Positions 1 to 64,000 of a stretch of 64,000 nucleotides of DNA are shown one piece after another; within the stretch, counting starts at the first letter, position 1; each line of letters starts with the position of its first letter. Position numbers and translations under genes: made by a program. The stretch lies in UHGV virus genome UHGV-1366976. One strand, given 5' to 3'. This stretch comes from a virus. Under the pieces are notes generated by a model. It was not told the origin of the DNA and did not search any database. It saw only the letters and a program-made list of their open reading frames with translations.

Positions 1-2
1 CA

Positions 3-166
3 TTCTATGATGATCCAGTAAGAAATAAAGTTCCACATCCTGATGGAGGTGTTACAGAGTCTTATAGATATGACATTCTTTATATTGGTTCTACAGAAGA
101 GCCTAATATCCAAATTGCTAAGATTAAAGGTGAAGAGGAACATAGAGGATATCAGTTTGGGTTAAT
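3..166 (+). CDS. 5' exon (partial, continues upstream of window) of an intron-interrupted gene of unknown function; translation ...FYDDPVRNKVPHPDGGVTESYRYDILYIGSTEEPNIQIAKIKGEEEHRGYQFGLI
   Basis: Frame 3 is open from the window start to a TAA at 186-188. The proposed 5' splice site follows the T at 166, which lies 47 nt upstream of the P element AATTGCTGGAA. Introns 2 and 3 in this window show the same 47-48 nt spacing. Confidence 0.35.
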
Positions 167-986
167 ACAGCAAAGAAAGGTTGCCTAAGCTCAAACTTTA
201 ATAAACACTGTGAATTGCTGGAAACTCTTTAGAGCTTCAAGTACTAATTAATAAAAAATAAAATATGGAAATTTGGAAAGACATTAAAGATTTTGAAGGT
301 TATTATCAGATTTCAAATCTTGGAAATGTTAAATCTCTAGATAGAGAAATGATTGTAAATGGTGGTATTAGAAGATATTATTCAAAACCTATCACCCAAT
401 CAATAGAAAAAGATGGTTATTTAACTGTGACATTATGGAAAAATTCTAAGAGTAAATCTTTTAGGGTACATAGATTAGTTGCAGAAGCTTTTATAGAAAA
501 TCCAAATAATTATGAAATAGTAAATCATTTGGATGGAAATAAACAAAATAACACTGTTGGAAATTTAGAATGGTGTACTATTAAGGAAAACACTAATCAT
601 GCTTTTAGAACAGGTTTAAGAAAATCTGGTGAAAAACATAGATGGTCTAAATTAACAGAATTTCAAGTAAAACAAATACCTAATTTATTAAATCAAGGTT
701 TTTCTCAAAAATATATTTCTAAATTATATGGAGTTTCTTACTCTTGTATTAAGAATATATGTCAAGGAAGAAAATGGAGATTTTTAATTAGTGACAATCT
801 TGAAGATTAGACAATCAGCAGCTTAGCTCTAGAAATAGAGAAAGTTCAGAGGCCATCCCTTTAGGGAGTACCCATAAGCATGGGGAAGTGCAGTGCTTCT
901 TTATATTAGAAGATATAAAGAATGAAGATATGGTCCAACCTCTATAGAGATATAGAGAACACTTTAAAAGTGTTATACAAGATTAG
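167..986 (+). mobile_element. Group I intron carrying an HNH homing-endonuclease ORF. P is at about 214-226 (AATTGCTGGAAAC), Q at about 814-823 (AATCAGCAGC), R at about 843-854 (GTTCAGAGGCCA) and S at about 926-937 (AAGATATGGTCC).
   Basis: The canonical P, Q, R and S core elements occur in the correct order, with the ORF sitting between P and Q. Intron 2 (17608-17880) and intron 3 (55334-56382, minus) have nearly identical cores. The boundaries are approximate, especially the 3' splice site. Confidence 0.6.
265..810 (+). CDS. HNH homing endonuclease (intron-encoded)
   Basis: The N-terminus WKDIKDFEGYYQISNLGNVKS is a NUMOD4-like motif typical of I-HmuI-type HNH_3 endonucleases. HRLVAEAF...NHLDGNKQNN forms the HNH core, and the C-terminus (KLTEFQVKQI...GVSYSCIKNICQG) resembles a sigma-70 region-4-like HTH. 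The ORF lies inside the core elements of a group I intron. Confidence 0.8.
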   Translation: MEIWKDIKDFEGYYQISNLGNVKSLDREMIVNGGIRRYYSKPITQSIEKDGYLTVTLWKNSKSKSFRVHRLVAEAFIENPNNYEIVNHLDGNKQNNTVGNLEWCTIKENTNHAFRTGLRKSGEKHRWSKLTEFQVKQIPNLLNQGFSQKYISKLYGVSYSCIKNICQGRKWRFLISDNLED

Positions 987-1152
987 CGACCTTGTGTTAA
1001 TAAATAATGTTAGAAATCCTTTCACAGGTCAAATGAACAATAATAATATGTCATTTGATGAAGACTCTTGTGTGATCCATAAGATGGCTTCTTTAGGAGC
1101 ATTTATTTTGGATGCTGAAAGAACTATGAGTTTAATTTATAGAGCTGTTTAA
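987..1152 (+). CDS. 3' exon of the intron-interrupted gene; C-terminus ...DLVLINNVRNPFTGQMNNNNMSFDEDSCVIHKMASLGAFILDAERTMSLIYRAV
   Basis: Only the frame of the ORF-track entry 922-1152 is open through to the TAA at 1150-1152. The S element sits inside that ORF's 5' part, so the annotated Met at 922 is intron sequence. The exon start is a best guess (G at 986, in-phase with exon 1); 1014 and 1029 are alternatives. Confidence 0.3.
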
Positions 1153-1159
1153 TTGAATA

Positions 1160-1186
1160 GGGGAGGAAGAATCCTCCCCAAAATAT
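1160..1186 (+). terminator. GC hairpin GGGGAGG-AAGAAT-CCTCCCC downstream of the exon-2 stop
   Basis: A perfect 7-bp GC-rich stem lies immediately after the stop codon. It is followed by an A-rich rather than a T-rich run, so it may act in either direction. Confidence 0.4.
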
Positions 1187-1202
1187 ATTTAAGGAGAAGA
1201 AG

Positions 1203-2081
1203 ATGGTAGAAACAAAATCAAAAGGGATTGTATCTTGTTTAAAAGATAATAAGGTTATTGTTAGATTTATTAGGAAACCAGATGGGTTTGTTACTAATCC
1301 TAAAAATCCTCAATATGGAGGATTGTCTATGGGAGCTAGTATTGTGTTAACAGTACCAGTATTAAGAAATGGTTCTTATAAAAATGTTTTAACAGATAGT
1401 GAAAAAGCATTCTTGGAGGAAACATTAGGACTTGAATCAGGTGCTTTATCTGTACATAGAAAAGAAAATAACTATTGGGATAATTTTAATGTGGCTCTAA
1501 AAAAAGAAGATACTACATTTAATCTAAGTGATCCTATTGACTACATTAAATATAAAGTAGTTGTTAATAATACTGATTTAGTAGCCCCTTCATTGGAAGA
1601 TCTTCAGTCTAAGAAGTTGGGTACTTGGAGATTTGTAATTATTAATGAGGGAGAAGAATTAGCTCAAAAAACTGCTGTTGCTAATGCTAGAGCACAAGCT
1701 TATATTCTATTAGGATCTATTAAAGAGAATAAGCCTAAAGTTAAAACTATTGTACAGTTACTAACTAATAAACCTATTAATAACAATACTAAATTAGATC
1801 AACTGGTTGTATGGGCAACAGAAGAAATTGAAAAGGAACCCAAGAAATTTTTACAGATTGCTAATGATGAATTCTTAGATACTAAGATTAATATTATTGA
1901 AGCAATAGAATATGGAATAATGAAGAAAAGAGGAGACTTTTATTTCATGGCAGATAATACACCAGTATGTGAAAAAAATGAAGAGCCTACACTAGATAAT
2001 TGTGTTAAATTCTTGAATAGTCCTAAGAACCAAACAATTTATCTTAAATTACAATCTCAAATCAAAAATGCTCAAGAATAA
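1203..2081 (+). CDS. hypothetical virion-module protein (292 aa)
   Basis: Long ORF in a co-oriented, tightly packed gene block. I recognise no motif. Confidence 0.55.
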   Translation: MVETKSKGIVSCLKDNKVIVRFIRKPDGFVTNPKNPQYGGLSMGASIVLTVPVLRNGSYKNVLTDSEKAFLEETLGLESGALSVHRKENNYWDNFNVALKKEDTTFNLSDPIDYIKYKVVVNNTDLVAPSLEDLQSKKLGTWRFVIINEGEELAQKTAVANARAQAYILLGSIKENKPKVKTIVQLLTNKPINNNTKLDQLVVWATEEIEKEPKKFLQIANDEFLDTKINIIEAIEYGIMKKRGDFYFMADNTPVCEKNEEPTLDNCVKFLNSPKNQTIYLKLQSQIKNAQE

Positions 2082-2788
2082 TGAATAATTCTAAAGAATG
2101 GATAGAGAGTTTTAATTTACATTATAATAATTCTGATAAGTCTGCTCCTGAGTTGAATTCTTATGAAATATCTTTGTTTCTAACACAAGCACAGGATGAA
2201 ATTGTAAAAGAATTTTATTCTGGTAAAAATATATACCATGAAGCTGTGGATAGTACAGAACATATAAGGACAGCTTTGGAATATCTTGTTAGAACAGAAA
2301 CATTGAATCCATTAGAATTATCTAAATATAGAGGTTATAATCAAGCTAGATTTAAAACTGCAGATAATATCTGGTATCCAATTAATGAACAAGTAATTAT
2401 ACCTAATTGGCCATTAACTATCTTAGTTATTCCTACTACATGGGATGAATTAAATGTTAATCTTATCAATCCTTTTAAAAAGCCTAATGAGAGGAAAGTA
2501 TTTAAATTAACTAAGAATGATGGTATCTATATTATCTCTAGTAAAGAACCTACTAGCTATGAAGTAACTTATTTAATAGAACCAGAACCTATAATACTAG
2601 AAGATCTTTCAACTGGATTATATGAAGGTATGGGATTATCTATTAAAGGAGAGACTAAAGAAACTCTTTGTAAATTAGGTTCTAATATACATTTAAATAT
2701 ATTGAATAGAGCTGTAGAATTAGCTTTAAGAGATTATAATCCCTCTAATTTAGAAGCTCATGTTCAATTAAATCAAAGAAACTTTTAA
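2081..2788 (+). CDS. hypothetical virion-module protein (235 aa)
   Basis: Its ATG overlaps the upstream stop (ATGA), consistent with translational coupling to 1203-2081. Confidence 0.55.
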   Translation: MNNSKEWIESFNLHYNNSDKSAPELNSYEISLFLTQAQDEIVKEFYSGKNIYHEAVDSTEHIRTALEYLVRTETLNPLELSKYRGYNQARFKTADNIWYPINEQVIIPNWPLTILVIPTTWDELNVNLINPFKKPNERKVFKLTKNDGIYIISSKEPTSYEVTYLIEPEPIILEDLSTGLYEGMGLSIKGETKETLCKLGSNIHLNILNRAVELALRDYNPSNLEAHVQLNQRNF

Positions 2789-2801
2789 AATTAAAATATA
2801 A

Positions 2802-3872
2802 ATGAGTGCTTTATCAAATCAACAGGTAAGACATATGTATGTTGTTACTGGAGCATCTTCTGCTGCTGCTCCTTCTAATTTTACTTCAGCTACTACTGGA
2901 CAAGCTGCTGTATTTAATGATCTTGGAGCTAAGACTGCTGGTAACTATGCATATTTCTTATATAAAAATAATAAAGGATATATCTCTAAAACAGATAATA
3001 TCTATAAAGATCAAGTAGTATATGCTAAGACTACTGATTATGCTCCAGAATCATTTAAAGAAGTAATTGTAACTCCAGTTAATGTAACTGCTGGTGTTAA
3101 ATATGTTCTTGAAATTCAATTCTTGGATTGGTATTCAGTAAGTCCTGAAAATCAATATTTTAAGTTAGCATCTTATACTGCTAAAACTGGAGATGATGCA
3201 GAAGCTGTAGTTGATGGTCTTGTTAAAGATCTAGCTTATCAGTTTATGCATGAAACTGGATCTTTCACTTCATCTTTCCAGTATACTCCTAAAGGTGGAA
3301 CTGCTATTAAGCTTCCTGGAAATAAATATTTGGAATTCTCTAAAAGTGGAGCAACTACTGCAGCTACTCTAGTAATTAAAGAGAAAGAACAATACTCTAA
3401 TAAGGATAAAGTTCCTGCAAAGAAACTTATGTTCAATGTTAACATTCCTACTGGTGAGGGAGAAATGACTACTGAAGATAAATTTGTTGATGCTGCAGGT
3501 ACTGAAGTTAAATATCATAGTCTTGGTCAAGGTAATGGTAAAGTTATTGCTGAACAAGAATGGTTCTATTTAGGAGAAAGAGGAGATATCTATAGAAATA
3601 TGGGTTATCCTAATAACTTTGAAACTTCTTACATGGCTGATGCATCTAAAGGCTATGTAATGGTAGATATTACTTTCTTCTATCAAGGACATAATGAAGA
3701 TGTACAGAAATCACAAAAACAATTGTATTTTGTATTCCCATTTGATCTAGATGGAAATAAAAAACCAGTAAAAGCTAGTCATAATGCTGCTAAAGCTGCT
3801 GCTAAGACTTTAACTGATACTTTGGGGACTATTCTAGGAATTACTATTAATTCTTTGTCTCCTACAGATTAA
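2802..3872 (+). CDS. abundant virion structural protein (possible major capsid or major head/tail protein, 356 aa)
   Basis: The N-terminus is rich in Ala, Thr and Ser. A strong rho-independent terminator follows directly, which is typical of highly expressed major structural genes. Its fold cannot be determined by eye. Confidence 0.4.
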   Translation: MSALSNQQVRHMYVVTGASSAAAPSNFTSATTGQAAVFNDLGAKTAGNYAYFLYKNNKGYISKTDNIYKDQVVYAKTTDYAPESFKEVIVTPVNVTAGVKYVLEIQFLDWYSVSPENQYFKLASYTAKTGDDAEAVVDGLVKDLAYQFMHETGSFTSSFQYTPKGGTAIKLPGNKYLEFSKSGATTAATLVIKEKEQYSNKDKVPAKKLMFNVNIPTGEGEMTTEDKFVDAAGTEVKYHSLGQGNGKVIAEQEWFYLGERGDIYRNMGYPNNFETSYMADASKGYVMVDITFFYQGHNEDVQKSQKQLYFVFPFDLDGNKKPVKASHNAAKAAAKTLTDTLGTILGITINSLSPTD

Positions 3873-3883
3873 TATATAACATG

Positions 3884-3916
3884 GGGAGATGGTGTAATAC
3901 TGTCTCCCCTTTTTTA
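3884..3916 (+). terminator. rho-independent terminator GGGGAGA-loop-TCTCCCC followed by TTTTTTT
   Basis: A 7-bp GC stem plus a 7-T run lie 12 nt after the stop of the 356-aa gene. Confidence 0.7.
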
Positions 3917-3924
3917 TTTTAACT

Positions 3925-4527
3925 ATGGTAGAAATACATGAATGTAGAGTGTCTCCATTAGGAGATGGAATTTTTCTCTGGACTAATGTAATAGATGGTC
4001 CAGATTATGCCAATGTCTTTCTAGAAAAGATAGCCATTGTGCAGTATGATAAATTTACTATAGATTATCCTGATAAGCAAAATATTTTAGTTGAACTCAC
4101 TGGAGAAAATTTAGGTGAAGATAGAAAAGAAGTTAAAATGACTATTTCTAGTGCAGCTTTTGATTTTGAAAGGTATTTTTATTTTGTTTATATTAAAACT
4201 ATTGGACAACCTACTTCTAGTAATGGAACAGAGACTTACTGTGATTCAGATCTAGTAATTTCAGCTGCTGTTAATCTTTTACCACTTTATCACACTAAAA
4301 TTAAATTACTTAAAGAATATGTAAAAACATGTGGTAAAAATGAACAGTTAATTATAGATATTATTTTAAAAGAAGAAATTTTTAAGAATTCTCTAACTTT
4401 AGGAGAATTTTCTACATCTGTTCAAATATGGGATGATCTATTAAACTATGATTTAGCTCAAGCTAATCATAAAACCTCATATGAGGGATATAAAAATGTA
4501 CAAAATAACAAACAAATCACACTATGA
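3925..4527 (+). CDS. hypothetical protein (200 aa)
   Basis: ORF whose stop overlaps the start of the giant fibre gene (ATGA at 4524). Confidence 0.5.
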   Translation: MVEIHECRVSPLGDGIFLWTNVIDGPDYANVFLEKIAIVQYDKFTIDYPDKQNILVELTGENLGEDRKEVKMTISSAAFDFERYFYFVYIKTIGQPTSSNGTETYCDSDLVISAAVNLLPLYHTKIKLLKEYVKTCGKNEQLIIDIILKEEIFKNSLTLGEFSTSVQIWDDLLNYDLAQANHKTSYEGYKNVQNNKQITL

Positions 4528-7500
4528 TAAATACATTAACAACTTTGTATTCATCATTAAAATCATATTATAATAATCTCATTGTTTATGGCCATTCCTA
4601 TGAAAATAGGAAACTTATCATCTTAAAGGGTGTTTTAGATGTTATTAAAGAGTTAAGATGTTATTCTTATACTTCTAATCAAGATATCACAGATATTTAT
4701 TCTATAGTAGAATATATAGTTAATTCTTCAGATATTTTTAAAAAGGAATATGCTCCTACCAATAATGCAACTAATTATTTTAAAGATGTTCCTTCACAAT
4801 TTTATCCTAAAGGAGAATATAATATTAAAGAATCATTAGTAACAGTAATTGCTAATACTACAGCTTTTAAATATGATGGAGAAGGAACAGTATTTCCTAA
4901 TGAAATAAATCTTCAAGCTGTAGCTTATAATTTTACTCCTTCCACTAATTCAGCTAGAAAATGGGAATATTCTAATGGTGGTACTTATAGAATTATTGAA
5001 GGAGCAACATCTGATAATTTAACTGTAACTCCAGATTCAGAGTTATGGAATAATACTGATATGATTTCATTAAGATATACTGTTAATGATATCTATACTA
5101 ACCAACTAACAATCTTTAAAGTTAGAGATGGTTATGGAGCATATAGTGTAGAAATAACTTCTTCTAATGGTAATATCTTTCAAAACAATAGAATAGATAC
5201 TGAATTATCAACACATGTATATATAGCAGGTTCAGATATTACTAACACTATTCCAGCTGAAGAATTTAGTTGGAAAAGAATTAGTGATGATCCTACATCA
5301 GATACTCAATGGAACAATAAAAATCTTAAAGGTAAAACTATAAGGATTACCAACAAAGATGTTAAAAAGAAAGCTACATTTGTTTGTACTGTTGTTATAG
5401 ATGGTGCTAAGATTATGAATGGTCAAATTACCATTCTAGATCAACTAGATACAACATATATAAGTTCAACATTAGAATCTAATAAATCTTTAGTTCAATT
5501 ATATAATACAGAAGATGGAAAATTAAATCCTGATTGGACTGTTTATCCTTATCTAGTATTAACTCCAGGAGTCTGGTCTGGAGATCCAGAAGATAATCTT
5601 CTTATATCTCAAAAAGAAAATATTAAAGATTTTAAATGGACTAAGAATGGATTATCTATAGAAAATAGTCCTACTCATGTTATAGATGAAAATAAAGTTC
5701 TTACTATCAAAACAAATGAGTTAACTCTTAATCCTAATATTAGATATGGATTTTATGGTGTATATGTAGATCCATTAACTAAAGCTGAGACACCTTTCTA
5801 TTCATCTTTATCATTTGTTAGGGTAGAGACTTCTAGAGTTACTATCCAAGCAGTAATGTTATATCCATTAGGAAGTATTTTTAAAAATGATGATGTAGAT
5901 TTCTTAAAAGCTCATTGTGATTTATGGAGAGGTTCTTATATAGATAATACTGATGTTGAATATAAATGGTTTATAGAAAAACCTGGAGTATTTGATCCTA
6001 AATTTACATCTTCTACTGCAAAAGTTGGAGATAATGTATTACATGTAGATAATACTACAGGAATGGTTAGAGATTCTAATATTAGAATCTTAGGATATGA
6101 TTATGTAGTAGCTACAGTAAATTCTTCTACAACCTTAGTATTAACAGAAACATTAAAACAAGATGTTCCTAGTGGTACTAGAATATATAATCCTTATTAT
6201 AATAGTAGTGGAGGAATAGGATGGGCTTATATTGATGAAGTAAATAATTTTGGAGTTACTGGATATACTACTAATGAAATTATTATTCCAGAATCTACTG
6301 TATTAAATTTTGCAACATTTAAATGTGTTATTACAGATTTAGATTCAAAATCTATTACTTATAATCAATCTGTATATGCCACAGCTTCATTCTTAGACCA
6401 ACAAGATCCTTTACAAATAGCTTTTAATACTCCTGAAGGAACTATCTTTAAAAATAAAACAGGAACTATTACAATAGAAGCTGAAGTATGGAGAAATGGT
6501 GAAGAACTTGATGAAGATGGATCAACTTATATTTATGATTGGATTCAATATGATAAAGATGGACAAGTTATTTCTACTTTCTCTAGAATAAATAAAACTA
6601 TTTTAATAACACCAGATGATGTTGATTCTAAATCTAATTTTGAAGTTAGATTGAAAAACTCTTTAGGAGAGGTAATTGCTAAAGGAAGAATCACCATTGT
6701 AGATATTATTGATGGTAGTAATAGTGTTATTATATATACTAGAGATATGCTTGAACCTATCCAACCTAGAGGAGCTAGTCCAGCAGGATGGAATGTTAAT
6801 CCTAACACATTTGATGAATGGTATGGATTATTATGGCAAGCATTTAATATAAATAATCTAACTGGAGAGCCTTCAGGAGAATGGACTCCTCCATTATTAG
6901 TTGATGAATATACTACTAACATGTTCTTTAGATTCTTATGGAATGAAGGATCAGGAGATTATAGTAAGTATTTACAATATGGAACTAATGCTAATAATAA
7001 AAGGGAGATATTACCTACTCCATTTAATATGCCAGATGTAGTATGGAAATGTATTTCTACTGCTGATGGTGATACAGATGGAGGTTTTTATGTTCCAAAT
7101 ATACCTATTTATCATCATCTTACTTATAGATATTCTATATGGGCAAAACAAATGCAAAGAGATGGTACTATCTTGTTTGGATGTGATCCTAATACTTCAT
7201 TATATTCAGGGCAAACTTCTGATGGTTTATTCTGGGGAGGTGATTTACCAGAATTAAATAAATGGTATTTATTAGTAGGTTATATTAATAGTTCAGAGGA
7301 CAATACAGGAGAAAAATTTGATGCTGGTATATATGATCCTAAAACAGGCAGAAAAGCTTCTGATACAATTAAATTTAGAACTTTTAAATTTAAAAACACT
7401 GATGAAGTTCAAATGTTTAGAGCTTATCAAGGCAGTGCTTTAGGAATAGGTACTGAAGTACATTTTTGGGGTCAGAGATTAGATCTATGCAATAATAGAG

Positions 7501-10214
7501 AACCTTCTATTTCTGAATTATTAAAACAAACAGCTATTGGTACTCCTGCTAGAAGTGTAGAGATACAAGGAGATCAATTATTTAAATATAAAGATGACTT
7601 TAAAGGAGATCCTATTCCTAATGTTATTAATATAATAGCTTTAACACAAAATATTCTTGATCCTCAATATATATGGAGATATAAAACTGAAAACACCAAT
7701 TGGACAGTAATAGAAGATACTACTAATTCTTTAACTATTAGTCCTAATGACCCTAAGATGGGATGGAGCAATGGTAATACTTATGTTACTTATAGAGTAG
7801 ATGTAGGAGATTATTATGATACTCATACTATTGTTAAAATAACTGATGGTATTAATGGAATTAATGGAGCTGATGGTGTAGATGGTACAGATGGTACTTC
7901 TATAGTATGGAAGGGAGAATTTGATTCTCATCCAAATGATCCTCAAAATGGTTGGGCATATAGAAACACCACTGATGGTAAAAGTTATGTATATCAAAGT
8001 GGTTCTTGGTATCAGATGACTATTGATGGTATTAATGGGAAAAATGGTACTGATGGATTAAGTATTATATGGAAAGGAGAATTTAAAAATCCACCTTCTA
8101 ATCCTGAAATTAATTGGGTATATAGAGATATAGATAATGGTAAAGCTTATATTTATAATGGTACAGCATGGGCTTTAATGGTTACTGATGGTTCAGATGG
8201 AACTGATGGTGCTAATGGAGAAAATGGATGGAATGTGTATATAACTTATCATGATTCTGAATTAAAGCCCAATAAGCCTACTGGTAATGGAACTACTAAT
8301 GGATGGCATACTGATACTACAGATAATGTTATATGGATGTCTCAAAAAGTAGCACCTAGTGCTTCTTCAGGTGAATGGGGAGATCCTGTAAAAATTGTTG
8401 GAGTTGATGGATGGTATATAGATTTTAAATATGCTTTAAGTGAAAATATTCCTCCTATACAATATCCTAATGGAAAAAGTCCTGGTACTAATTGGTATGA
8501 TAATCCACCCCAACCATCTGGTAACTTATATGTATGGATGACTAAAATATTAAAAAATCCTATTACTGGAGAAGTAAAAGATGGAGAACAGTGGTCAACA
8601 CCTATTAAATTAACAGGAGATAAAGGAGAAGATTCTTATACTGTAATAGCAGATAAAGAATTTCATGATATACTAGTAGATCCTGGAACTAAAGATACCA
8701 TAAATCCAGATTACTTAGATCCTACTAAATTAGCATTATCAGTATCAACTACATATACAGTTTTAAAAGGTTCTAAAGAACTTATTTATAGACTACAAGG
8801 AGGTACTACTCCTGGAAATAATTATTACTCTATAATAGCTGAACCTGATGAAGGTCTTGAAGTTGGAATTTCAGAAAAAGGACAAATATATCCAACAGTT
8901 TTTAATACTAATAAAACATATCTTTCATGTAAGATAAGAATTTATTGTGAAGATTCAGGAATTAATTTTTTGAAGGTTATTACTTGGAGAAAGATTAATG
9001 AAGAGAATTGGTATCTAGAAGATGCATTAGGAGGAGTGTCTGTTACAGATGGAGGATTATTCTTAACCACTTGGATTAGATTAGGACATGCTAAAAAGAA
9101 GAATGATTTTGAATATGAACTAATTGATGAAAAAGCAGGTATATATGGAGGTAAAAATTTACCTGGAGAATATGAACCTCAAACAGTAAGATTTTATTCT
9201 GGTGGTAATTATGAATCTTCTCAAGAATGGTCTAATTTATATCAAGAATTTTTAGATGGAGATAAAACTCCAGAAAAAAGACAACAATTTTGGAAATATG
9301 ATCCTAGATCTCAAAGTCCCCAAGGAGCCACATTTGTAATTAGAGAAGATGGTCAAATGTTATGCTATGGTGGATATTTCCATGGAGATATTTGGGCTGA
9401 GAATGGTTATTTTAAAGGTAAGATAGAAGCAGATGAAGGATATTTTAAAGGAACTCTAACTGCTACAACAGGAACTATTGGGGGTTTAAATATCTATGAA
9501 GATGGATTTGGTATTAAAGGAGGAAACTTCTATGTAGATTCTAGTGGTAATCTTACTGCTAATAATGCAAATATTAGTGGAGATATTAATGTTACTACAG
9601 GAGGAAGTATTGGTAATTTTTCTGTTTATGATAATTATCTAGAATTTAGAATTCCAGATTCAATTAGTGGAAGAGATCTAGTTGTTAGAATTGGACAATT
9701 AGATAATAGTAGTAATTATGGGATTATAGCAGGAAAAACTAATACAAATAGTGGTACTTTTTTAAGTACAAATCTATCTAAGTTAGTTGTACAAAAAGGA
9801 AACTTCCAATATGATTCTTTAGAAACTTCTTATATAAGAGCCTCACATACCAACAGCACTCAAATAAGTACAGAGGACTTATATTTTAATAAGATGAGAG
9901 TTAATACTGCATTGTCTTCTCAATCTATTAGACTAACTTCATCTAACAAAAATATAACTCTAAATTCAAAATATTCCTTTTATAGACTTAGTACTACAAA
10001 TGGAGATACTTTAGATGGTTGTACAATTTCTGGAACAGGAGACTATGGACAAATAGTTTTTTTATACAATGAAAATTCTAGTCATAGAATTGGAATTGCA
10101 GAAGGTGTATTAATAAGTGGTCATAGACTATATATAGTACAACAGACTGGTGTTATGTTAATGTATATTAATGGATCATGGCATTTAATGCAAAATAAAG
10201 AGAACTGGGAATAA
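4524..10214 (+). CDS. giant tail fibre or tail-spike-like protein with collagen-like segments (1896 aa)
   Basis: Three collagen-like Gly-X-Y tracts (DGINGINGADGVDGTDGTS, DGINGKNGTDGLS, DGSDGTDGANGENG) each precede a repeated ~45-aa module of the form SI(V/I)WKGEF...NP...W(A/V)YR...DGK(S/A)Y(V/I)Y. The protein is rich in Asn, Thr, Ser, Tyr and Gly, as phage fibres and Ig-like domains are. Confidence 0.75.
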   Translation: MINTLTTLYSSLKSYYNNLIVYGHSYENRKLIILKGVLDVIKELRCYSYTSNQDITDIYSIVEYIVNSSDIFKKEYAPTNNATNYFKDVPSQFYPKGEYNIKESLVTVIANTTAFKYDGEGTVFPNEINLQAVAYNFTPSTNSARKWEYSNGGTYRIIEGATSDNLTVTPDSELWNNTDMISLRYTVNDIYTNQLTIFKVRDGYGAYSVEITSSNGNIFQNNRIDTELSTHVYIAGSDITNTIPAEEFSWKRISDDPTSDTQWNNKNLKGKTIRITNKDVKKKATFVCTVVIDGAKIMNGQITILDQLDTTYISSTLESNKSLVQLYNTEDGKLNPDWTVYPYLVLTPGVWSGDPEDNLLISQKENIKDFKWTKNGLSIENSPTHVIDENKVLTIKTNELTLNPNIRYGFYGVYVDPLTKAETPFYSSLSFVRVETSRVTIQAVMLYPLGSIFKNDDVDFLKAHCDLWRGSYIDNTDVEYKWFIEKPGVFDPKFTSSTAKVGDNVLHVDNTTGMVRDSNIRILGYDYVVATVNSSTTLVLTETLKQDVPSGTRIYNPYYNSSGGIGWAYIDEVNNFGVTGYTTNEIIIPESTVLNFATFKCVITDLDSKSITYNQSVYATASFLDQQDPLQIAFNTPEGTIFKNKTGTITIEAEVWRNGEELDEDGSTYIYDWIQYDKDGQVISTFSRINKTILITPDDVDSKSNFEVRLKNSLGEVIAKGRITIVDIIDGSNSVIIYTRDMLEPIQPRGASPAGWNVNPNTFDEWYGLLWQAFNINNLTGEPSGEWTPPLLVDEYTTNMFFRFLWNEGSGDYSKYLQYGTNANNKREILPTPFNMPDVVWKCISTADGDTDGGFYVPNIPIYHHLTYRYSIWAKQMQRDGTILFGCDPNTSLYSGQTSDGLFWGGDLPELNKWYLLVGYINSSEDNTGEKFDAGIYDPKTGRKASDTIKFRTFKFKNTDEVQMFRAYQGSALGIGTEVHFWGQRLDLCNNREPSISELLKQTAIGTPARSVEIQGDQLFKYKDDFKGDPIPNVINIIALTQNILDPQYIWRYKTENTNWTVIEDTTNSLTISPNDPKMGWSNGNTYVTYRVDVGDYYDTHTIVKITDGINGINGADGVDGTDGTSIVWKGEFDSHPNDPQNGWAYRNTTDGKSYVYQSGSWYQMTIDGINGKNGTDGLSIIWKGEFKNPPSNPEINWVYRDIDNGKAYIYNGTAWALMVTDGSDGTDGANGENGWNVYITYHDSELKPNKPTGNGTTNGWHTDTTDNVIWMSQKVAPSASSGEWGDPVKIVGVDGWYIDFKYALSENIPPIQYPNGKSPGTNWYDNPPQPSGNLYVWMTKILKNPITGEVKDGEQWSTPIKLTGDKGEDSYTVIADKEFHDILVDPGTKDTINPDYLDPTKLALSVSTTYTVLKGSKELIYRLQGGTTPGNNYYSIIAEPDEGLEVGISEKGQIYPTVFNTNKTYLSCKIRIYCEDSGINFLKVITWRKINEENWYLEDALGGVSVTDGGLFLTTWIRLGHAKKKNDFEYELIDEKAGIYGGKNLPGEYEPQTVRFYSGGNYESSQEWSNLYQEFLDGDKTPEKRQQFWKYDPRSQSPQGATFVIREDGQMLCYGGYFHGDIWAENGYFKGKIEADEGYFKGTLTATTGTIGGLNIYEDGFGIKGGNFYVDSSGNLTANNANISGDINVTTGGSIGNFSVYDNYLEFRIPDSISGRDLVVRIGQLDNSSNYGIIAGKTNTNSGTFLSTNLSKLVVQKGNFQYDSLETSYIRASHTNSTQISTEDLYFNKMRVNTALSSQSIRLTSSNKNITLNSKYSFYRLSTTNGDTLDGCTISGTGDYGQIVFLYNENSSHRIGIAEGVLISGHRLYIVQQTGVMLMYINGSWHLMQNKENWE
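7843..8232 (+). repeat. three tandem collagen-like (Gly-X-Y) plus WKGEF...YR..DGK.Y.Y modules inside the 1896-aa fibre gene
   Basis: The repetition is visible directly in the translation: ITDGINGINGADGVDGTDGTSIVWKGEF, IDGINGKNGTDGLSIIWKGEF and VTDGSDGTDGANGENGW. Confidence 0.6.
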
Positions 10215-10227
10215 AAATATAAATACT

Positions 10228-10533
10228 ATGAAACTAAATATAAAAGAAAGATTAATGATGTTAGAGTTGCTCCCTGAAAAGGGGGCTCTCTTAACTATGA
10301 CTAATAAGAGAAATATAATTAAGAAAGTAGATTTTAGTTCTGAAGAAATTGAAACTTTTGAAATTAAACAAACAGAAAAGGGTATTACTTGGAAAAATGA
10401 AGAAAAACCTAAAGATGTTGATTTTAATAGTGAAGAATTAAAATTACTTAAAGATTCTGTTGATGAATTAGATAAAAATAATGCAATCACAGATTATCTA
10501 TTTGATTTATGTATTAAAATTAAAGAAGCATAA
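10228..10533 (+). CDS. small protein between the fibre genes (101 aa), possible fibre assembly or accessory protein
   Basis: ORF in a tight operon between two giant fibre genes. It is acidic and Lys-rich. Confidence 0.45.
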   Translation: MKLNIKERLMMLELLPEKGALLTMTNKRNIIKKVDFSSEEIETFEIKQTEKGITWKNEEKPKDVDFNSEELKLLKDSVDELDKNNAITDYLFDLCIKIKEA

Positions 10534-10535
10534 TA

Positions 10536-11030
10536 ATGAGTAAAATCAATATAGATATTTTTGATCCTGCTACTATTGCAGAATTAAGAATGAGATTTCA
10601 AACATGTCCAAGAAGGATAACTTCAGAAGACTATAAATATCTTATTGATGTTCTATCTAAAATGATTGATACTATAGAAATTGCTGCTGAAGAAATTATA
10701 AATAATAAGAATTGTTATTTTGGTATTTCAGCATCTCAAAATATATCAGATATTCATGTGTTAAATGCTCTATTAGTTAAATCATTACCTAGTACATTTG
10801 AAGAAGATATTAATGGTACTGTAGCTAATCCTTTATATGGATATCTCTATATTGTAGTTCCAAGTACATTTACATTCTCTATTACTAATAATGGTGTAAA
10901 TGTCAAAAATGAATTTACAAAGATTAGATCAGAATTAACACCTGATAAAACTACACAATTAGATGTTTATAGAACATCAGAAATTAAATATTTGGATTCT
11001 CCAAATCATTTTAACATAGTAATAAGTTAG
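10536..11030 (+). CDS. hypothetical protein (164 aa)
   Basis: ORF directly upstream of the second fibre gene. Confidence 0.45.
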   Translation: MSKINIDIFDPATIAELRMRFQTCPRRITSEDYKYLIDVLSKMIDTIEIAAEEIINNKNCYFGISASQNISDIHVLNALLVKSLPSTFEEDINGTVANPLYGYLYIVVPSTFTFSITNNGVNVKNEFTKIRSELTPDKTTQLDVYRTSEIKYLDSPNHFNIVIS

Positions 11031-11034
11031 AAAA

Positions 11035-14000
11035 ATGAGTAATATATTAACTGGTTTTAACATGCAAGGAAATGATCCTATTGATGATAGGATTGTTTCT
11101 AAAAGTAATTTGGAGACATTAGAACAATATCTTAAAAGAGTACCTGTACAGAAAAGATATTATGGTCTAACATTCTTTGCTTTAGATAAAAATAATGAGT
11201 TAAGAAAATATACTTTTCAAACCAGTTTAATAAACCCTACTATTGATGATAATGAAGAAGAGATTGAAAGAATTGATAAAGAATTACAAGAACATGTAAG
11301 TGATAAATCAATTCACAAAACAAGTGAAGAAATCAGATCTGAAATAGTAGATGCAGATATTCCTGATACAATAGCTAGAGTTCAATGGACTTTAGATCAA
11401 ATTAATACAGCAGTTATTAATCTTATTGGAGGAGCATCTGATGAATACAATACTTTAAAAAGAATTCAAACAAAAATTGAAGAGCTTAGAGCTAAAATAT
11501 ATGGAGATGATGGAGGCACAGTTCTAAAGACATTAGAACAAGCTCTTAAATTTTTAAATCAGTATAAAGATTTTATTGTAGATATTCCAGAGAATTTTGT
11601 TAATAAACAAGATATAGTGGACAATTTAACTACTGATGATCCTACTAAAGTATTGTCTGCTAAACAAGGAAAAGTATTAAGTGATACTCTTACTAATTAT
11701 TTTGAATCAGCTATGCAGTCTATCAGAACTGAAACTGATAGAGCTATTAATGCTGAAAATAGAATAGAAACTAAACTAGATAAAGAGATAGACAGGTCTA
11801 TCAAAGAAGATCAAAGAATTGATGCAAAACTTGATGCTGAGATTAAAAGGTCTACTGATGAGGATCTAAGGATTGATTCTAAATTAGATGCTGAGATAGA
11901 AAGATCTACTAATGAAGATATTAGAATAGATAATAAACTAGACTCTGAAATAAATAGATCCACAGCAGAAGATGATAGATTAGATCAAAAGATAGATGCA
12001 GAAACAACTAGAGCAACTACAGCTGAATCTAATTTAAACACTAAAATTGAAACTGAAACTGATAGAGCTGAAGGAGAAGAATCTAGAATTGAAGCAAAAT
12101 TAGATAATGAAATCACTAGATCTACAAATAAGGATACTGAACATGATAATAGACTTCAAGCATTAGAAGGACAAACTCATGAACAGAATACTGATTTAGG
12201 AACAACTAATTCTACATTTCAATTAAAATATAATACTGGTAATAAGATTAAACATGAAAGTGATGCTATCTCTGTTAGAAATGCAGCTGATACTGACTAT
12301 GTTAATTTTATTGCTAAGAATGCTACATTTAAAGGAGATCTTTTAGTAGAAGGACAATCTTTTGTTACAGAAGCAGAAACTGTAGAAATAAAAGATAATT
12401 TACTTTTATTAAACAAAGGTGAAGTAGGAGCTGGAGTTACTAAAGGAATTGCAGGATTAGAAATAGATAGAGGAACAGAACCTAACTATCAAATTATCTT
12501 TGATGAATCTGATAATAGATTTAAAGCTGGAGAAATTGGAGACATTCAATGCTTAGCTTTAAGAGATGGAGATGATAGTATGGTTAATGGAATGTTCACT
12601 ACATGGGATTCTTCTACTAAGAGATTAAAAACTACTAATATAGTTCCATCCTCATCTTTTCTTTATTTTGGAGATAATAAAACTGTTAGTTTAAATTACT
12701 CTTCAGCTAATGATGGATCATTAATAATAAATACTAATAATCAATATTTGGCAATCTTTACAGGAGATAATTACATTAATTTCAGATCTACTAGAAATAA
12801 ATTTCAATTTATTGGAGATTTATATACTACAGGAACAAAATATGCACTTACATTTAAAAGAGCATCTGATAATTCAGAAGTATTATATCATGCAGATATA
12901 GTTAATAATTTAACATCTGGTGGAACAAATAAAGTATTATCTGCTGAGCAAGGTAAATTATTACAAAATTCTATTACTAGTATACAAGGTTCTTATTTAC
13001 CACTTTCTGGTGGTACAATGACTGGATCTATCATTTTTCCCAATCGAAAGGGTATTTTTGGAACTTTGACTAATGGAACTAGTAATATCAAAATAGCAGT
13101 AGTTAATGCTAATAATAATGTTGAAATTGGAAATTCAAATACTCCATTAATGTTAGTATCCAATTCCACTGATTTAACACATTATAGAGATAATAATACT
13201 TATGAAATCTGGGATAAATTCAATCTCTCAGATCCAGCAACATCTACTGATTTAGCTAATTACTTGCCACTTATTGGAGGTACCTTAACTGGACAACTTA
13301 CAATAAAACAATCAGTAGATATTAAATTAAGATTACAGTCTACTGATGCTGATAATCATTGTATTATACAAGCTATAAATTCACAAGCCTCCCAGTTAGG
13401 GGTATTTGGATATGCAGGAGATAAGTGGGCTATTGGACATAATGGAACTTATTATGAAATCTGGGATAAATATAACCTAACTAATCCAGTAACATATACT
13501 ACAAATACATATAATCATGCAACATTAACAAATAAAGATGGACAGTATTTTACTTATATTAAAGCAGGAACTGATGGGTTATTGCCTCATTCTAAAGCTA
13601 CATTAGTTAGTGGAGGATCAGGTTCCCTTGGGACTTCAGATCAGAGTTTTAATGCTGCATATATAAACAACTTACATACCAATAAAATATCTTTTGGAGA
13701 AACTGGTCCATATATAATTGGTAGTACATCTGCTACACAGTTCTTAGATGCAAATGGAGGTGTTCAAAAAGTAGCTACTGGAGGATTATATGTAGGAGTA
13801 AGTTATGTTAGTGATGCTCTCAATTTAGTACCTACTAAGGGGATATATTCTACAGGAGTTATTAAATCAGCTGCTGGATTTACTAGTAATTTTAGACAGA
13901 CAAATCTAAACTTAGCAAAAACTGGCAATGATGTTTTATATATATCATCATTTGTAGGAGATTCAACAGGTTCTCCAGGAATTGATTCTAATACAGGTAG

Positions 14001-16029
14001 GACCATTAATGATGGAATGTTTTTAACTTATTTCTGGCAAAATGATCATGCTTTTCAATTGGCTGCAGATATTGATGGTACAGGAATAGCTTATAGACAT
14101 TATATACCTTCTACAGGAAATAGTACTACTGGTTGGAAATTTTTAGCTGATACTAATTGGGTTGTATCAAAGATTAATAGTAGTACAAGTAATTATCTTC
14201 CATTAACAGGTGGAAAATTATCTGGACAATTAACAGTAGAATATGCAGGTTCCACTTCTCTTATTGTTAATAATAGTTATACTAATGGTGTTGATAGTAT
14301 CTTAAATTTTAGAGTAAAGGGTGTAAATAAGACATTAGTAGGATATTCAAATGGTAATGGTCCTTTTATTCAAGATGCATCTAATAATAGATGTATTATG
14401 GTAAAATCAGATGGAGCTTATTTTGGTACAGGATTAGGTGCAGGAACAAAATTAGCTTTAATTACTGATATTCCATCTGTATCTGGATATGCCACTCAGT
14501 CTTGGGTTAATACTCAATTAGGTAGTTATATAGCTAAATCAGGTTCTACCATGACAGGTGCTCTAACTATGGACAACAGAAGAGAAAATGTTGTAGTTGA
14601 TGTAGTTGCAGGAATAGGAAATAATTGGAATGAAGGTGCTGGAGCATTAAGTGTTCAAATACCTAATGATAATGGTCAAACTCCTTTATTATTAGCCAGA
14701 AGATCTGGTGCAGCTATAAATACTACTACTGCAGCAGAAAGACTATTTAGTATGGAACTTGCAGATAAGAGTACTGTTTTTAAAGTGGGAATGTCTGGAG
14801 TAAATGCTCTAGAATTAGAGGTAACTTCTTTTACAAATAAAGTAGGAATAGGTAAATTATTTGGTAAACAAATAGCTACAACAGATCAAATACCATCTAT
14901 ACCAAGTATCTCTATATCTAATAGTGGTTCTGGTAATGCTGTAACTGCAATATCATCTAGTGGTCATACATTAACTGTTACTAAAGGAGCTACATATTTA
15001 ACATCTAGTTCTTTAGATGGATATGCAACACAGAGTTGGGCATCAGGACAATTCCCTACTAAAACAGGAACAGGTGCTAGTGGAACTTGGGGTATTAGTA
15101 TTTCAGGAAATGCAACAACTGCTACTACAGCATCTAAATTAGGCTCTACTACAATAGGAGGATCAGCTAAACCTATATATTTAAGTTCTGGTACTGCAAC
15201 TGCTTGTTCTGCAACAGTAGGTTCTACTACAGTTCCAGTATACATGAATGCAGGAACAATCACTCAATGTTCTACTACTTTAGGAGTCTCTATTACTGGT
15301 AATGCTGCTACTGCTACTAATTCAACTCAATTAGGAGGAATAGCTGCTAGTTCTTATGTAAAAGCTAATGATAATATTAGTAGATTAACTAATGATAGTG
15401 GTTATACTACACAAGAATGGGTAAATGGACAAGGATTTCTAACTTCAGATAGTATATTAGATAAATTTGTACCAACTACAGGAGGATATATAAGAAATAG
15501 TGACCAAGTTTTATTAAGACTACAAAGAACAGGAGTTTCTACAGGTACTAGCAGGACTATAGAGATGTACTTTGATGATTCTAATACTGATGGAACAAGT
15601 ACAACTCCTAGAGGATCAATAGGATATAATTCTGAAGTAGGAATGTTTTTATATTCAGCTGCATCAGAAAAATTTCTAGCAATGGAATATACTGGAAGAC
15701 CTTTCTATGGAACTCCTGAAAATAGATATTATTTATTAGGCTCTAATACACAATATCATAATTTAGATGGATATCAAAGAATTGGAGATATAATGATACA
15801 ATGGGGATATTTCACAGTTCAAGGAAATTCAACAAGAGCAGTAAATTTTCCAGTTTCATTTACTAATACTGTCTGGTCAGTGACTGGATCCTGGGATAAT
15901 GCTGGTACTGGTAATCAAGAAAACTGGGGATTTGATAACTATACAAGTTCTGGATTTACAATAATCAATGGAGATGGAGATAGTAGAGTTTTTCATTATA
16001 TAGCAATAGGGCCTTTTACTAGAAGTTAG
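11035..16029 (+). CDS. giant tail fibre protein with an N-terminal coiled-coil repeat array (1664 aa)
   Basis: About seven tandem 18-aa repeats (D-x-K-L-D-A-E-I-x-R-S-T-x-E-D-x-R-I). The fibre motif DNLTTDDPTKVLSAKQGKVLSD recurs as NNLTSGGTNKVLSAEQGKLLQN, and again in the next gene as DNLTSTDTDKALSANMGKYLQD. The remainder is Gly, Ser, Thr and Asn-rich beta-type fibre sequence. Confidence 0.75.
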   Translation: MSNILTGFNMQGNDPIDDRIVSKSNLETLEQYLKRVPVQKRYYGLTFFALDKNNELRKYTFQTSLINPTIDDNEEEIERIDKELQEHVSDKSIHKTSEEIRSEIVDADIPDTIARVQWTLDQINTAVINLIGGASDEYNTLKRIQTKIEELRAKIYGDDGGTVLKTLEQALKFLNQYKDFIVDIPENFVNKQDIVDNLTTDDPTKVLSAKQGKVLSDTLTNYFESAMQSIRTETDRAINAENRIETKLDKEIDRSIKEDQRIDAKLDAEIKRSTDEDLRIDSKLDAEIERSTNEDIRIDNKLDSEINRSTAEDDRLDQKIDAETTRATTAESNLNTKIETETDRAEGEESRIEAKLDNEITRSTNKDTEHDNRLQALEGQTHEQNTDLGTTNSTFQLKYNTGNKIKHESDAISVRNAADTDYVNFIAKNATFKGDLLVEGQSFVTEAETVEIKDNLLLLNKGEVGAGVTKGIAGLEIDRGTEPNYQIIFDESDNRFKAGEIGDIQCLALRDGDDSMVNGMFTTWDSSTKRLKTTNIVPSSSFLYFGDNKTVSLNYSSANDGSLIINTNNQYLAIFTGDNYINFRSTRNKFQFIGDLYTTGTKYALTFKRASDNSEVLYHADIVNNLTSGGTNKVLSAEQGKLLQNSITSIQGSYLPLSGGTMTGSIIFPNRKGIFGTLTNGTSNIKIAVVNANNNVEIGNSNTPLMLVSNSTDLTHYRDNNTYEIWDKFNLSDPATSTDLANYLPLIGGTLTGQLTIKQSVDIKLRLQSTDADNHCIIQAINSQASQLGVFGYAGDKWAIGHNGTYYEIWDKYNLTNPVTYTTNTYNHATLTNKDGQYFTYIKAGTDGLLPHSKATLVSGGSGSLGTSDQSFNAAYINNLHTNKISFGETGPYIIGSTSATQFLDANGGVQKVATGGLYVGVSYVSDALNLVPTKGIYSTGVIKSAAGFTSNFRQTNLNLAKTGNDVLYISSFVGDSTGSPGIDSNTGRTINDGMFLTYFWQNDHAFQLAADIDGTGIAYRHYIPSTGNSTTGWKFLADTNWVVSKINSSTSNYLPLTGGKLSGQLTVEYAGSTSLIVNNSYTNGVDSILNFRVKGVNKTLVGYSNGNGPFIQDASNNRCIMVKSDGAYFGTGLGAGTKLALITDIPSVSGYATQSWVNTQLGSYIAKSGSTMTGALTMDNRRENVVVDVVAGIGNNWNEGAGALSVQIPNDNGQTPLLLARRSGAAINTTTAAERLFSMELADKSTVFKVGMSGVNALELEVTSFTNKVGIGKLFGKQIATTDQIPSIPSISISNSGSGNAVTAISSSGHTLTVTKGATYLTSSSLDGYATQSWASGQFPTKTGTGASGTWGISISGNATTATTASKLGSTTIGGSAKPIYLSSGTATACSATVGSTTVPVYMNAGTITQCSTTLGVSITGNAATATNSTQLGGIAASSYVKANDNISRLTNDSGYTTQEWVNGQGFLTSDSILDKFVPTTGGYIRNSDQVLLRLQRTGVSTGTSRTIEMYFDDSNTDGTSTTPRGSIGYNSEVGMFLYSAASEKFLAMEYTGRPFYGTPENRYYLLGSNTQYHNLDGYQRIGDIMIQWGYFTVQGNSTRAVNFPVSFTNTVWSVTGSWDNAGTGNQENWGFDNYTSSGFTIINGDGDSRVFHYIAIGPFTRS
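11766..12150 (+). repeat. 54-nt (18-aa) tandem repeat array, about 7 copies, inside the 1664-aa fibre gene
   Basis: Translation reads KLDKEIDRSIKEDQRI / DAKLDAEIKRSTDEDLRI / DSKLDAEIERSTNEDIRI / DNKLDSEINRSTAEDDRL / DQKIDAETTRATTAESNL / NTKIETETDRAEGEESRI / EAKLDNEITRSTNKDTEH. Confidence 0.7.
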
Positions 16030-16051
16030 GATCAATTAAAATAAAATTTAA

Positions 16052-16963
16052 GTGATGGTAATATATAATACAAAAGAAGAAGCTAAGGCAGTTCTAAGAA
16101 ATAAAGAATTGCCTTTTGGAGCTTCTATAATTTTAAATACTAAAGATGGAGATTTATTAGGTGTTCAAGGTAAATCTAAGATAAAATTTTTAGATATGAA
16201 CACTTTACCTCCTACAAATGGAAAATCTAACCAAGTTCTTAAACTGGATGAAAATGGTAATGTAGTTTGGGCTGCTGATGATATGAGAGATATTGTAGAT
16301 AATCTTACTAGTACTGATACAGATAAAGCTCTTAGTGCTAATATGGGTAAATATCTACAAGATAATAAATTAGATTATGGCCCTATAGCAGAAATAAGTT
16401 TAATAACAGGACATACTTACAAAATTATAAATAATAAATTATGTGTAGAAGTAGTTTATAGAAATTATTCTAAAAATAATAATACTTTTGAAAAAAAGAC
16501 CACAAATGATATTATTCCTATTGCTTCTAGTACTTCTACAGGAGTTTTGAGTGTAGATCATTATAATCTATTGGCTAATATTGTAACTAATGCTAGTACT
16601 TTACAAAATGGAATAATTCACAAACTAATAGATTTTACTTACTTAGAAAATTCTATTAGACATAATTGTTCTGTTCTTTATAAAGAAGGATCAATTTGGA
16701 AAACATCTGCACAATATCATACTATTAATGCAGCAACTACAACTAAAGCAGGAGTTATGTCTGCAGCAGATAAAGTTAAACTAGAGAACACTGTTAGTGC
16801 AACAACTACTGCTACTCCAGATACTTTAGGATTAGTTAAACAAGCTGCTGATCTAACAGATTTACAAGCTGATACTGATCTAGAAGGTGTTAAAGCTCAA
16901 TTTAACCAATTATTGGCTAATTTAAGAGCTGCTGGTATAATGTATCAAACTCCTCAACCTTAA
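16052..16963 (+). CDS. short tail-fibre-like protein sharing the LSAxxGK fibre motif (303 aa)
   Basis: DNLTSTDTDKALSANMGKYLQD matches the two copies of this motif in the preceding giant gene. Thr/Ala-rich C-terminus. Confidence 0.55.
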   Translation: MMVIYNTKEEAKAVLRNKELPFGASIILNTKDGDLLGVQGKSKIKFLDMNTLPPTNGKSNQVLKLDENGNVVWAADDMRDIVDNLTSTDTDKALSANMGKYLQDNKLDYGPIAEISLITGHTYKIINNKLCVEVVYRNYSKNNNTFEKKTTNDIIPIASSTSTGVLSVDHYNLLANIVTNASTLQNGIIHKLIDFTYLENSIRHNCSVLYKEGSIWKTSAQYHTINAATTTKAGVMSAADKVKLENTVSATTTATPDTLGLVKQAADLTDLQADTDLEGVKAQFNQLLANLRAAGIMYQTPQP

Positions 16964-16965
16964 TT

Positions 16966-17418
16966 ATGAGTAAAGTATTTTATAATAGTAAATTAGCTAA
17001 AACAATCTTATTTAAAGGATATAATACAATTATGTTATTTGGCTATATTTTTACAAAGAAAGAAAGTTTAATGCCATCATCTTTAAGACATGAATTAATT
17101 CACTGTGAACAATATAAAGAATGTATTATAGCTTTCTTAATTCCATTTGCTATATTATGTATATTTTATAGTTGGTGGTGGTTACCTGTCTATTTTTTAA
17201 TGTATTATATTATATATGGAGTAGAATATTTAATATCTTTGATATATAATATATTTAAAACATTAATTAAAAAAGAAAAATTTGATATATCAGAAATTAA
17301 TCATAAAGCATATAAAGCATCTGCCTTTGAAATAGAAGCAGATAAAAATGAAGAAATAGAGGACTATTTAGATCATAGAAAAGGCTTTGCTTTTATAAAA
17401 TATTATGGAAAGCTATAA
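16966..17418 (+). CDS. small membrane protein with a zincin HExxH motif (150 aa)
   Basis: LRHELIHCEQ is an HExxH motif. It is followed by two strongly hydrophobic, probably transmembrane, segments (FLIPFAILCIFYSWWWLPVYFLMYYIIYGV) and a downstream EIEAD that could supply a third ligand. Confidence 0.5.
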   Translation: MSKVFYNSKLAKTILFKGYNTIMLFGYIFTKKESLMPSSLRHELIHCEQYKECIIAFLIPFAILCIFYSWWWLPVYFLMYYIIYGVEYLISLIYNIFKTLIKKEKFDISEINHKAYKASAFEIEADKNEEIEDYLDHRKGFAFIKYYGKL

Positions 17419-17454
17419 AGAATAGCTATAGTAAATTGTATAGTTTTTAAAAAT

Positions 17455-17488
17455 TTTGAATATTTCTCATCTAAACTTAGTATCTTTG
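17455..17488 (+). promoter_or_regulatory. Bacteroidetes-type sigma-A promoter: -33 TTTG (17455-17458), 22-nt spacer, -7 TATCTTTG (17481-17488)
   Basis: It matches the Bacteroides TTTG/TAnnTTTG promoter consensus exactly. Three more copies with identical -7 octamers lie at 21709-21740, 31487-31518 and on the minus strand at 56213-56244. Confidence 0.6.
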
Positions 17489-17549
17489 TATTGGAATTAA
17501 TTGGCCAATATTCCAATATAAACTAACTAACAACTTAAATTTTAAAACA

Positions 17550-17607
17550 ATGGCAAGAAGTTTAGATGATGCTGCTTCTAAGGGAGTAGCTGGTGCAGGT
17601 CTTGGAT
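17550..17607 (+). CDS. exon 1 of an intron-split gene for a small glycine-zipper membrane protein (MARSLDDAASKGVAGAGLG...)
   Basis: The ATG at 17550 lies 62 nt downstream of the promoter -7 box. The unspliced reading frame hits TAG at 17616. An in-phase splice after T17607 to 17881 restores a continuous Gly/Ala/Leu-rich frame. Confidence 0.4.
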
Positions 17608-17880
17608 TGACATACTAGTCCCATATAATAGAAATATTATATGCAAATCCCTTGAATTGCTGGAAAGTCCTAATATTTAGGATAATCAGCAGCCAAGCTT
17701 TATATTAATATAAAGAAGGTTCAGAGACTATCTAGAAATAGAGTACATCACAAGCTAATGGTGATGGAAGTAGGGGACATCTGAAAAGATGATGATATAG
17801 TCCAAACTACATGTATATATAAAGATGTAGAAGTTCATTAGAGAACTGTATAGAGCTTGCAACTCTATATGAATAAATTG
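17608..17880 (+). mobile_element. ORF-less group I intron of about 273 nt. P AATTGCTGGAAAG is at 17655-17667, Q AATCAGCAGCC at about 17685-17695, R GTTCAGAGACTA at about 17721-17732 and S GATATAGTCC at about 17794-17803.
   Basis: All four conserved core elements are present in canonical order, and the P-box lies 47 nt from the proposed 5' splice site, as in the other two introns. The frames of the flanking exons are compatible. No ORF lies inside. Confidence 0.55.
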
Positions 17881-18407
17881 TAGGTATAGCAGGTACAGCT
17901 CTAGGTTTGTGGGCATTAGTAAAAAATGGTGGTAATCTTTTAGGTGGTATTGGTGGTGGAGAAACTATTATAGCTAATAACACTTTAGGATATGGTGCTG
18001 CTGGTGTAAGTGGATTTGGATATACTCCTTCTGAAGTATACATGTCTGCTAAACAATGTGAAGATAATGTTGCATTGACTAGAGCAATCTATGATACTAG
18101 AATCAAAGATTTGCAAGAGAAAACTGGTATTTATAATTATTTCAATGACAAGTTCTGTCAAGTTGAAAAACAGGTTGCTGCTTTAGAGCAAGCTAAACCT
18201 TATGAGCAAAAGATTTTGGAATTGCAGTTCCAATTGGCTCAAAACCATTCAGATAGATATACTGATAAGAAAACTTGTGGTGTAATCTATGGAGTAAATG
18301 TATTGCCTGAGACTCCAGTAGTAACAGGTTATGAAGGAGCTAATGGTCCTTGGGGATCATGTGGTTGCCCTAGAGTAGCTGCTTCTTCTAGTACTCCTGC
18401 TGCATAA
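17881..18407 (+). CDS. exon 2 of the glycine-zipper membrane protein. The spliced product is about 194 aa: an N-terminal GxxxG-type hydrophobic helix and a C-terminal Cys-containing domain.
   Basis: The ORF-track entry 17907-18407 begins at a TTG, but the frame is open back to 17883 (…IVGIAGTALGLWALVKNGGNLLGGIGGGE…). The C-terminal part has 5 Cys, including a CGCP motif. A terminator follows. Confidence 0.5.
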
Positions 18408-18413
18408 TTAATT

Positions 18414-18438
18414 GGGGAGATTAAGTTCTCCCCTTTTT
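18414..18438 (+). terminator. rho-independent terminator GGGGAGA-TTAAGT-TCTCCCC followed by TTTTT
   Basis: A 7-bp GC stem and a T-run lie 7 nt after the stop at 18407. Confidence 0.7.
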
Positions 18439-18452
18439 AATCTTATATTACT

Positions 18453-18866
18453 ATGAAAAATATTGCAGAACAATTAGCAGAACAAGCTCAATTAGCACAA
18501 GAAAAATTAGGACAATTAACTAATAATAATATTCAGAAATTGCCTAAATCAGTATCTGAAGAAATCTTAGTAGAATTATCTAGTGTTTCTGAATCAGATA
18601 TGTTGACTATGAATTCAATACCTGAATTTATAGAAGCTAATAATCTCTATAATCAGCATTTTCAATTGTTTCTTCTTAATAAGTTTAAAGAAGAATTTAG
18701 CTCTACTAGAGAAGGTAGAATAATTTCTGAAAACTTATTAAAAGTGATAAAAGATTGTAAATCTAAAGCAGTTGAAATTAATAAGCAAAAATTAGAAGAT
18801 TTAGAAGAGTATAGAAAACATCAATTTGAATTTGAACAATGGTTAAAAGAAAGGAATAAATTATGA
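18453..18866 (+). CDS. hypothetical coiled-coil protein (137 aa)
   Basis: First of three translationally coupled small ORFs (ATGA overlaps) that lie between two terminators. Confidence 0.5.
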   Translation: MKNIAEQLAEQAQLAQEKLGQLTNNNIQKLPKSVSEEILVELSSVSESDMLTMNSIPEFIEANNLYNQHFQLFLLNKFKEEFSSTREGRIISENLLKVIKDCKSKAVEINKQKLEDLEEYRKHQFEFEQWLKERNKL

Positions 18867-19249
18867 TATCAGATGTAGAAATTTTTAAACAAGTAGCTCC
18901 TAGATGGATTAAGAATATTATAATTCAACTAACAGGAAACAGTTTTGGTACTAAACTAATGCTTCCTATAGTAGATGAAATAGTTGAAAACAAAATAGGT
19001 TCTTTTGTTAGTTTACTAGCAGATTCTGAAGGCAATCTACACTTTGATAGACTGTTAGATAAATATCTCAAATTAATTGATGAAACAGGAGGATTTAAAT
19101 TTAAACTTGGAGATCTTCCTAATGTTCCTAAAGGTTTAGCTAGTTTGATTAGTAATAAAACATATGAGATTGAAAGATCTGATCTAGAATCTCTAAAAAC
19201 CTTATTTAATAATGCTAAAAATGAACAAGTTAAAACAGATCAGTTATGA
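18863..19249 (+). CDS. hypothetical protein (128 aa)
   Basis: Its start overlaps the upstream stop. Confidence 0.5.
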   Translation: MISDVEIFKQVAPRWIKNIIIQLTGNSFGTKLMLPIVDEIVENKIGSFVSLLADSEGNLHFDRLLDKYLKLIDETGGFKFKLGDLPNVPKGLASLISNKTYEIERSDLESLKTLFNNAKNEQVKTDQL

Positions 19250-19839
19250 GACATTTGATGAGTAAACTATTTGGAACCTCTGGATATGATTCAGATATGT
19301 TTAGTGATCAATTCAAACAAGACTTTGAGAACAAAGGCTTCAAGAATATGAGAAACTATAATGATGATATGAACATGTCTAGAAGATATTCTAATAAACC
19401 ATTTGAACAAGAATCTATGCATAATAGGTTTTCTGAGAAAAGTGGTAAAGAAAAAGAATATTGTGATATTAGAATGATGGAACATGTTAAAGAACATGGA
19501 TATCATTTAGATAAAGAAATGCTTGAATGTGGTCTGCTTCTATTAGATTTTGAAGATGATGAGCCTTGGTCAGTTGAAGAAACTGAAAGAGCTAGGAAAA
19601 ATAATAATCTACATTTTACTGGAGAATTCTCTTCTGTAAATAAATATGATTTTAATTTTATTATGAACAAGAAGAAAGCTAAAGAAAAATATGAAGGTAA
19701 GTCTATTAATGAACTTGCTTATAATACATATAAGTCTTTAACTGATGATTCTTTTCCATATCCTGAAGCTAAGGCATATTTTATTTTCTTGACATATCTA
19801 TATGGAACTATGGCAGAAAAACATAAACTATTCAGGTAA
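19246..19839 (+). CDS. hypothetical protein (197 aa)
   Basis: Its start overlaps the upstream stop. It is followed by a hairpin plus T-run. Confidence 0.5.
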   Translation: MRHLMSKLFGTSGYDSDMFSDQFKQDFENKGFKNMRNYNDDMNMSRRYSNKPFEQESMHNRFSEKSGKEKEYCDIRMMEHVKEHGYHLDKEMLECGLLLLDFEDDEPWSVEETERARKNNNLHFTGEFSSVNKYDFNFIMNKKKAKEKYEGKSINELAYNTYKSLTDDSFPYPEAKAYFIFLTYLYGTMAEKHKLFR

Positions 19840-19863
19840 TTTTTTCATAATTTTATTAGGACA

Positions 19864-19897
19864 GCCCTCTATCTTAATTGATGGGGGGCATTTTTTG
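19864..19897 (+). terminator. weak hairpin (CAGCCC...GGGGGGCA) followed by TTTTTTGTTT
   Basis: A short GC stem and a T-run lie after the stop at 19839. Confidence 0.4.
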
Positions 19898-19918
19898 TTT
19901 TATATAAATTTTTAAGTT

Positions 19919-20374
19919 ATGAAGTTAGTTTTAAAAAGAATAAATAATCAAGATAACTATTGTGAAGGTAAATTATATATTGATGGCATTTATCAATGTG
20001 ATGTAATTGAAGATACTGATAGAGCTTTAAATAATGAAATGTCTATTGCAGAGATTCAATCTAAAAAAGTATATGGAGAAACTGCTATTCCTAAAGGAAC
20101 TTATCAAATTACTTTAGATGTAGTAAGTCCTAAATTTAAAAATAGATCATGGGCAACTTTCTGTGAAGGTAAACTTCCTAGACTATTAGATGTTCCTGGA
20201 TTTGAAGGTGTTTTAATACATGTGGGAAATGATCCTGTTACAGATTCACTTGGATGTATCTTAGTTGGTACTAAAGATAAAGATGGTCATATTTGTAATA
20301 GTACAAATACATTTAAAGATTTATATTATAAATTAAAATCTTCTACAGATCAAATCACAATTACTATAGAATAA
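19919..20374 (+). CDS. YkuD-fold (L,D-transpeptidase-like) cell-wall enzyme, candidate peptidoglycan hydrolase or endolysin (151 aa)
   Basis: ETAIPKGTYQI and VLIHVGNDPVTDSLGCILVG fit the YkuD catalytic pattern H-x-G...S-x-G-C-(I/V), with the catalytic Cys in the GC dipeptide. Confidence 0.4.
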   Translation: MKLVLKRINNQDNYCEGKLYIDGIYQCDVIEDTDRALNNEMSIAEIQSKKVYGETAIPKGTYQITLDVVSPKFKNRSWATFCEGKLPRLLDVPGFEGVLIHVGNDPVTDSLGCILVGTKDKDGHICNSTNTFKDLYYKLKSSTDQITITIE

Positions 20375-21102
20375 TGGAAACTATAAGAAAACATCCTCTT
20401 TTTAATATTTGGAGAGGTTTTAGATATACTACTAAAGGGCAAAAAGTAGGCTTTAGTGAAGAGTGGAAATACTATAATAATTTCTTTAATGACACTATCC
20501 AATATTATATTCCTAATTATAGATTAGTTAGAAAAGATAAAACAAAACCTTTTTCAAAAAATAATTTTATATTCCTCCCAGAAGAAGAAGTTGCTACTTT
20601 AAAAAATAATGTTATAAAAATAACTTATAATAATGAAACTCACACAATTCAAGAATGGGCAGATATTTTAGAAAAAAGTGTTATGGGAATAAGGACTAGG
20701 TATCATAACAATAAAAACTATACTATAGAAGAAATTTTATTTGGAAAAAAGAGACTTTCAAAAAGAAATTTAATGAATCCAAAAGAACTTAAAGAAGCAG
20801 ATTTAAAAAAGAAAGCTTCTAAAATGTTATCTTCTTATAAACTAAAAGACTGGAAAAAAGATTTACAATTCAATTTAGATAGAGAATGGTTTATAGAAAA
20901 CATTTTAAAAAGTAAATGTATTTATTGTGGAGATACTAATAATTTGGGATGTGATAGAATAGACAATAATAAAGGACATACTTATGATAATGTAGTCCCT
21001 TGTTGTTATACTTGTAATATAGCAAGAGGAAATAATTTTTCATTTGAAGAAATGAAGATATTAGGAAAAACAATAAAAGAAATTAAAGAAAATAGAACAT
21101 GA
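20374..21102 (+). CDS. free-standing HNH endonuclease (242 aa)
   Basis: C-terminal CIYCGDTNNLGCDRIDNNKGHTYDNVVPCCYTCNIARGN is a canonical HNH zinc-finger nuclease motif (C-x2-C...D-x-I-D-N...H...C-C-x2-C-N). Confidence 0.7.
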   Translation: METIRKHPLFNIWRGFRYTTKGQKVGFSEEWKYYNNFFNDTIQYYIPNYRLVRKDKTKPFSKNNFIFLPEEEVATLKNNVIKITYNNETHTIQEWADILEKSVMGIRTRYHNNKNYTIEEILFGKKRLSKRNLMNPKELKEADLKKKASKMLSSYKLKDWKKDLQFNLDREWFIENILKSKCIYCGDTNNLGCDRIDNNKGHTYDNVVPCCYTCNIARGNNFSFEEMKILGKTIKEIKENRT

Positions 21103-21725
21103 ATATAAAATGGAAATTATACTTAGGAGTATTTATAGTACTCCTAGGTTTAATATGTACTATTAGTTTTCAAGCTAAATATATTAAAAAACAGAAAGCT
21201 AATATAGAAAGATTATCTCATAATCAAGAAGCTCTCACTACAGAAATAATTAATTTCAAAACTAAAGATTCTCTTAATGCTGCTACTATTAAATCTTTAA
21301 TAGTAACTACTAATGAATTTAAACATATTAATGATGATTCTAAAAAACAAATAGAGGCTCTAAATATTAAATATAAGAGACTTTTAAAAGTTAATCAAAC
21401 AATTACTCAAGAGAATCAAAATCTCCTCTTAAATAAGGTAATAGACACCTTATATCTTAAAGATACAATCATAAAAACAATAAAAGCAACATATAGATCT
21501 CCATATCTAGATTTAGATGTTATAGATTTAGGAAAACAATATAAAATAGAATATCAATCTAGAGATACTATAGATCAGATATTAGAAAATATTCCTAAGA
21601 AATTCTTATTTATAAAATATGGAACAAAGGGGTTTAAAACAACATATGTAAATAGAAATCCTAATGCTAAAATTATAGGAGCAACAGATTATGTATTTAA
21701 AAATAAAGTTTGGAAAAAGCTATAA
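21099..21725 (+). CDS. type II membrane protein with a periplasmic coiled coil (i-spanin-like or lysis-associated, 208 aa)
   Basis: The N-terminus is a signal-anchor (KWKLYLGVFIVLLGLICTISF), followed by a long heptad-rich region. Confidence 0.4.
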   Translation: MNIKWKLYLGVFIVLLGLICTISFQAKYIKKQKANIERLSHNQEALTTEIINFKTKDSLNAATIKSLIVTTNEFKHINDDSKKQIEALNIKYKRLLKVNQTITQENQNLLLNKVIDTLYLKDTIIKTIKATYRSPYLDLDVIDLGKQYKIEYQSRDTIDQILENIPKKFLFIKYGTKGFKTTYVNRNPNAKIIGATDYVFKNKVWKKL

Positions 21726-21740
21726 AATGTTGTATCTTTG
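21709..21740 (+). promoter_or_regulatory. Bacteroidetes-type promoter: TTTG (21709-21712), 20-nt spacer, TATCTTTG (21733-21740)
   Basis: An exact consensus match lies 24 nt upstream of the ATG at 21764. Confidence 0.6.
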
Positions 21741-21763
21741 TAAATTAATTTAAATAAAATAGA

Positions 21764-22447
21764 ATGAAAACAAGAGAACTAATATTTAGAGTATTACAGT
21801 TCTTATCTATTAATTCAGATGATTCTATACAAGATTTTTCTGAAGAATATATTTATAATATTTTAATAGATAAAAGAGCTTTTCTTCTAAAGCAACACTA
21901 CAAGGATGCTAGAAAATCTGTACCTAGGTCTTGTTATCAAACATTAAATGTTCCTTTAGAAAAAATTAGAGTTGTTCCTGATCTTAAATATTCAGAAGTA
22001 TTATTAAGATCAGTAGATAAAATACCTGAAATGGTAGATTTTGCACAAGAAGCTGGAGTAGCTACTACTATTATAATGAGTACAGATTACACAGCAATTC
22101 CTTTTAATTTAGTTACATTTGAAAGATTGCCTACTGTTGGATCTAATAGATGGACAAAAGATTTATTATATGTAGCATTAGGAAATGAAAGATTATATTT
22201 AAAATCTTTTAATTCATCTTTTACTAATCTAACTAAAGTTTTAATATTTGGAGTTTTTTCTGATCCTTCTCAAGTGTATTATGCTAATGGAAATGAAGGA
22301 GATTACTATGAAGAAGAATTTCCTATTAATAATTCTATGGTAGATCCTATTATTAAATTAACATTAGAAGAACTTACTAGAATACAAAGACCTAAAGATG
22401 TTATTAATGATGGAGAAGGAATTGAAGATCAAAGATCTAGAGTATAA
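21764..22447 (+). CDS. hypothetical protein (227 aa)
   Basis: ORF downstream of a consensus promoter. It is the first gene of the operon that runs into the giant ORFs. Confidence 0.55.
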   Translation: MKTRELIFRVLQFLSINSDDSIQDFSEEYIYNILIDKRAFLLKQHYKDARKSVPRSCYQTLNVPLEKIRVVPDLKYSEVLLRSVDKIPEMVDFAQEAGVATTIIMSTDYTAIPFNLVTFERLPTVGSNRWTKDLLYVALGNERLYLKSFNSSFTNLTKVLIFGVFSDPSQVYYANGNEGDYYEEEFPINNSMVDPIIKLTLEELTRIQRPKDVINDGEGIEDQRSRV

Positions 22448-22449
22448 TT

Positions 22450-22977
22450 ATGAGTGAACAAAGAGAACATAAATTTAAGAATTCATATAGTTGTAAAGAT
22501 TATTGGCAATATTATTGTAAGAATTGTAAAAAAATTCCATATAAAAAATATAAAGAAATTTTAGATTTTATTATGGAACAATATTCTTTCCTTATTTCTG
22601 AAAAAGCTATGGATATAAAGTTTCCTTATAGATTAGGACAAATAAGAATTAGGAAATATTTTAAAAGTCCTAAATTTGAAGGAGGAGAATTAGTTAATAA
22701 TCTTCCTATAAATTATAAAGCTACTAAAGAATTATGGGAATCTGATCCAGAAGCTAAAGAGAATAAACAAGTTATTTATCTGTTAAATCAACATTCTGAT
22801 GGTTATATGTATCAGATAAGATATACTGTTTCAGATATTGCTAATAGATATGATAAACTAAGATTTTTGAAATATAAACCTGCTAGAATAATGTCTAGAC
22901 AGTTTTCTAAAAATATCAGGGAACATAAAATAGATGCATTAGAACAAGAGAAATATGAGATATGTAAAACTAGTTGA
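22450..22977 (+). CDS. hypothetical Lys-rich protein with an N-terminal Cys cluster (175 aa)
   Basis: CKDYWQYYCKNCKK is a possible zinc-binding motif. The protein is basic. Confidence 0.5.
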   Translation: MSEQREHKFKNSYSCKDYWQYYCKNCKKIPYKKYKEILDFIMEQYSFLISEKAMDIKFPYRLGQIRIRKYFKSPKFEGGELVNNLPINYKATKELWESDPEAKENKQVIYLLNQHSDGYMYQIRYTVSDIANRYDKLRFLKYKPARIMSRQFSKNIREHKIDALEQEKYEICKTS

Positions 22978-23665
22978 ACTGTTAGATAGACTTAAAAGTA
23001 ATAATATAATGGCAGATTTAAATTATGAAGCAGTTGTAATTTATGTTACTGACTTCTTTCAGATATTAAATTCTCCAAAGTTACTTAGAGATTATAAAAC
23101 AGATTTAGATATAGAAATAAAAGATTACATGGGTAAACTACCTTGTAATTTTGTTAAAGAAGTACAATTAAGAATGAGGCATCATAATAATGATAAAGCT
23201 TTCATTCCAATGAGAAGATCTACAGATACATTTCATCCTACAGGAAAACAATATTGTTATCAAGAAGGTCCATCTGATTTAACTTATACAATTAATAATG
23301 GAATGATTTATACTTCTTTTAGAAATGGATTTGTTGAAATGGCATATAGAGGTATAGTAGTAGATGAAGATGGAATGCCTATGGTTCCTGAAAACTTTGC
23401 TATTATGAGAGCTTTAATTGATTATATTAAAGTTCAATATTATACCATACTAGTAGAAAATATGAGAATGCCTTATCAAGTACTTCAAATGGTAGAACAA
23501 AGATATGCTTGGTCTATTGGTAGAGCTAGTACTCAATTACATCAAATGTCATTAGATGAAGCAGAAAACTTTACAAACATAGTTAATAGACTTATTCCTG
23601 ATTTAAAACAGCATGATAAATATTATGCATCATTAGGAAGTAAGGAATATTTAAGAACACAATAA
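22955..23665 (+). CDS. hypothetical protein (236 aa); the true start may be the internal Met at MADLNYEAV
   Basis: ORF that overlaps the previous gene by 23 nt. Confidence 0.5.
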   Translation: MRYVKLVELLDRLKSNNIMADLNYEAVVIYVTDFFQILNSPKLLRDYKTDLDIEIKDYMGKLPCNFVKEVQLRMRHHNNDKAFIPMRRSTDTFHPTGKQYCYQEGPSDLTYTINNGMIYTSFRNGFVEMAYRGIVVDEDGMPMVPENFAIMRALIDYIKVQYYTILVENMRMPYQVLQMVEQRYAWSIGRASTQLHQMSLDEAENFTNIVNRLIPDLKQHDKYYASLGSKEYLRTQ

Positions 23666-23666
23666 T

Positions 23667-26600
23667 ATGGGAATACCTAAGATTGAAAAACATTTGATTA
23701 AGGGAATTAATCAAGATATCTCAAAATCTAAGTTTAGCAATGAATATGCTTATGAAATAAGAAATGCCAGACTATTAGCTACAGATAGTCAAACTACTTT
23801 TGCTGTAACTAATGAAAGAGGTAATAAAGAATATATTATAACAGATAATAAAGGAAATACTTTAGCAATTAAAGGAATCATATTAGGACATTGTGAAGTT
23901 AAAAATTATATAGTATTATTTACACATCAAGAAAATCCTGCTATTGATGGAATTTATAGAATAGATACAGAAACTAATCAAATGATTACTATCTTAGAAG
24001 GAAATATGAATTTTAATATTCAACATAAGATAGAAACCATAGGATGGTATGAATCTGATTCTATTATAAAAGTATACTGGATAGATGGTTTAAATCAACC
24101 TAGATATGTAAATATAGCAGATGGAGCTGAGAATGATATTAATATTATAGATTTTGTTCCTGAAGTTAGTTATGGTAATATTCAAGTAAGTCAAACTACT
24201 GGAGGATTTTTTACTGCAGGGATGGTTCAATATGGATATAATTTATATAGAAAATATGGAGCTCAATCTAAACTTAGTGGTTTAAGTGAATTATATGCTA
24301 TTACTAGTACAGGTAAGGGATATGAAAAAGATACTAGTGTTCCTGTAGCTTTTGATATAACAATAGGAGGAATTCCTAAACAAGGATTTTCTAATATAAA
24401 ATTATATAGAATACATAGAACTGAATATAATAGTCTTCCTAAGATTAGTCTTATCTATGATGGTAAATTAGAAGATGAATATATCAAAGATGGAAATACT
24501 AAAATTCCTACAGGAAATCTAACATTAAATTATAAAGATAATGGTCAAGTATCATTAGAAGATATATCATTAGAACAATTATCTTTTTTAGGATCAGACT
24601 TTTTAATTCCTAATTGTATTGCTCAACATTCAAATAGATTAATATTTGCTAATTATAAAGAAGAACATAGTAACTTACAAGATTTAACAGATCCTAATGG
24701 TAGATATAAATTTTCTGGAGCTAAAGAAATGGAGGCTGTTAATGGTAGTTACAAAAGTTCTGATAATGATTTAATTAATGCAGGACCTGAATTAATTAGA
24801 TATACTATAGGAGCTGAAACTCAAATTATAGATACATATACTACATTACCTCCAGAACAACAAAATTTTACCCAAGATATTAATAATACTACAGTTACTG
24901 CTAATGAAACTTGGAAAGGAAACATACAATCTAGTTTAAAATATAATCCATATCAGGAAGGACAAAAAGGTAAGATTAAAACATCTTTTAAAAGAGGAGA
25001 GAAATATAGATTTGGAATACAATTCTGTAATAAATATGGACAATGGATGGAAGTTATTTATTTAGCAGATATTAAAATTCCTAGAGATAAAAAATCTACT
25101 AATCCAAGAGGAAATTTAGAAACTTATACTATAGAACCTTTTAATGAAATAGAAAATGGATTAAATGTTAATATATCTGCTAACTATTCTAGAATAACAT
25201 TCACATTACCTATAAGTCTTTGCAAGATACTAGTACAAGATTTTGATATTGTTAGAGCTAGAATAGTTAGAGTAAAAAGAGATTTTTCTAACTCAAGTAT
25301 ATTATCTCAAGGTATATTAACTCCCACTATATTTCAAAGAACTCAAAGAGATACTGGTTTTTGGGCTATGCCTGATTATTTATCTAGAAATATGGGTATT
25401 AATAGTCCAGAGAAAAAAATTAAAGCTCCATCTAATAGAATGCCTACACATGCAATATTTCCAGCAAAAGGAGTATTTCAACCTTTATGTGGAAGAGCAG
25501 ATGATGGTACTTATGATAATATAGAGTTAGATGCTAAAGATTCTACTTTTTATACTCCTGTTAGTATAGTTACTGAAGCTACAGATCCAAACTATTGTGT
25601 TTATGGAGATAGTAGTATTGTTAATATGTGGTCTCCTGAAATATCTTTTCCAGATCAACCTCAATTAGATTTAAATTCTTGTAGAATTCAACTAGTTGGA
25701 AGAACTTTTAATAGATGGACATTATCATCAACAGTTACATTAGATACTACTAATAATAAGAATATTACTGTGAGTGCTAGTGTTCCTGGATATGAAGATA
25801 GAATATTAACCTATTTAAGACCAGGATCAGGCAGTAATGGAGAAGGATTAATATTTACATATGACAGTCCAACTAATAACCATAAAATATCTTATTTTAG
25901 AGCTTATTATGGATTTGATTCTGTTTTATCTCAAAGTAAAGATCCTTTTATTTTATTAGAGACAGATAATGATAAACAATATGGTGGAGCTAACAATGGT
26001 ACTGTTGATTTATTTATGAAGAATATAGGTAAATCTATAAAATATAATTCAGATATAGATCTTCATTATACTGATAGAGATGCTACTAAAACTTTAACAT
26101 ATCATGGTAAAACATCTCAACATATAGTTTTTCCTGCAGTTGTTGAAAAAGATGGGTGGAATGGAATTCAACCTTATTATCATTTTCAAGCTAGAACAGA
26201 TGAAATAGTAGGAAGAGATAATTTTACTGCCTACAATGGTATTGTTTATGATTCTATGTCTGATATTACTGCCACTAGTGGATATTCTTGGACTACTAAA
26301 GAATATCCTATAGTAGAATTAGCTAGAAAAATTGGAGATGATGATAATCAATATGGAGAAAAAGATAATAACAATAATTTATATATAGTGTGTAGTAAAG
26401 AAGTTCCTATAGAATATTCTAGTACTATACAGAAACCTATTGATATTATTGCAGATCAAGGAGATATTTATCTACAAAGATTTAATCTTTTAAAATCATA
26501 TATTACAGATACACAAGCTACAAATGGAGTTGCAGAAGTGCTATCATTTATGGTAGAATCTACTATAGACTTAGATAGAAGAATAGATAACTCAGATAAA

Positions 26601-27749
26601 TTAACTGATATTAAATATACACAACCTGAACAATATTATAAATTTAATGAAGTATATAATCAGTTAAATGATCTATTTACTTATTCTCAAATACCTTCAG
26701 ATGTAGATGTACAAACTAACTTTCCTAATAAGATAATTGCTAGTAGTACTAAAACATTAGGATCTAAAATAGACAATGCTACTAATATTCTTCAAAATGA
26801 ATTTATAGATCTTGATGGTCAATATGGTGAAATTAGAAAATTACAAGAATTTAACAGTTTCATGTATGGATTTCAAGATACTGCTGTAAGTTATCTTATT
26901 ATTAATCCTAGAGTTCAATTAACTCCTTCAGATGGAGTGCCTATTGAATTAGGAACTGGACAATTCTTATCTGATAAAAGATATATTACTACTAAATCTG
27001 GAACTACTAATAAATGGGGTATATGTTCTTCTAATACTGGAATCTATTATATAGATGATACTAATAGTTCTATTAATAAGATTACAGGAGAAGGAATGCA
27101 AGATATCTCTACTAATTATGGGTTCCACTCATATATGTCTAATATAGATTTATCTCAAGATTTTAATTCTTTCTTCCATAATAATAATGATGAAATATAT
27201 TTTAATTTTAAAGATACAGAGTCATTAATATTTAGTGAAGCTGCTAATGCTTTTACTGAATTTATGGATATTACACCAAATATATTTATTAATTATAAAG
27301 ATACTTTTTTAACAGATCATATAGTAAATAATATAGAACATTTATATCTTCAATTTGAAGGAGACTATAATAGTTTTTATGGAGAATTAAAAGATAGTTC
27401 TATTACTATTATATCTAATGAAAATTATGATTTAGATAAAACATATGATAACATAGAATTTAGATCTGAATGCTATTCTTTGGAAAATAATAAATGGGAT
27501 AAAGATGTATATAATGAAACATATAATTATATACATTCTTGGAATGAGAGACAAAATTCAGAAGAAATTCCATTAATATTTGGTAATAATCTAAAAGAAA
27601 GATTTAGAATATGGAGAACACCTATTCCTAGACATTCAAAATCTTTAATTAGAATGAGAAATGGATGGCAGTTTATTAAGCTAGGATTAAAGAATGATAA
27701 TAATAGGAAAGTTATATTACATGATATTAATGTTAAATATTCTATATAA
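23667..27749 (+). CDS. giant virion protein 1 (1360 aa), probably a structural or ejected protein
   Basis: Uninterrupted 4-kb ORF whose start overlaps the upstream stop (TAATATG). I recognise no motif. Confidence 0.65.
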   Translation: MGIPKIEKHLIKGINQDISKSKFSNEYAYEIRNARLLATDSQTTFAVTNERGNKEYIITDNKGNTLAIKGIILGHCEVKNYIVLFTHQENPAIDGIYRIDTETNQMITILEGNMNFNIQHKIETIGWYESDSIIKVYWIDGLNQPRYVNIADGAENDINIIDFVPEVSYGNIQVSQTTGGFFTAGMVQYGYNLYRKYGAQSKLSGLSELYAITSTGKGYEKDTSVPVAFDITIGGIPKQGFSNIKLYRIHRTEYNSLPKISLIYDGKLEDEYIKDGNTKIPTGNLTLNYKDNGQVSLEDISLEQLSFLGSDFLIPNCIAQHSNRLIFANYKEEHSNLQDLTDPNGRYKFSGAKEMEAVNGSYKSSDNDLINAGPELIRYTIGAETQIIDTYTTLPPEQQNFTQDINNTTVTANETWKGNIQSSLKYNPYQEGQKGKIKTSFKRGEKYRFGIQFCNKYGQWMEVIYLADIKIPRDKKSTNPRGNLETYTIEPFNEIENGLNVNISANYSRITFTLPISLCKILVQDFDIVRARIVRVKRDFSNSSILSQGILTPTIFQRTQRDTGFWAMPDYLSRNMGINSPEKKIKAPSNRMPTHAIFPAKGVFQPLCGRADDGTYDNIELDAKDSTFYTPVSIVTEATDPNYCVYGDSSIVNMWSPEISFPDQPQLDLNSCRIQLVGRTFNRWTLSSTVTLDTTNNKNITVSASVPGYEDRILTYLRPGSGSNGEGLIFTYDSPTNNHKISYFRAYYGFDSVLSQSKDPFILLETDNDKQYGGANNGTVDLFMKNIGKSIKYNSDIDLHYTDRDATKTLTYHGKTSQHIVFPAVVEKDGWNGIQPYYHFQARTDEIVGRDNFTAYNGIVYDSMSDITATSGYSWTTKEYPIVELARKIGDDDNQYGEKDNNNNLYIVCSKEVPIEYSSTIQKPIDIIADQGDIYLQRFNLLKSYITDTQATNGVAEVLSFMVESTIDLDRRIDNSDKLTDIKYTQPEQYYKFNEVYNQLNDLFTYSQIPSDVDVQTNFPNKIIASSTKTLGSKIDNATNILQNEFIDLDGQYGEIRKLQEFNSFMYGFQDTAVSYLIINPRVQLTPSDGVPIELGTGQFLSDKRYITTKSGTTNKWGICSSNTGIYYIDDTNSSINKITGEGMQDISTNYGFHSYMSNIDLSQDFNSFFHNNNDEIYFNFKDTESLIFSEAANAFTEFMDITPNIFINYKDTFLTDHIVNNIEHLYLQFEGDYNSFYGELKDSSITIISNENYDLDKTYDNIEFRSECYSLENNKWDKDVYNETYNYIHSWNERQNSEEIPLIFGNNLKERFRIWRTPIPRHSKSLIRMRNGWQFIKLGLKNDNNRKVILHDINVKYSI

Positions 27750-30700
27750 TGAATAATGAAGAGTTAAGAGATATTTTAATAAAAAGACTTAGAGATAAAA
27801 TAAAAGATAAAGATTCTCCTTATAATAATCTCAAAATAAAAGAAATGATTCAAAGATTATATAATCCTGATTTTGTTAATAAACTCTCTGATTATAAATC
27901 CTTAATTACAGGAAAAAATTTTTCTGTAGATAAAGTAGAACATAATATATTAGGAGATCTTAAAAATGAAAAATCCACTTTAATGTTTAAAGAAGAAGAT
28001 GCTGATAATGCTAAAGCTTTTTATGAAGCATTAAAAGATAAATATAGTAAAAAACAAATAGCTGCTTTAATGGCATTATCTCATCAAGAAACTGCAAAAG
28101 GTGGAAATAAATATGTTAAAGGTAAAGTATGGGATCCTAATAAAATACAAGAAGGATCAGAAGGAGGAGTTGTTAATAGAGGATTATATTCTTTTGAAGA
28201 AGGAGTTGGAGATTTTAGCAATACACCTTCTAATGAAAAACCAACTTCTTATTGGTATCAAGATTGGTTAAAAGATGAAGGTAAAAATTATAAAAATCCA
28301 ATTCTAGCACAAACTGATTTCTATGTTAATAAATATTTAACAAGAATAGAAGATAAGAAAAAATATAAAGAAATATTTGACAATCCAAATTCATCTGTTG
28401 CAGAAATAACAAAAGCTTTACATGATGCACAAAGTTCTAAATCTAGTAATGCTGAATTGATGCAAAATAAAGCAGAATTTTTATATAATATATTTCCAAC
28501 AGATACTGAATTAGAATTACAAAATAAAGGATGGAATATGCCTCAAACAAATATATATAAAGATGGAGGAGGATTAAGTAGATCTAAAGATTATGGGTCT
28601 TCTAAGAAACCTTATCCTAAAGTTAAAAGTTCTGATTTTGCAGGAAAACATAGAAGTTATCCTATTCCAACTAAAGCTGATGCTAGAGATGCTTTAAGAT
28701 TGGCAGGATTACATGGTAGAAGTGATATTAAAGCTAAAGTGTATAAAAAATATCCTAGCTTAAAACATGCTAATGGAGGAGAACTATTAGGATTAGATTA
28801 TTATACTAATCAATTATATGATGGAGGACCTTTAGAATCTCCTATGGTATCTAGATCTATTATTAATCCTAATTTAACAGTTCAAGCACCTGAGACATTA
28901 ACTCAACAAGGAGTTAATCCTATAATTTCAAAACAAGGATTTAGCTTAGGAAGCATAGATCCTGTAAGTACTGTATCTAATATATCAACATTATTTTCTT
29001 CTCCTAAAATAACATCTCAAGGAGAAAACCAACAAGCTGATGTTGATGAAGAGAATAACTTTGATCCTACATATATAGATGTGTCTAAAGTTAAAAAAGA
29101 TTTTGACACTAAACAAGCTATAGGAAGTTCTGTAGGAGCAGGTGCAGGATTAGGAGCAACTGTTGGATCTATTGTTCCAGGTATAGGAACTGTAGTAGGT
29201 GGTGCTGTTGGAGCTGTAGGTGGTGCTATAGCTGGAGGTATTAAGTCTATATTTGGAAAGAAAAAAGCTAAAAGAAAAGAAAAAAGAGCTAAGAATAAAG
29301 CTAGAGGATTAAATACTATGGCTACATTAGAAAGTTATATGGGAAAAGCATATGGCTTTGCTGATGGTGGAAATATTAATAATTTAATGGGCAGAAAATA
29401 TTTTGCAGAAGGTGGTTTAACTTCTTTTAATACTGGTGGAAGTCATGAAGAATCTCCTATAGGTGGAATACCACAAGGTATAGGTGATAATGGAAATATA
29501 AACTTAGTTGAAGAAGGAGAAACTAGATATCAAGATTATATCTTTTCAGATAGATTAACTTTAGATGAAGATATAGTTAAAGAATTAAATCTTCCTTCTA
29601 ATCTAATAGGAAAAACATTTGCTGAAGCTAGTGAAATATTAGCTAAAGATATAGAAGAACATCCTAATGATCCTATTAGTAAAAGAGGATTTGAAGAAAT
29701 GATGATTAGATTACAAGCAGCAAATAATATGAAAAAAGATTTAGAAGATTCTAACACATTTGCTGAAGGTGGAAGTTTAAATGGAGAACCTATGGAACCT
29801 AGTCCTTCTATTAAAGAAGTAGAAGGTGAAGATGAAAATCTAGGTAATGAATTAAAAGAAGTTACAGATGAACAAGTAAAAAGAATAGCTGCTTCTAATA
29901 TTAAAGAGGAAAAATTAAAAGGTGGTAGAGCTTCTAAAGAAGTTAGAGAAAATGCTACTAAATTATTTGATCCTTTAGAAATATCTGTAGGTATTAAAGT
30001 TGAAATGGAACATACAGATAGTATAGAAGCTGCTAGAGAAATAGCTTTAGATCATCTAACAGAAAATAAAAATTATTATACTAGACTATATCATATAGGA
30101 TTAATTGATGAACCCATTACTGAAGAAGAAGAAAACTTTTTAAAAGAGAAATGGGCTAGAATAGAAGAAATAGAGGACTTAGATGAAGAAGATGATATAG
30201 TTGATATGCCTGAAGAAGAAGATGTCTCTAATGAGCTAGAACAGCCTTTAAATCAAGAAATGCCTATAGAACCACAGCAATTTGCAAAAGGTGGAGATTT
30301 ATTTGGTCCTAATAGAAATGGAGCTTATTTTAGAAATGGTAGATGGTATTTAAATTCAGATCCTAGATTATCTAATAAAACTAATATTAGAATGGATAAT
30401 CCTAATAGAGGAAATTATTGGAAAACAGATCCAATATATCCAATTCCACCAGAAAGACAATTGTTTAAAGTTCCTGATATTAAAGGTGGATGGAATGGTA
30501 TATTGTCTGATAATACTAAACCTTATGGGGATACTTTTAATCCTCCATTTATTAAAGGAGGAGAAGATGAAAAAACTACTGTTGAGCCAATTAAAACTAA
30601 TACTTCTACAACAAAAAAAACTAGTATTCCTTCTATTGATACTGAAGAAGAATTTGATAGAATGATGGATAGAAAATATAATTTTGGAGATTTAACAGGA

Positions 30701-31483
30701 TTAACAGGTCCAAGATTTGATCCTTATCAATTAGAAGCTGACTTAGAAGGCAATGCTATTGCTCATGAAAATGAAGTTAATTTTGATCCAACTTCTGATT
30801 TTGAATTAACACCAGAAGAATTAGCCACATTAAGTCCTGAAGATTATCAAGCTTATAAGAGACATGAAAGAGCTATGAAACTACAAGGATTAGGTTCATT
30901 ACTACAATATGCTCCAGTATTAGGTAATTTAATTGGAGCTGCAACAGTAGGTAAAGCTGAAAGGGTTAATCCTACATATATTACACCAGAACAATTAAAT
31001 GATTATTTACAATATAATCCTATTGATCCAAATACATATACTAATCCTATATTAAATCAAGCTTCTAATGCTAGAAGATCTTTTGCTGATGCTAGTGGTG
31101 GTTCAAGAGCTGCTATATTAGCTGCTAATTTAGGTTTAAATGCTCAAACTCAAAAAGCAATTTCAGATGCTGCATTACAAGCAGAAGCTGTTAATGAACA
31201 AAGAAGAGTACAAGCTAAAGAATTTAATAGAGGAACTAACCAATTTAATGCTTCAGAGAGAGCTAGAGCTAAACAATATAATGCTTCAGCTAAAACTATG
31301 ACTGATGATATAAATGCTAGAAATAGAGCTGCTAGAAGAACTGCTATTAGAAATTATTTATCTGGAGCTATGCAAGGATTAGGAAGTATAGGTAGAGAAA
31401 AAGCTTATAGGAATACTATTAAAACTATGGGTATGGATTATTATTTAGATGCTCTAGGACAAGCGAAATATAAAAAATCATAA
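27749..31483 (+). CDS. giant virion protein 2 (1244 aa) with a possible N-terminal lysozyme or transglycosylase-like segment and a glycine-zipper hydrophobic segment (T7 gp16-like internal or ejection protein?)
   Basis: LSHQETAKGG...GLYSFEEG is loosely SLT-like. GSSVGAGAGLGATVGSIVPGIGTVVGGAVGAVGGAIAGGI is a glycine-zipper membrane segment. There are acidic low-complexity linkers. The start overlaps the previous stop (ATAATGA). Confidence 0.6.
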   Translation: MNNEELRDILIKRLRDKIKDKDSPYNNLKIKEMIQRLYNPDFVNKLSDYKSLITGKNFSVDKVEHNILGDLKNEKSTLMFKEEDADNAKAFYEALKDKYSKKQIAALMALSHQETAKGGNKYVKGKVWDPNKIQEGSEGGVVNRGLYSFEEGVGDFSNTPSNEKPTSYWYQDWLKDEGKNYKNPILAQTDFYVNKYLTRIEDKKKYKEIFDNPNSSVAEITKALHDAQSSKSSNAELMQNKAEFLYNIFPTDTELELQNKGWNMPQTNIYKDGGGLSRSKDYGSSKKPYPKVKSSDFAGKHRSYPIPTKADARDALRLAGLHGRSDIKAKVYKKYPSLKHANGGELLGLDYYTNQLYDGGPLESPMVSRSIINPNLTVQAPETLTQQGVNPIISKQGFSLGSIDPVSTVSNISTLFSSPKITSQGENQQADVDEENNFDPTYIDVSKVKKDFDTKQAIGSSVGAGAGLGATVGSIVPGIGTVVGGAVGAVGGAIAGGIKSIFGKKKAKRKEKRAKNKARGLNTMATLESYMGKAYGFADGGNINNLMGRKYFAEGGLTSFNTGGSHEESPIGGIPQGIGDNGNINLVEEGETRYQDYIFSDRLTLDEDIVKELNLPSNLIGKTFAEASEILAKDIEEHPNDPISKRGFEEMMIRLQAANNMKKDLEDSNTFAEGGSLNGEPMEPSPSIKEVEGEDENLGNELKEVTDEQVKRIAASNIKEEKLKGGRASKEVRENATKLFDPLEISVGIKVEMEHTDSIEAAREIALDHLTENKNYYTRLYHIGLIDEPITEEEENFLKEKWARIEEIEDLDEEDDIVDMPEEEDVSNELEQPLNQEMPIEPQQFAKGGDLFGPNRNGAYFRNGRWYLNSDPRLSNKTNIRMDNPNRGNYWKTDPIYPIPPERQLFKVPDIKGGWNGILSDNTKPYGDTFNPPFIKGGEDEKTTVEPIKTNTSTTKKTSIPSIDTEEEFDRMMDRKYNFGDLTGLTGPRFDPYQLEADLEGNAIAHENEVNFDPTSDFELTPEELATLSPEDYQAYKRHERAMKLQGLGSLLQYAPVLGNLIGAATVGKAERVNPTYITPEQLNDYLQYNPIDPNTYTNPILNQASNARRSFADASGGSRAAILAANLGLNAQTQKAISDAALQAEAVNEQRRVQAKEFNRGTNQFNASERARAKQYNASAKTMTDDINARNRAARRTAIRNYLSGAMQGLGSIGREKAYRNTIKTMGMDYYLDALGQAKYKKS

Positions 31484-31486
31484 AAA

Positions 31487-31518
31487 TTTGGAATAACTTT
31501 AATAATTTAGTATCTTTG
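31487..31518 (+). promoter_or_regulatory. Bacteroidetes-type promoter: TTTG (31487-31490), 20-nt spacer, TATCTTTG (31511-31518)
   Basis: An exact consensus lies in the 102-nt gap upstream of the 598-aa gene. Confidence 0.6.
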
Positions 31519-31523
31519 TGATC

Positions 31524-31564
31524 TGTTGCATTTAGATTATATATGTATACAACTAAGTGCAACA
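31524..31564. promoter_or_regulatory. 12-nt inverted repeat TGTTGCATTTAG...CTAAGTGCAACA with a 17-nt spacer, immediately downstream of the promoter -7 box
   Basis: It is a near-perfect palindrome (11 of 12) that overlaps the predicted transcription start and 5' UTR. It could be an operator or an RNA hairpin. Confidence 0.3.
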
Positions 31565-31585
31565 CTTCACACTAAAATATAAACT

Positions 31586-33382
31586 ATGGCAGTTAACTAC
31601 TATGATCAATTTCAACCATTGACATATAATCCAATGACTCTACAAGAAATGCTTATAGGACCACAAATGATGCAACAAAAACATGATCAATATCAAGCTT
31701 TATTAGATCAAGAAGGCCTATTTGATGTTCCAGCATTAGAAGTAGATAAACCTGGAGTACAACAATGGATGGATAAATATAAAGAAAATATTAATGATCT
31801 ATCTGACCAACTATTAAGATCTGGTTATAATAAAGATCTTTCTAGAAGAGCTAGACAGATATTACAAGAAAAACAACAAGCTATCTCTAGTAGAGGATAT
31901 TTAGGAAGAGCTAATCAAGCATATCAACAATATTTAAAGAATATTGAAGATGAAAAGAAAAGATTAGAAAAAGGAGAAATTAATAGAGATCAATATGAAA
32001 GAGGATTAGCATTTGCTTTACAAAGATATAATCAATCTGGTGGAGCTAGTTCTAATGCAACCTATACTCCTTGGGCTTCTACTAAAGCTGTAGATTTACA
32101 AGAGCTTGTTAGTAAATATGGAAAAGAAATTACTCCTCAAACTATTGCTAGAGATTTGGGATATAAATATGATCCTTCAACAGGTATTATAGCAGATTCT
32201 TCTAATAAGACTGTAACTATATCTCCAGAGAGAATTAAAAATACTATAATTAGTAGAATAATGAGTAATCCTGAAGCAATGTCTTATTTAAAAGAAAGAC
32301 AACAATTAGGATTAACTAATAATATCATGGAAGATCTAGATAAGCTAGGTAATGAAGGAGCTTTAACTTTCTATAGAAATGATGTTGAAAATAAAACCAA
32401 TTATGATTTTGGATTATTTAAGAAATATCAAGAAGGAATATTTAATGATGCAGAAATAAGTAAAGATGCTATTGCTGAAATTATTTCTTTAGATAATATG
32501 CCTATTGAAAATCTTGCTGAGATTGCAAAAGTAGGTAAACCTAAATTTTCATCTTCAGGAGATGTGTCTTATTTTGATGCAGTTACTAATAGTAGTAATT
32601 TCTCATTAGGAGAACCTGGTAAACCAGTTCCATTTGGAATAGCTACTGATAATAATAAAATTATCAATTTAGAAGAATCTAATAAGATCAGAGCTCATGC
32701 TAATGAACAATTAGATAAAGATTTTAGTTACTGGCAACAGATAGATCCTAGTGTGACTAGAGATGATATTATAGAATGGGAAGATAAATGGGCTAAAAAT
32801 AATAAAGCTACATTAGCATTTAATTTTGTACCATCAGCTAAATATGAAGAAAAATATTCACAAGATATAGATAAAATTAAAAATGGTTCTTTCCCTAATT
32901 CTATTAAAGATTGGGCTATTGAAGGACAAAAATTAGAAGATGGAGATGATTGGATAGATGCTATTGAATATGATCCTAAAGATAATAAAGTGGTAGCAGT
33001 ATCAACTGGATGGTCAGGTAATGGTTATATGTTGGCAGAAATTACTATGCAAAATGGAAAAACTATTAGAGCTGTAAGAAAACCTCAAGAGTCTGATAAA
33101 GCTAAATTTGTAATAGCTGATTCTATATTTAATCATTATTATGATAATAATAGGGGTACTAGTAAATTTATAAATCCTGAAACAGGAGCTCCTATTATTA
33201 TGAATAAATTTATCACTCCTGATGGATTAAAAGCTACAGTAACTTTACAAAAACCTGTATATAATAATAAAGGACAATTAATGAGATATGAAAATGATCC
33301 TTCTTATACCAATATTAGTTATAATGATATAATGCAAAGATTAACCCCATTTGTTTTAAAAGATAAATATGTTAATAAATAG
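31586..33382 (+). CDS. virion protein (598 aa), unknown function
   Basis: ORF with its own promoter. It overlaps the giant ORF by 14 nt. Confidence 0.6.
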   Translation: MAVNYYDQFQPLTYNPMTLQEMLIGPQMMQQKHDQYQALLDQEGLFDVPALEVDKPGVQQWMDKYKENINDLSDQLLRSGYNKDLSRRARQILQEKQQAISSRGYLGRANQAYQQYLKNIEDEKKRLEKGEINRDQYERGLAFALQRYNQSGGASSNATYTPWASTKAVDLQELVSKYGKEITPQTIARDLGYKYDPSTGIIADSSNKTVTISPERIKNTIISRIMSNPEAMSYLKERQQLGLTNNIMEDLDKLGNEGALTFYRNDVENKTNYDFGLFKKYQEGIFNDAEISKDAIAEIISLDNMPIENLAEIAKVGKPKFSSSGDVSYFDAVTNSSNFSLGEPGKPVPFGIATDNNKIINLEESNKIRAHANEQLDKDFSYWQQIDPSVTRDDIIEWEDKWAKNNKATLAFNFVPSAKYEEKYSQDIDKIKNGSFPNSIKDWAIEGQKLEDGDDWIDAIEYDPKDNKVVAVSTGWSGNGYMLAEITMQNGKTIRAVRKPQESDKAKFVIADSIFNHYYDNNRGTSKFINPETGAPIIMNKFITPDGLKATVTLQKPVYNNKGQLMRYENDPSYTNISYNDIMQRLTPFVLKDKYVNK

Positions 33383-36300
33383 TCAAAACCAAGAGAATCT
33401 TATTGATAATGAGATTCCAGATTTAACCAACAGTATCAAGGTAGATAAAACAGGAAAGAGATATATAGATGATCCAAACTCTCCTAGTGGTAGAACATAT
33501 CTATATGACAGTCCTATATCTAACTATGATATAATAAAAAAAGCTGCTGAAGAAAATATTCTTCCCAAAGAATGGCTTCAAAATAGTCCTATACATTATA
33601 ATGTAGCTGATGGATATGATACAAATATGGATTATGAATCTTTAATTAATCCAGAGTTAAGAGAAGATTATTTTGCTAAGCAACAGTCATTATTAGGATT
33701 AATAGGTAAAGGAGCTGTTAGAGGAGTATCTGCAATCACTGCAGGTACTCTAGAATCATTAGGATATTTAGTTAATCCTAATACATATAGAGCTTTATTT
33801 GGAGAAGAAATTGTAGGAGATTTTGAAAACCAATTTTCTAAAATATTTAGAGAATTAAAGGAATCTATGAATGATCTTACTGATCCTATTTATAGAACTA
33901 TGCAATCTAAATCTGATAGTTTATGGGAAGCTATGTTTGATGCTACTTTCTGGGCAGGAAATGCTGAAAGTGTTGTTACAACATTATCTCTTATGTTTCC
34001 AGGTATAGCTGCTGCTAAAGGATTTAGTACTGTAGGAAAAGGATTAGGAAAACTAGGAATGAGACTTGGTGCTACAGCTAAAGGGGCAGCTAGAACAGCT
34101 AGAATTACAGCTAATGTAGGTGCAGGTCTCACTAGTAGAATTATGGAATCTAGTATGGAAGCTAAAGAGGCTTATGATAGTTTTATTGAAGCTCATAAAC
34201 TAGATGATAAATATGTTAATGATGAGGCACAATTAAGATTAGATGCAGGTAAAGCTGCTTCTACTACTATGTTAGCTAATATGCCTTTATTTTTAATAGA
34301 TGCTTTTCAATTTGACAGTATTTTAAGTGGATTTGCTTCATTTAAAAATGCTAATTCTAGATTAAAAAGAATTGCTAATAGTCTATCAGATTATGGTATA
34401 AATGCTGTATCTGAAGGATTAGAAGAAGGTACTCAATATATTATTCAAAAAGAAGCTGAGTTTAGTGCTTTAAGTGATCCTGAATTAAAGAAAATGTTAG
34501 GTGAATCATTTTCTGAGAGATGGGATAAGTACACTGATGATATAGAATTCAAAACTTCTATTTTATTAGGAGCTGCTGGTGGAGGTTTATTTAGAGCTGC
34601 AGGACCTACTTTAAATAAAATATACACAAAAGCATTAGATAGATTAAATAGATATAGAACAGCTAAAGAAATAGCTACTGTTCAAAAAAATCCAGAAGCT
34701 TTTAAAATTTTATCTCAACATGAATTTGAAGAGCAATTAGGAAAACATGTAAAAGCTGACAGTCTAGATCAACTAATTCAAATGTATGAAGATAGAGTAG
34801 GTACATTAGAAGGAGAAGATCAAGTAACAGCTAATAATTATTTAGAAACATTAAAAGCAATAAAGCCTACTATTGATAGTCTTCAAAAATATCCTGCTTT
34901 TAGAAAAAATAAAAAAGCAACTACATTATATGCTTTAGTTGAACAAGAAGGTATTAAACAACAAGCATTAGATCAAACTCTTAATAATGAATTAAATACT
35001 GCTGTTCAATCTATTATAGAAGGAAAAGAAGATGCTTCTAGTATTGTGCTAGCTTTAAGGAATAGAGCAGCTCAAGAAGTACTAAAAAATATAGATACTA
35101 TAAGTAGAGTTAAAGATTTAGGAGAAAGTAATTTTAAAAATCATTATAAAAAACATATAGCAGATAATAAACAACTTATTCTTCAAAAGAATAATTTATC
35201 TAATATTATAGCTAGAAATCCTAAATTAGAAGATATAGCTTATAATTTAGAAAAGAATTTTGCTGAAAGAATGATTTCTATAGATCTTCTTACAGAAATG
35301 CAAAATCTTAAAACAGAATCTGAAGAAACTACTAAAGAAAAATCTTCTCCAAAATCTAAAGAGAAAGTCTCAGAACAAACTACTAAGACTAGTGAAGAAA
35401 AAACTGAAGAGAAAGTTAATAAGAAAAAACCTAAATCTTCAGAATCTCCTGAACAAGATGTAGATTCTAAAGCATCTAATGATGAAGGTTTAGATTATAG
35501 TGATACAGAATCTGGAAATATATCAGAAACAACTGAATTTGACATAGATGATTCTATTACTGCTACAATGAATGAAGAATTATTTGGTCCTATTCAACAA
35601 GATTCAAATGATACTATTACTGATAAAAGTAGGAGTAAAGATGAAGTAGTTAATGATATAGTAGAATCTATTAATAGTGCTTCTAATCTAAATGATTATT
35701 TAGCTACTAGAGAAGAAGCTAAAAAATCTGCAGAAACAAGTGCTTTATCTAAAGAAGCTTTTAATAAAATATATGAATCTGAGGATGATCTTTTAAGAGA
35801 TTTTAATTTAGATAATCCTACAGAATCACAAGCTAATGCTCTTGCTGCTAGATTCTTTGATATTACAGAAGAACCAGTTGCAGCAGAACTTATTAAAGAA
35901 GCTTTAATGAATAAAACTCTTATAAATGAACAACTATTAGGAGAAGAAGAGTTTATAGCTTATAATGAAGTTTTAGATTATATAAAAGGATTACAAGAAT
36001 CTAAACAATATGGAGATGTTACTCCTTCACAAGATATTCCTGATAATATTCCAGTACAAGAAGATAATAGTCAACAATCTGATAATGTAGAAACTGAATA
36101 TAATCAGAATGATCCTTTAAGATTAGTATCTTTTAAATATAGTTATGATAAATATACAGATTCTCAAGGTAATCAAAGAATAAAAACTATTCCTCAGAAT
36201 AGAATGGATTCTATAAAATACAATTCTTATATTAGTTTTGATGAAACTATTAAACCTGAAGTGGCTAATGTAGGATCTAAAGTTTTCTTTGGTATTCCTG

Positions 36301-39300
36301 AAGAATTTCTTCAATATCAACATAGTGTAGATGATGCTGATATTTTAATATATGATGAAAATAATAATGGTATTAGTTGGTTAAGAAGAGAGAAAAAAGC
36401 TAGAGAATGGAAAGCTACAGATCAAGAAATACATATACTTAAACAACAAAGAGCATTGTTATATAATAAAGCTGTTAGCTATCAAGGAGAACCTGTATTA
36501 ATTAATGGTAAAAGAGTTATTCCTTGTAATGTATCTTCTTTTATAACTAGTAAATCTTATGGTATAATTACACATGATGGAGATAATTATTATTCAATTA
36601 AAGAAGCTTTACAAGTAGATAATGTTGAAGATATTAAGTTAGGTATAGTTGTAGGAAAAGAAACTAATGGATATACTTTTAATATTCCTGGTGTTGATAT
36701 GAATAATTTTCATACACCACCTGCTGATAACTTTAGAACAGGTCATTTATTTGCTATGGTACAAAGTGCTAATGGAGATTATTTTCCATTAAGACTTTAC
36801 ACTCAAAAATATAATACTTTACAACAAGGTTCAGCTTTACATAATTATTATAGAACTAATATTAATAATGCTTTTAAAAAGATATTAGATTCAGATCCTG
36901 AAGTTTCTAGTAAAGGATCTTATGAACTATCTAAATATGTTGTTATTAGATTAGTAAAAAATAATAGTGCAGATCTTCCTTTTATGGTTCAAAAATATAA
37001 TGGATCTGAATATGAAGATGTTGAAGCTGTTTCTAGAGAAGAAGCTATTAATAGAGTAAAAGAATCTTTAATCAACATTCCTTATAATCTTTTAAATAAA
37101 TCTGGAAATAAAATAATGAATGAATTATTAAATTCAGATGCATTACAAATGAATATATTTCCAGGTGAACCATTTCATTCTCCAACATTTGGATATGATA
37201 GAAATTTAGTAGATCTTAATCCAGTAAAAGAAACTATATCTGAAGTTAAAGAACCTACTAAAGAAACTAAAATAGAAGAACCTAAACCAAAAGAAAAAAT
37301 TACAGATCCTGTAGAACAATCTTTTGAACAAACTTTAACTGTAGATGCAATAAAAGAATTACCTAATTCTCCTAAAAAAAGAGGTCCCTTATCTGGTCCT
37401 AATAATAAATTAGCTAATAAGTTAAAAGGTAAAAACTTTATTAAACCTGACTTATCTAGAAAAGCTGAATGGGGAAAAGATGATGACAAATACAGATTAA
37501 TGTCTGAACCTTTAAACTATGAAAAAGCTGATTTAAACAAAGAATTATCTTGGTTAAAAGAAAATTTACCTCAATTAACAGACAATGAATTAGTTGAGAT
37601 TCACAGAGGTCTAATTAATGTAGGTAATTTATATGCTTGGGGAAGATTTAAAGATGGAATTATAGAACTATCAGATATAGCTGCTAGTGGAACTACATAC
37701 CATGAAGCTTTTCATGCTGTATTTAATATGTTTTTAACAGAATCAGAAACTAATAAATTATTAGAGAAAGCCAGAAAAGAACTTGGTTTAACTGGTAAAT
37801 CTGATGTAGCTGTAGAAGAAACTCTAGCAGATAAATTTAGAGATTATGTAGAAACAGATCAAATTACTAATAAATCTATCTTAGATAGAATTAGTGATTT
37901 CTTTAAAAATATATATTACTTAATTAAAAATAAATTACATCTTAATCCTTCTATAGAACAAGTATTTTATGATATTAATAGAGGAAGATATTCTAAGAAA
38001 AAATTTGAAAAGAATAGGCCTTTAGTAGAGAGAAACTGGTTATCTAATATCACTCCTTCTGTTTATAAGAGAAGAGTAGATATGCTAGTAGATACTTTTG
38101 AAGATATTATAGATAATTTAGCTCAAGAATCTCCTGAATTAAGTAGAGTTGATGTTATTAAACAATATTCTTTAGAAGATTATATTCTAACCATACATGA
38201 TCAATTATATGCTTCTGCACATGGAAATAATGCTGTTTATACAGATCCTACTCAAATAGATGCTATTGATTTAATTACAGATGAACTTGTTCAATTTGAT
38301 GCTGATGGAAATCCTCAATTTGGTCAATTAGCATTAGATATGTTAAAAGAAATATCTGCATTAGAAGGTATTACTTTTAAAGCTCAACAAATTGTTGATA
38401 TGGATATGAATCAACAAGATGAGAACACTGAGTTCATGAATAATGAAGAAGTTGTTAAACAAGAAGGATGGCAAATAGATCAAATGTTAATATCTCCAGT
38501 AACTAAATTAAGACAAAGCACTAGGAATATTATTAGAAGAATTCCTAAAATGACTTCTGATGGTACTTTGGTATCTCCTGATGATTTAGGATATCAACCT
38601 TATATGAGTGGTACAGAAGTTTTTGCCACTATGTTAAATAAACTATCTACAATGAATAAACCTAGTGATTTAATGAAGACTTTAGAATCTTTAAGTCAAA
38701 GTTTTCCTTGGGTAGATTCTATTATAGATATTTTAAAATCAGATCCTAAATTACAAGTAGATTTCTACAACTCATTTAGAAATGATTCTGTAGAATATAT
38801 GATTATTAGCTCTCAAAGTGATGGTACTATGAGAGTATTTGGAGGTAATAGTGTCAATAAAGCAGGAGAATTATTAAGGATATGGAGTTCTAATTATTCT
38901 TTAGCTAGTCATAATAAAGAAGAGCTTGTAAAGTCTTTAAAGGAAAATTCAGATAAAATATATAAAATATATCAAGAAGTATCAGGTAATCCATTTAGAC
39001 TTCATAAAGTTAGACTTTGGAAAAAGAATTGGAAATCTGGTAAATTTAATAATCCACAAATCAATGCATGGGCTAGAGAAGTTTCTGGTATGTTGAATAC
39101 TATAGGAATAGATAGTAAACCATCAGAACTAGTAAAAGTTTTTCAATCTAATATGAGATTAAATGATGATAATTCTAACTTTCAGCCAATGCAAGATTTC
39201 TTATTGAATTCATTTAGAGTGTTGAGAGCTTTTCATGATACCATAAATAAAGATGATTATGATATAAGAAGAAATACTTATTATGATCTTGAATTATTAC

Positions 39301-42300
39301 CTGTTAATGTTAGAATAAAAGCATTAAGTAAAGCTTTATCTAATGTTAGACCATCATTATATGAATCTTCTTTAAGAGAAGATGGAAAGACATATTCTAC
39401 AAATATTACTCCATCTTTTATAGGTAAATTGTTTAAAAGACTTACAGATGTAGAAGATAAAAGTGCATTTGAACCTTTTAAGAAAAGTTTCTTTTATACT
39501 AGTAATGAAGGTAAATTTACACATCCTTGGCTAAAAGAACTTTATAATATAAAAACTAAAGATCTTGCTAGTGAGATTCAAGTGTCTATGTTTCTAGAAA
39601 AAGATAAAACTAGATATTCTGAATTAAGTAAACCTGATTTCTTAGGATCTAAAATTAATCTATGGTATAATAATGGAGCTAGAGATTATGGTTACTTTAT
39701 GTTGCCTATTCCATCAGATGCTTCTTCTATGCCAGTAATTAGATTTCCTAAATCTTATGATTTAAGTCATTCTTTAGATGGTTTAGTGGAATTAGCTAAA
39801 GCTGAAATTAGAAGAATTGAAGTAGTTAAAGAAAGATCTAAAAAAATAAAAAATGGAGAGATCTATGAAATCAAGAATTTTGATAAAAGAGGATCTAAAT
39901 TTTTAATGTTTCCTTTCTTAAATAAATATAATATTGATGAACTTAAAACTTCTGAAGCAACTTTAAGAAAATATATTGAAGAAGCCATGGAAGAAGGATT
40001 TGAGAAATTTAAATCTAATCCTGATTTAGATGGCACTAAATATGATAAGAGAATAACTGAAAGTAAATTAAAAGAATTCTATTATAATGATACTTTAGCT
40101 CAATATAGTATTATGACTATGACATCTGGAGATTTAGCCTATTATAAAAATGATGTGGACTTCTTTAAAAGAAATAAACAAAATATGTCTCCAGGTCAAT
40201 ATGGTGATTGGGAAACTTTAGGAATACCAGAAAAATTTAAAGCTATTAGAATGAAAGATAATGAGATTCCTTCATTAGTAGCTGATGCTTATTATGAAAA
40301 TCTTAAATTAAATGGTGTATCAACAACAGAAGCTATGATTATTGCTTCTAAATTTGGTTATTCTAATTATACAGACTCAGAAGGAAATAAGAAAGTAAAA
40401 TTACCTAATGGTCAAATTATTGATAGTGGTTTAAATAATGCTACAGATGGACAAACATTTATCACATTAGATAGATATAGAAATATTGCTAGAATGAATT
40501 CTAAATGGGATGATGCTAAAGAATCATCTTATCAAAGACTAAAAAATGGTACTTATAATGTAGAAGATATTTTAACATTCTCTTTACAACCTATTAAACC
40601 ATATATGTTTGCTCCTCATATTACAGATTCTGGAGTAGATATAAATGGTAAAAACACTTCTTTATATCAACCACTACAAAATAAAAACTCTGAAGCAGTA
40701 TTAATTCCTCAAATGGTGCAAAATAGTCCTTTATTAAGTGCTCTAGTTAAAGGAATGGAAGATAATGGTATAGATGCTGTTTATTTTGAATCTGCTGTAA
40801 AAGAAGGTATTGAACTAAATACTTCTCAAGAACTTAAAGATAAACTTAGAAAACAAGGTAAACCAATTCTTCCAGATGCTGTATTACATTTTAATGGTGA
40901 TCCCAGAGAATTATCTGAAACTAATGTTAAATATTATTATTTAAGTAATGATGATTACATGTATCAGATGGATACACCAGAACACTTTAGAGATACACTA
41001 CAGCTATTTGGATCTCAAATTAGAAAACATATTATTGCTAACTTAGATGAAGATGCTGAATTTTATATTGAAGATATGAAATTTACTGGCAAGAATATTG
41101 CTTCTTTATTTGATGATATTTTAGCATGGAATTATGATAAAAATTATAAAAAAGTTATAGATAAAATTGGTACTATAGATGGATTAGCTAGAGAACTTCA
41201 AGGTGGAGTAATGCAAAGAAAATTTGCTGAAAATACTACAGAAGCTGTACAACTTATGAATTATAAAGGAGAAAAAGTATTTAAACTTCCTTTATATTTC
41301 CCTCTTCAATCTAATAGAATATTTCAAATGATATCTTCTATTTTTAGAAATAATATTATTAGAAATAAAGTTAGTGGAGGAGCTTTATATCAAGTATCTT
41401 CTTATGGTTTTGATAATTCTTTAAAAGTACATATGAAAGATGGACATATAGAATATGTTGATTGTATTATGCCTTATACTTATAGTAATCAACTAGCTCA
41501 ATTAGCAGATGAAAATGGCATGATAGATCCATCTAAAGTGGAAGATAAAGAATTATTAAAAGTAATATGTTATAGAATTCCTACTGAAGATAAATATTCA
41601 GCTGTTCCATTAAGAATTAAAGGATTTAGTTCTCCTGCAGAAGGAGGTATTATTAAATTGCCTTCTGATATTATTACTATTACTGGATCTGATTTTGATG
41701 TAGATAAGATGTATTTTCTATCTTATGCTGCCAAATATACTCCAGCTAGATATAATCTATCTAAGATAAGAACTTGGATGGCAAATAATGGATTATTATC
41801 AGACACTTTCTCATCAGGTAATTATCAAGAAGAGATGAATTATCTCAGTGATTTATTAGAAAAATATGATTCTGGAGAAAAACTAAGCACTGAAGAAACA
41901 GAAGCAATGATTGAGGTTTCTAAATTCTTAAAAGAACATCAAGATCTTATAATTCAAAAATCTAAATTAGAAAAAATAAAATATAATTATAAACAATTTC
42001 CTGAAAAACAATCTGTAGAAGCATCTAATAATGCTTTAATAGATATTATGTATAGTATTCTTACTTCTAGAGATGCATTTAAAACAATGGTGAGTGGAGC
42101 TAACACTTCTATGTTTGCTGATGTTATAAGCACTTTAGAGAAATTAGAAAAGAAAAAATCAGAAGGAGATAGATTATTTGATCCTAGTTTTTTAACAGAC
42201 ACTTATTATGAATATATGGCAGGAAAAGCATTAACTGGTGTATTTGCAGCTAATAGTGCTAATCATTCTATGTTACAATTTTATAATGTTAATCTTAATA

Positions 42301-44165
42301 AAAAAAATGCTATTACATTAGATGGAAAAACTGTAACAAAAATAAGTCCTGTCAAAACATTAGATGGAACTAACAATGTTACTAATATATTAGGATCTTT
42401 CTTAGCTACAGTAGTAGATAATGCTAAAACATTAACTGCTTCTAAAGTAAATTTAAATATGTTTACTGCTAGTACTTATACATTATTATTAAGAATGGGT
42501 TTTGATCCTAAAACAGTAATGTATTTTATGTCTCAACCTTCTTTAAGATTATTATCTGATAAGGTAATGGCTAAAGGAGATATGTTTAATTATAGAGATA
42601 GCATAGAAGAAGTTATTAAAGTATTTTCTAAACATACTAATGAACAATCTAGATTAGATCTTAAAAAGAATGGTTTCACTCAATTTAAACAATCAGATCT
42701 TATTGAAGCTATAAAGAATTTTAATAAGAGTGGTGGAGATATTGATTTGTATGAAAATGCAAAGCAAATTCTTATTCTAGAAGCTTTTAGAGATCTTATA
42801 GAACCAGCAAATGTTTTGAGATCTATTAATTCAGCAATGAGATCAGAAACTTATGGAGCAGCTCCTAATCCAGGAGATACAATAGCTAATTTGGCTAAAG
42901 CTAAAAAACTTAGTAGAAAATCTATTATCTCAGGTTTAGGAGATATTCTAACTTATGTTTCTAGAGGAGAAGAATATGAAAAATTAATGCATGATCCAAA
43001 TATAAAAAAATCTTTAATTTCTGCTAATACTAATGGTGTGGTAGAATATGATAATTTTATATCTAAATATACTCCATTTAACACTAATATTTTTACATCT
43101 TATAGGTCTTTGTTGTCAGAAGCTATTCATGATGACTTAACTGGAAGTGAAATAGATGAGTTAAATACTATAATGCTTAATCATTTAACAGAATCTTTAG
43201 ATTTCTTTAGATTTACAAAAGAGCAAAAAAATGCTTGGATATATAAATTTCCTAGAAAATTTTTAGAAATTATAAATAAAGATAATTATCTTAAAAATGT
43301 AAATGAATTCACTAGAAGATTAACTGTTCAAAATGAATTTCAATCAACATTAAATGGTAGACAATCTATTTCTATAATTAAATTTAGTGGCTCTAGATTT
43401 GATAATGAAGTAGCTAAAGATGAAGCTATTAGAGCTTTTGAATATTTATGGAGAACTCCTAAATATACTAAATTAGCTGAAGATTTATTGAAATATAATT
43501 TTGTTATTAGTGGATGGGGTGTCACACCTAATAGTTTTAATCATGTAGTTCCAATTTCTATGATTAACAATATTCCAGGATTTAATGAATTATTTAGAGA
43601 AACTATTTTTGATGATAATATTAGGGTTAATATAGATAACTTAATTGATTCTTATATAGTAAATAACTTTAGAAACAATAGAATAGTTCCTGAAATTAGT
43701 AAAGGAGATAATTATAAATTTACTGATAAAGATCATTCAGGATTAACATTAAGCCATTCTAGTTCTATTAATATAAAAGAAGGTTCCTATATTAAAATTC
43801 CTTATAGGTATATTAAATTCAATAATAATAGAAAAATAGAATTATACAAGTTAATAGGAGCCACTAAAGAAACAGCTGAATATCAAAGAGTAGGTAGTTA
43901 TGGTACATCAACTATTTTTGAATTTATTGAGGGAGAATCTAGTTTTACTTCTAATAATTTATCTGAAAAACTAATGAAATCTTCAGAGTTGAATGCTAAT
44001 TTAAAAAGACATGAAACTCAAGCAGAAATAGATTTAATAAAAGCTATGATAGAAGGAGAAACTGATACCCAAAATAATGAAGAATTAGATAATGAATTAT
44101 CTGATAAACTAGCTTCAGTAGCTAAAGAAGCAGAACAAATAAAGAATCATTGTAAAGGTAAATAA
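33369..44165 (+). CDS. giant multidomain virion protein (3598 aa). It has an N-terminal hydrophobic, Ala/Gly-rich region, an acidic low-complexity linker, a zincin HExxH motif, and a C-terminal region with a GSDFDVDKMY motif resembling the catalytic DxDGD loop of QDE-1 and crAss-like virion RNA polymerases.
   Basis: 10.8-kb uninterrupted ORF. HEAFH is at nt 37701-37715. DFDVD is at nt 41691-41705, in the context ITITGSDFDVDKMYFLSY (compare QDE-1 GGDYDGDMAW). The linker is SPKSKEKVSEQTTKTSEEKTEEKVNKKKPKSSESPEQD. Confidence 0.65.
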   Translation: MLINSQNQENLIDNEIPDLTNSIKVDKTGKRYIDDPNSPSGRTYLYDSPISNYDIIKKAAEENILPKEWLQNSPIHYNVADGYDTNMDYESLINPELREDYFAKQQSLLGLIGKGAVRGVSAITAGTLESLGYLVNPNTYRALFGEEIVGDFENQFSKIFRELKESMNDLTDPIYRTMQSKSDSLWEAMFDATFWAGNAESVVTTLSLMFPGIAAAKGFSTVGKGLGKLGMRLGATAKGAARTARITANVGAGLTSRIMESSMEAKEAYDSFIEAHKLDDKYVNDEAQLRLDAGKAASTTMLANMPLFLIDAFQFDSILSGFASFKNANSRLKRIANSLSDYGINAVSEGLEEGTQYIIQKEAEFSALSDPELKKMLGESFSERWDKYTDDIEFKTSILLGAAGGGLFRAAGPTLNKIYTKALDRLNRYRTAKEIATVQKNPEAFKILSQHEFEEQLGKHVKADSLDQLIQMYEDRVGTLEGEDQVTANNYLETLKAIKPTIDSLQKYPAFRKNKKATTLYALVEQEGIKQQALDQTLNNELNTAVQSIIEGKEDASSIVLALRNRAAQEVLKNIDTISRVKDLGESNFKNHYKKHIADNKQLILQKNNLSNIIARNPKLEDIAYNLEKNFAERMISIDLLTEMQNLKTESEETTKEKSSPKSKEKVSEQTTKTSEEKTEEKVNKKKPKSSESPEQDVDSKASNDEGLDYSDTESGNISETTEFDIDDSITATMNEELFGPIQQDSNDTITDKSRSKDEVVNDIVESINSASNLNDYLATREEAKKSAETSALSKEAFNKIYESEDDLLRDFNLDNPTESQANALAARFFDITEEPVAAELIKEALMNKTLINEQLLGEEEFIAYNEVLDYIKGLQESKQYGDVTPSQDIPDNIPVQEDNSQQSDNVETEYNQNDPLRLVSFKYSYDKYTDSQGNQRIKTIPQNRMDSIKYNSYISFDETIKPEVANVGSKVFFGIPEEFLQYQHSVDDADILIYDENNNGISWLRREKKAREWKATDQEIHILKQQRALLYNKAVSYQGEPVLINGKRVIPCNVSSFITSKSYGIITHDGDNYYSIKEALQVDNVEDIKLGIVVGKETNGYTFNIPGVDMNNFHTPPADNFRTGHLFAMVQSANGDYFPLRLYTQKYNTLQQGSALHNYYRTNINNAFKKILDSDPEVSSKGSYELSKYVVIRLVKNNSADLPFMVQKYNGSEYEDVEAVSREEAINRVKESLINIPYNLLNKSGNKIMNELLNSDALQMNIFPGEPFHSPTFGYDRNLVDLNPVKETISEVKEPTKETKIEEPKPKEKITDPVEQSFEQTLTVDAIKELPNSPKKRGPLSGPNNKLANKLKGKNFIKPDLSRKAEWGKDDDKYRLMSEPLNYEKADLNKELSWLKENLPQLTDNELVEIHRGLINVGNLYAWGRFKDGIIELSDIAASGTTYHEAFHAVFNMFLTESETNKLLEKARKELGLTGKSDVAVEETLADKFRDYVETDQITNKSILDRISDFFKNIYYLIKNKLHLNPSIEQVFYDINRGRYSKKKFEKNRPLVERNWLSNITPSVYKRRVDMLVDTFEDIIDNLAQESPELSRVDVIKQYSLEDYILTIHDQLYASAHGNNAVYTDPTQIDAIDLITDELVQFDADGNPQFGQLALDMLKEISALEGITFKAQQIVDMDMNQQDENTEFMNNEEVVKQEGWQIDQMLISPVTKLRQSTRNIIRRIPKMTSDGTLVSPDDLGYQPYMSGTEVFATMLNKLSTMNKPSDLMKTLESLSQSFPWVDSIIDILKSDPKLQVDFYNSFRNDSVEYMIISSQSDGTMRVFGGNSVNKAGELLRIWSSNYSLASHNKEELVKSLKENSDKIYKIYQEVSGNPFRLHKVRLWKKNWKSGKFNNPQINAWAREVSGMLNTIGIDSKPSELVKVFQSNMRLNDDNSNFQPMQDFLLNSFRVLRAFHDTINKDDYDIRRNTYYDLELLPVNVRIKALSKALSNVRPSLYESSLREDGKTYSTNITPSFIGKLFKRLTDVEDKSAFEPFKKSFFYTSNEGKFTHPWLKELYNIKTKDLASEIQVSMFLEKDKTRYSELSKPDFLGSKINLWYNNGARDYGYFMLPIPSDASSMPVIRFPKSYDLSHSLDGLVELAKAEIRRIEVVKERSKKIKNGEIYEIKNFDKRGSKFLMFPFLNKYNIDELKTSEATLRKYIEEAMEEGFEKFKSNPDLDGTKYDKRITESKLKEFYYNDTLAQYSIMTMTSGDLAYYKNDVDFFKRNKQNMSPGQYGDWETLGIPEKFKAIRMKDNEIPSLVADAYYENLKLNGVSTTEAMIIASKFGYSNYTDSEGNKKVKLPNGQIIDSGLNNATDGQTFITLDRYRNIARMNSKWDDAKESSYQRLKNGTYNVEDILTFSLQPIKPYMFAPHITDSGVDINGKNTSLYQPLQNKNSEAVLIPQMVQNSPLLSALVKGMEDNGIDAVYFESAVKEGIELNTSQELKDKLRKQGKPILPDAVLHFNGDPRELSETNVKYYYLSNDDYMYQMDTPEHFRDTLQLFGSQIRKHIIANLDEDAEFYIEDMKFTGKNIASLFDDILAWNYDKNYKKVIDKIGTIDGLARELQGGVMQRKFAENTTEAVQLMNYKGEKVFKLPLYFPLQSNRIFQMISSIFRNNIIRNKVSGGALYQVSSYGFDNSLKVHMKDGHIEYVDCIMPYTYSNQLAQLADENGMIDPSKVEDKELLKVICYRIPTEDKYSAVPLRIKGFSSPAEGGIIKLPSDIITITGSDFDVDKMYFLSYAAKYTPARYNLSKIRTWMANNGLLSDTFSSGNYQEEMNYLSDLLEKYDSGEKLSTEETEAMIEVSKFLKEHQDLIIQKSKLEKIKYNYKQFPEKQSVEASNNALIDIMYSILTSRDAFKTMVSGANTSMFADVISTLEKLEKKKSEGDRLFDPSFLTDTYYEYMAGKALTGVFAANSANHSMLQFYNVNLNKKNAITLDGKTVTKISPVKTLDGTNNVTNILGSFLATVVDNAKTLTASKVNLNMFTASTYTLLLRMGFDPKTVMYFMSQPSLRLLSDKVMAKGDMFNYRDSIEEVIKVFSKHTNEQSRLDLKKNGFTQFKQSDLIEAIKNFNKSGGDIDLYENAKQILILEAFRDLIEPANVLRSINSAMRSETYGAAPNPGDTIANLAKAKKLSRKSIISGLGDILTYVSRGEEYEKLMHDPNIKKSLISANTNGVVEYDNFISKYTPFNTNIFTSYRSLLSEAIHDDLTGSEIDELNTIMLNHLTESLDFFRFTKEQKNAWIYKFPRKFLEIINKDNYLKNVNEFTRRLTVQNEFQSTLNGRQSISIIKFSGSRFDNEVAKDEAIRAFEYLWRTPKYTKLAEDLLKYNFVISGWGVTPNSFNHVVPISMINNIPGFNELFRETIFDDNIRVNIDNLIDSYIVNNFRNNRIVPEISKGDNYKFTDKDHSGLTLSHSSSINIKEGSYIKIPYRYIKFNNNRKIELYKLIGATKETAEYQRVGSYGTSTIFEFIEGESSFTSNNLSEKLMKSSELNANLKRHETQAEIDLIKAMIEGETDTQNNEELDNELSDKLASVAKEAEQIKNHCKGK

Positions 44166-44172
44166 TAATAAT

Positions 44173-44210
44173 GGGGAGGAGATAATATCAAATCCCCTAT
44201 AATTTTTTAA
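44173..44210 (+). terminator. weak hairpin (GGGGA...TCCCC) plus T-rich run after the giant ORF
   Basis: A short GC stem with a 15-nt loop, followed by TATAATTTTTT. Confidence 0.3.
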
Positions 44211-44212
44211 AT

Positions 44213-47200
44213 ATGAAGATTTGTCCAAATTTAAATGATCCACAAGTAAAAGAAGAATTTGAAACATTAAAAAGATTATTTGGTGAAAATTCTGCTTATT
44301 ATTTATGGAATAAAAATAAAGGAAATTTCTTAGATAGGACAGCAGATGGAGATATAAATACTACTTATATAAGTAATTTTGAGAAGTATAATGATAAAGA
44401 ATATGCTTTAAAAACTGCAGCATTAGAATTGTTAAATAGTGAATCTTATAATAATACAGATATTTCTAAAGCTGAACCTGTTAAGAATACTACAACATTA
44501 GAACTAGGTAAAGAGGCTTTAATGGATATAGTAGAAGGATATCATATGAATAATAAAGGTCAATTTAAATTAGAAGTTGATCAAGCCATTGATTTAAATA
44601 ATACTATTAAAGCTGCAGGATTAAAAGATGTAGATGTAGTATCTGTTGGTATTAAATATCAATTGTATGATAAATCTCTAAATAAATATATTACTGCAAA
44701 AGAAATAAAAAATAATCCTAAATATTCTTTATCTGCTTCTGATATTCAGAATTCTATTAAAAATAGAATCTTAGATGAATTAAAAAAACTTGGGGTAGAA
44801 GTTCAAACTGTTGACTCTTTAAAATCTCAATATGGTTTAGATTATTTAGCTGTTGCAGATATTACTAATAAAGCTATTAAATTTGCTAAAAATGAAATCT
44901 CTTTAGAAGCTTTAGGAGAAGAAGGAGCTCACTTCTTTGTAGAAGCTATGAATGATTCTCCATTTGTTAATAGATTGATGAATCTAATTAAACAAAATAA
45001 AGCTTATAAAAATATATTAGGAGATGAATTTAGTGAGTATAATCTAGCTTATAAAGGAGATGAAGATCTTTTAGCTAAAGAAGCTATAGGAAAGCTTTTG
45101 GGACAATATCTTATTGATGTTAATACTTTATCTTATAAACCAGCTAAAAATCTCTTAGAAAGGCTCTGGAATGCCTTAAAATCAATTTTTAGTTCTAAAG
45201 ATAATACATCATTAGAAAAACTCTTAAATAATGAATTAAAAGAGTTTGCTCATGATATTTTGACCAATAAAGCAAAAGGATTAAACAAGACTTCTCTATT
45301 AAAATCTTCTATAGATAAATTATATTCTATTGGCAATAGAGCTAAATCTTTAGAAGATGTTATGAATAAAGTTATTGAAACAGAAGCTTTAAGACTTAAG
45401 ATTTATGAAAATCAATTATCTAGTATTAGTACTAAAGAAGCTCAAAGAAAGTTAGTAGTTGAATTAAATGATGCTTTAGAAAAAGGCACTATTAAAGAAA
45501 GAATAGCTTCTTATATTAGTGGAGCTTCTAAAGTAATGCAACAATTAACAGAACAATTAAATAAAGAGAATGAATTGCTCTCTAGTAATTCTATTTCAAA
45601 GTCTGCCCATATTGCTAGAAGAATGAAATCTTTCTTAGTATCTGTACAGCCTATAGTTACAGATATGCAGAGATACCTAAGAGAAGATAAATCAGATCCA
45701 GAATTTAATAGTAAAATGCATTCTTTAATTTCAGAATTCTTAGTAGAATCTAATGCTATTAATGATGAACTTCAATTAAAGATGTTTAATATTTTTGCTA
45801 AATGGATAGGAACTCAATTTGATAAATTTGCAGAAGTTGAAAATCCATTTGGAGAAAAATTAACTAGACAACAAGTTATTGACAGTTTAACAAAAGCTAA
45901 TAAAGATAATAATTGGTTTAATAGATGGATATCTTCAGCAAGTGATAATCCTGATATAGTTATTAATTTAGTAGCCACAGCATTTAAAAACACAGAAGGT
46001 GAAAAAAGAATGAAAGTTAAAGATGTTCATTATCAATTAATAAATGCTGTAAAAGAATTAAATGATGCAGGAATTAAAGATTTTGATTGGATATTTGAAA
46101 AAATAAATGGAGAATATTCACAAAATTTTAATTCAGAATGGGATTATTCTAGTTATGAAGTAGCTAAATCTAAATTGTGGGAAACTTTAAGAAAAAAATT
46201 CCCTGAAAATCCTATAGAGAGAGAAAAAGTTTTTATAGCTAATCCAGACTTACAAAAAGAATGGGCTAAAATATGGTCTGAGTTTAATAGAAAATATGTA
46301 GAAAGAGTAGAAGGATGGGAAAATATCTTGTATAATAAAGAAAAAACTTTATCTAGAGGAGAATTCTTAAGATGGAAATCTAAAAATGTTAATGAATATA
46401 TTGATTCTAAAGGTAATACTATACATACTCCTAATGTATATGGAGAATTAGCACATCCTAAACAAAAGAATAAAGCTTTTGAAGAAATTAAAAATAATCC
46501 TGCTAAATTAAAATTCTATAATACTATTAATAAGATTATGAAAGAATCTCTTAATCTACTACCTGCTGATATAAAAGGAGTAACTCCTAATATGGCTCCT
46601 AGAATTAGAGCAGATTTTAGAGAAAGAGTTGTTCAAGAAGGATTTATTAAAGCTTTTAAAACTAAAGATGCTTTATCTGCAATTCAAATTAGAGCTGATG
46701 AAGATGAATTTGGGTATAGATATGAAGAAAGACTCCAAGATTTTGAAGGTAATACAGTACAATTCTTACCTATTTATTATACAAGTAAGATAAAAGATGC
46801 TACTTTTTCTACAGATTTAATAGGAAATGTACTTAGATTTTATGATATGTCTATTAATTATAACTTAAAGTCTAAAATGATTGATATTCTAGAAGTAGGG
46901 AAGAATATTTTATCAGAAAGATTGGTTAAAATTGGTAGTAATGGATTAGAATCTAAAGTAACTATTTCTGTTCTCACCAGATTAATTCAAAGAGAAAGTA
47001 AAGTTAAAGCAGAAAATCTTTATAAAGGGTATAAAGATCTTATAGATAAAGGATTATATGGAGAGTACCAGAAAAATGAAGGTTCTTTTAAAATACCTTT
47101 TATCAAAGGAGAATTTGATATTGCTAAATCTATGAATGCAGTGAGAGATGCTGTACAATATATTATGTTGGGAGGTTCTCCATTTGTAGGTTTTGCTAAT

Positions 47201-48352
47201 CAAGTAACTGGAGAGTTAAGTATTCTTAATGAAGCTGCCTCTAAAAGATTTTTTGACTATAAAGACAGAGCATTTGCTGCAAAAGAAGTGATGAAGTTAA
47301 TGCCTGAATATCTAGCTGAAGTGGGATCAGTTACTCCAGATTCTAAATTGTTCTATCTCACTTCATTTTTTGATATGTTAGGAGACTATGATCAAGAATT
47401 AAAAGATCTTAATTCTAATGTAAAGAATAAATTACTTAGAGGACTATCTTTCAATTCTTTAATGCTTCCTATACAATTGGGAGATTTTAGTAATAAAATG
47501 AGTGTTGGAATAGCAATGCTTCATAATACTAAAGTATTAAATTCTGAAGGCAAGAAAGTTTCTTTATATGATCAGTTTGAAGTAAAAAATGGAATTCCTG
47601 GTATTAAAGAAGGAACTAAAAATCTAGATGGAAGTAATTTTACTAAATCTGATTTAGTAGCTTTTATGAACAGATTAGGAAAACTAAACACTCAGTTGTT
47701 TGGTATGACTGATAAAATAGATAGGGCTCCATTACAATCAAGAAGTATTGGTAGAGCTTTTTCTATCTTTAGATCATTCTTAGGTCCTAACCTTAATAGA
47801 AGATATTCTATAAATAAATTAGATACTTCTTTAGGCATTTATACTGAAGGATATTATAACACTTTATTAAAGTTTGTATGGTATGATTTAAAGGATGCTC
47901 ATTTTAATATTTTAACTGCTTGGGATAAATTAACTAATGGTCAAAAACAAAATATGCATATTGCTATTACAGAATTAGCAACATTAGGAATAATGACTAT
48001 ATTGATTGTGACTATTGGAGCATTAGCTGGAAAAGCTGATGAAGATAATGAAAAAAGACTACAAGCACTTAGACTTATGTTAGCTAGAACTAGAACAGAA
48101 TTAGCTGCTTTATCTCCATTAGGTATATTTAGTGAAACCACTAGGATGTTTCAATCTCCTACAGCTATATTAGGATTAGTTGATTCATTAAGTGATGTTT
48201 TTAGTGGTGCATGGTTTGAAACTTATGAAAAAGGGGATTATAAAGGATGGAATAAAGGCTTTATTAAAACTTTAAGATTAGTTCCAGGTAGTAGATTAAT
48301 ATTTGATTTTGTGACTATTGATGAAAAATTAAAATGGTATGGTCTAGACTAG
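44213..48352 (+). CDS. giant virion protein (1379 aa) with C-terminal hydrophobic helices (possible ejected or membrane-interacting protein)
   Basis: NMHIAITELATLGIMTILIVTIGALAG is a predicted TM segment near the C-terminus. It is the last gene of the + strand block. Confidence 0.65.
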   Translation: MKICPNLNDPQVKEEFETLKRLFGENSAYYLWNKNKGNFLDRTADGDINTTYISNFEKYNDKEYALKTAALELLNSESYNNTDISKAEPVKNTTTLELGKEALMDIVEGYHMNNKGQFKLEVDQAIDLNNTIKAAGLKDVDVVSVGIKYQLYDKSLNKYITAKEIKNNPKYSLSASDIQNSIKNRILDELKKLGVEVQTVDSLKSQYGLDYLAVADITNKAIKFAKNEISLEALGEEGAHFFVEAMNDSPFVNRLMNLIKQNKAYKNILGDEFSEYNLAYKGDEDLLAKEAIGKLLGQYLIDVNTLSYKPAKNLLERLWNALKSIFSSKDNTSLEKLLNNELKEFAHDILTNKAKGLNKTSLLKSSIDKLYSIGNRAKSLEDVMNKVIETEALRLKIYENQLSSISTKEAQRKLVVELNDALEKGTIKERIASYISGASKVMQQLTEQLNKENELLSSNSISKSAHIARRMKSFLVSVQPIVTDMQRYLREDKSDPEFNSKMHSLISEFLVESNAINDELQLKMFNIFAKWIGTQFDKFAEVENPFGEKLTRQQVIDSLTKANKDNNWFNRWISSASDNPDIVINLVATAFKNTEGEKRMKVKDVHYQLINAVKELNDAGIKDFDWIFEKINGEYSQNFNSEWDYSSYEVAKSKLWETLRKKFPENPIEREKVFIANPDLQKEWAKIWSEFNRKYVERVEGWENILYNKEKTLSRGEFLRWKSKNVNEYIDSKGNTIHTPNVYGELAHPKQKNKAFEEIKNNPAKLKFYNTINKIMKESLNLLPADIKGVTPNMAPRIRADFRERVVQEGFIKAFKTKDALSAIQIRADEDEFGYRYEERLQDFEGNTVQFLPIYYTSKIKDATFSTDLIGNVLRFYDMSINYNLKSKMIDILEVGKNILSERLVKIGSNGLESKVTISVLTRLIQRESKVKAENLYKGYKDLIDKGLYGEYQKNEGSFKIPFIKGEFDIAKSMNAVRDAVQYIMLGGSPFVGFANQVTGELSILNEAASKRFFDYKDRAFAAKEVMKLMPEYLAEVGSVTPDSKLFYLTSFFDMLGDYDQELKDLNSNVKNKLLRGLSFNSLMLPIQLGDFSNKMSVGIAMLHNTKVLNSEGKKVSLYDQFEVKNGIPGIKEGTKNLDGSNFTKSDLVAFMNRLGKLNTQLFGMTDKIDRAPLQSRSIGRAFSIFRSFLGPNLNRRYSINKLDTSLGIYTEGYYNTLLKFVWYDLKDAHFNILTAWDKLTNGQKQNMHIAITELATLGIMTILIVTIGALAGKADEDNEKRLQALRLMLARTRTELAALSPLGIFSETTRMFQSPTAILGLVDSLSDVFSGAWFETYEKGDYKGWNKGFIKTLRLVPGSRLIFDFVTIDEKLKWYGLD

Positions 48353-48370
48353 ATAGATAAAAAAAACTAA

Positions 48371-48405
48371 GGGGGAAGGTATTACTACTTTCCTCCTTAT
48401 ATTTT
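48371..48405. terminator. bidirectional terminator hairpin (GGGGGAAGG / CCTTCCTCC) between convergent modules
   Basis: The stem-loop lies in the 59-nt gap between the end of the + strand block (48352) and the end of the minus-strand block (48412). It is T-rich on the + side and A-rich on the minus side. Confidence 0.4.
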
Positions 48406-48411
48406 TATTAT

Positions 48412-49311
48412 TTAAAACCTAAGATTAGTTTTAATAGTATCAATTGCATTATTTATAACTATACTTTTCCAATCATAGTAGTACATACTTGAATATGGAT
48501 TATTAAGCAAATCTTCACTACATGGATTAGTTCCACTATATCTGGCTTGAACAATCATATTATTTATCTGTTTTATAAATGGATCTATAGCATTAGAAAA
48601 ATAATTTTTTAAAAATTCATTAGGATTTTTTTTTGAAATTTTATCCTCATCTTTTATGTAATCTGATATTTCACAATAAATATCATGACATATAAATGCT
48701 AAGTCTTTTAATGTTCCATTATTAGAGATCTTAATGTCAAACATATCATCTGATAAATTTACAGCTGAATTCTCAGAATCATGATCATCTTTTAAAACAT
48801 TATCTCTTTCAATTTTAATAATATAAAATCCTTTATCTCTTAAAGCTTCATATTCATTTATATATCTACAATCTGGAACTATAACATCTTTTTTACAATA
48901 ATTTTCTATAGTTCTAAATAGAGATTTAATAAAGTAATCTTCTCCAAAAGTTTTTTTAATTTTATCTGCTGTCTGTTGTAATAGTGTTCTTAAAGGAATA
49001 CTAGTAGCAGAATCTGAATTCTGAATAGAATTTTTTTCTAAATCAAAATATAAATCATCTTTTGTAGAGCAATATAAGAGATACTTATTTGCTTTAGGCA
49101 AATCATAAATATCTAGTAACAAAGATTTAAGTTTATCTCCAAAAGATATTGTATCAAATCTAAAATGTTCTCTAGATATGCTTAAAATACTATTAATAGT
49201 TTCTTCTTTAACTTCTTCTGTTATAGATTTACCTCCACTTAAATAAAAATTTAAGAATTTTGCAACTGTATCCTTTCCACTTCCCTTTCTCCCACAAAAA
49301 GCTATCTTCAT
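48412..49311 (-). CDS. deoxynucleoside monophosphate kinase (T4 gp1-like P-loop kinase, 299 aa)
   Basis: The N-terminus MKIAFCGRKGSGKDT closely resembles the T4 gp1 dNMP kinase N-terminus, and the context is nucleotide metabolism. Confidence 0.6.
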   Translation of the reverse strand: MKIAFCGRKGSGKDTVAKFLNFYLSGGKSITEEVKEETINSILSISREHFRFDTISFGDKLKSLLLDIYDLPKANKYLLYCSTKDDLYFDLEKNSIQNSDSATSIPLRTLLQQTADKIKKTFGEDYFIKSLFRTIENYCKKDVIVPDCRYINEYEALRDKGFYIIKIERDNVLKDDHDSENSAVNLSDDMFDIKISNNGTLKDLAFICHDIYCEISDYIKDEDKISKKNPNEFLKNYFSNAIDPFIKQINNMIVQARYSGTNPCSEDLLNNPYSSMYYYDWKSIVINNAIDTIKTNLRF

Positions 49312-50096
49312 AAATTTTGTATTAAATTATACATTTTTAAGGCTAATTCTCTAATTTGAAAATGAGCTGATTTATCTAATCTCAAATCAAAGAAATTGTT
49401 CCATTTACATATAGGAGCACTCATGATAATATCTGTTTTATGTCCTAAAGTTAAGACAGTTCTAGCAATTTCAGGAGTTTCTCCTCTTTTAATTAATAGT
49501 TTATAAAGATAAGCACTGATTTTACAAGATAATTTATATATCCATGCATTTTTATCTTGTCCCTGCCAAGTAATAAATGTAATACCTAGTTTTTTAAGAT
49601 AATTAATAAATCTAGTACTTTCTATTGTAAAACTATTATATCTATGTCTTAAGAAGCTTCTTTCTTGACCATGGTCAGTAATAATTCTAAAAGTAACTAT
49701 TCTATTAGGATCATTCTTTTCTGGTTCAAAATAAGAAACAGTAGGTTTATCTAAAATAATTCTTTCAAATAAATCTATATCATTCTCTACAATAACTCTT
49801 AAATTAGTGTAGATATAACACATTCCATCTTTCTTCTTTATTACTGTATATGGATTCTTTAAGAAATATGAGAATCTAGTTCTAACATAACCATATGTAT
49901 ATTTTAGATAAATTCCACAATGCTCAAATACAGATGTGTGTCCTCTTCTTACAAGACTAGTAATGAAATTAATTCTTTGTTCTTTAGTAGTTGCTAAATT
50001 AGATTTATAACAATTTTTAGCACACAATTCTACAAATTCAGATGGACTACTTTTTCCTCTTTCTATTAGCTCCACACTTTGATTTATTATCTTCAT
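49308..50096 (-). CDS. thyX: flavin-dependent thymidylate synthase ThyX
   Basis: The ThyX signature RHR-x7-S is present as LRHRYNSFTIESTR, and an N-terminal His-containing motif (RRGHTSVFEH) is also present. Confidence 0.85.
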   Translation of the reverse strand: MKIINQSVELIERGKSSPSEFVELCAKNCYKSNLATTKEQRINFITSLVRRGHTSVFEHCGIYLKYTYGYVRTRFSYFLKNPYTVIKKKDGMCYIYTNLRVIVENDIDLFERIILDKPTVSYFEPEKNDPNRIVTFRIITDHGQERSFLRHRYNSFTIESTRFINYLKKLGITFITWQGQDKNAWIYKLSCKISAYLYKLLIKRGETPEIARTVLTLGHKTDIIMSAPICKWNNFFDLRLDKSAHFQIRELALKMYNLIQNL

Positions 50097-50313
50097 TCTT
50101 TTTCTTTTTAAGAGTTGATATATATTCTAATAAAGCAGGTATCTTAGAATCATCTTCAAAACAATTATATTCATTAGGTAGATCTAAAAAATATTTTTGA
50201 TTCATTCTACATAATTGAATAATTATAGCTTGACCCTCTCTAAGATCTGGATTAAATTTTTTTAAATCTTTTGCCTTTTTTAAAAGTGTCAAAGCAAACT
50301 TTCTAGGGTTCAT
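50047..50313 (-). CDS. hypothetical small basic protein (88 aa)
   Basis: ORF that overlaps both neighbours. Lys/Arg-rich C-terminus. Confidence 0.4.
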   Translation of the reverse strand: MNPRKFALTLLKKAKDLKKFNPDLREGQAIIIQLCRMNQKYFLDLPNEYNCFEDDSKIPALLEYISTLKKKKNEDNKSKCGANRKRKK

Positions 50314-50827
50314 AGTTTTTCATTTTTGTAATTATTTCTGCTAAAGATATAGGAGTATAATTAATTCTCTCTGCACTTACACAAAAAGTGTTATTAGTAT
50401 AATCTTTATATCTATCATCACTATGTACATGTCCATAAATATTAACATATGGAGAATTAGATTCTAAATACATAGGATGATGAGATATAATAAAGAATTT
50501 ATCTATAACTATAGGATATTTAGAAACTTCTTTAAATTGAGTTTTCCAAAAAGAATAAGAATGATCTAGATCATGATTTCCTAAAATTAATACTATATCT
50601 CCATTTAATTGATTTATAATAGCTTCTGTTAACATCTTATTAGCAAAAGAAACATCACCTGCTAAAAATGCTTTATCTTGTTTTTTAACAACTTTATTCC
50701 AATTACTAATAATAATATCATTCATTTCATAAACATCTTTAAATGGTCTATTTTCATAACCTATTATGTTTTTATGATAGAAATGAGGATCTGCAAATAA
50801 AAATGTTCTTTCATAATCCATCTTCAT
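50303..50827 (-). CDS. calcineurin-like metallophosphoesterase (174 aa)
   Basis: The motifs FADPHFYH (D-x-H), GDVSF (GD) and GNHDL (GNH[DE]) are in canonical order. Confidence 0.7.
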   Translation of the reverse strand: MKMDYERTFLFADPHFYHKNIIGYENRPFKDVYEMNDIIISNWNKVVKKQDKAFLAGDVSFANKMLTEAIINQLNGDIVLILGNHDLDHSYSFWKTQFKEVSKYPIVIDKFFIISHHPMYLESNSPYVNIYGHVHSDDRYKDYTNNTFCVSAERINYTPISLAEIITKMKNYEP

Positions 50828-51245
50828 GTTCTTTTTGAATTTTCTTAATATGTCTTTCTACAAGAGTTTTTATTATTTTTTTGAAAGGTTTTTCCACTAA
50901 ATCAAAATTTATCTTTTGTTCATCTACTGCTTTTATAAAAGCTTTTATTGCTAAGTTTGCTTCAGTATGAAATTCTTCAAAATAAAGTTTTTCTATATAA
51001 GATCTAAGTGCATTTTTTATTGCTTCTTTAAAAGAAAAATTTTTAATGCAGTTTATATTAATAAACATAGTTTCAGCTTTCTTGAATAAGATTTTATTTT
51101 TTAAATCTTGTTCCATAACTTCAAGAAAATAATCTGAATGTTCTTCTATATATTCTTCTATTAAAGTTTCTCTTTTAGAATATATATAACACCAATAAAT
51201 ATCATAAAGTTTTTCTTTTAATTGATTATAAAGATCTCTATTCAT
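50811..51245 (-). CDS. hypothetical protein (144 aa)
   Basis: ORF in the operon. Confidence 0.45.
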   Translation of the reverse strand: MNRDLYNQLKEKLYDIYWCYIYSKRETLIEEYIEEHSDYFLEVMEQDLKNKILFKKAETMFININCIKNFSFKEAIKNALRSYIEKLYFEEFHTEANLAIKAFIKAVDEQKINFDLVEKPFKKIIKTLVERHIKKIQKEHEDGL

Positions 51246-51772
51246 TATTTTCCAGTATGACCAAAACCACCATCACCTCTTTCAGTATCAGATAATTCTC
51301 CTTCAATAAATTCACATTGTTCAGCTTTTTGAAATTTTACTTGTGCTATTCTATCTAAGTTATTAATAGTAATAAAGTCTCTTTTACTATTATTATAAAC
51401 ACTGATGAAAATTTCTCCTCTATAATCACAATCAATAGTTCCTGTAACTACTAAAAGACTTTCTTTGAAAGCTAAACCAGATCTAGGCCTAATAACTATT
51501 TCATATCCTTCAGGAATTTCCATACAAATACTTGTAGGTATAAGCATTCTATCTCCTGGACATAATACTAGTTTTTCTAAACAAACTTTTTCTTCTTTTT
51601 CATCATAATAATCATAGACTCTTTTATAAGTGTACTCCTTATTAGGAATACACATTATTTCATCTAAAGACTTATATTTAAAAAAAGCTTGAATATCAGC
51701 ACAAGCTGCTCCTATAGTTTTATACACAGGTAAATTTACTTCTGAATGTAGTTTCTTTATTTTAACTTGCAT
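51245..51772 (-). CDS. dut: dUTP pyrophosphatase (dUTPase)
   Basis: All five dUTPase motifs are present: GAACADIQA, IRPRSGLAFK, GTIDCDYRGEI, RIAQVKF and RGDGGFGHTGK. Confidence 0.95.
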   Translation of the reverse strand: MQVKIKKLHSEVNLPVYKTIGAACADIQAFFKYKSLDEIMCIPNKEYTYKRVYDYYDEKEEKVCLEKLVLCPGDRMLIPTSICMEIPEGYEIVIRPRSGLAFKESLLVVTGTIDCDYRGEIFISVYNNSKRDFITINNLDRIAQVKFQKAEQCEFIEGELSDTERGDGGFGHTGK

Positions 51773-51773
51773 A

Positions 51774-52313
51774 TTAAATTTTTCTTAGGTAAGACATGAT
51801 ATGCATCACTTTTAATGCTTCATATATAGCATCACTTAATGCATTATGTTCATTATCATTTTCTTCTTGAAAACATGGACAGAAATCTATTAATTCTTCT
51901 ATAAATGTTCTAGAATCTCTTTTCTGATTATATTCCCAAGGAATATTTACATTACATAGTTTACAATTATGTTCTAATATTTTAAAGTCTAAATCACCTC
52001 TAGCCCAAATTCTAAAATCATCATTTTTTGCTATTTGGTTGATAAATTGAGAGAACATTATTAAAGCACTCTGCATAGGTTGACCTTGTTCTTTAAAAAC
52101 TTCTCTAGCTTTATCAGATTGTTGCATCCACCATTTAAGAGTATCTACATCTATAGCATATCCTACAACAGATTCTCCTAAATCTACTACTTGATAAAAT
52201 TCTCTTCCTAAAGCTTTATTATCTTCAGGTTTAAATTCAATAGCACCTATACTGACTAAAGGAGCAAATTCACTTTTTCCTAAAGTCTCTATATCTATCA
52301 TTATATGTTTCAT
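51774..52313 (-). CDS. DnaQ-like DEDDh 3'-5' exonuclease (179 aa)
   Basis: Exo I is IDIETLG. The exo III motif HNALSDAIYEA (H-x4-D) lies near the C-terminus. Confidence 0.7.
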   Translation of the reverse strand: MKHIMIDIETLGKSEFAPLVSIGAIEFKPEDNKALGREFYQVVDLGESVVGYAIDVDTLKWWMQQSDKAREVFKEQGQPMQSALIMFSQFINQIAKNDDFRIWARGDLDFKILEHNCKLCNVNIPWEYNQKRDSRTFIEELIDFCPCFQEENDNEHNALSDAIYEALKVMHIMSYLRKI

Positions 52314-52450
52314 TTCTTCTTATACATATTAATTATATTAAGAACATCTTCAGTATATAAAGCATCTCCATCTTTATTATAATCCCAAGCTACTCCTAAT
52401 ATATCATTAATTATATCAGATAAGATAGCATTAAATTCAATATTATTCAT
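52310..52450 (-). CDS. small ORF (46 aa, MNNIEFNAILSDIINDILGVAWDYNKDGDALYTEDVLNIINMYKKK), translationally coupled to the exonuclease gene (ATGA overlap)
   Basis: It fills the apparent 147-nt gap between the polymerase and exonuclease genes. It is below the length cutoff of the ORF track. Confidence 0.3.
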   Translation of the reverse strand: MNNIEFNAILSDIINDILGVAWDYNKDGDALYTEDVLNIINMYKKK

Positions 52451-52460
52451 TCTAGATTTT

Positions 52461-54488
52461 TTAATGTTGCCATACTGTTGTTATCTCAGGTTCTGCAATT
52501 ACAGGAACTACATCTATAAATACTCTACCTGCTTTTTCCATACATTCTTTTAAAGCTTTTGCACATTTATCTGCTATATCTTTGGGAGTTTCTAAAAGAT
52601 ATTCATCATGGACAAAGTTACTTATTTTAACTTTATCAAATAAATTTTCTTTTAAAATCCAATCAAAAAACCAAACTCCAGCTAGTTTAGACATATCTGA
52701 AGCACTACCCTGGCAAGGAAAGTTTAATGCTCTTCTTTCTAAATCTCCTCTAAGATTAAAAAATCTTTTACAAGTAGGCTTATAATATGTCAAAAAATCT
52801 TCTGTTTGATGGAATTTATGTTGTTTGTAATTCTCCCACCATTGTTTATCAATAGTTCTAGAAAGTCTTTCATATTCATCAAATATTTGATAATATGATC
52901 TTCTTCCAGTAACTTTGTTAAAATAGACATATCCATTTTTGACAACAATAGGTTTGATATAGTCAAAATATTCTTTTAATTTAGGAAAAGCTTTCATATA
53001 GGCATCATAGACTTCATCTCCTTCTTCTTTAGATAATCCTAAATTCTTAGCAATAGTATCACCAACACCACCAAATAAAATTGCAAATTTAGCACCTTTA
53101 GCTTTACTTCTAAGATCAGGTCTTTCATGTTTTACTTCTTCTTCTGGAATATCTTTTAATTCCTTAGGAAAACATAATTTTGCAGTAAAACTATGACCAT
53201 CTCTTTTTCTAGTAGTATCATTATAAAAATCTATAAGTGCAGGTTCTTTAGATAATTGAGTGTACATTCTATCTTCTTGTTGACTGTAATCACAATCTAC
53301 TAAGATAGTGTTCTCAAATTGATTAGTAAAACATCCTCTAGTTATTTTATCTGAAGGAATATTTTGAAGATTGATACTATTATCATCATCTTTATTATCT
53401 CCAGAACCACAAGAAGTTCTACCAGTATTCATAATTTGCCAAAATGTAGCATGAATTCTTCCTGTTTTAGGATTAATAGCATCTAAGAAGTTTTGTCCAT
53501 ATGTAGTTACCAATTTCTGTGCTTTCTTATAATCAATATACATTTGTATAAGAGGAGACACATGAACTTGTTTAACTATATGCTTAGCTTCTATAGAATC
53601 TTTCATTTTTCCTGTTTTCTTATCTCTGACTTTAGTATCTACACCTAGTTCTTTAAAGATAGGAATAATTTGTTTAGAAGAACTCCAATTTAAACTACAT
53701 CTTTTAGCTGCACTAAAAAGATCTAATTGTTTATTAACATATTTATCACCAAATCTTTCAAATACCCATTTGTTCAGAGCAAATTCCATATCTGATAGCT
53801 TCTTGGAATCATCTTCCATTTTAGCTAGCCATTTTTCTTTATTAAGATAAATACCACAATATTCAATATATGCTAATACCTTAACAAATTTATTGTCTAA
53901 TTTAACAGCACCCCATAAACCATCTTCTTTAATTTTAACCATTTGAGAAGTCATTACAGGAATCAGATATTTAACATCATTGGCACCATATTCAATAACT
54001 TTATCAGTAAGACCTACTCTATTAATAGTTCCTCTAATAGATTTATTTAATAAGACACCACAATATTTAAGAACTAGAACATCTAAAGATTTTCTAACAT
54101 AATTTGGTAATTTAACATCATCAAATCCACAATATAATACACCTTCAGCTAAATATGTGTCAAATATATTTTCTAGAATGATATTATGCTTATAGAAAAA
54201 TTGAAGATCAAATTTTGCATTTTGTAGTACCCAAACTACATCTTTTCTTAATAATAATGGTTTTAATTTTTCTAATATATTAGGAGAATACTCAATCACA
54301 AATTGCTGATCAAAATCTCCAAATTGAATAGATAGTAATTCACAAGAATGTGGATCTAGTCCACTAGTTTCAGTATCTAAGGCAATAAATTTATGATTTT
54401 TAAAATAAGATATAATATCCTGAACTTCTATTTCCTTCCAAACACTACTTCCAACAACTCTTTTCTGCTCAGAACAAAAATGTATCAT
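52461..54488 (-). CDS. family A DNA polymerase with an N-terminal 3'-5' exonuclease domain (T7-like, 675 aa)
   Basis: The exo I motif is ALDTETSGLDP. Pol motif A is VDCDYSQQEDRM, motif B is RSKAKGAKFAILFGG and motif C is FVHDEYLLE. Confidence 0.9.
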   Translation of the reverse strand: MIHFCSEQKRVVGSSVWKEIEVQDIISYFKNHKFIALDTETSGLDPHSCELLSIQFGDFDQQFVIEYSPNILEKLKPLLLRKDVVWVLQNAKFDLQFFYKHNIILENIFDTYLAEGVLYCGFDDVKLPNYVRKSLDVLVLKYCGVLLNKSIRGTINRVGLTDKVIEYGANDVKYLIPVMTSQMVKIKEDGLWGAVKLDNKFVKVLAYIEYCGIYLNKEKWLAKMEDDSKKLSDMEFALNKWVFERFGDKYVNKQLDLFSAAKRCSLNWSSSKQIIPIFKELGVDTKVRDKKTGKMKDSIEAKHIVKQVHVSPLIQMYIDYKKAQKLVTTYGQNFLDAINPKTGRIHATFWQIMNTGRTSCGSGDNKDDDNSINLQNIPSDKITRGCFTNQFENTILVDCDYSQQEDRMYTQLSKEPALIDFYNDTTRKRDGHSFTAKLCFPKELKDIPEEEVKHERPDLRSKAKGAKFAILFGGVGDTIAKNLGLSKEEGDEVYDAYMKAFPKLKEYFDYIKPIVVKNGYVYFNKVTGRRSYYQIFDEYERLSRTIDKQWWENYKQHKFHQTEDFLTYYKPTCKRFFNLRGDLERRALNFPCQGSASDMSKLAGVWFFDWILKENLFDKVKISNFVHDEYLLETPKDIADKCAKALKECMEKAGRVFIDVVPVIAEPEITTVWQH

Positions 54489-54739
54489 TATTTTATAATA
54501 TAATAGTTACCAGACAATAATTCTCTCATAGTAGGATTCCAAGTAGTATTACCTGGAATCACTATAATTTCTCCTTCTTTTTGAAATAGAATTTTATCTT
54601 TTGGCCAATCATAATTACCTATAATTCTATCATCATTAAGCATACATCTAGCAGCATCTATTATATTCATCCTAGGTTTAGGACAAACCACTTCTATAAA
54701 TGACAGTATTTGTTCTCCCTCTTCATTAAATCTCTCCAT
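54488..54739 (-). CDS. hypothetical protein (83 aa); its stop overlaps the polymerase start
   Basis: ORF with an ATGA overlap. Confidence 0.4.
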   Translation of the reverse strand: MERFNEEGEQILSFIEVVCPKPRMNIIDAARCMLNDDRIIGNYDWPKDKILFQKEGEIIVIPGNTTWNPTMRELLSGNYYIIK

Positions 54740-54768
54740 GTTATACTGTTTTTATTTATTACCATTGA

Positions 54769-55333
54769 TTAACTGCATTTAGAAAATGAACAGGATTTGC
54801 ATAGGAGGCATCCATTATTGAAGACTAATTTATCTCCACACATAGGACAATTTTCTCCACTTTTAGCATTATTATCAACATACTTAGCAATTGTTCTTGC
54901 TAATACTTTATGAAAAGCTGTTAACTCACCTTTACTTTTCTTTAATTGATCAATTAAAAAGTTAAAACCAACATCACTTCTAATAGATATGGATAGAATT
55001 CTAGTAATCATTTCTAGTTGATCATCCATCACATCTACAAAGTTTTCTATAATAACTTTTCCTTCTTGATCTTGTAGTTGATAATATCCTTTTTTAATTT
55101 TAACAATTTTACCAATATCTGGTAATTTAATATCTTCTGGTGTAGGACATACAAATATTTCATATGGTTTACCTTCATAGAAGCCTAATGCACAAAGATA
55201 ATTCTTTCCTTGAACCTTCATATTATGAATATGAGAAAGTAGCTCAGAAGGTCTCTTTGGTGCCTTTCTTGAAGGATCTTTAATCTTATTATCTGTAGAT
55301 ACTAGAACACCACTTCTACTACCATCTCTATAG
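54769..55333 (-). CDS. nrdJ: ribonucleotide reductase (class II-type), 3' exon, encoding ...YRDGSRSGVLVSTDN... and a C-terminal Cys cluster (CPMCGDK...CLLCKSC)
   Basis: The minus-strand frame is open upstream of the annotated Met (55221) back to about 55337, and reads CYRDGSRSGVLVSTDNKIKDPSRK. This is the conserved segment that follows GLKG(V/I)TV in adenosylcobalamin-type RNRs. The class II assignment is inferred from this motif and the absence of a small-subunit gene. Confidence 0.7.
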
Positions 55334-55384
55334 CATTTCTACCTTTACTTTCATAAAGGATTGGACTATACCATAATCCTATTT

Positions 55385-56179
55385 CTAGGATTCCTCCATT
55401 ATAGTCTCTGAACATCTTGTAATCCATTTATATTTATAGCATTCTAAAGGACAGTCTCCTATAAATTTTAAAAATTCTATTAAAGCTTTATTACTTAAAT
55501 AATATGCTCCTCCATTATTATACTTATAATAGTTACAATTTCCAAATTTTTTAAACTGAGACAAAATAAATTCATTATAATGTTTACAAGAGATTTGTCC
55601 TCTATGAGTCTTAGACTTAGATTGTCTAGAGCTATTTCCATCTCCAATATACCACCATAATAACATTATCTTGTCTAAAATAATATTAGGAAGAATTTTT
55701 CTATTTTGTTTTTGCTGAATCATTATTTCTTTTGGATAGAATAAATTATATAGTTCTAGAAACTCTCTTCTTGTTTCAGTTTGAAAACTATAGCATTCAG
55801 AATTTTTTCTATAGAAAATCTTTGAACATTTTATATTATTTTTCTCAAAAATAGAAATTAAATATTCATGTACTTCTTTATGTTTATCTGTATAAGAAAA
55901 GTAGGGGTTTCTTAATTTTTTACTTATTCTAAGACTTCCATCTCCTAAAATTAAACCAATAAGTAAAGATCTAAATTCTGTACTAAATTTAATTTCTGGT
56001 TTCTCAACAAAGCTTTCTTTAACAGATCTTACTTTTATAGAATTTTTAATCAAATGATATCTTAAAGTTCCTAAATTTATATTATACTTTATAGAAAGTT
56101 TACTCATACTTTCTCCATCTAAATACTCTTTAATGATATCATTCCAAAATGAATTAGAATTTTGCTGCTGATTTTCCAT
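55385..56179 (-). CDS. LAGLIDADG homing endonuclease (intron-encoded, 264 aa)
   Basis: Two LAGLIDADG motifs are present, LLIGLILGDGSL and LWWYIGDGNS, plus an N-terminal HTH-like region. Confidence 0.85.
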   Translation of the reverse strand: MENQQQNSNSFWNDIIKEYLDGESMSKLSIKYNINLGTLRYHLIKNSIKVRSVKESFVEKPEIKFSTEFRSLLIGLILGDGSLRISKKLRNPYFSYTDKHKEVHEYLISIFEKNNIKCSKIFYRKNSECYSFQTETRREFLELYNLFYPKEIMIQQKQNRKILPNIILDKIMLLWWYIGDGNSSRQSKSKTHRGQISCKHYNEFILSQFKKFGNCNYYKYNNGGAYYLSNKALIEFLKFIGDCPLECYKYKWITRCSETIMEES

Positions 56180-56212
56180 TTCTAAAAATTAAAAGGTTTT
56201 ACAATAATTATA

Positions 56213-56244
56213 CAAAGATAGTATAAAAATTATAAAATTCCAAA
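56213..56244 (-). promoter_or_regulatory. Bacteroidetes-type promoter inside the intron that drives the LAGLIDADG gene: minus-strand TTTG (56244-56241), 20-nt spacer, TATCTTTG (56220-56213)
   Basis: The minus-strand sequence reads ATTTGGAATTTTATAATTTTTATACTATCTTTGTATAATT, ending 33 nt upstream of the endonuclease ATG. The octamer is the same as at the three + strand promoters. Confidence 0.55.
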
Positions 56245-56382
56245 TAATTTTTTCATCTTAACATTTTTCTAACATTCACACTTATCCTCTCAGATTATGT
56301 TGTAGTAGTTAAGCTTTAGGAGGTTCCAGCAATTTAGAAGGTTATTCAATATACATTACTGTATAAGGCTGCCTATTTGTTA

Positions 56383-58361
56383 ACAGTAACTCCTTTAAGT
56401 CCCATTTTATAAGCATTAAGATAAATTTGTTTTACAACATCTTTACTTACATCTGAGGCTAAATTAATAGTTGTGCTAATTGAACTAGTAGTATATTTTT
56501 GGATAATAGCTTGAATCTCTAATCTTGTTTGCCAAGGAATATCTGCTGCTTCATTATTATAATAAGGAGAAGATTTAAAGAGAGTATTAGTCATACTCTT
56601 AGATAGTTCATTAAACTTCTTTCCAGTTGTTATTTCACAGAATTTCTGGAATCCTTTATGAGCAACTGTAAATACTTTAAATTTCTCTTTAGTATTAGGA
56701 TCTATAAAATCATATTTTTCATCAAAAGCATTTACTTTAACTCTTCTATCATACAATGTTTTAAATACTGGTTCTATACCACTAGTAGTTTGAGTTAGTA
56801 ATGATCCTGATCCAACTGGAGCAACAGTACTTAATGAAACATTTCTTCTTCCTAGTTCTTTCATTCTGGAAACTAGTTTAGGATAATTATTTATTAAAAA
56901 TTCATACCATTGATTACTAGGTTTATCTTCAGGATATTCTAAATTATAATCATAGTCTAAGAAAGTTCCTCTAAGATAAGCTAAATCTATACTAGCTTCT
57001 AATTCAGCTTTAAACTTAGTTTCCATAATAGATTCTACTAGATAATGAGAATCTTTAAATGATAGATTCATTGCAGCAATAGTATCTCCTAAAGCTGTGA
57101 ATCCACATCCAATTCTTCTACCTTTTCTAGCTGCATCAAGAACTCTTTTCCAAAGTTCTATTTCACTTTTAGCATCTGAATGATTGATTATATTTTCAAT
57201 ATTTTTACATTCCAAATCAATAATATCATCCAGAAAGATTACATGTTCATATGCTATTTTTCTAAATAGTTCATAATCAAATGAGGCTTCACTAGTAAAA
57301 GGATTTTTTACAAATGATAAAAGATTAATATGAGATAATCTACATGAATCAGCATCACCTAATGGCTGTTCTCCACATGGATTAGTTGTAACAGCTTTTA
57401 ATCTAGGATATACAGAAGCAGGATCATAATTAATAATATTATCCCATAATAGTATTCCAGGCTCAGCTGTTTTCCAAGCACAATCAATAATTAAATCTAA
57501 CAATTCATTTGCTTTTACCTTTTTAAAATAAGATTTTCCTGCATAATATAACTTATTATATTCAAAATCTTTAGAATTCCAATTAATAAATTCTCCTAAT
57601 CTTGAATTAATAGGCCATTTTAGTAACCAATCTTCATTTTTTTGAGCAGCTGTTACTAAATTTCTACATAATTTCACAGAAATATTAGCTCCTGTAACTT
57701 TAGTTAAATCTTGTTTTATTGTAACAAATTCAGATATATCTGGATGAATATCTGACATACATAACATTAATGCTCCTCTTCTTCCATTTTGACCTATAGT
57801 TTTAACATCTGTAGAATATAATTCCATAAAACTAGGAGCTCCTGTACTTGTTTTAGAAGCATTATTTACCATAGCTCCATTAGGTCTTAAATGATCAAGA
57901 TGTGTTCCAACACCACCCCTTCTCATAAATAAATAAGCCATCTCTTTGCCTTTATCCATAATGCTTTCCATTTTGTCTTTTGGTCCTTCAATACCAAAAC
58001 AATTAGCTAGAGAAACATTATTAGCTTTACCTAGAGATGCCATAATAGATCCTCCTGGTACAATATATTTAAAATTTTTAAATAATTGAAACCATTTATC
58101 TCTGATTTGATAATCATTAGACTCACATAGATCTCTTACATAATTTCTACCTAGATCAGAAAGTTTATCTATATTTATTTTTTTATTTACTAATTCTTTT
58201 TGATACTTTCTTTCTATAAGAGCAATATTATAAGCTAACCTCTGATGCATATTATCAGGTGTTTTTTCATCTTCACCTGCATATTTAGATAAAAATACTT
58301 TAGCTGCTAATTCATCTCCTTCAAAATATTTCACACTACACTCTTCAGCTGTTTTCTTCAT
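56383..58361 (-). CDS. nrdJ: ribonucleotide reductase catalytic subunit, 5' exon (659 codons)
   Basis: The active-site motif is NPCGEQPL. The N-terminus ...KVFLSKYAGEDEKTP is typical of RNRs. The exon ends with the conserved YLNAYKMGLKGVTV. Confidence 0.85.
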
Positions 58362-58362
58362 A

Positions 58363-58893
58363 TCAATTAAAATTTAATTTTTTTCTAATATTTTCATCAA
58401 AAGATAGATCCATATCTCTAAGATAATTAAACTTCTCTTCAGTAAGATCTATTTTAATTTTGTCTAAATCAGAAGGTACTACATAAAAACTTGCTCTGAT
58501 TTTATTTTTTTCATTTTCATCTGTAGTCCAGATATATTTTAATTTAAGAAAATCTAAATCCTTTTTAGGTTTATATTCTTTTAAGATAATATTCTTAGCA
58601 TCATCAGAGAATTCTTCTATTCTATCTTTATGAAATAGATTAATTTCTCTAATAAATTCTCTAGGCATATCAAAAGAATAAATCACACTATTACCATTAT
58701 CAAGATGTTTCTTAAATAATTCATGGTTAGTTAAATAATCTTCATATTTTAAAAAAGCATTACTAGAATCAAACTTATAATGCAAAAGTAGATAAGAACC
58801 TACATATGTTACTTTAGTTAATAATTCTGGAAATTGTATTTTTACTTTTGTTGCTAATAATGGTAATAATAATTTTCTAGCTGCACTATTCAT
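58363..58893 (-). CDS. hypothetical protein (176 aa)
   Basis: ORF in the replication and recombination operon. Confidence 0.45.
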   Translation of the reverse strand: MNSAARKLLLPLLATKVKIQFPELLTKVTYVGSYLLLHYKFDSSNAFLKYEDYLTNHELFKKHLDNGNSVIYSFDMPREFIREINLFHKDRIEEFSDDAKNIILKEYKPKKDLDFLKLKYIWTTDENEKNKIRASFYVVPSDLDKIKIDLTEEKFNYLRDMDLSFDENIRKKLNFN

Positions 58894-59947
58894 CTTCCCC
58901 TCTTACTTGTTTATCATTTATTATATAACAACCTTCTTTATTTATGAAATCATAACTAACATCAAAAATTTGAGACTCATAATGCCATTCAATTTCCTTT
59001 ATTAGTTGTTTAAGTCCTTTTTGTTTATATTCAGATCTTCCTATATAAAAACCATTTTCAAATGCAGAAATTCTATCTTTTTCTACAGTTAATACAGTAG
59101 GAATTGTTGCTCCTGTTGAAGGCATATAAACAAAAACAAAATCTAAGATTTCATAATCTTGATATTGGTCATCATTTTTTATAATTTCTTCAAGCATTTT
59201 ATAATATAAAGTAGCTTGAATCCAATACCTGAATTTCCAGAATTGATCTACAAATTCATCTGATTTAACACTTCCAGTTTTTAAATCTATTATCTGGAAA
59301 GTTTTATTAACATGATCTACTACTAGTCTATCAAATGCACCTTTAACTTTAGATCCATTATAATCAGTAATAAGATCTACTTGATTAAATCCTTCTTGTC
59401 CTTCTAACAAGTTGAACCATTGCTGAGTTTTTGGAGAAGTTTTAATAGTTTCTACAATTTTCTCTGCAGTTGTCCACATAAATGGAGTTATTAAAATAGA
59501 ATCTTTATTCTGTAAAATAAAATCTAAATAATCTTTATATTTCCATACAGCTGCTGCCTTAGTTGCAGGCTTCCATGTTTTATAAAAATCTTTTTGTGCA
59601 AAGAATTCCAGTATAATCTCATCTGTTAACTGTTCTCCTGTTTTATTGATAAAATCTACACATTTATTAATAATTTCAGAAATACTACCAGAAGGCAATT
59701 CTCCATTATAATTATTAATTTTATATTTGTATAAATTTTGAGGAGATAATAACATATCATCTACTAATTTACCAAATATGATGTAAGATTTACCATCAAG
59801 ATCTTTCTTTGTTATTAAAGAAATAGGACCATCTTTATCATAAGATGCTATCTTAGAATAAGATAATGCCTTAGTTTCTCTAAATTCTTGTTCACTACAA
59901 CTTAATCTGAAATTTTCCATTGATCTACTTTTATCCAAACACCACAA
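58886..59947 (-). CDS. PD-(D/E)xK family nuclease (phage recombination exonuclease or Cas4-like, 353 aa)
   Basis: The core motifs are GAFDRLVVDH (D) and FQIIDLKTG (Q/E-x-D-x-K), followed by YWIQATLYY (a Q/Y motif). Confidence 0.55.
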   Translation of the reverse strand: MWCLDKSRSMENFRLSCSEQEFRETKALSYSKIASYDKDGPISLITKKDLDGKSYIIFGKLVDDMLLSPQNLYKYKINNYNGELPSGSISEIINKCVDFINKTGEQLTDEIILEFFAQKDFYKTWKPATKAAAVWKYKDYLDFILQNKDSILITPFMWTTAEKIVETIKTSPKTQQWFNLLEGQEGFNQVDLITDYNGSKVKGAFDRLVVDHVNKTFQIIDLKTGSVKSDEFVDQFWKFRYWIQATLYYKMLEEIIKNDDQYQDYEILDFVFVYMPSTGATIPTVLTVEKDRISAFENGFYIGRSEYKQKGLKQLIKEIEWHYESQIFDVSYDFINKEGCYIINDKQVRGEDE

Positions 59948-60300
59948 TTCTCCTTATCAACAGAATACCATTTTCCTTCAATTTTATAAGGGACAAAGAA
60001 AACTTGATTCATATTATCATCTTCAATCCATCCATTTTTAACTAGTAAATCTGCAATAAATTGGGTTAGATTATGAAAATCACATCTTCTTTTACTATCC
60101 CTAACAAAATGAAGTCTAATAAACAAAGGTTTGTCTATTTCTCCTACATATTCTCTAAATTCTTTTGACTTTTCAACAAAAATATCCTTTGTAGCTTTCT
60201 CATATTTAAAACAAAGAGGAGACTTAATTAAAAGCCCACTCTTTGTCATCATTCTAGAATTTTTGCTACTAGGAACATTACCTGGTATAAAAATTTCCAT
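59902..60300 (-). CDS. rusA: RusA-like Holliday junction resolvase (132 aa)
   Basis: It shows the RusA pattern: an N-terminal PGNVPSSKNSR, followed by RRCDFHNLTQFIADLLVKNGWIEDDNMNQV (rrD.dN..K...D.L...g...DD.qv). Confidence 0.55.
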   Translation of the reverse strand: MEIFIPGNVPSSKNSRMMTKSGLLIKSPLCFKYEKATKDIFVEKSKEFREYVGEIDKPLFIRLHFVRDSKRRCDFHNLTQFIADLLVKNGWIEDDNMNQVFFVPYKIEGKWYSVDKENCGVWIKVDQWKISD

Positions 60301-61704
60301 TTATTTTACTAATTCAATTTGTTTGTAATCATATGAATAAGCAAAATCATCTAGAATTTCAATGAATCCACATCTGTCTCCATAAGAGATTTGATGTTGT
60401 ACTACCATTTTCATTCTATGGGAAATATAAGATAATAAATAGTCTACAATTGTTCTATCCTTAAAACAACTAGAAATAATAGAATTAAGATCTACTTTAA
60501 GTTTATCACTAGAAGCACTCTTAATAATTTCATCCTGATGATTTAGCAAATACCACACTAGGGAATTACAAATATATACCCAGGGAATTACTTTATACTT
60601 ATTTAATGTTGGAGTATGAATTCTAAATTCAATAGTCTTTGCTCCACCAAAAATAAGATTTACAAGATTTACCCATTTGTATCTAGCATGTACTTCCCAT
60701 TTTCTATTACCATCTCTATCATGTGGATGATTTGCTCCAAATCCTTCAAATACAAAACCTGGAGTTTCAGCATACATATCAAACAATTGTTTAAATTGTT
60801 TTTCTACACTAAGAGTATTATCACAAGCATTTTTAGCTAATTTTTTACAATAATCTTTATCTCCCTTCTTAAAAGAGGAAGATGCTGTCATCATTGAGGG
60901 AAACATGGCTAAAATTTGAGGCTCTAATGCTTTAAAATAATGATATGCTGCAACAACAAGTGTTTTATCTACAGTAGGAACTCCTACATGAACATGAAGA
61001 GAACATTGATGGTCAATATCACAATAATTTTGCAACATTTCACAAGTCTCATGTAATACACCAATACCTTCTTTGCCTTTAAGAGGAATTGTAGCATATT
61101 CATTTCCTGTTATTGAACCATCTTTTAAAGGAATTAATCCTAGTCTAGCACATTCTGATTGTGGCACTGAACCAGAACATGTTTCAAATTCTATTCCAAA
61201 AGTTAAATTTGGAAGGTTAAACATACCAATTCTATTGGGAGTGTAATTGTCAGAATGGTATTTTTTAAAATCCTCTAATAAAAATTTAGCTCCATAGTTA
61301 TTTGGGAAATCATACATCCAAGAATATTTTCTATTTCTAATAGGTGTTTTATAGTTATTTCCCATACTAAGTTTCCCATTATACTTATAGATAAGATTTT
61401 TAGGATTAATATACATATCTGGATCAACTTCCAAGAATCCAACTTCTTTTAAATATTTCTTGTCAAATACAGTAATTACAATTCCAAGAATATTTACAGA
61501 AGCATTTTTAGCATAATTTCTACTAAAGAAACCATAATAATATTGTTGAGATAAAGGATCAAAATTTACAACTCCATAAATAAGAGAAGAAACAGAACTT
61601 CTCATCTCTTTTTTCTCAAAATCATAATATCTACTTCTACTAGGAGCAGTTTGAGTTAAGAAATAATGAACTCCTTCTTCTACATTAAAATCATTCTTAA
61701 ACAT
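60301..61704 (-). CDS. two-domain protein (467 aa): an unknown N-terminal ~160-aa domain plus a C-terminal Amidoligase_2-like (glutamine synthetase/GCS2-type carboxylate-amine ligase) domain
   Basis: TFGIEFETCSG is a G-x-E-x-E motif. CSLHVHVGVP is the H-x-H-x-G motif typical of GCS2/YbdK-type amidoligases. TIEFRIHTPTLN is an E-x-R motif. Confidence 0.5.
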   Translation of the reverse strand: MFKNDFNVEEGVHYFLTQTAPSRSRYYDFEKKEMRSSVSSLIYGVVNFDPLSQQYYYGFFSRNYAKNASVNILGIVITVFDKKYLKEVGFLEVDPDMYINPKNLIYKYNGKLSMGNNYKTPIRNRKYSWMYDFPNNYGAKFLLEDFKKYHSDNYTPNRIGMFNLPNLTFGIEFETCSGSVPQSECARLGLIPLKDGSITGNEYATIPLKGKEGIGVLHETCEMLQNYCDIDHQCSLHVHVGVPTVDKTLVVAAYHYFKALEPQILAMFPSMMTASSSFKKGDKDYCKKLAKNACDNTLSVEKQFKQLFDMYAETPGFVFEGFGANHPHDRDGNRKWEVHARYKWVNLVNLIFGGAKTIEFRIHTPTLNKYKVIPWVYICNSLVWYLLNHQDEIIKSASSDKLKVDLNSIISSCFKDRTIVDYLLSYISHRMKMVVQHQISYGDRCGFIEILDDFAYSYDYKQIELVK

Positions 61705-61707
61705 AAA

Positions 61708-63513
61708 TTAATCCAGTGTTTTTAAAGTTTTAGTCAAATCTTCAATAATTTCATTAGCTTCTTTAATCAATTCAGAAAGTCCAGTAATGTCTTGACATTC
61801 TTGTACAAACATTAAAAATTGTTGTTTACATAATTCTACTTGTGCAAAACTTTCACTTTTAAGAGCTAATAATAAATCCTCATAATTATTCTTTACATCT
61901 TCTTTAAACTCTTCCCAACCTAAGTCACCAAAATAATATTTAATGCATTCAGAAAGTTGGGTAAAATCTGTTCTTAACCATTCAGGACAGAGAATATTTG
62001 TTCTGTCAGATTTAAAATTACTATAGTAGTGAGACATACCTACTCTCTTACCTATATCATTAAAATCTGTTTTAGTAGAAAAAGTTTTATAGAATTCACT
62101 AATTCCTTTAGTAATTAAATAGCTTCTTAAAGTAAATAAAGGACTAAAATAGCCTGTTGGAAATATATTCCCTTTTACTTTAAAATCATATCTAGTAAAG
62201 GCATTCTCTCCTAAATACAAGAAATTCTCAGCAATAAAAGGTGTAATATAATCCACTTTTCCTGTTAAAGTATAAATTTGTTGAGCCATTTTATAACAAT
62301 GAGGATGGATTAGTATACCATCTATAAAGTACACTTTCCAATCTGAAGTATATTTACTTGTAGTTATATATCCTAAAGGAGAACAATTATACACTCCATT
62401 CAATAACTGTTTCTTTTGATAATATCTACCTCTAGCAAATAGAATATTATCACTATTATAATAGCCTTCAGTAGATTCTTTATCTAGATCACTTTCAAGT
62501 TTGGTTTTAGAAGGAACTATTAAAACTGGAATCTTTTTATCTTCCTTCTTAGTATTAAATTTGTTTCCTTCTTTATACCTTTCAGATTCTCTCTCCCAAT
62601 ATCTCTGATAAGCAACATCATCTTCATAATCATCACCATAACTTCCATAGTTATAATAATCATAACCATAAGCATTGTGATTATGACCAGAATAAGTGGA
62701 TACATAAGGTTTCTTTTGAAGACATTCACTCCTATCATAGACAGTTTTACTTACAAGTTTTCCATTTTCAAATTTATATAAAGTATTAGGTTCTACAGGA
62801 GCTATTCTTTCTTGATCATCTTTAGAATTATCTATAAATGATAAAGATTCTTCTAAAGAAGAAAAATACCAATAATCCTCATCTATATTATACAAGAACA
62901 AAGGTCTTTCTTCATCTGTAGTTGTTGAAGTACTATAAGCTTTAGATTTTCCTCTAAAAATATATACTACATCAACTCCTCTAGAAATCTTTTCTCTAAT
63001 ATCATAGATAACTATAGCTGCTGCACCAATATATTCAGTTAGGATTTTAAATCCCTCTTTTTTAATTAGTTTAGCTAGAATTTTAGAATCAGTTTCACCT
63101 TTAACTTCTTTGATACCATATTTTTCAGCTAATTCTTCATGATTCTGGAGTGTACCATTATGAATCATTACAAAATCTTCTGTTAAAACATTTTCTTGTT
63201 TTTTTTGTTCTTCTGTTAAAGACTCATTTAATAATACTATGGGTTGAGCATTAGCTTCTGTATGAGCACCTACAGTAGCTTTTCTACAATGTCCTAAAAT
63301 AACATTGTTTTCTTTAAATACAGAATCATTTTTATAAGATAAAACTAAATCTCTATAAAGTTTTTTCTTTTCTACTCCATAAAGAACTCTTCCTAGTAAA
63401 TACCTTCCACAAGAATCACCACCTCTAGAATCATTAAAAAGTCCTAATACATTAAACTTATCCCAACTAAATCTTTTATTATCTTTTCCAATATAACCAA
63501 AAAGTCCACACAT
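61708..63513 (-). CDS. fusion protein (601 aa): an N-terminal class II (Ntn) glutamine amidotransferase domain plus a ~400-aa C-terminal domain of unknown function containing a Tyr/Asp-rich low-complexity tract
   Basis: There is a motif-by-motif match to GlmS/PurF-type Gn-AT II domains: MCGLFGYIG (nucleophile Cys2), SRGGDSCG (RG-DS-G), GHCRKATVGAHTEANAQP (R-AT-G...NAxP), VMIHNGTLQNHEEL (HNGxIxN) and GETDSKILAKLI (ETD[ST]E). No PP-loop SGGxDS is present, so this is not a QueC or AsnB-type synthetase. The low-complexity tract reads YGYDYYNYGSYGDDYEDD. Confidence 0.8.
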   Translation of the reverse strand: MCGLFGYIGKDNKRFSWDKFNVLGLFNDSRGGDSCGRYLLGRVLYGVEKKKLYRDLVLSYKNDSVFKENNVILGHCRKATVGAHTEANAQPIVLLNESLTEEQKKQENVLTEDFVMIHNGTLQNHEELAEKYGIKEVKGETDSKILAKLIKKEGFKILTEYIGAAAIVIYDIREKISRGVDVVYIFRGKSKAYSTSTTTDEERPLFLYNIDEDYWYFSSLEESLSFIDNSKDDQERIAPVEPNTLYKFENGKLVSKTVYDRSECLQKKPYVSTYSGHNHNAYGYDYYNYGSYGDDYEDDVAYQRYWERESERYKEGNKFNTKKEDKKIPVLIVPSKTKLESDLDKESTEGYYNSDNILFARGRYYQKKQLLNGVYNCSPLGYITTSKYTSDWKVYFIDGILIHPHCYKMAQQIYTLTGKVDYITPFIAENFLYLGENAFTRYDFKVKGNIFPTGYFSPLFTLRSYLITKGISEFYKTFSTKTDFNDIGKRVGMSHYYSNFKSDRTNILCPEWLRTDFTQLSECIKYYFGDLGWEEFKEDVKNNYEDLLLALKSESFAQVELCKQQFLMFVQECQDITGLSELIKEANEIIEDLTKTLKTLD

Positions 63514-63530
63514 AATATTATTTTAAATAA

Positions 63531-64000
63531 TTAAACCATAGGAATATTAAATGTCTCTACAAGCTGTTTAGCTACTTCTACATTTCCTCCCATAGCTGCT
63601 AAGACTTCATCTTTTAATACATCTATATCAATAGAATCTTCATCGTCATTTAAATATTTATTTACTTCTTCAATAGCTTTAAGAGTATTATTAAAAGCCC
63701 ATCTTAGTAGATTATCATCTTTTAAGAAATATCCACTTAATGTTCTGGCTTCTACTCCATATCTACAATGTCTAAAAGACCCAGCTGATCCATAAACTCC
63801 TCTTCTCTCATTCTTAGGCTCTATTAATACAGAAGGAACTCCAACAAATAGATCAAAGAATTTTACTATAATAATATTTAATGGAGCTACAGGATCTTTA
63901 TATCCTATATGAATGTGCATACCCACAGTCCTCAATGTTCCTGGAAATTCTGCTGGTTTAGGATTAACTTCTCCATCTTTCCAAGCATTATAATCTTCAG
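63531..64000 (-). CDS. second Amidoligase_2-like protein; its N-terminus lies beyond the window edge (at least 156 aa seen)
   Basis: The minus-strand frame is open from 64000 (...EDYNAWKDGEVNPKPAEFPGTLRTVGMHIHIGYKD...). The annotated M is a TTG. It carries HIHIG and GVEARTLSGYF motifs that parallel SLHVHVG and IEFRIHT in the 467-aa paralog. Confidence 0.45.
   Translation of the reverse strand, partial: EDYNAWKDGEVNPKPAEFPGTLRTVGMHIHIGYKDPVAPLNIIIVKFFDLFVGVPSVLIEPKNERRGVYGSAGSFRHCRYGVEARTLSGYFLKDDNLLRWAFNNTLKAIEEVNKYLNDDEDSIDIDVLKDEVLAAMGGNVEVAKQLVETFNIPMV

Follow-up and report, generated by a model that had tools for sequence, protein, structure and literature searches.

The segment 54769..58361 of the window, the whole 64,000-nt stretch of UHGV virus genome UHGV-1366976 analysed here, very probably holds a mobile group I intron (55334..56382, minus strand) that interrupts a class II-like ribonucleotide reductase (RNR) gene and carries a LAGLIDADG homing endonuclease gene in its P6a loop. 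Three minus-strand open reading frames (orfs) lie at the locus, 56373..58361 (662 aa), 55385..56179 (264 aa) and 54769..55221 (150 aa); these are one 847-aa RNR gene and one intron-borne endonuclease gene, and should be filed as such in annotation. The phage is a crAss-like gut phage infecting Bacteroidota. Its PolA is only 36–38% identical to those of cr108_1 and DAC15, and a megablast of the region against the INPHARED phages gave no match, the lineage being absent from that collection at the DNA level.

The RNR exons and their junction

Exon 1 (56383..58361, minus strand), recognised from the orf list and a match to Pfam Ribonuc_red_lgC (PF02867; 2e-80), comprises codons 1–660 and GU, the first two bases of codon 661. 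Exon 2 (54769..55333, minus strand; 187 codons) begins with the third base of codon 661 and continues YRDGSRSG... to the stop. The 662-aa orf had been described as ending at GLKGVTV plus two stray codons, and it does read ...GLKGVTVNK*; upstream of the 150-aa orf its frame is likewise open as foreseen, reading ...KC YRDGSRSGVLV with the Y located 37 codons before the Met. Joining 56383 (..ACTGT) to 55333 (CTATAG..) removes 1049 nt and yields an in-frame sequence of 2544 nt (847 codons). This GT-intron-C join, the one put forward in the original prediction, is also that of the intron-less alleles L001–L004, which read GGAGTAACTGTCTATAGAGATGG across the insertion site. No base is common to the intron ends and the exon ends, and the junction is therefore unambiguous, with exon 1 ending in U and the intron in G as had been claimed. 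The DNA of the intron-less sister contigs corresponds exactly to exon 1 plus exon 2, and two uninterrupted 847-aa proteins (P0001 and P0002) match the spliced window RNR over its full length with 98–99% amino acid identity.

The insertion point lies after the second base of a Val codon in the conserved motif ...G(V/I)TV-YRDGS.... Alignment of the spliced protein with NrdJ, a check proposed at the outset, spans the junction in the Thermotoga maritima enzyme (1xje), with GVTVYRDGSRS in the window and GITVYRDGSLQ in 1xje. The same structure is matched at 6e-44 in a search with the window RNR, where the best class I chain reaches 1e-19. By sequence, then, the interrupted gene encodes a class II-like (NrdJ-like) RNR, with an RNR barrel domain and a class II enzyme as its closest solved relative.

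Intron structure, covariation and Rfam scores

The 1049-nt intron (55334..56382) is defined by its exact insertion relative to L001–L004, by its fold, and by an Rfam-scoring sibling. All of its features are on the minus strand, and intron position i equals 56383 minus the window coordinate. The structure was compared among four divergent introns that occupy this site (those of the window, L036, L093 and L107). Over 71 pairs, 99.3% are paired and 19 of the 71 show compensatory changes, compared with 0–3 when the partners are slid by 1–3 columns; the set is four distinct sequences, and the structure derives in part from these same sequences. A three-sequence version was also run. A further group of relatives, L101–L106, was kept out of the pair counts and used only to place P4 and P5, since the part in common is the P3–P6 half only. 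These introns are in another gene and have a 3′ half of the P7.1/P7.2 type.

P1 (56369..56386) is formed by exon CUGU (56386..56383) and the guide GCAG (intron 11–14, 56372..56369), with a U-1·G11 wobble at the 5′ splice site that is U·G in 4/4 copies. It is four exon base pairs long, its second pair is compensatory (U-A in the window and L107, C-G in L036 and L093), and its loop holds an in-frame UAG stop. The P10 guide AUAG (56373..56376, intron 7–10) pairs with CUAU, the first four bases of exon 2 (55333..55330), and 15/16 cells of the four-copy alignment are paired. The P2 hairpin UAUACA-GUAA-UGUAUA (56350..56365, intron 18–33) has compensatory change in 5/6 pairs around an invariant GUAA loop. 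The segment ACAGUAAU was rejected as a candidate internal guide, since it makes up the P2 hairpin and would put an A opposite the U at the splice site.

The P, Q, R and S core elements predicted within the insert are all present and backed by covariation. The 5′ strand of P3, CCUUC (56337..56341, intron 42–46), pairs with GGAGG at P3′ (55393..55397); in L036 and L093 the two strands read CUUUC and GGAAG, and the assignment agrees with the Rfam alignment of L107. The P element, UUGCUGG (56326..56332, intron 51–57), is the 5′ strand of P4; it is invariant in all copies and pairs with the Q element, P4′ UCAGCAG (intron 212–218). These P4 elements also occur in the Rfam-scoring introns of L107 and of window positions 17598..17823. 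The 5′ strand of P5 (intron 62–64) and P5a/P5b/P5c (intron 70–126, with a GAGA tetraloop) occupy 56257..56321; five of six P5a pairs covary, a U·G becomes A-U in P5c, and the region is recovered by unconstrained RNAfold. Within 56151..56177 are P5′ GGA (intron 206–208), J5/4, the Q element, the P6 5′ strand CA (intron 219–220) and the P6a 5′ strand UAAUUC (intron 227–232); L036 and L093 have G-C as the second P6 pair where the window and L107 have A-U. The 3′ part of the core follows with P6a′ (55420..55425), P6′ (55413..55414) and J6/7, all within 55375..55425, the R element P7 GACUAU (55401..55406; from the fold, covariation and the Rfam alignment), P3′, P8 (55375..55392), the S element P7′ AUAGUC (55364..55369; from the fold and a 3′-core Rfam match), the P9 hairpin CCUUUAU-GAAA-GUAAAGG (55342..55359; three pairs with compensatory change) and the terminal omega G at 55334. 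P3 and P7 form a pseudoknot, and there is no P7.1 or P7.2. When the orf is deleted and the RNA folded without constraints, P1, P2, P4, P5, P5a–c, P6a, P7, P8 and P9 all reappear. An alternative with P3 at CCUCC (intron 60–64) and the helix 70–75/121–126 as P4 was rejected, as L036 breaks that P3; in the orf-less relatives (L101–L106, L107) and in the Rfam alignment, P4′ falls at UCAGCAG and the helix becomes P5a.

A covariance-model search had been named as a check on the fold, and its outcome is divided. The gathering score of Rfam Intron_gpI (RF00028) is 50 bits, and at this threshold the whole window gives no match; the window copy reaches 29.2 bits (E 3.8e-5) over its 3′ core only (55342..55491). 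The window copy has two stretches that the model is unable to span, the P6a orf body (~720 nt) and the P5 cassette (~58 nt). Support comes instead from the covariation and from the orf-less 266-nt sibling at the same RNR site in L107 (4952..5234), which scores 63.7 bits (E 8.9e-16), has the same helix assignment as the window intron, and is ~93% identical to it over the first 131 intron positions. Elsewhere in the window a second intron (17598..17823), with almost the same P, Q, R and S elements as the RNR intron, scores 88.2 bits, and it was missed by the default Rfam filters and surfaced only with permissive ones. Default Rfam screening thus misses introns of this kind, both the RNR intron and the one at 17598..17823.

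The endonuclease gene and its promoter-like motif

The endonuclease orf (55385..56179, minus strand, intron 204–998; 264 aa) sits in the P6a loop and was expected to be a double-motif LAGLIDADG protein. It matches Pfam LAGLIDADG_2 (PF03161) at 45.7 bits (cut-off 25; 8.9e-12) and PHROG 11023 (5.8e-15) over residues 64–253, with a weak match to PDB 6x1j, and both motifs, LLIGLILGDG (residues 72–81, D80) and LLWWYIGDG (173–181, D180), have an intact GDG with its catalytic acidic residue. The R element was said to overlap the 3′ end of this orf, and it does, the last 15 codons and the stop being P6a′/P6′/J6-7/P7/P3′/P8. That description was incomplete, as Q (P4′) and P5′ also fall within the first six codons: the AUG abuts P5′, its G and codons 2–6 are P5′/J5-4/P4′, and codons 2–10 extend through P6 and P6a. 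With the core used as coding sequence at both orf ends, translation and folding would exclude each other on the same RNA. The predicted probability that the AUG is unpaired is 0.38–0.39 on read-through RNA and 0.50–0.70 on promoter-initiated RNA, a modest difference.

The intron contains the predicted TTTG-N20-TATCTTTG, here in the form TTTGGAA-N17-TATCTTTG (56213..56244, minus strand, intron 139–170), whose final base precedes the endonuclease ATG (56179) by 33 nt. It fits the Bacteroidota sigma-ABfr consensus TTTG / TAnnTTTG (PMC7366714), and the motif is a candidate internal promoter for the endonuclease. It is held by a ~58-nt cassette (intron ~132–189) between P5a and P5′ that is absent from the orf-less L107. 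The two other exact copies of the 15-base motif in the window are 23 nt upstream of orf 21764 and 67 nt upstream of orf 31586, and a variant with N22 is 63 nt upstream of the ATG at 17551. Orf 21764 encodes a virion structural protein. An operator resembling the homing site, as in the I-TevI model, was sought over the promoter motif and rejected; the best match has 13/20 identities, which is at chance level (103 of 200 shuffles reach 13/20).

That the intron is real and TTTG...TATCTTTG is no working promoter, the endonuclease being made from read-through pre-mRNA or from excised intron RNA, is a serious possibility, if one we would stop short of calling probable; conservation of the motif would then reflect RNA structure or chance in AT-rich sequence. 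The looser consensus TTTG-N17-23-TAnnTTTG shows no enrichment over the window, with 7 occurrences and an expectation of 4.3, whereas the exact 15-base motif occurs three times against an expectation of 0, always in the sense direction and 23–67 nt upstream of an orf. The -33 TTTG box is present in L093 and missing in L036, yet the -7 box is retained in all three endonuclease-bearing copies (the window, L036 and L093), which are only 68–72% identical. Among the other endonuclease-bearing RNR introns of relatives, those of L010/L011 and L008 lack a motif of this type ahead of the endonuclease; against this, the unrelated endonuclease of a PolA intron, only 25% identical, has TTTG-N19-TATATTTG 27 nt upstream, and the cassette is missing exactly where the orf is missing. 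The crAss-like phages encode an RNA polymerase of their own with different promoters (PMC7886860), which would also count against the motif as a promoter.

As to splicing itself, it is unlikely that the intron has lost self-splicing under the load that the orf and cassette place on its P5 and P6 regions, and that it now needs its own LAGLIDADG protein as a maturase, or a host factor. LAGLIDADG proteins are maturases in some organellar introns, and the core here is AT-rich (24% G+C), with short helices that include a 4-bp P1 and a 3-bp P5; such orfs of crAss-like phages are moreover labelled 'endonuclease maturase' in one survey (PMC7886860). All core helices are nevertheless intact and covarying, L107 retains an equal core without any protein gene, and T4 introns with P6a orfs self-splice (PMC2988022). 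Far less credible again is an RNR that is not spliced and consists of two assembling polypeptides (662 aa and 150 aa), like the NrdA of Aeh1, which is split by mobE. A broken RNR that is put together from two proteins does have a precedent in Aeh1 (PMC3045599), and the downstream fragment in the window does have an in-frame Met. The break, however, falls inside the conserved TVYRDGS motif with the first Met 37 codons downstream, so that this segment would be lost from two separate polypeptides; the group I core is complete and covarying, with P1 and P10 pairing exactly with both exon ends; and L107 still keeps a 266-nt element in spite of having no endonuclease.

Mobility, proposed mechanism and known systems

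The window intron is identical (0/1049 differences) in L005, L044 and L100, in contrast to the exons, which differ from those of the window at 137/1979 and 43/565 positions in L005 and at 25/1979 and 40/565 in L044. An identical intron in four contigs whose exons are up to 7% apart indicates recent spread. The nearest genome, L001, lacks the intron and has 20/1979 exon differences. Same-site copies that are 68–72% identical in nucleotide sequence reside in RNRs only 32–39% identical in protein. Intron-less alleles, the orf-less 266-nt intron and the 1049-nt intron with its cassette and orf form a natural series, with one further copy in which the endonuclease orf has an in-frame stop; the window and its relatives are thus clean material for the study of ribozyme colonisation by homing endonuclease genes in the Bacteroidota phages of the gut. 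At the right edge of the window, a third intron in a COOH-NH2-ligase-like gene was considered and rejected, the window allele being continuous; the insertion in that gene is carried by L001 and L005 only.

We infer splicing, endonuclease activity and promoter activity alike from these features. In the mobile-intron reading that we favour, the RNR gene would be transcribed through the intron, whose RNA would fold into the standard P1–P10 core. An external guanosine would attack after the U of the P1 U·G pair, the freed exon 1 would attack after the terminal G, and the ligated mRNA would encode the 847-aa RNR. In a mixed infection, the monomeric two-motif endonuclease may cut intron-less RNR alleles at the GT-C site, and repair would copy the intron into the cut allele (homing). 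The cassette motif probably gives rise to a shorter RNA that starts beyond the 5′ half of the ribozyme and is used for endonuclease production only, as in T4 td, nrdB and nrdD. We propose tentatively, and with rather more doubt than confidence, that the endonuclease gene is a two-part addition to a 266-nt ribozyme, with a host-type promoter cassette in the P5 loop and the orf body in the P6a loop, and that together these make a switch between folding and translation. If so, read-through RNA would splice and make RNR, and RNA from the internal promoter, lacking P1–P5, would make endonuclease only; a Bacteroidota phage would then have arrived convergently at an equivalent of the T4 timing switch, with the catalytic core itself taking the place of a separate hairpin.

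This kind of selfish element is well understood and has been textbook material since T4, and the idea of an endonuclease with its own promoter inside a phage group I intron is not new either, being the classical one in T4 (PMC2988022). The T4 introns td/I-TevI, nrdB/I-TevIII and nrdD/I-TevII have an orf looped out of P6a, an intron promoter, and a start region that is structured on read-through transcripts (PMC2988022). The window intron resembles td in its P6a-looped endonuclease orf, in the candidate promoter inside the intron ahead of the orf, and in a start region predicted to lie within RNA structure on read-through transcripts. It departs from td in having a LAGLIDADG enzyme where T4 has GIY-YIG or HNH enzymes, a motif of the sigma-ABfr type in place of a T4 middle or late promoter, and a start codon covered by the ribozyme core (P5′/P4′) where T4 has a dedicated hairpin; it also lacks P7.1/P7.2 and an operator-like copy of the homing site at the promoter motif.

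Closer in host and lineage are the introns of the crAss-like Delta and Zeta groups (Yutin et al. 2021, PMC7886860) and of the gut 'Jug' phages (PMC12880540). In the available parts of these accounts the introns are recognised through LAGLIDADG or other endonuclease orfs in genes for the MCP, PolB, primase and RNAP and, in Jug phages, nrdD and terL, with splicing confirmed by metatranscriptomes for the latter phages (PMC12880540). [quoted passage not shown] RNR introns are also known from phages and prophages of Gram-positive bacteria, including Twort nrdE, SPbeta bnrdE and bnrdF, and nrdE and nrdF of the B. cereus group (PMC2248736, PMC3984707). There, as in our case, insertions recur in the RNR large subunit, with several sites and inteins per gene, and endonuclease orfs sometimes overlap the core (PMC3984707, Fig. 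2b), although those genes are class Ib with HNH or GIY-YIG enzymes and IA2-type cores, whereas the RNR here is class II-like and the endonuclease LAGLIDADG. Finally, the nrdA of Aeromonas phage Aeh1 (PMC3045599) is also an RNR large-subunit gene broken by an endonuclease gene; it has no ribozyme and its halves are separate proteins, whereas in the window a complete ribozyme would restore a single frame.

The interrupted reductase gene

Three consecutive open reading frames (orfs) lie on the minus strand at the ribonucleotide reductase (RNR) locus: one of 662 aa (56373..58361) ending ...GLKGVTVNK*, one of 264 aa (55385..56179) encoding the endonuclease, and one of 150 aa (54769..55221), whose frame is open 5′ of its own Met and reads KC-YRDGSRSGVLV.... 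When base 56383 is joined to base 55333, 1049 nt drop out and a 2544-nt frame of 847 codons results, with U as the last base of exon 1 and G as the last base of the removed segment; all originally predicted coordinates and counts for the locus were correct on rechecking. The joined 847-aa protein matches Pfam Ribonuc_red_lgC (2e-80), and among solved structures the Thermotoga maritima class II reductase, a B12-dependent enzyme, comes closest (1xje, 6e-44), compared with 1e-19 for the best class I chain. The 1xje alignment spans the proposed junction (kgvtvyrdgsrs in the window, RGITVYRDGSLQ in 1xje).

Searching proteins with this joined sequence recovered uninterrupted 847-aa proteins (P0001 and P0002) at 98–99% identity and 100% coverage, and the genes of four viral contigs (L001–L004) read ...GGAGTAACTGTCTATAGAGATGG..., which is exactly exon 1 of the window followed by exon 2. 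These intron-less alleles bear out the proposed junction. The boundary is not shiftable, since the intron begins with T and exon 2 with C, and the intron ends with G and exon 1 with T. L001 lacks the insertion, yet differs from the window at merely 20 of 1979 exon-1 positions.

The RNR gene neighbours encode a PD-(D/E)XK nuclease, PolA, dUTPase and Thy1; the PolA shares 36–38% identity with its counterparts in cr108_1 and Bacteroides phage DAC15, and relatives lie on contigs of ~100 kb. On these three grounds the window is assigned to a crAss-like phage, one without a match in the INPHARED collection when searched at the DNA level.

The group I ribozyme

At the gathering score, Rfam gives no match in the RNR intron region (55334..56382, −); at a permissive setting it scores 29.2 bits (E 3.8e-5) on 55342..55491, the P7/P3′/P8/P7′/P9 part. 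Further copies were reached by three routes. A core signature, TCAGAGACTA...TGGTATAGTCC, led to identical introns in L044 and L100 and to diverged copies in L036 and L093, placed between ...ITV and YRDGSR of distant RNRs. A 5′-half signature led to relatives in another gene (L101–L106) that lack an orf in the P4–P6 region, and they showed P4 to be UUGCUGG/UCAGCAG. The third route led to L107, a crAss-like contig with a 73–74% identical RNR, in which the intron occupies the same site but is 266 nt long and has no orf. With 63.7 bits (E 8.9e-16), this sibling exceeds the Rfam gathering score of 50, and the helix assignment agrees with ours; the Rfam check of the original prediction thus succeeds with L107, the window copy itself staying below the gathering score.

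Unconstrained folding, with the orf body swapped for a tetraloop, recovered P1, P2, P4, P5, P5a–c, P6a, P7, P8 and P9. Pairs were counted in four distinct copies across 14 helices, including the P3/P7 pseudoknot and P10, and in controls with pairing partners slid by 1–3 columns. Over the 71 pairs counted in both, standard pairing is found in 99.3% of cells of the proposed structure, itself partly read from the same four copies, versus 34–46% in slid controls; compensatory change is seen in 19 pairs versus 0–3. P1 joins exon CUGU to guide GCAG in the window and L107, and CCGU to GCGG in L036 and L093; P3 is CCUUC/GGAGG or CUUUC/GGAAG, P6 is CA/UG or CG/CG, and most positions of P2, P5a and P9 covary with their GNRA loops retained. 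The guide, AUAG followed by GCAG, pairs with both exon ends (P10 and P1, respectively), with a U·G wobble at the 5′ splice site.

With its sibling over the gathering score and 19 of these 71 pairs covarying in four copies, the 1049-nt insertion is identified by comparative sequence analysis as a group I intron, as had been claimed. The sole real alternative for the gene structure, a split RNR of the Aeh1 type (PMC3045599), is very unlikely; the intron-split RNR gene is real and was correctly interpreted.

As a 21-base signature, TCAGAGACTA-N15–45-TGGTATAGTCC is found in 89 viral contigs (L012–L100) versus an estimated one or so by chance, with a P3′/P8 hairpin in the gap in nearly all, and serves as an inexpensive probe for phage group I introns of this type.

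The window has a second, orf-less group I intron (Rfam Intron_gpI, 17598..17823, +; 88.2 bits, E 4e-23), which the default gathering run missed and permissive filters alone found. The gene it apparently interrupts is Gly-rich (region 17551..17907, +) and has a short exon 1 (ATG 17551, MARSLDDAASKGVAGAGLG...); P1 GGAU/AGUCC (U·G) and P10 GUAU/AUAC suggest boundaries at 17608..17883. In its P and Q elements it agrees with the RNR intron.

The endonuclease and its promoter-like motif

The 264-aa orf matches LAGLIDADG_2 (45.7 bits; cut-off 25) and PHROG 11023, and has the two predicted motifs, each with an acidic residue (D80 and D180). Relative to L107, the window intron has two additions, a ~58-nt cassette between P5a and P5′ (intron positions ~132–189) that bears a promoter-like motif, and ~720 nt in the P6a loop. 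The first ten endonuclease codons, AUGGAAAAUCAGCAGCAAAAUUCUAAUUCAUU, are also present in orf-less L107 and cover P5′, J5/4, P4′ (Q element), P6 and P6a; the final 15, ...KWITRCSETIMEES*, form P6a′, P6′, J6/7, P7 (R element), P3′ and half of P8. The orf therefore overlaps the ribozyme core at both ends, where the original prediction had, correctly, the R element at the 3′ end only. Translation must start at AUG 56179, because an in-frame UAA lies four codons upstream and residues 10–24, beyond the core, are kept as protein across three endonucleases. Orfs running into group I core sequence are already known (PMC3984707, Fig. 2b).

The homologous orf of L036 (1113..2192, minus strand) has an in-frame TGA at codon 210, past which the frame runs on to the conserved ...KWITRRSETIMEES end. 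Either the endonuclease gene is decaying, or TGA is recoded here, a phenomenon described for some crAss-like phages in PMC7886860.

The promoter-like motif, TTTG-N20-TATCTTTG, occupies 56213..56244 (−), with the endonuclease ATG 33 nt downstream. The Bacteroidota promoter consensus has TTTG at −33 and TAnnTTTG at −7 (PMC7366714), and in a loose form is not enriched within the window (7 found, 4.3 expected). The exact form TTTGGAA-N17-TATCTTTG occurs three times versus none expected (100 shuffles), always sense-oriented and shortly 5′ of an orf start: that of the endonuclease, 21764 (motif 21709..21740, +, 23 nt upstream; virion structural protein, PHROG 9863) and 31586 (31487..31518, +, 67 nt upstream; preceding a 3598-aa orf). 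A variant, TTTG-N22-TATCTTTG, is located at 17455..17488 (+), 63 nt 5′ of ATG 17551. The motifs at 17455, 21709 and 31487 sit in the structural and virion-RNAP gene block and repeat the motif of the RNR intron; a single temporal class of phage promoters, recognised by the sigma-ABfr polymerase of the host, may share them. L093 retains both the −7 and the −33 box, and L036 the −7 box; the L002 PolA-intron endonuclease, merely 25% identical, has TTTG-N19-TATATTTG 27 nt upstream, and orf-less L107 lacks the cassette. An I-TevI-like operator was looked for at the motif and not found. Of the internal promoter originally predicted, the motif is in place, recurs and is conserved in homologues, although the loose consensus is not enriched in the window; we lean towards its being functional.

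Intron turnover and known systems

The intron of the window shows 0 of 1049 differences from those of L005, L044 and L100, while the two exons differ at 137/1979 and 43/565 positions in L005 and at 25/1979 and 40/565 in L044. The L036 and L093 introns are 68% and 72% nucleotide-identical to it, in RNRs with 32% and 39% protein identity. Both patterns, identical introns in diverged exons and diverged copies at one site, are consistent with movement from genome to genome into a conserved target, which is how homing endonucleases act; the 264-aa product would cut the intron-less allele. Exon position −6 is T in all four copies of the 1049-nt intron, A in all four intron-less alleles and C in L107, a pattern that may reflect either co-conversion over a short tract or variation in the target site.

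In sister phages this RNR gene is broken elsewhere: after ~codon 199 in L008 (2436..5950), with a 303-aa LAGLIDADG_3 orf, and after ~codon 333 in L010 (2147..5521) and L011 (2042..5416), where the core is td-like and the LAGLIDADG_2 orf has 210 aa. RNR proteins with other-site interruptions include P0012, P0037 and P0059, and sister-phage RNRs contain inteins (983–1165-aa forms with Intein_splicing and LAGLIDADG_3 domains). The RNR gene is, in the genomes compared, a hotspot with at least three predicted intron sites plus inteins.

The window PolA (52461..54488, −; 675 aa) is intact; in L001 (8825..11143), L002 (8822..11755), L005 (9874..12192) and L008–L011 it stops at 630 aa, and next comes an intron of the RNR intron's P4–P6 family. 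This intron is orf-less in L005 and has a 233-aa LAGLIDADG_2 orf in L002, which also ends ...SSETI, the R element UCAGAGACUAU read in the frame of the RNR-intron endonuclease. A COOH-NH2-ligase-like gene (63500..64000, −), uninterrupted in the window and L002–L004, is broken in L001 and L005 (1..862 in both), where an element containing a LAGLIDADG_3 orf separates ...RTVG from (M/V)HIHIGYKD. The RNR genes of the window and L001 are ~99% identical, yet three intron sites differ, and intron content therefore turns over fast. The L101–L106 introns (e.g. L101 5050..5500; exon ...SSGDIGKGLTAAGAALSTYGNSFEQTIALVTAGE...) have the P3–P6 half in common with the RNR intron; their 3′ half differs, in that additional helices separate P7 from P3′ and an orf follows P9, which suggests modular exchange between intron halves.

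An intron promoter for the endonuclease is not a new idea: in the T4 td, nrdB and nrdD introns, middle or late promoters drive endonuclease transcription, and RNA structure on longer transcripts blocks translation (PMC2988022). Unlike in T4, the start-covering structure here is the ribozyme core. Predicted start accessibility is 0.38–0.39 on read-through RNA versus 0.50–0.70 on promoter-initiated RNA, a modest difference, so that we only infer a translation block by the core.

Phage RNR genes are a classical location for group I introns that carry endonuclease orfs (PMC3984707, PMC2248736). High intron densities, recognised via LAGLIDADG and other endonuclease domains, are described for some crAss-like groups in PMC7886860, and PMC12880540 describes splicing confirmed by metatranscriptomes in Bacteroides-infecting Jug phages, nrdD included. 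To these known systems the RNR intron adds modestly: orf/core overlap at two ends, a clean series from orf-less to orf-bearing intron, a promoter motif that recurs, and a case that default Rfam screening misses.

Follow-up and report, generated by a model that had tools for sequence, protein, structure and literature searches.

A copy of the phage amidoligase module in the uncultured crAss-like phage UHGV-1366976

The phage amidoligase module and its copy in UHGV-1366976

The phage amidoligase module was described by Iyer et al. (2009); later papers that cite this work give the prediction that the module modifies peptidoglycan (PMC11945000, PMC10580990, PMC11318856). No experiment on the function of the module is reported in these papers up to 2025, which bears out the statement of an earlier sequence-only reading of the DNA analyzed here that no function is established for clusters of a class II glutamine amidotransferase (GAT-II) and amidoligases. 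That DNA, referred to as the window, is a stretch of 64,000 nucleotides from an uncultured crAss-like phage, UHGV-1366976. The three open reading frames at its end (60301..64000, minus strand) are real and are separated from their neighbors by junctions of 0, 3, and 17 nt. As had been anticipated, the cluster runs on beyond position 64000: contig L002, which matches the window without a difference across the 8,000 window bases compared, carries further module genes. Following the primase gene, the module consists of (1) a GGACT/AIG2 gamma-glutamyl cyclotransferase, (2) protein X (275 aa), (3) a class I GATase/Peptidase_C26 protein, (4) a RimK/R2K-like ATP-grasp ligase, (5) a 189-aa ORF, (6) a 242-aa ORF, (7) a COOH-NH2 ligase of type 2 (9165-9983 in L002), (8) the long-form GAT-II, and (9) Amidoligase_2 as the last gene. 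The six enzyme families are contiguous in L002, and no function could be assigned to protein X, to the 189-aa and 242-aa ORFs or to the C-terminal part of the GAT-II protein.

The Iyer-Aravind module and the UHGV-1366976 genes have the ATP-grasp, COOH-NH2_lig (PF14395), Amidoligase_2 (PF12224), long-form GAT-II, GATase-I/C26, and GGCT/AIG2 families in common, and in both the genes are clustered, co-directional and adjoin a primase. Judged from these sequence comparisons, the UHGV-1366976 genes very probably represent the Iyer-Aravind module. The arrangement had been treated as new, but relatives of the module are annotated in GenBank in cr108_1, phi14:2, LUZ24, and >300 other phage records. 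The three genes in the window are the tail end of a known nine-gene cluster and, since this cluster has been recognized in hundreds of phages since 2009, they constitute a new copy and not a new system.

An orthologous module is found in the crAss-like phages cr108_1 (MT774385, Pipoluvirus) and Cellulophaga phi14:2 (KC821624, Akihdevirus), where it occupies the same slot with the primase on one side and RusA/UDG, PD-(D/E)xK, and RNR on the other. Identities to these two phages are 35-36% for GAT-II, 34-44% for the COOH-NH2 ligase, and 29-36% for Amidoligase_2. The cr108_1 module differs by two protein X paralogues and the lack of GGACT, the phi14:2 module lacks GATase-I and protein X, and both lack the 189-aa and 242-aa ORFs. 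These two ORFs and an N-terminal extension of Amidoligase_2 of ~160 aa also distinguish UHGV-1366976 from LUZ24 and the Kuravirus phages, in which GAT-II comes after the amidoligase, with the ATP-grasp and GGCT genes downstream. The best GAT-II identity in the phage collection was 41% and no close relative of the UHGV-1366976 phage was found in this collection.

All neighboring genes that had been named (RusA, PD-(D/E)xK, RNR, PolA, dUTPase, ThyX, and dNMP kinase) were verified. The assignment of the cluster and these neighbors to one operon holds in so far as the genes are co-directional and tightly packed, and no convincing terminator was found inside the gene block; co-transcription is a prediction from sequence only. 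All module proteins have negative GRAVY values, the catalytic residues are conserved across all six enzyme families, and the proteins look soluble and catalytically intact, as far as can be predicted. A comparison with the PADLOC anti-phage defense profiles gave no passing match for eight out of nine module proteins and one marginal match for GGACT (0.0056) without a passing stretch.

The long-form amidotransferase and the two ligases

The central gene of the window (61708..63513, minus strand) encodes a protein of 601 aa that matches Pfam GATase_6 (2.4e-13, 50.7 bits, cut-off 27). Its catalytic domain (residues 1-260, 62734..63513, minus strand) displays the GAT-II motifs, with an MCG start that places the nucleophile Cys2 directly after the initiator methionine, RGGDSCG (30-36), CRKATVG (76-82), HNGTLQN (118-124), and ETDSK (140-144). 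GAT-II homologues numbered 270, and the residues C2, R30, G31, D33, G36, H75, R77, H118, N119, G120, and D142 are invariant in the 57 homologues of alignment A1. An AlphaFold2 model of the protein (pLDDT 84) matched the GlmS glutaminase domain 1xff in Foldseek (E 6e-12, TM 0.66-0.71), with AsnB, PurF, and EgtC as further structural matches. Profile, invariant residues and GlmS-like model agree with the motif-by-motif assignment made from the sequence, and the N-terminus is confirmed, by sequence and predicted structure, as a class II Ntn glutamine amidotransferase of the four-layer alpha-beta-beta-alpha fold. The residues R77, N119-G120, and D142 are the equivalents of the glutamine-binding and oxyanion residues Arg73, Asn-Gly, and Asp of PurF/GlmS. 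Since the residues binding the alpha-amino and alpha-carboxylate groups of glutamine are kept, the predicted pocket would suit a glutaminase as well as a gamma-glutamyl-amide hydrolase. The GAT domains of the module were originally read, reportedly by Iyer et al. and in Pfam, as thiol peptidases, and they may act as such instead of as ammonia donors.

The catalytic domain is followed by a Tyr/Asp-rich low-complexity linker (residues 271-298, 62620..62703, minus strand), noticed before and predicted to be disordered (AlphaFold2 pLDDT < 50), whose Tyr-rich composition recurs at this position in GAT-II homologues. The C-terminal region (61711..62502, minus strand) has no assignable fold; it is rich in beta structure at ~338-480 and ends in a helical hairpin tail (~520-600). 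Pfam, NCBIfam, and PDB-sequence searches gave no match beyond residue ~320, ~340 C-terminal residues are without assignment, and the PDB profile matches (PurF, GlmS) cover the N-terminal domain only, as do the AsnB matches. The absence of a PP-loop or synthase domain from the C-terminal part, as had been claimed, was upheld by profile and PDB-sequence searches, and no SGGxDS motif was seen by eye; a fused acceptor domain that takes the ammonia via a channel was thus not found. The C-terminus is lineage-specific, diverged beyond recognition and cannot be aligned with the podovirus versions. It is not a novel fusion, as had been proposed, because GAT-II proteins of 430-700 aa with a noncatalytic C-terminal extension are the norm within the module.

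The last gene of the module (60301..61704, minus strand) encodes a 467-aa protein that matches Amidoligase_2 (Pfam 8.5e-9, 36.1 bits, cut-off 22; PHROG 2443 1.5e-19), with a ligase core at residues ~165-400 preceded by the poorly conserved N-terminal extension. The motifs E172-x-E174, D195-G-S, H237-x-H239-x-G241, and E359-F-R361 show a conservation of at least 90% across 80 relatives, and orthologues were identified in cr108_1 (hyp486, 1.9e-63) and phi14:2 (gp052, 1.8e-42). Profile and motif conservation thus agree with the earlier description of an HxHxG/ExR Amidoligase_2 with an N-terminal extension, and the protein is predicted to be an ATP-dependent ligase. On the other side of GAT-II, the window contains the C-terminal 155 residues of a phiEco32-type COOH-NH2 ligase (63531..64000, minus strand), cut by the window end from a complete protein of 272 aa. 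The fragment matches PF14395 (3.1e-7, 30.3 bits, cut-off 25) and PHROG 3815 (1.8e-32), and the full-length protein reaches 36.2 bits (cut-off 25) and 9.7e-62, respectively. In both ligases, conservation of the metal-binding, His, and Arg motifs reaches at least 90%, and profile and structure tests sustained their assignment to the GS/GCS2-type ligases. Their description as two paralogous Amidoligase_2-like proteins, in contrast, had to be abandoned: they belong to separate Pfam families and no similarity between them was detected by BLASTP (E 0.37) or profile-profile hhalign (probability 1.7%). Sequence searches with either ligase family identified no solved structure and no enzyme with an established substrate.

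Distribution, gene order and neighborhood

The gene content was surveyed in the 88 loci with a long GAT-II. COOH-NH2_lig is present in all of them, Amidoligase_2 in 84, GATase-I in 79, ATP-grasp in 76, and GGACT in 46; the order COOH-NH2_lig, GAT-II, Amidoligase_2 is found in 87 out of 88 loci, and in most loci GATase-I is located immediately upstream of COOH-NH2_lig. In UHGV-1366976, however, other genes lie between GATase-I and the COOH-NH2 ligase, and the order in LUZ24 differs, two arrangements that count against the pathway proposed below. The module set also occurs in cr108_1, Cellulophaga phi14:2, LUZ24, phiEco32-like Kuravirus, and jumbo-phage-sized contigs. Orthology of the gene set at the BLAST level extends to cr108_1, phi14:2, and an Alcaligenes podovirus; LUZ24 and Kuravirus have the same annotated set, with profile matches for the COOH-NH2 ligase, ATP-grasp, and GGCT. 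Two contigs of 168 kb and 395 kb contain a core of C26, COOH-NH2_lig, GAT-II, and a 409-414-aa protein that fills the position of Amidoligase_2 without a recorded Pfam match, and no ATP-grasp or GGACT gene was found near this core. A scan of cellular genomes with one representative per species (185,579 species) yielded only 15 loci, 14 of them on MAG contigs, several of which are phage-sized, and no cellular genomic context that could anchor a substrate.

One of the three explanations offered from the sequence alone was that a nucleotide or the phage DNA is hypermodified via an amide link. The module sits within a replication and nucleotide-metabolism block, a primase gene ends at most 1 kb upstream of it in 61 out of 75 primase matches, a primase/helicase adjoins it in LUZ24 and Kuravirus, and Gat-QueC provides a precedent for a GAT-II fusion in DNA modification. 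However, an early/middle-block position is expected of any nonstructural gene in two-block phage genomes. The location beside a primase or primase/helicase in three unrelated phage groups is simply membership of this block, and the link to nucleotide metabolism is therefore weak evidence. Furthermore, the GAT-II protein has no detectable QueC-like domain, and the genes at 48.4-64 kb and on L002 include no DpdA, pyrimidine hydroxymethylase, aGPT-Pplase, or 5-HMUDK. ThyX and dUTPase, enzymes of canonical dTTP supply, are present there, as is a dNMP kinase, and cr108_1 and phi14:2 have a UDG after the module; together these four are equipment of canonical T-containing DNA. In addition, the DNA of the LUZ24-like, module-bearing phage U17 is cut by 11 out of 16 restriction enzymes (PMC11945000). 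Based on the weak context, ThyX and dUTPase, and the U17 digest, DNA hypermodification is the least supported of the three explanations, behind the synthesis of a gamma-glutamyl or peptide-like small molecule and the peptide tagging of a protein, and appears very improbable.

Candidate substrates and a proposed amide-bond pathway

The remaining enzymes bear on the chemistry of the module. The class I protein matches Peptidase_C26 (2e-18) ahead of GATase (1e-10) in Pfam, and its residues C85, H193, and E195 are at least 90% conserved, as are the YGSL motif and E78 of GGACT and E271-x-N273 of the ATP-grasp protein. The latter has weak Pfam matches to the R2K and RimK families and matches PHROG 2599 ("ribosomal protein S6 glutaminyl transferase", 2.3e-23), and the R2K clade has been predicted to modify proteins in phages (PMC4431377). 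These matches favor a module that adds and trims peptide or glutamyl tails on a host or phage protein, modeled on the glutamylation of ribosomal protein S6 by RimK or on pupylation, in which the GAT domains would be thiol isopeptidases and the variable GAT-II C-terminus would recognize the target. The lineage divergence of this C-terminus is expected of a surface that recognizes partners or targets, and LUZ24 and Kuravirus have small conserved ORFs behind their GAT-II gene. The crAss-like copies, on the other hand, have junctions of 0-17 nt and no small tag-like ORF, and the GAT-II retains the full pocket for free glutamine or gamma-glutamyl groups (R77, D142), which a small gamma-glutamyl leaving group fits better than a protein isopeptide. 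Protein modification is regarded as unlikely.

Alternatively, the module may produce and turn over a small molecule of the gamma-glutamyl type or a short nonribosomal peptide, such as a glutathione-like thiol, a gamma-glutamyl polyamine, or a glutamylated cofactor, for redox supply, charge neutralization, or takeover of host metabolism. By analogy, every enzyme class of the module may have a counterpart in established gamma-glutamyl metabolism: GCS/GS-fold ligases (GshA, EgtA, PuuA), ATP-grasp ligases (GshB, RimK, CofF/MptN, BtrJ), Peptidase_C26 enzymes (PuuD, folate gamma-glutamyl hydrolase), GAT-II hydrolases (EgtC, yeast Dug3), and GGACT/GGCT (BtrG). EgtA/EgtC in ergothioneine synthesis, PuuA/PuuD in putrescine use, and BtrJ/BtrG in butirosin synthesis resemble the module in combining a ligase with a remover of gamma-glutamyl groups, that is, a GCS/GS-fold or ATP-grasp ligase with a GAT-II, C26, or GGCT-type enzyme. 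The ranking of Peptidase_C26 over GATase, the structural match to EgtC, the GGACT gene in about half of the loci, and the negative GRAVY values agree with such a role. These pairs are, however, cellular, have known substrates, lack a long GAT-II C-terminal region, and share only superfamily-level sequence similarity with the module; the likeness is one of enzyme class only. The module contains no transporter, thiol-handling, or cofactor genes, and its hosts, which include glutathione producers (E. coli, Pseudomonas) as well as Bacteroidota, are too diverse for one known metabolite to suit them all. A gamma-glutamyl product is possible but doubtful.

The best explanation, with a probability of about 60%, is that the nine-gene amidoligase module works as an amide-bond pathway. 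Each of the two glutamine synthetase-like ligases would activate one substrate carboxylate with ATP and couple it to an amine or to glutamine-derived ammonia, the latter supplied by the Cys-nucleophile amidotransferase whose gene typically precedes the ligase gene. In most loci this would pair GATase-I with the COOH-NH2 ligase and GAT-II with Amidoligase_2, and the idea that these pairs are glutamine-dependent amidation units is plausible though tentative. The ATP-grasp enzyme would add another amino-acid or peptide bond, whereas GGACT, and possibly the GAT domains as EgtC- or PuuD-like gamma-glutamyl amidohydrolases, would trim gamma-glutamyl groups. For the divergent C-terminus of GAT-II, which is no synthase domain, a role in docking or as a scaffold is most likely.

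The sole published substrate prediction, as far as the citing passages convey it, is a peptidoglycan stem-peptide precursor that receives amidation and extra peptide links, an option missing from the three explanations of the sequence-only reading. In peptidoglycan metabolism, MurT/GatD and the AsnB-type LtsA/AsnB1 likewise combine a glutamine amidotransferase with an ATP-dependent carboxylate activator (compare PMC3267633). The ligase folds differ: MurT belongs to the Mur ligases and AsnB carries a PP-loop synthetase, but the UHGV-1366976 ligases are GS/GCS2-like, and Pfam and PDB profile searches found no AsnB-type PP-loop in the GAT-II protein. What strictly lytic phages would gain from cell-wall remodeling is not obvious. 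By analogy, a peptidoglycan precursor is a conceivable substrate, albeit a rather uncertain one. In the best reading, the amidoligase module encodes a cytoplasmic pathway that depends on ATP and glutamine and both forms and trims amide bonds on a carboxylate substrate other than DNA; this substrate would be a cytoplasmic molecule shared by many bacteria.

Gene organization of the window and its continuation

Replication and nucleotide-metabolism genes form a co-directional and tightly packed block on the minus strand between approximately 48.4 kb and the window end, and the plus strand carries giant ORFs (1244 to 3598 aa) of the kind typical of crAss-like phages. The three ORFs described in the sequence-only reading are present on the minus strand: an Amidoligase_2 protein of 467 aa (60301-61704, PF12224), a class II glutamine amidotransferase (GAT-II) of 601 aa (61708-63513, Pfam GATase_6), and a COOH-NH2 ligase encoded by an incomplete ORF that leaves the window end (from 63531, PF14395). 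The gene junctions are 0, 3, and 17 nt. The neighbors named in the same reading were recovered with differing support: the PD-(D/E)xK nuclease, class II RNR, dUTPase, ThyX, and dNMP kinase have Pfam matches, PolA is identified by the contig annotation, and RusA is a weak Pfam match below the cut-off (E = 9.4e-4, 20.2 bits against 22.8 bits). Pfam places an Rv2179c-like exonuclease and a metallophosphoesterase in the minus-strand block as well.

A scan for sigma-70 promoters was at chance level (110 found, 109.9 expected) and a terminator scan inside the block gave no convincing candidate; the sole weak stem-loop in the three genes (61584-61603, within the Amidoligase_2 gene) is no more than the chance expectation. 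A strong 14-bp stem-loop with a T-run (48368-48399, plus strand) is located where the plus-strand block of virion genes and giant ORFs converges with the minus-strand replication block, and the sign switch of the GC skew coincides with it. A LAGLIDADG_2 homing-endonuclease gene (55385-56179) lies within the class II RNR gene (54769-58361, minus strand) and divides it into a part of 662 aa and a TSCPD part of 150 aa. The RNR gene varies among contigs that encode an identical GAT-II protein (loci L003 and L004): one such contig carries an intein-containing RNR of 1165 aa (Intein_splicing and LAGLIDADG_3) and in another the RNR is split elsewhere (333 and 506 aa).

An exact-protein look-up identified a 98.9-kb contig (ENA ERZ1310019 NODE_33, locus L002) that matches window positions 56001-64000 without a single mismatch over 8000 nt. 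The cluster extends beyond position 64000, as had been anticipated from the truncated window: six more genes lie between the primase gene and the COOH-NH2 ligase gene on L002, and the three genes of the window are therefore the final three of a nine-gene module. In transcription order downstream of the primase, the six genes encode a GGACT/AIG2 gamma-glutamyl cyclotransferase (1.1e-17), a 275-aa ORF (protein X, L002 5389-6216), a class I GATase (Peptidase_C26, 2e-18), an ATP-grasp ligase of 333 aa with weak R2K and RimK matches (PHROG 2599, 2.3e-23), and two ORFs of 189 aa and 242 aa. All nine module proteins have a negative GRAVY value, which would fit soluble proteins, and a PADLOC search of the module proteins returned no defence-family match.

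Distribution and conservation of the module

The arrangement had been regarded as novel, a claim that does not hold: the module was predicted in 2009 and is annotated in deposited phages, and the copy in the window is a new crAss-like instance of it. The closest deposited relatives of the GAT-II are encoded by the crAss-like phages cr108_1 (Steigviridae, 41% identical) and Cellulophaga phi14:2 (36% identical), which carry an orthologous module in the same genomic slot and whose annotations already give ATP-grasp, amidotransferase, COOH-NH2 ligase, and glutamine amidotransferase. The families of the module are also found in an unrelated Alcaligenes podovirus, in LUZ24, and in a phiEco32-like Kuravirus, with GAT-II proteins of 470-562 aa. 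The COOH-NH2 ligase is encoded in 316 deposited phage records, chiefly of Pseudomonas, Escherichia, Vibrio, and Aeromonas phages, and the module is present in at least 80 IMG/VR contigs. A pattern scan for the COOH-NH2 ligase across 185,579 bacterial and archaeal species, each represented by a single genome, yielded only 15 loci, 14 of them on MAG contigs (several phage-like in length) and the fifteenth on a 1.1-kb scaffold of an isolate genome, and none of the 15 displayed an informative host neighborhood. The system looks essentially confined to phages.

A total of 88 loci (80 from IMG/VR and 8 fetched earlier), all chosen for a long GAT-II, were searched with our own iterated HMMs. The COOH-NH2 ligase was found in every locus, Amidoligase_2 in 84, the class I GATase in 79, ATP-grasp in 76, and GGACT in 46. 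The order COOH-NH2 ligase, GAT-II, Amidoligase_2 is kept in 87 of the 88 loci, and the class I GATase gene is located immediately upstream of the COOH-NH2 ligase gene in most of them. On contigs of 168 kb and 395 kb the C26, COOH-NH2 ligase, and GAT-II genes are followed by a gene for a 409-414-aa protein in the Amidoligase_2 position, and no ATP-grasp or GGACT gene lies within 10 kb of this core. The amidoligase and GAT-II genes are separated by an HNH endonuclease gene in UFV-P2, a LUZ24-like phage.

Protein X is a remote relative of two cr108_1 gene products annotated as "hypothetical" (hhalign 95%, E = 4e-8), and 63 of the 88 loci encode a member of this family. Cys24 and Arg159 are invariant in the family and Glu163 is nearly so, and searches of Pfam and the PDB returned no match to it; X is a conserved seventh member of the module and may be a seventh enzyme. 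Family X is often present as two tandem paralogues; members lie at L002 5389-6216, upstream of the window, and, at a second module-bearing locus, at L001 5656-7557. The 189-aa and 242-aa ORFs are confined to 12-14 of the 88 loci, all from close relatives of the phage. Neither LUZ24 gp14, gp15, and gp17 nor Kuravirus gp086, gp087, and gp084 matched the crAss-derived profiles for X and these two ORFs. LUZ24 (L089 11050-11271) and Kuravirus (L090 11629-12067) encode small ORFs of 73-77 aa directly after the GAT-II gene that have no counterpart in the crAss-like module; in the podovirus versions they could serve as a tag or as a peptide substrate.

The two ligases and the GAT-II protein

The 467-aa protein was confirmed as a member of Amidoligase_2 (PF12224, 36.1 bits against 22; PHROG 2443, 1.5e-19). 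The cut ORF also encodes a ligase, as had been proposed, but one of the phiEco32-type COOH-NH2 ligases (PHROG 3815, 1.8e-32) and not of the Amidoligase_2 family to which it had been assigned. The suggestion that the two flanking ligases are paralogues was rejected: BLASTP gave E = 0.37, and a profile-profile comparison (hhalign, families of 83 COOH-NH2 ligase and 80 Amidoligase_2 sequences) gave a probability of 1.7% and aligned the E-x-R motif only. They are separate families within one broad ligase class, and PDB sequence searches with both found nothing. The COOH-NH2 ligase gene is intact in the genome of the window; in some near-identical genomes (L006 5766-7731, L011, L014, and L017) an insertion of ~1.1 kb with a LAGLIDADG_3 gene divides it into parts of 150 aa and 130 aa.

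The assignment of the N-terminus of the 601-aa protein to GAT-II is supported by Pfam (GATase_6, 2.4e-13; 50.7 bits, cut-off 27). The domain comprises approximately the first 260 residues; NCBIfam matches to GlmS, PurF, and AsnB are confined to the N-terminal part and PDB profile matches to the GAT domain. The nucleophile C2 and the glutamine-binding/oxyanion set (R30, G31, D33, R77, N119-G120, and D142) are invariant among 57 aligned homologues. When modelled with AlphaFold2 (mean pLDDT 84), the protein matches the glutaminase domain of GlmS (1xff, E = 6e-12, TM 0.66-0.71), with further structural matches to GFAT, AsnB, PurF, and the gamma-glutamyl amidohydrolase EgtC. It retains the pocket in which glutamine is held by its alpha-amino and alpha-carboxylate groups, and this pocket fits an ammonia donor and an EgtC-/PuuD-like gamma-glutamyl-amide hydrolase equally well.

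The GAT-II domain is followed by a disordered Tyr/Asp-rich linker (residues 271-298; 62620-62703, minus strand) and, in the model, by a beta-rich domain at ~338-480 (pLDDT near 90) and then by a long helical hairpin. The linker is rich in Tyr, Asp, and Gly, and its composition, not its sequence, recurs in distant homologues. The C-terminal region has no Pfam or NCBIfam match, and searches of Pfam, NCBIfam, and PDB profiles agree with the sequence-only reading that it lacks a PP-loop. A phmmer search of 1.8 billion representatives with the final 331 residues as query returned only its own cluster and two fragments, and hhalign detected no similarity to any other module family or to the C-terminal regions of GAT-II from LUZ24, Kuravirus, and the Alcaligenes phage. 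A C-terminal region is present in every version, yet it is lineage-specific; because it cannot be aligned among the four types, a role in docking or target recognition would fit better than a catalytic one.

The remaining enzymes are conserved at individual positions, with at least 90% conservation across loci for C85, H193, and E195 of the class I GATase, the YGSL motif and E78 of GGACT, E271-x-N273 of ATP-grasp, D12-P-E14, E57, R140, R182, and R202 of the COOH-NH2 ligase, and E172-x-E174, H237-x-H239-x-G, and E359-F-R361 of Amidoligase_2. Judged from their sequences, all six enzyme families appear to be intact and co-inherited.

Proposed chemistry and candidate substrates

The module contains three families of ATP-dependent carboxylate-amine ligases, two families of amidotransferases/hydrolases with a Cys nucleophile, and one gamma-glutamyl cyclotransferase. 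Most loci contain two instances of a GATase gene followed by a gene for a GS-like ligase, and this pairing suggests two glutamine-dependent amidation units. In each unit the ligase would form an acyl-phosphate on a carboxylate and the partner GATase would deliver ammonia to it, a logic similar to that of MurT/GatD.

For this gene set, three papers (PMC11945000, PMC10580990, and PMC11318856) cite Iyer, Abhiman, Burroughs and Aravind (2009), whose claims are taken here from these citing papers; no experimental work on the module was found in the literature. The LUZ24-type cluster (GGCT, ATP-grasp, aminohydrolase, amidoligase, plus COOH-NH2 ligase) was described in 2025 as a putative module for modifying peptidoglycan, predicted to equip the stem peptide with three unusual peptide links and proposed to serve a superinfection block or the preparation of lysis (PMC11945000). 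The peptidoglycan prediction had been restated in 2023 (PMC10580990) and 2024 (PMC11318856), the 2023 paper adding that the function of the gene set is still to be explored. A peptidoglycan precursor is ranked first among the candidate substrates, tentatively and with a probability of about 0.25-0.3. A gamma-glutamyl small molecule or peptide as substrate or product is ranked a close second and is a doubtful but possible alternative, modification of a protein is unlikely, and DNA or a nucleotide is ranked last, as very unlikely.

The DNA reading draws on the genomic position of the module, which is located beside a primase or primase/helicase gene in three unrelated groups: Crassvirales (L002 4033-5392), Bruynoghevirus (LUZ24, L089 12283-14708), and Kuravirus (L090 13974-14672). 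In 61 of the 75 primase hits across loci, no more than 1 kb separates the module from the end of the primase gene upstream of it. The GGCT gene, where present, is the module gene nearest the primase gene. Shared expression timing could account for this adjacency, as could a functional link; the position is suggestive, but in a two-block phage genome early and middle genes in general would occupy it. Against DNA as the substrate stand the lack of a PP-loop or QueC-like domain, the lack of a hydroxymethylase, modification-type kinase, pyrophosphorylase, or DpdA gene among the verified neighbors at 48.4-64 kb, the ThyX, dUTPase, and dNMP kinase genes in the window, the uracil-DNA glycosylase gene that follows the module in cr108_1 and phi14:2, and the sensitivity of DNA of the module-bearing LUZ24-like phage U17 to 11 of 16 restriction enzymes (PMC11945000). 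As a long shot, nucleotides or DNA might be what the primase-adjoining module works on, through an amide-linked modification or by way of a nucleotide-derived signal or inhibitor; alternatively, its product might be a new gamma-glutamyl metabolite deployed against host defence. In either case the target would be engaged by the lineage-specific GAT-II C-terminus. If true, this would be the first assigned function for PF14395 and PF12224, families almost confined to phages, and for an accessory pathway of crAss-like phages.

The copy in the window makes the question of function no more tractable, and the cultured carriers LUZ24, the phiEco32-like phages, and Cellulophaga phi14:2 are better starting points than the phage of the window. 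What is added here is the complete layout of the nine genes in a crAss-like lineage, the recurrent pairing of a GATase with a following ligase, protein X as a conserved seventh member, and a GAT-II C-terminus that is ever-present but differs between lineages. The module is widespread and conserved down to its catalytic residues, and it includes two ligase families for which sequence searches found no solved structure; assigning its function would close a gap that dates from 2009.
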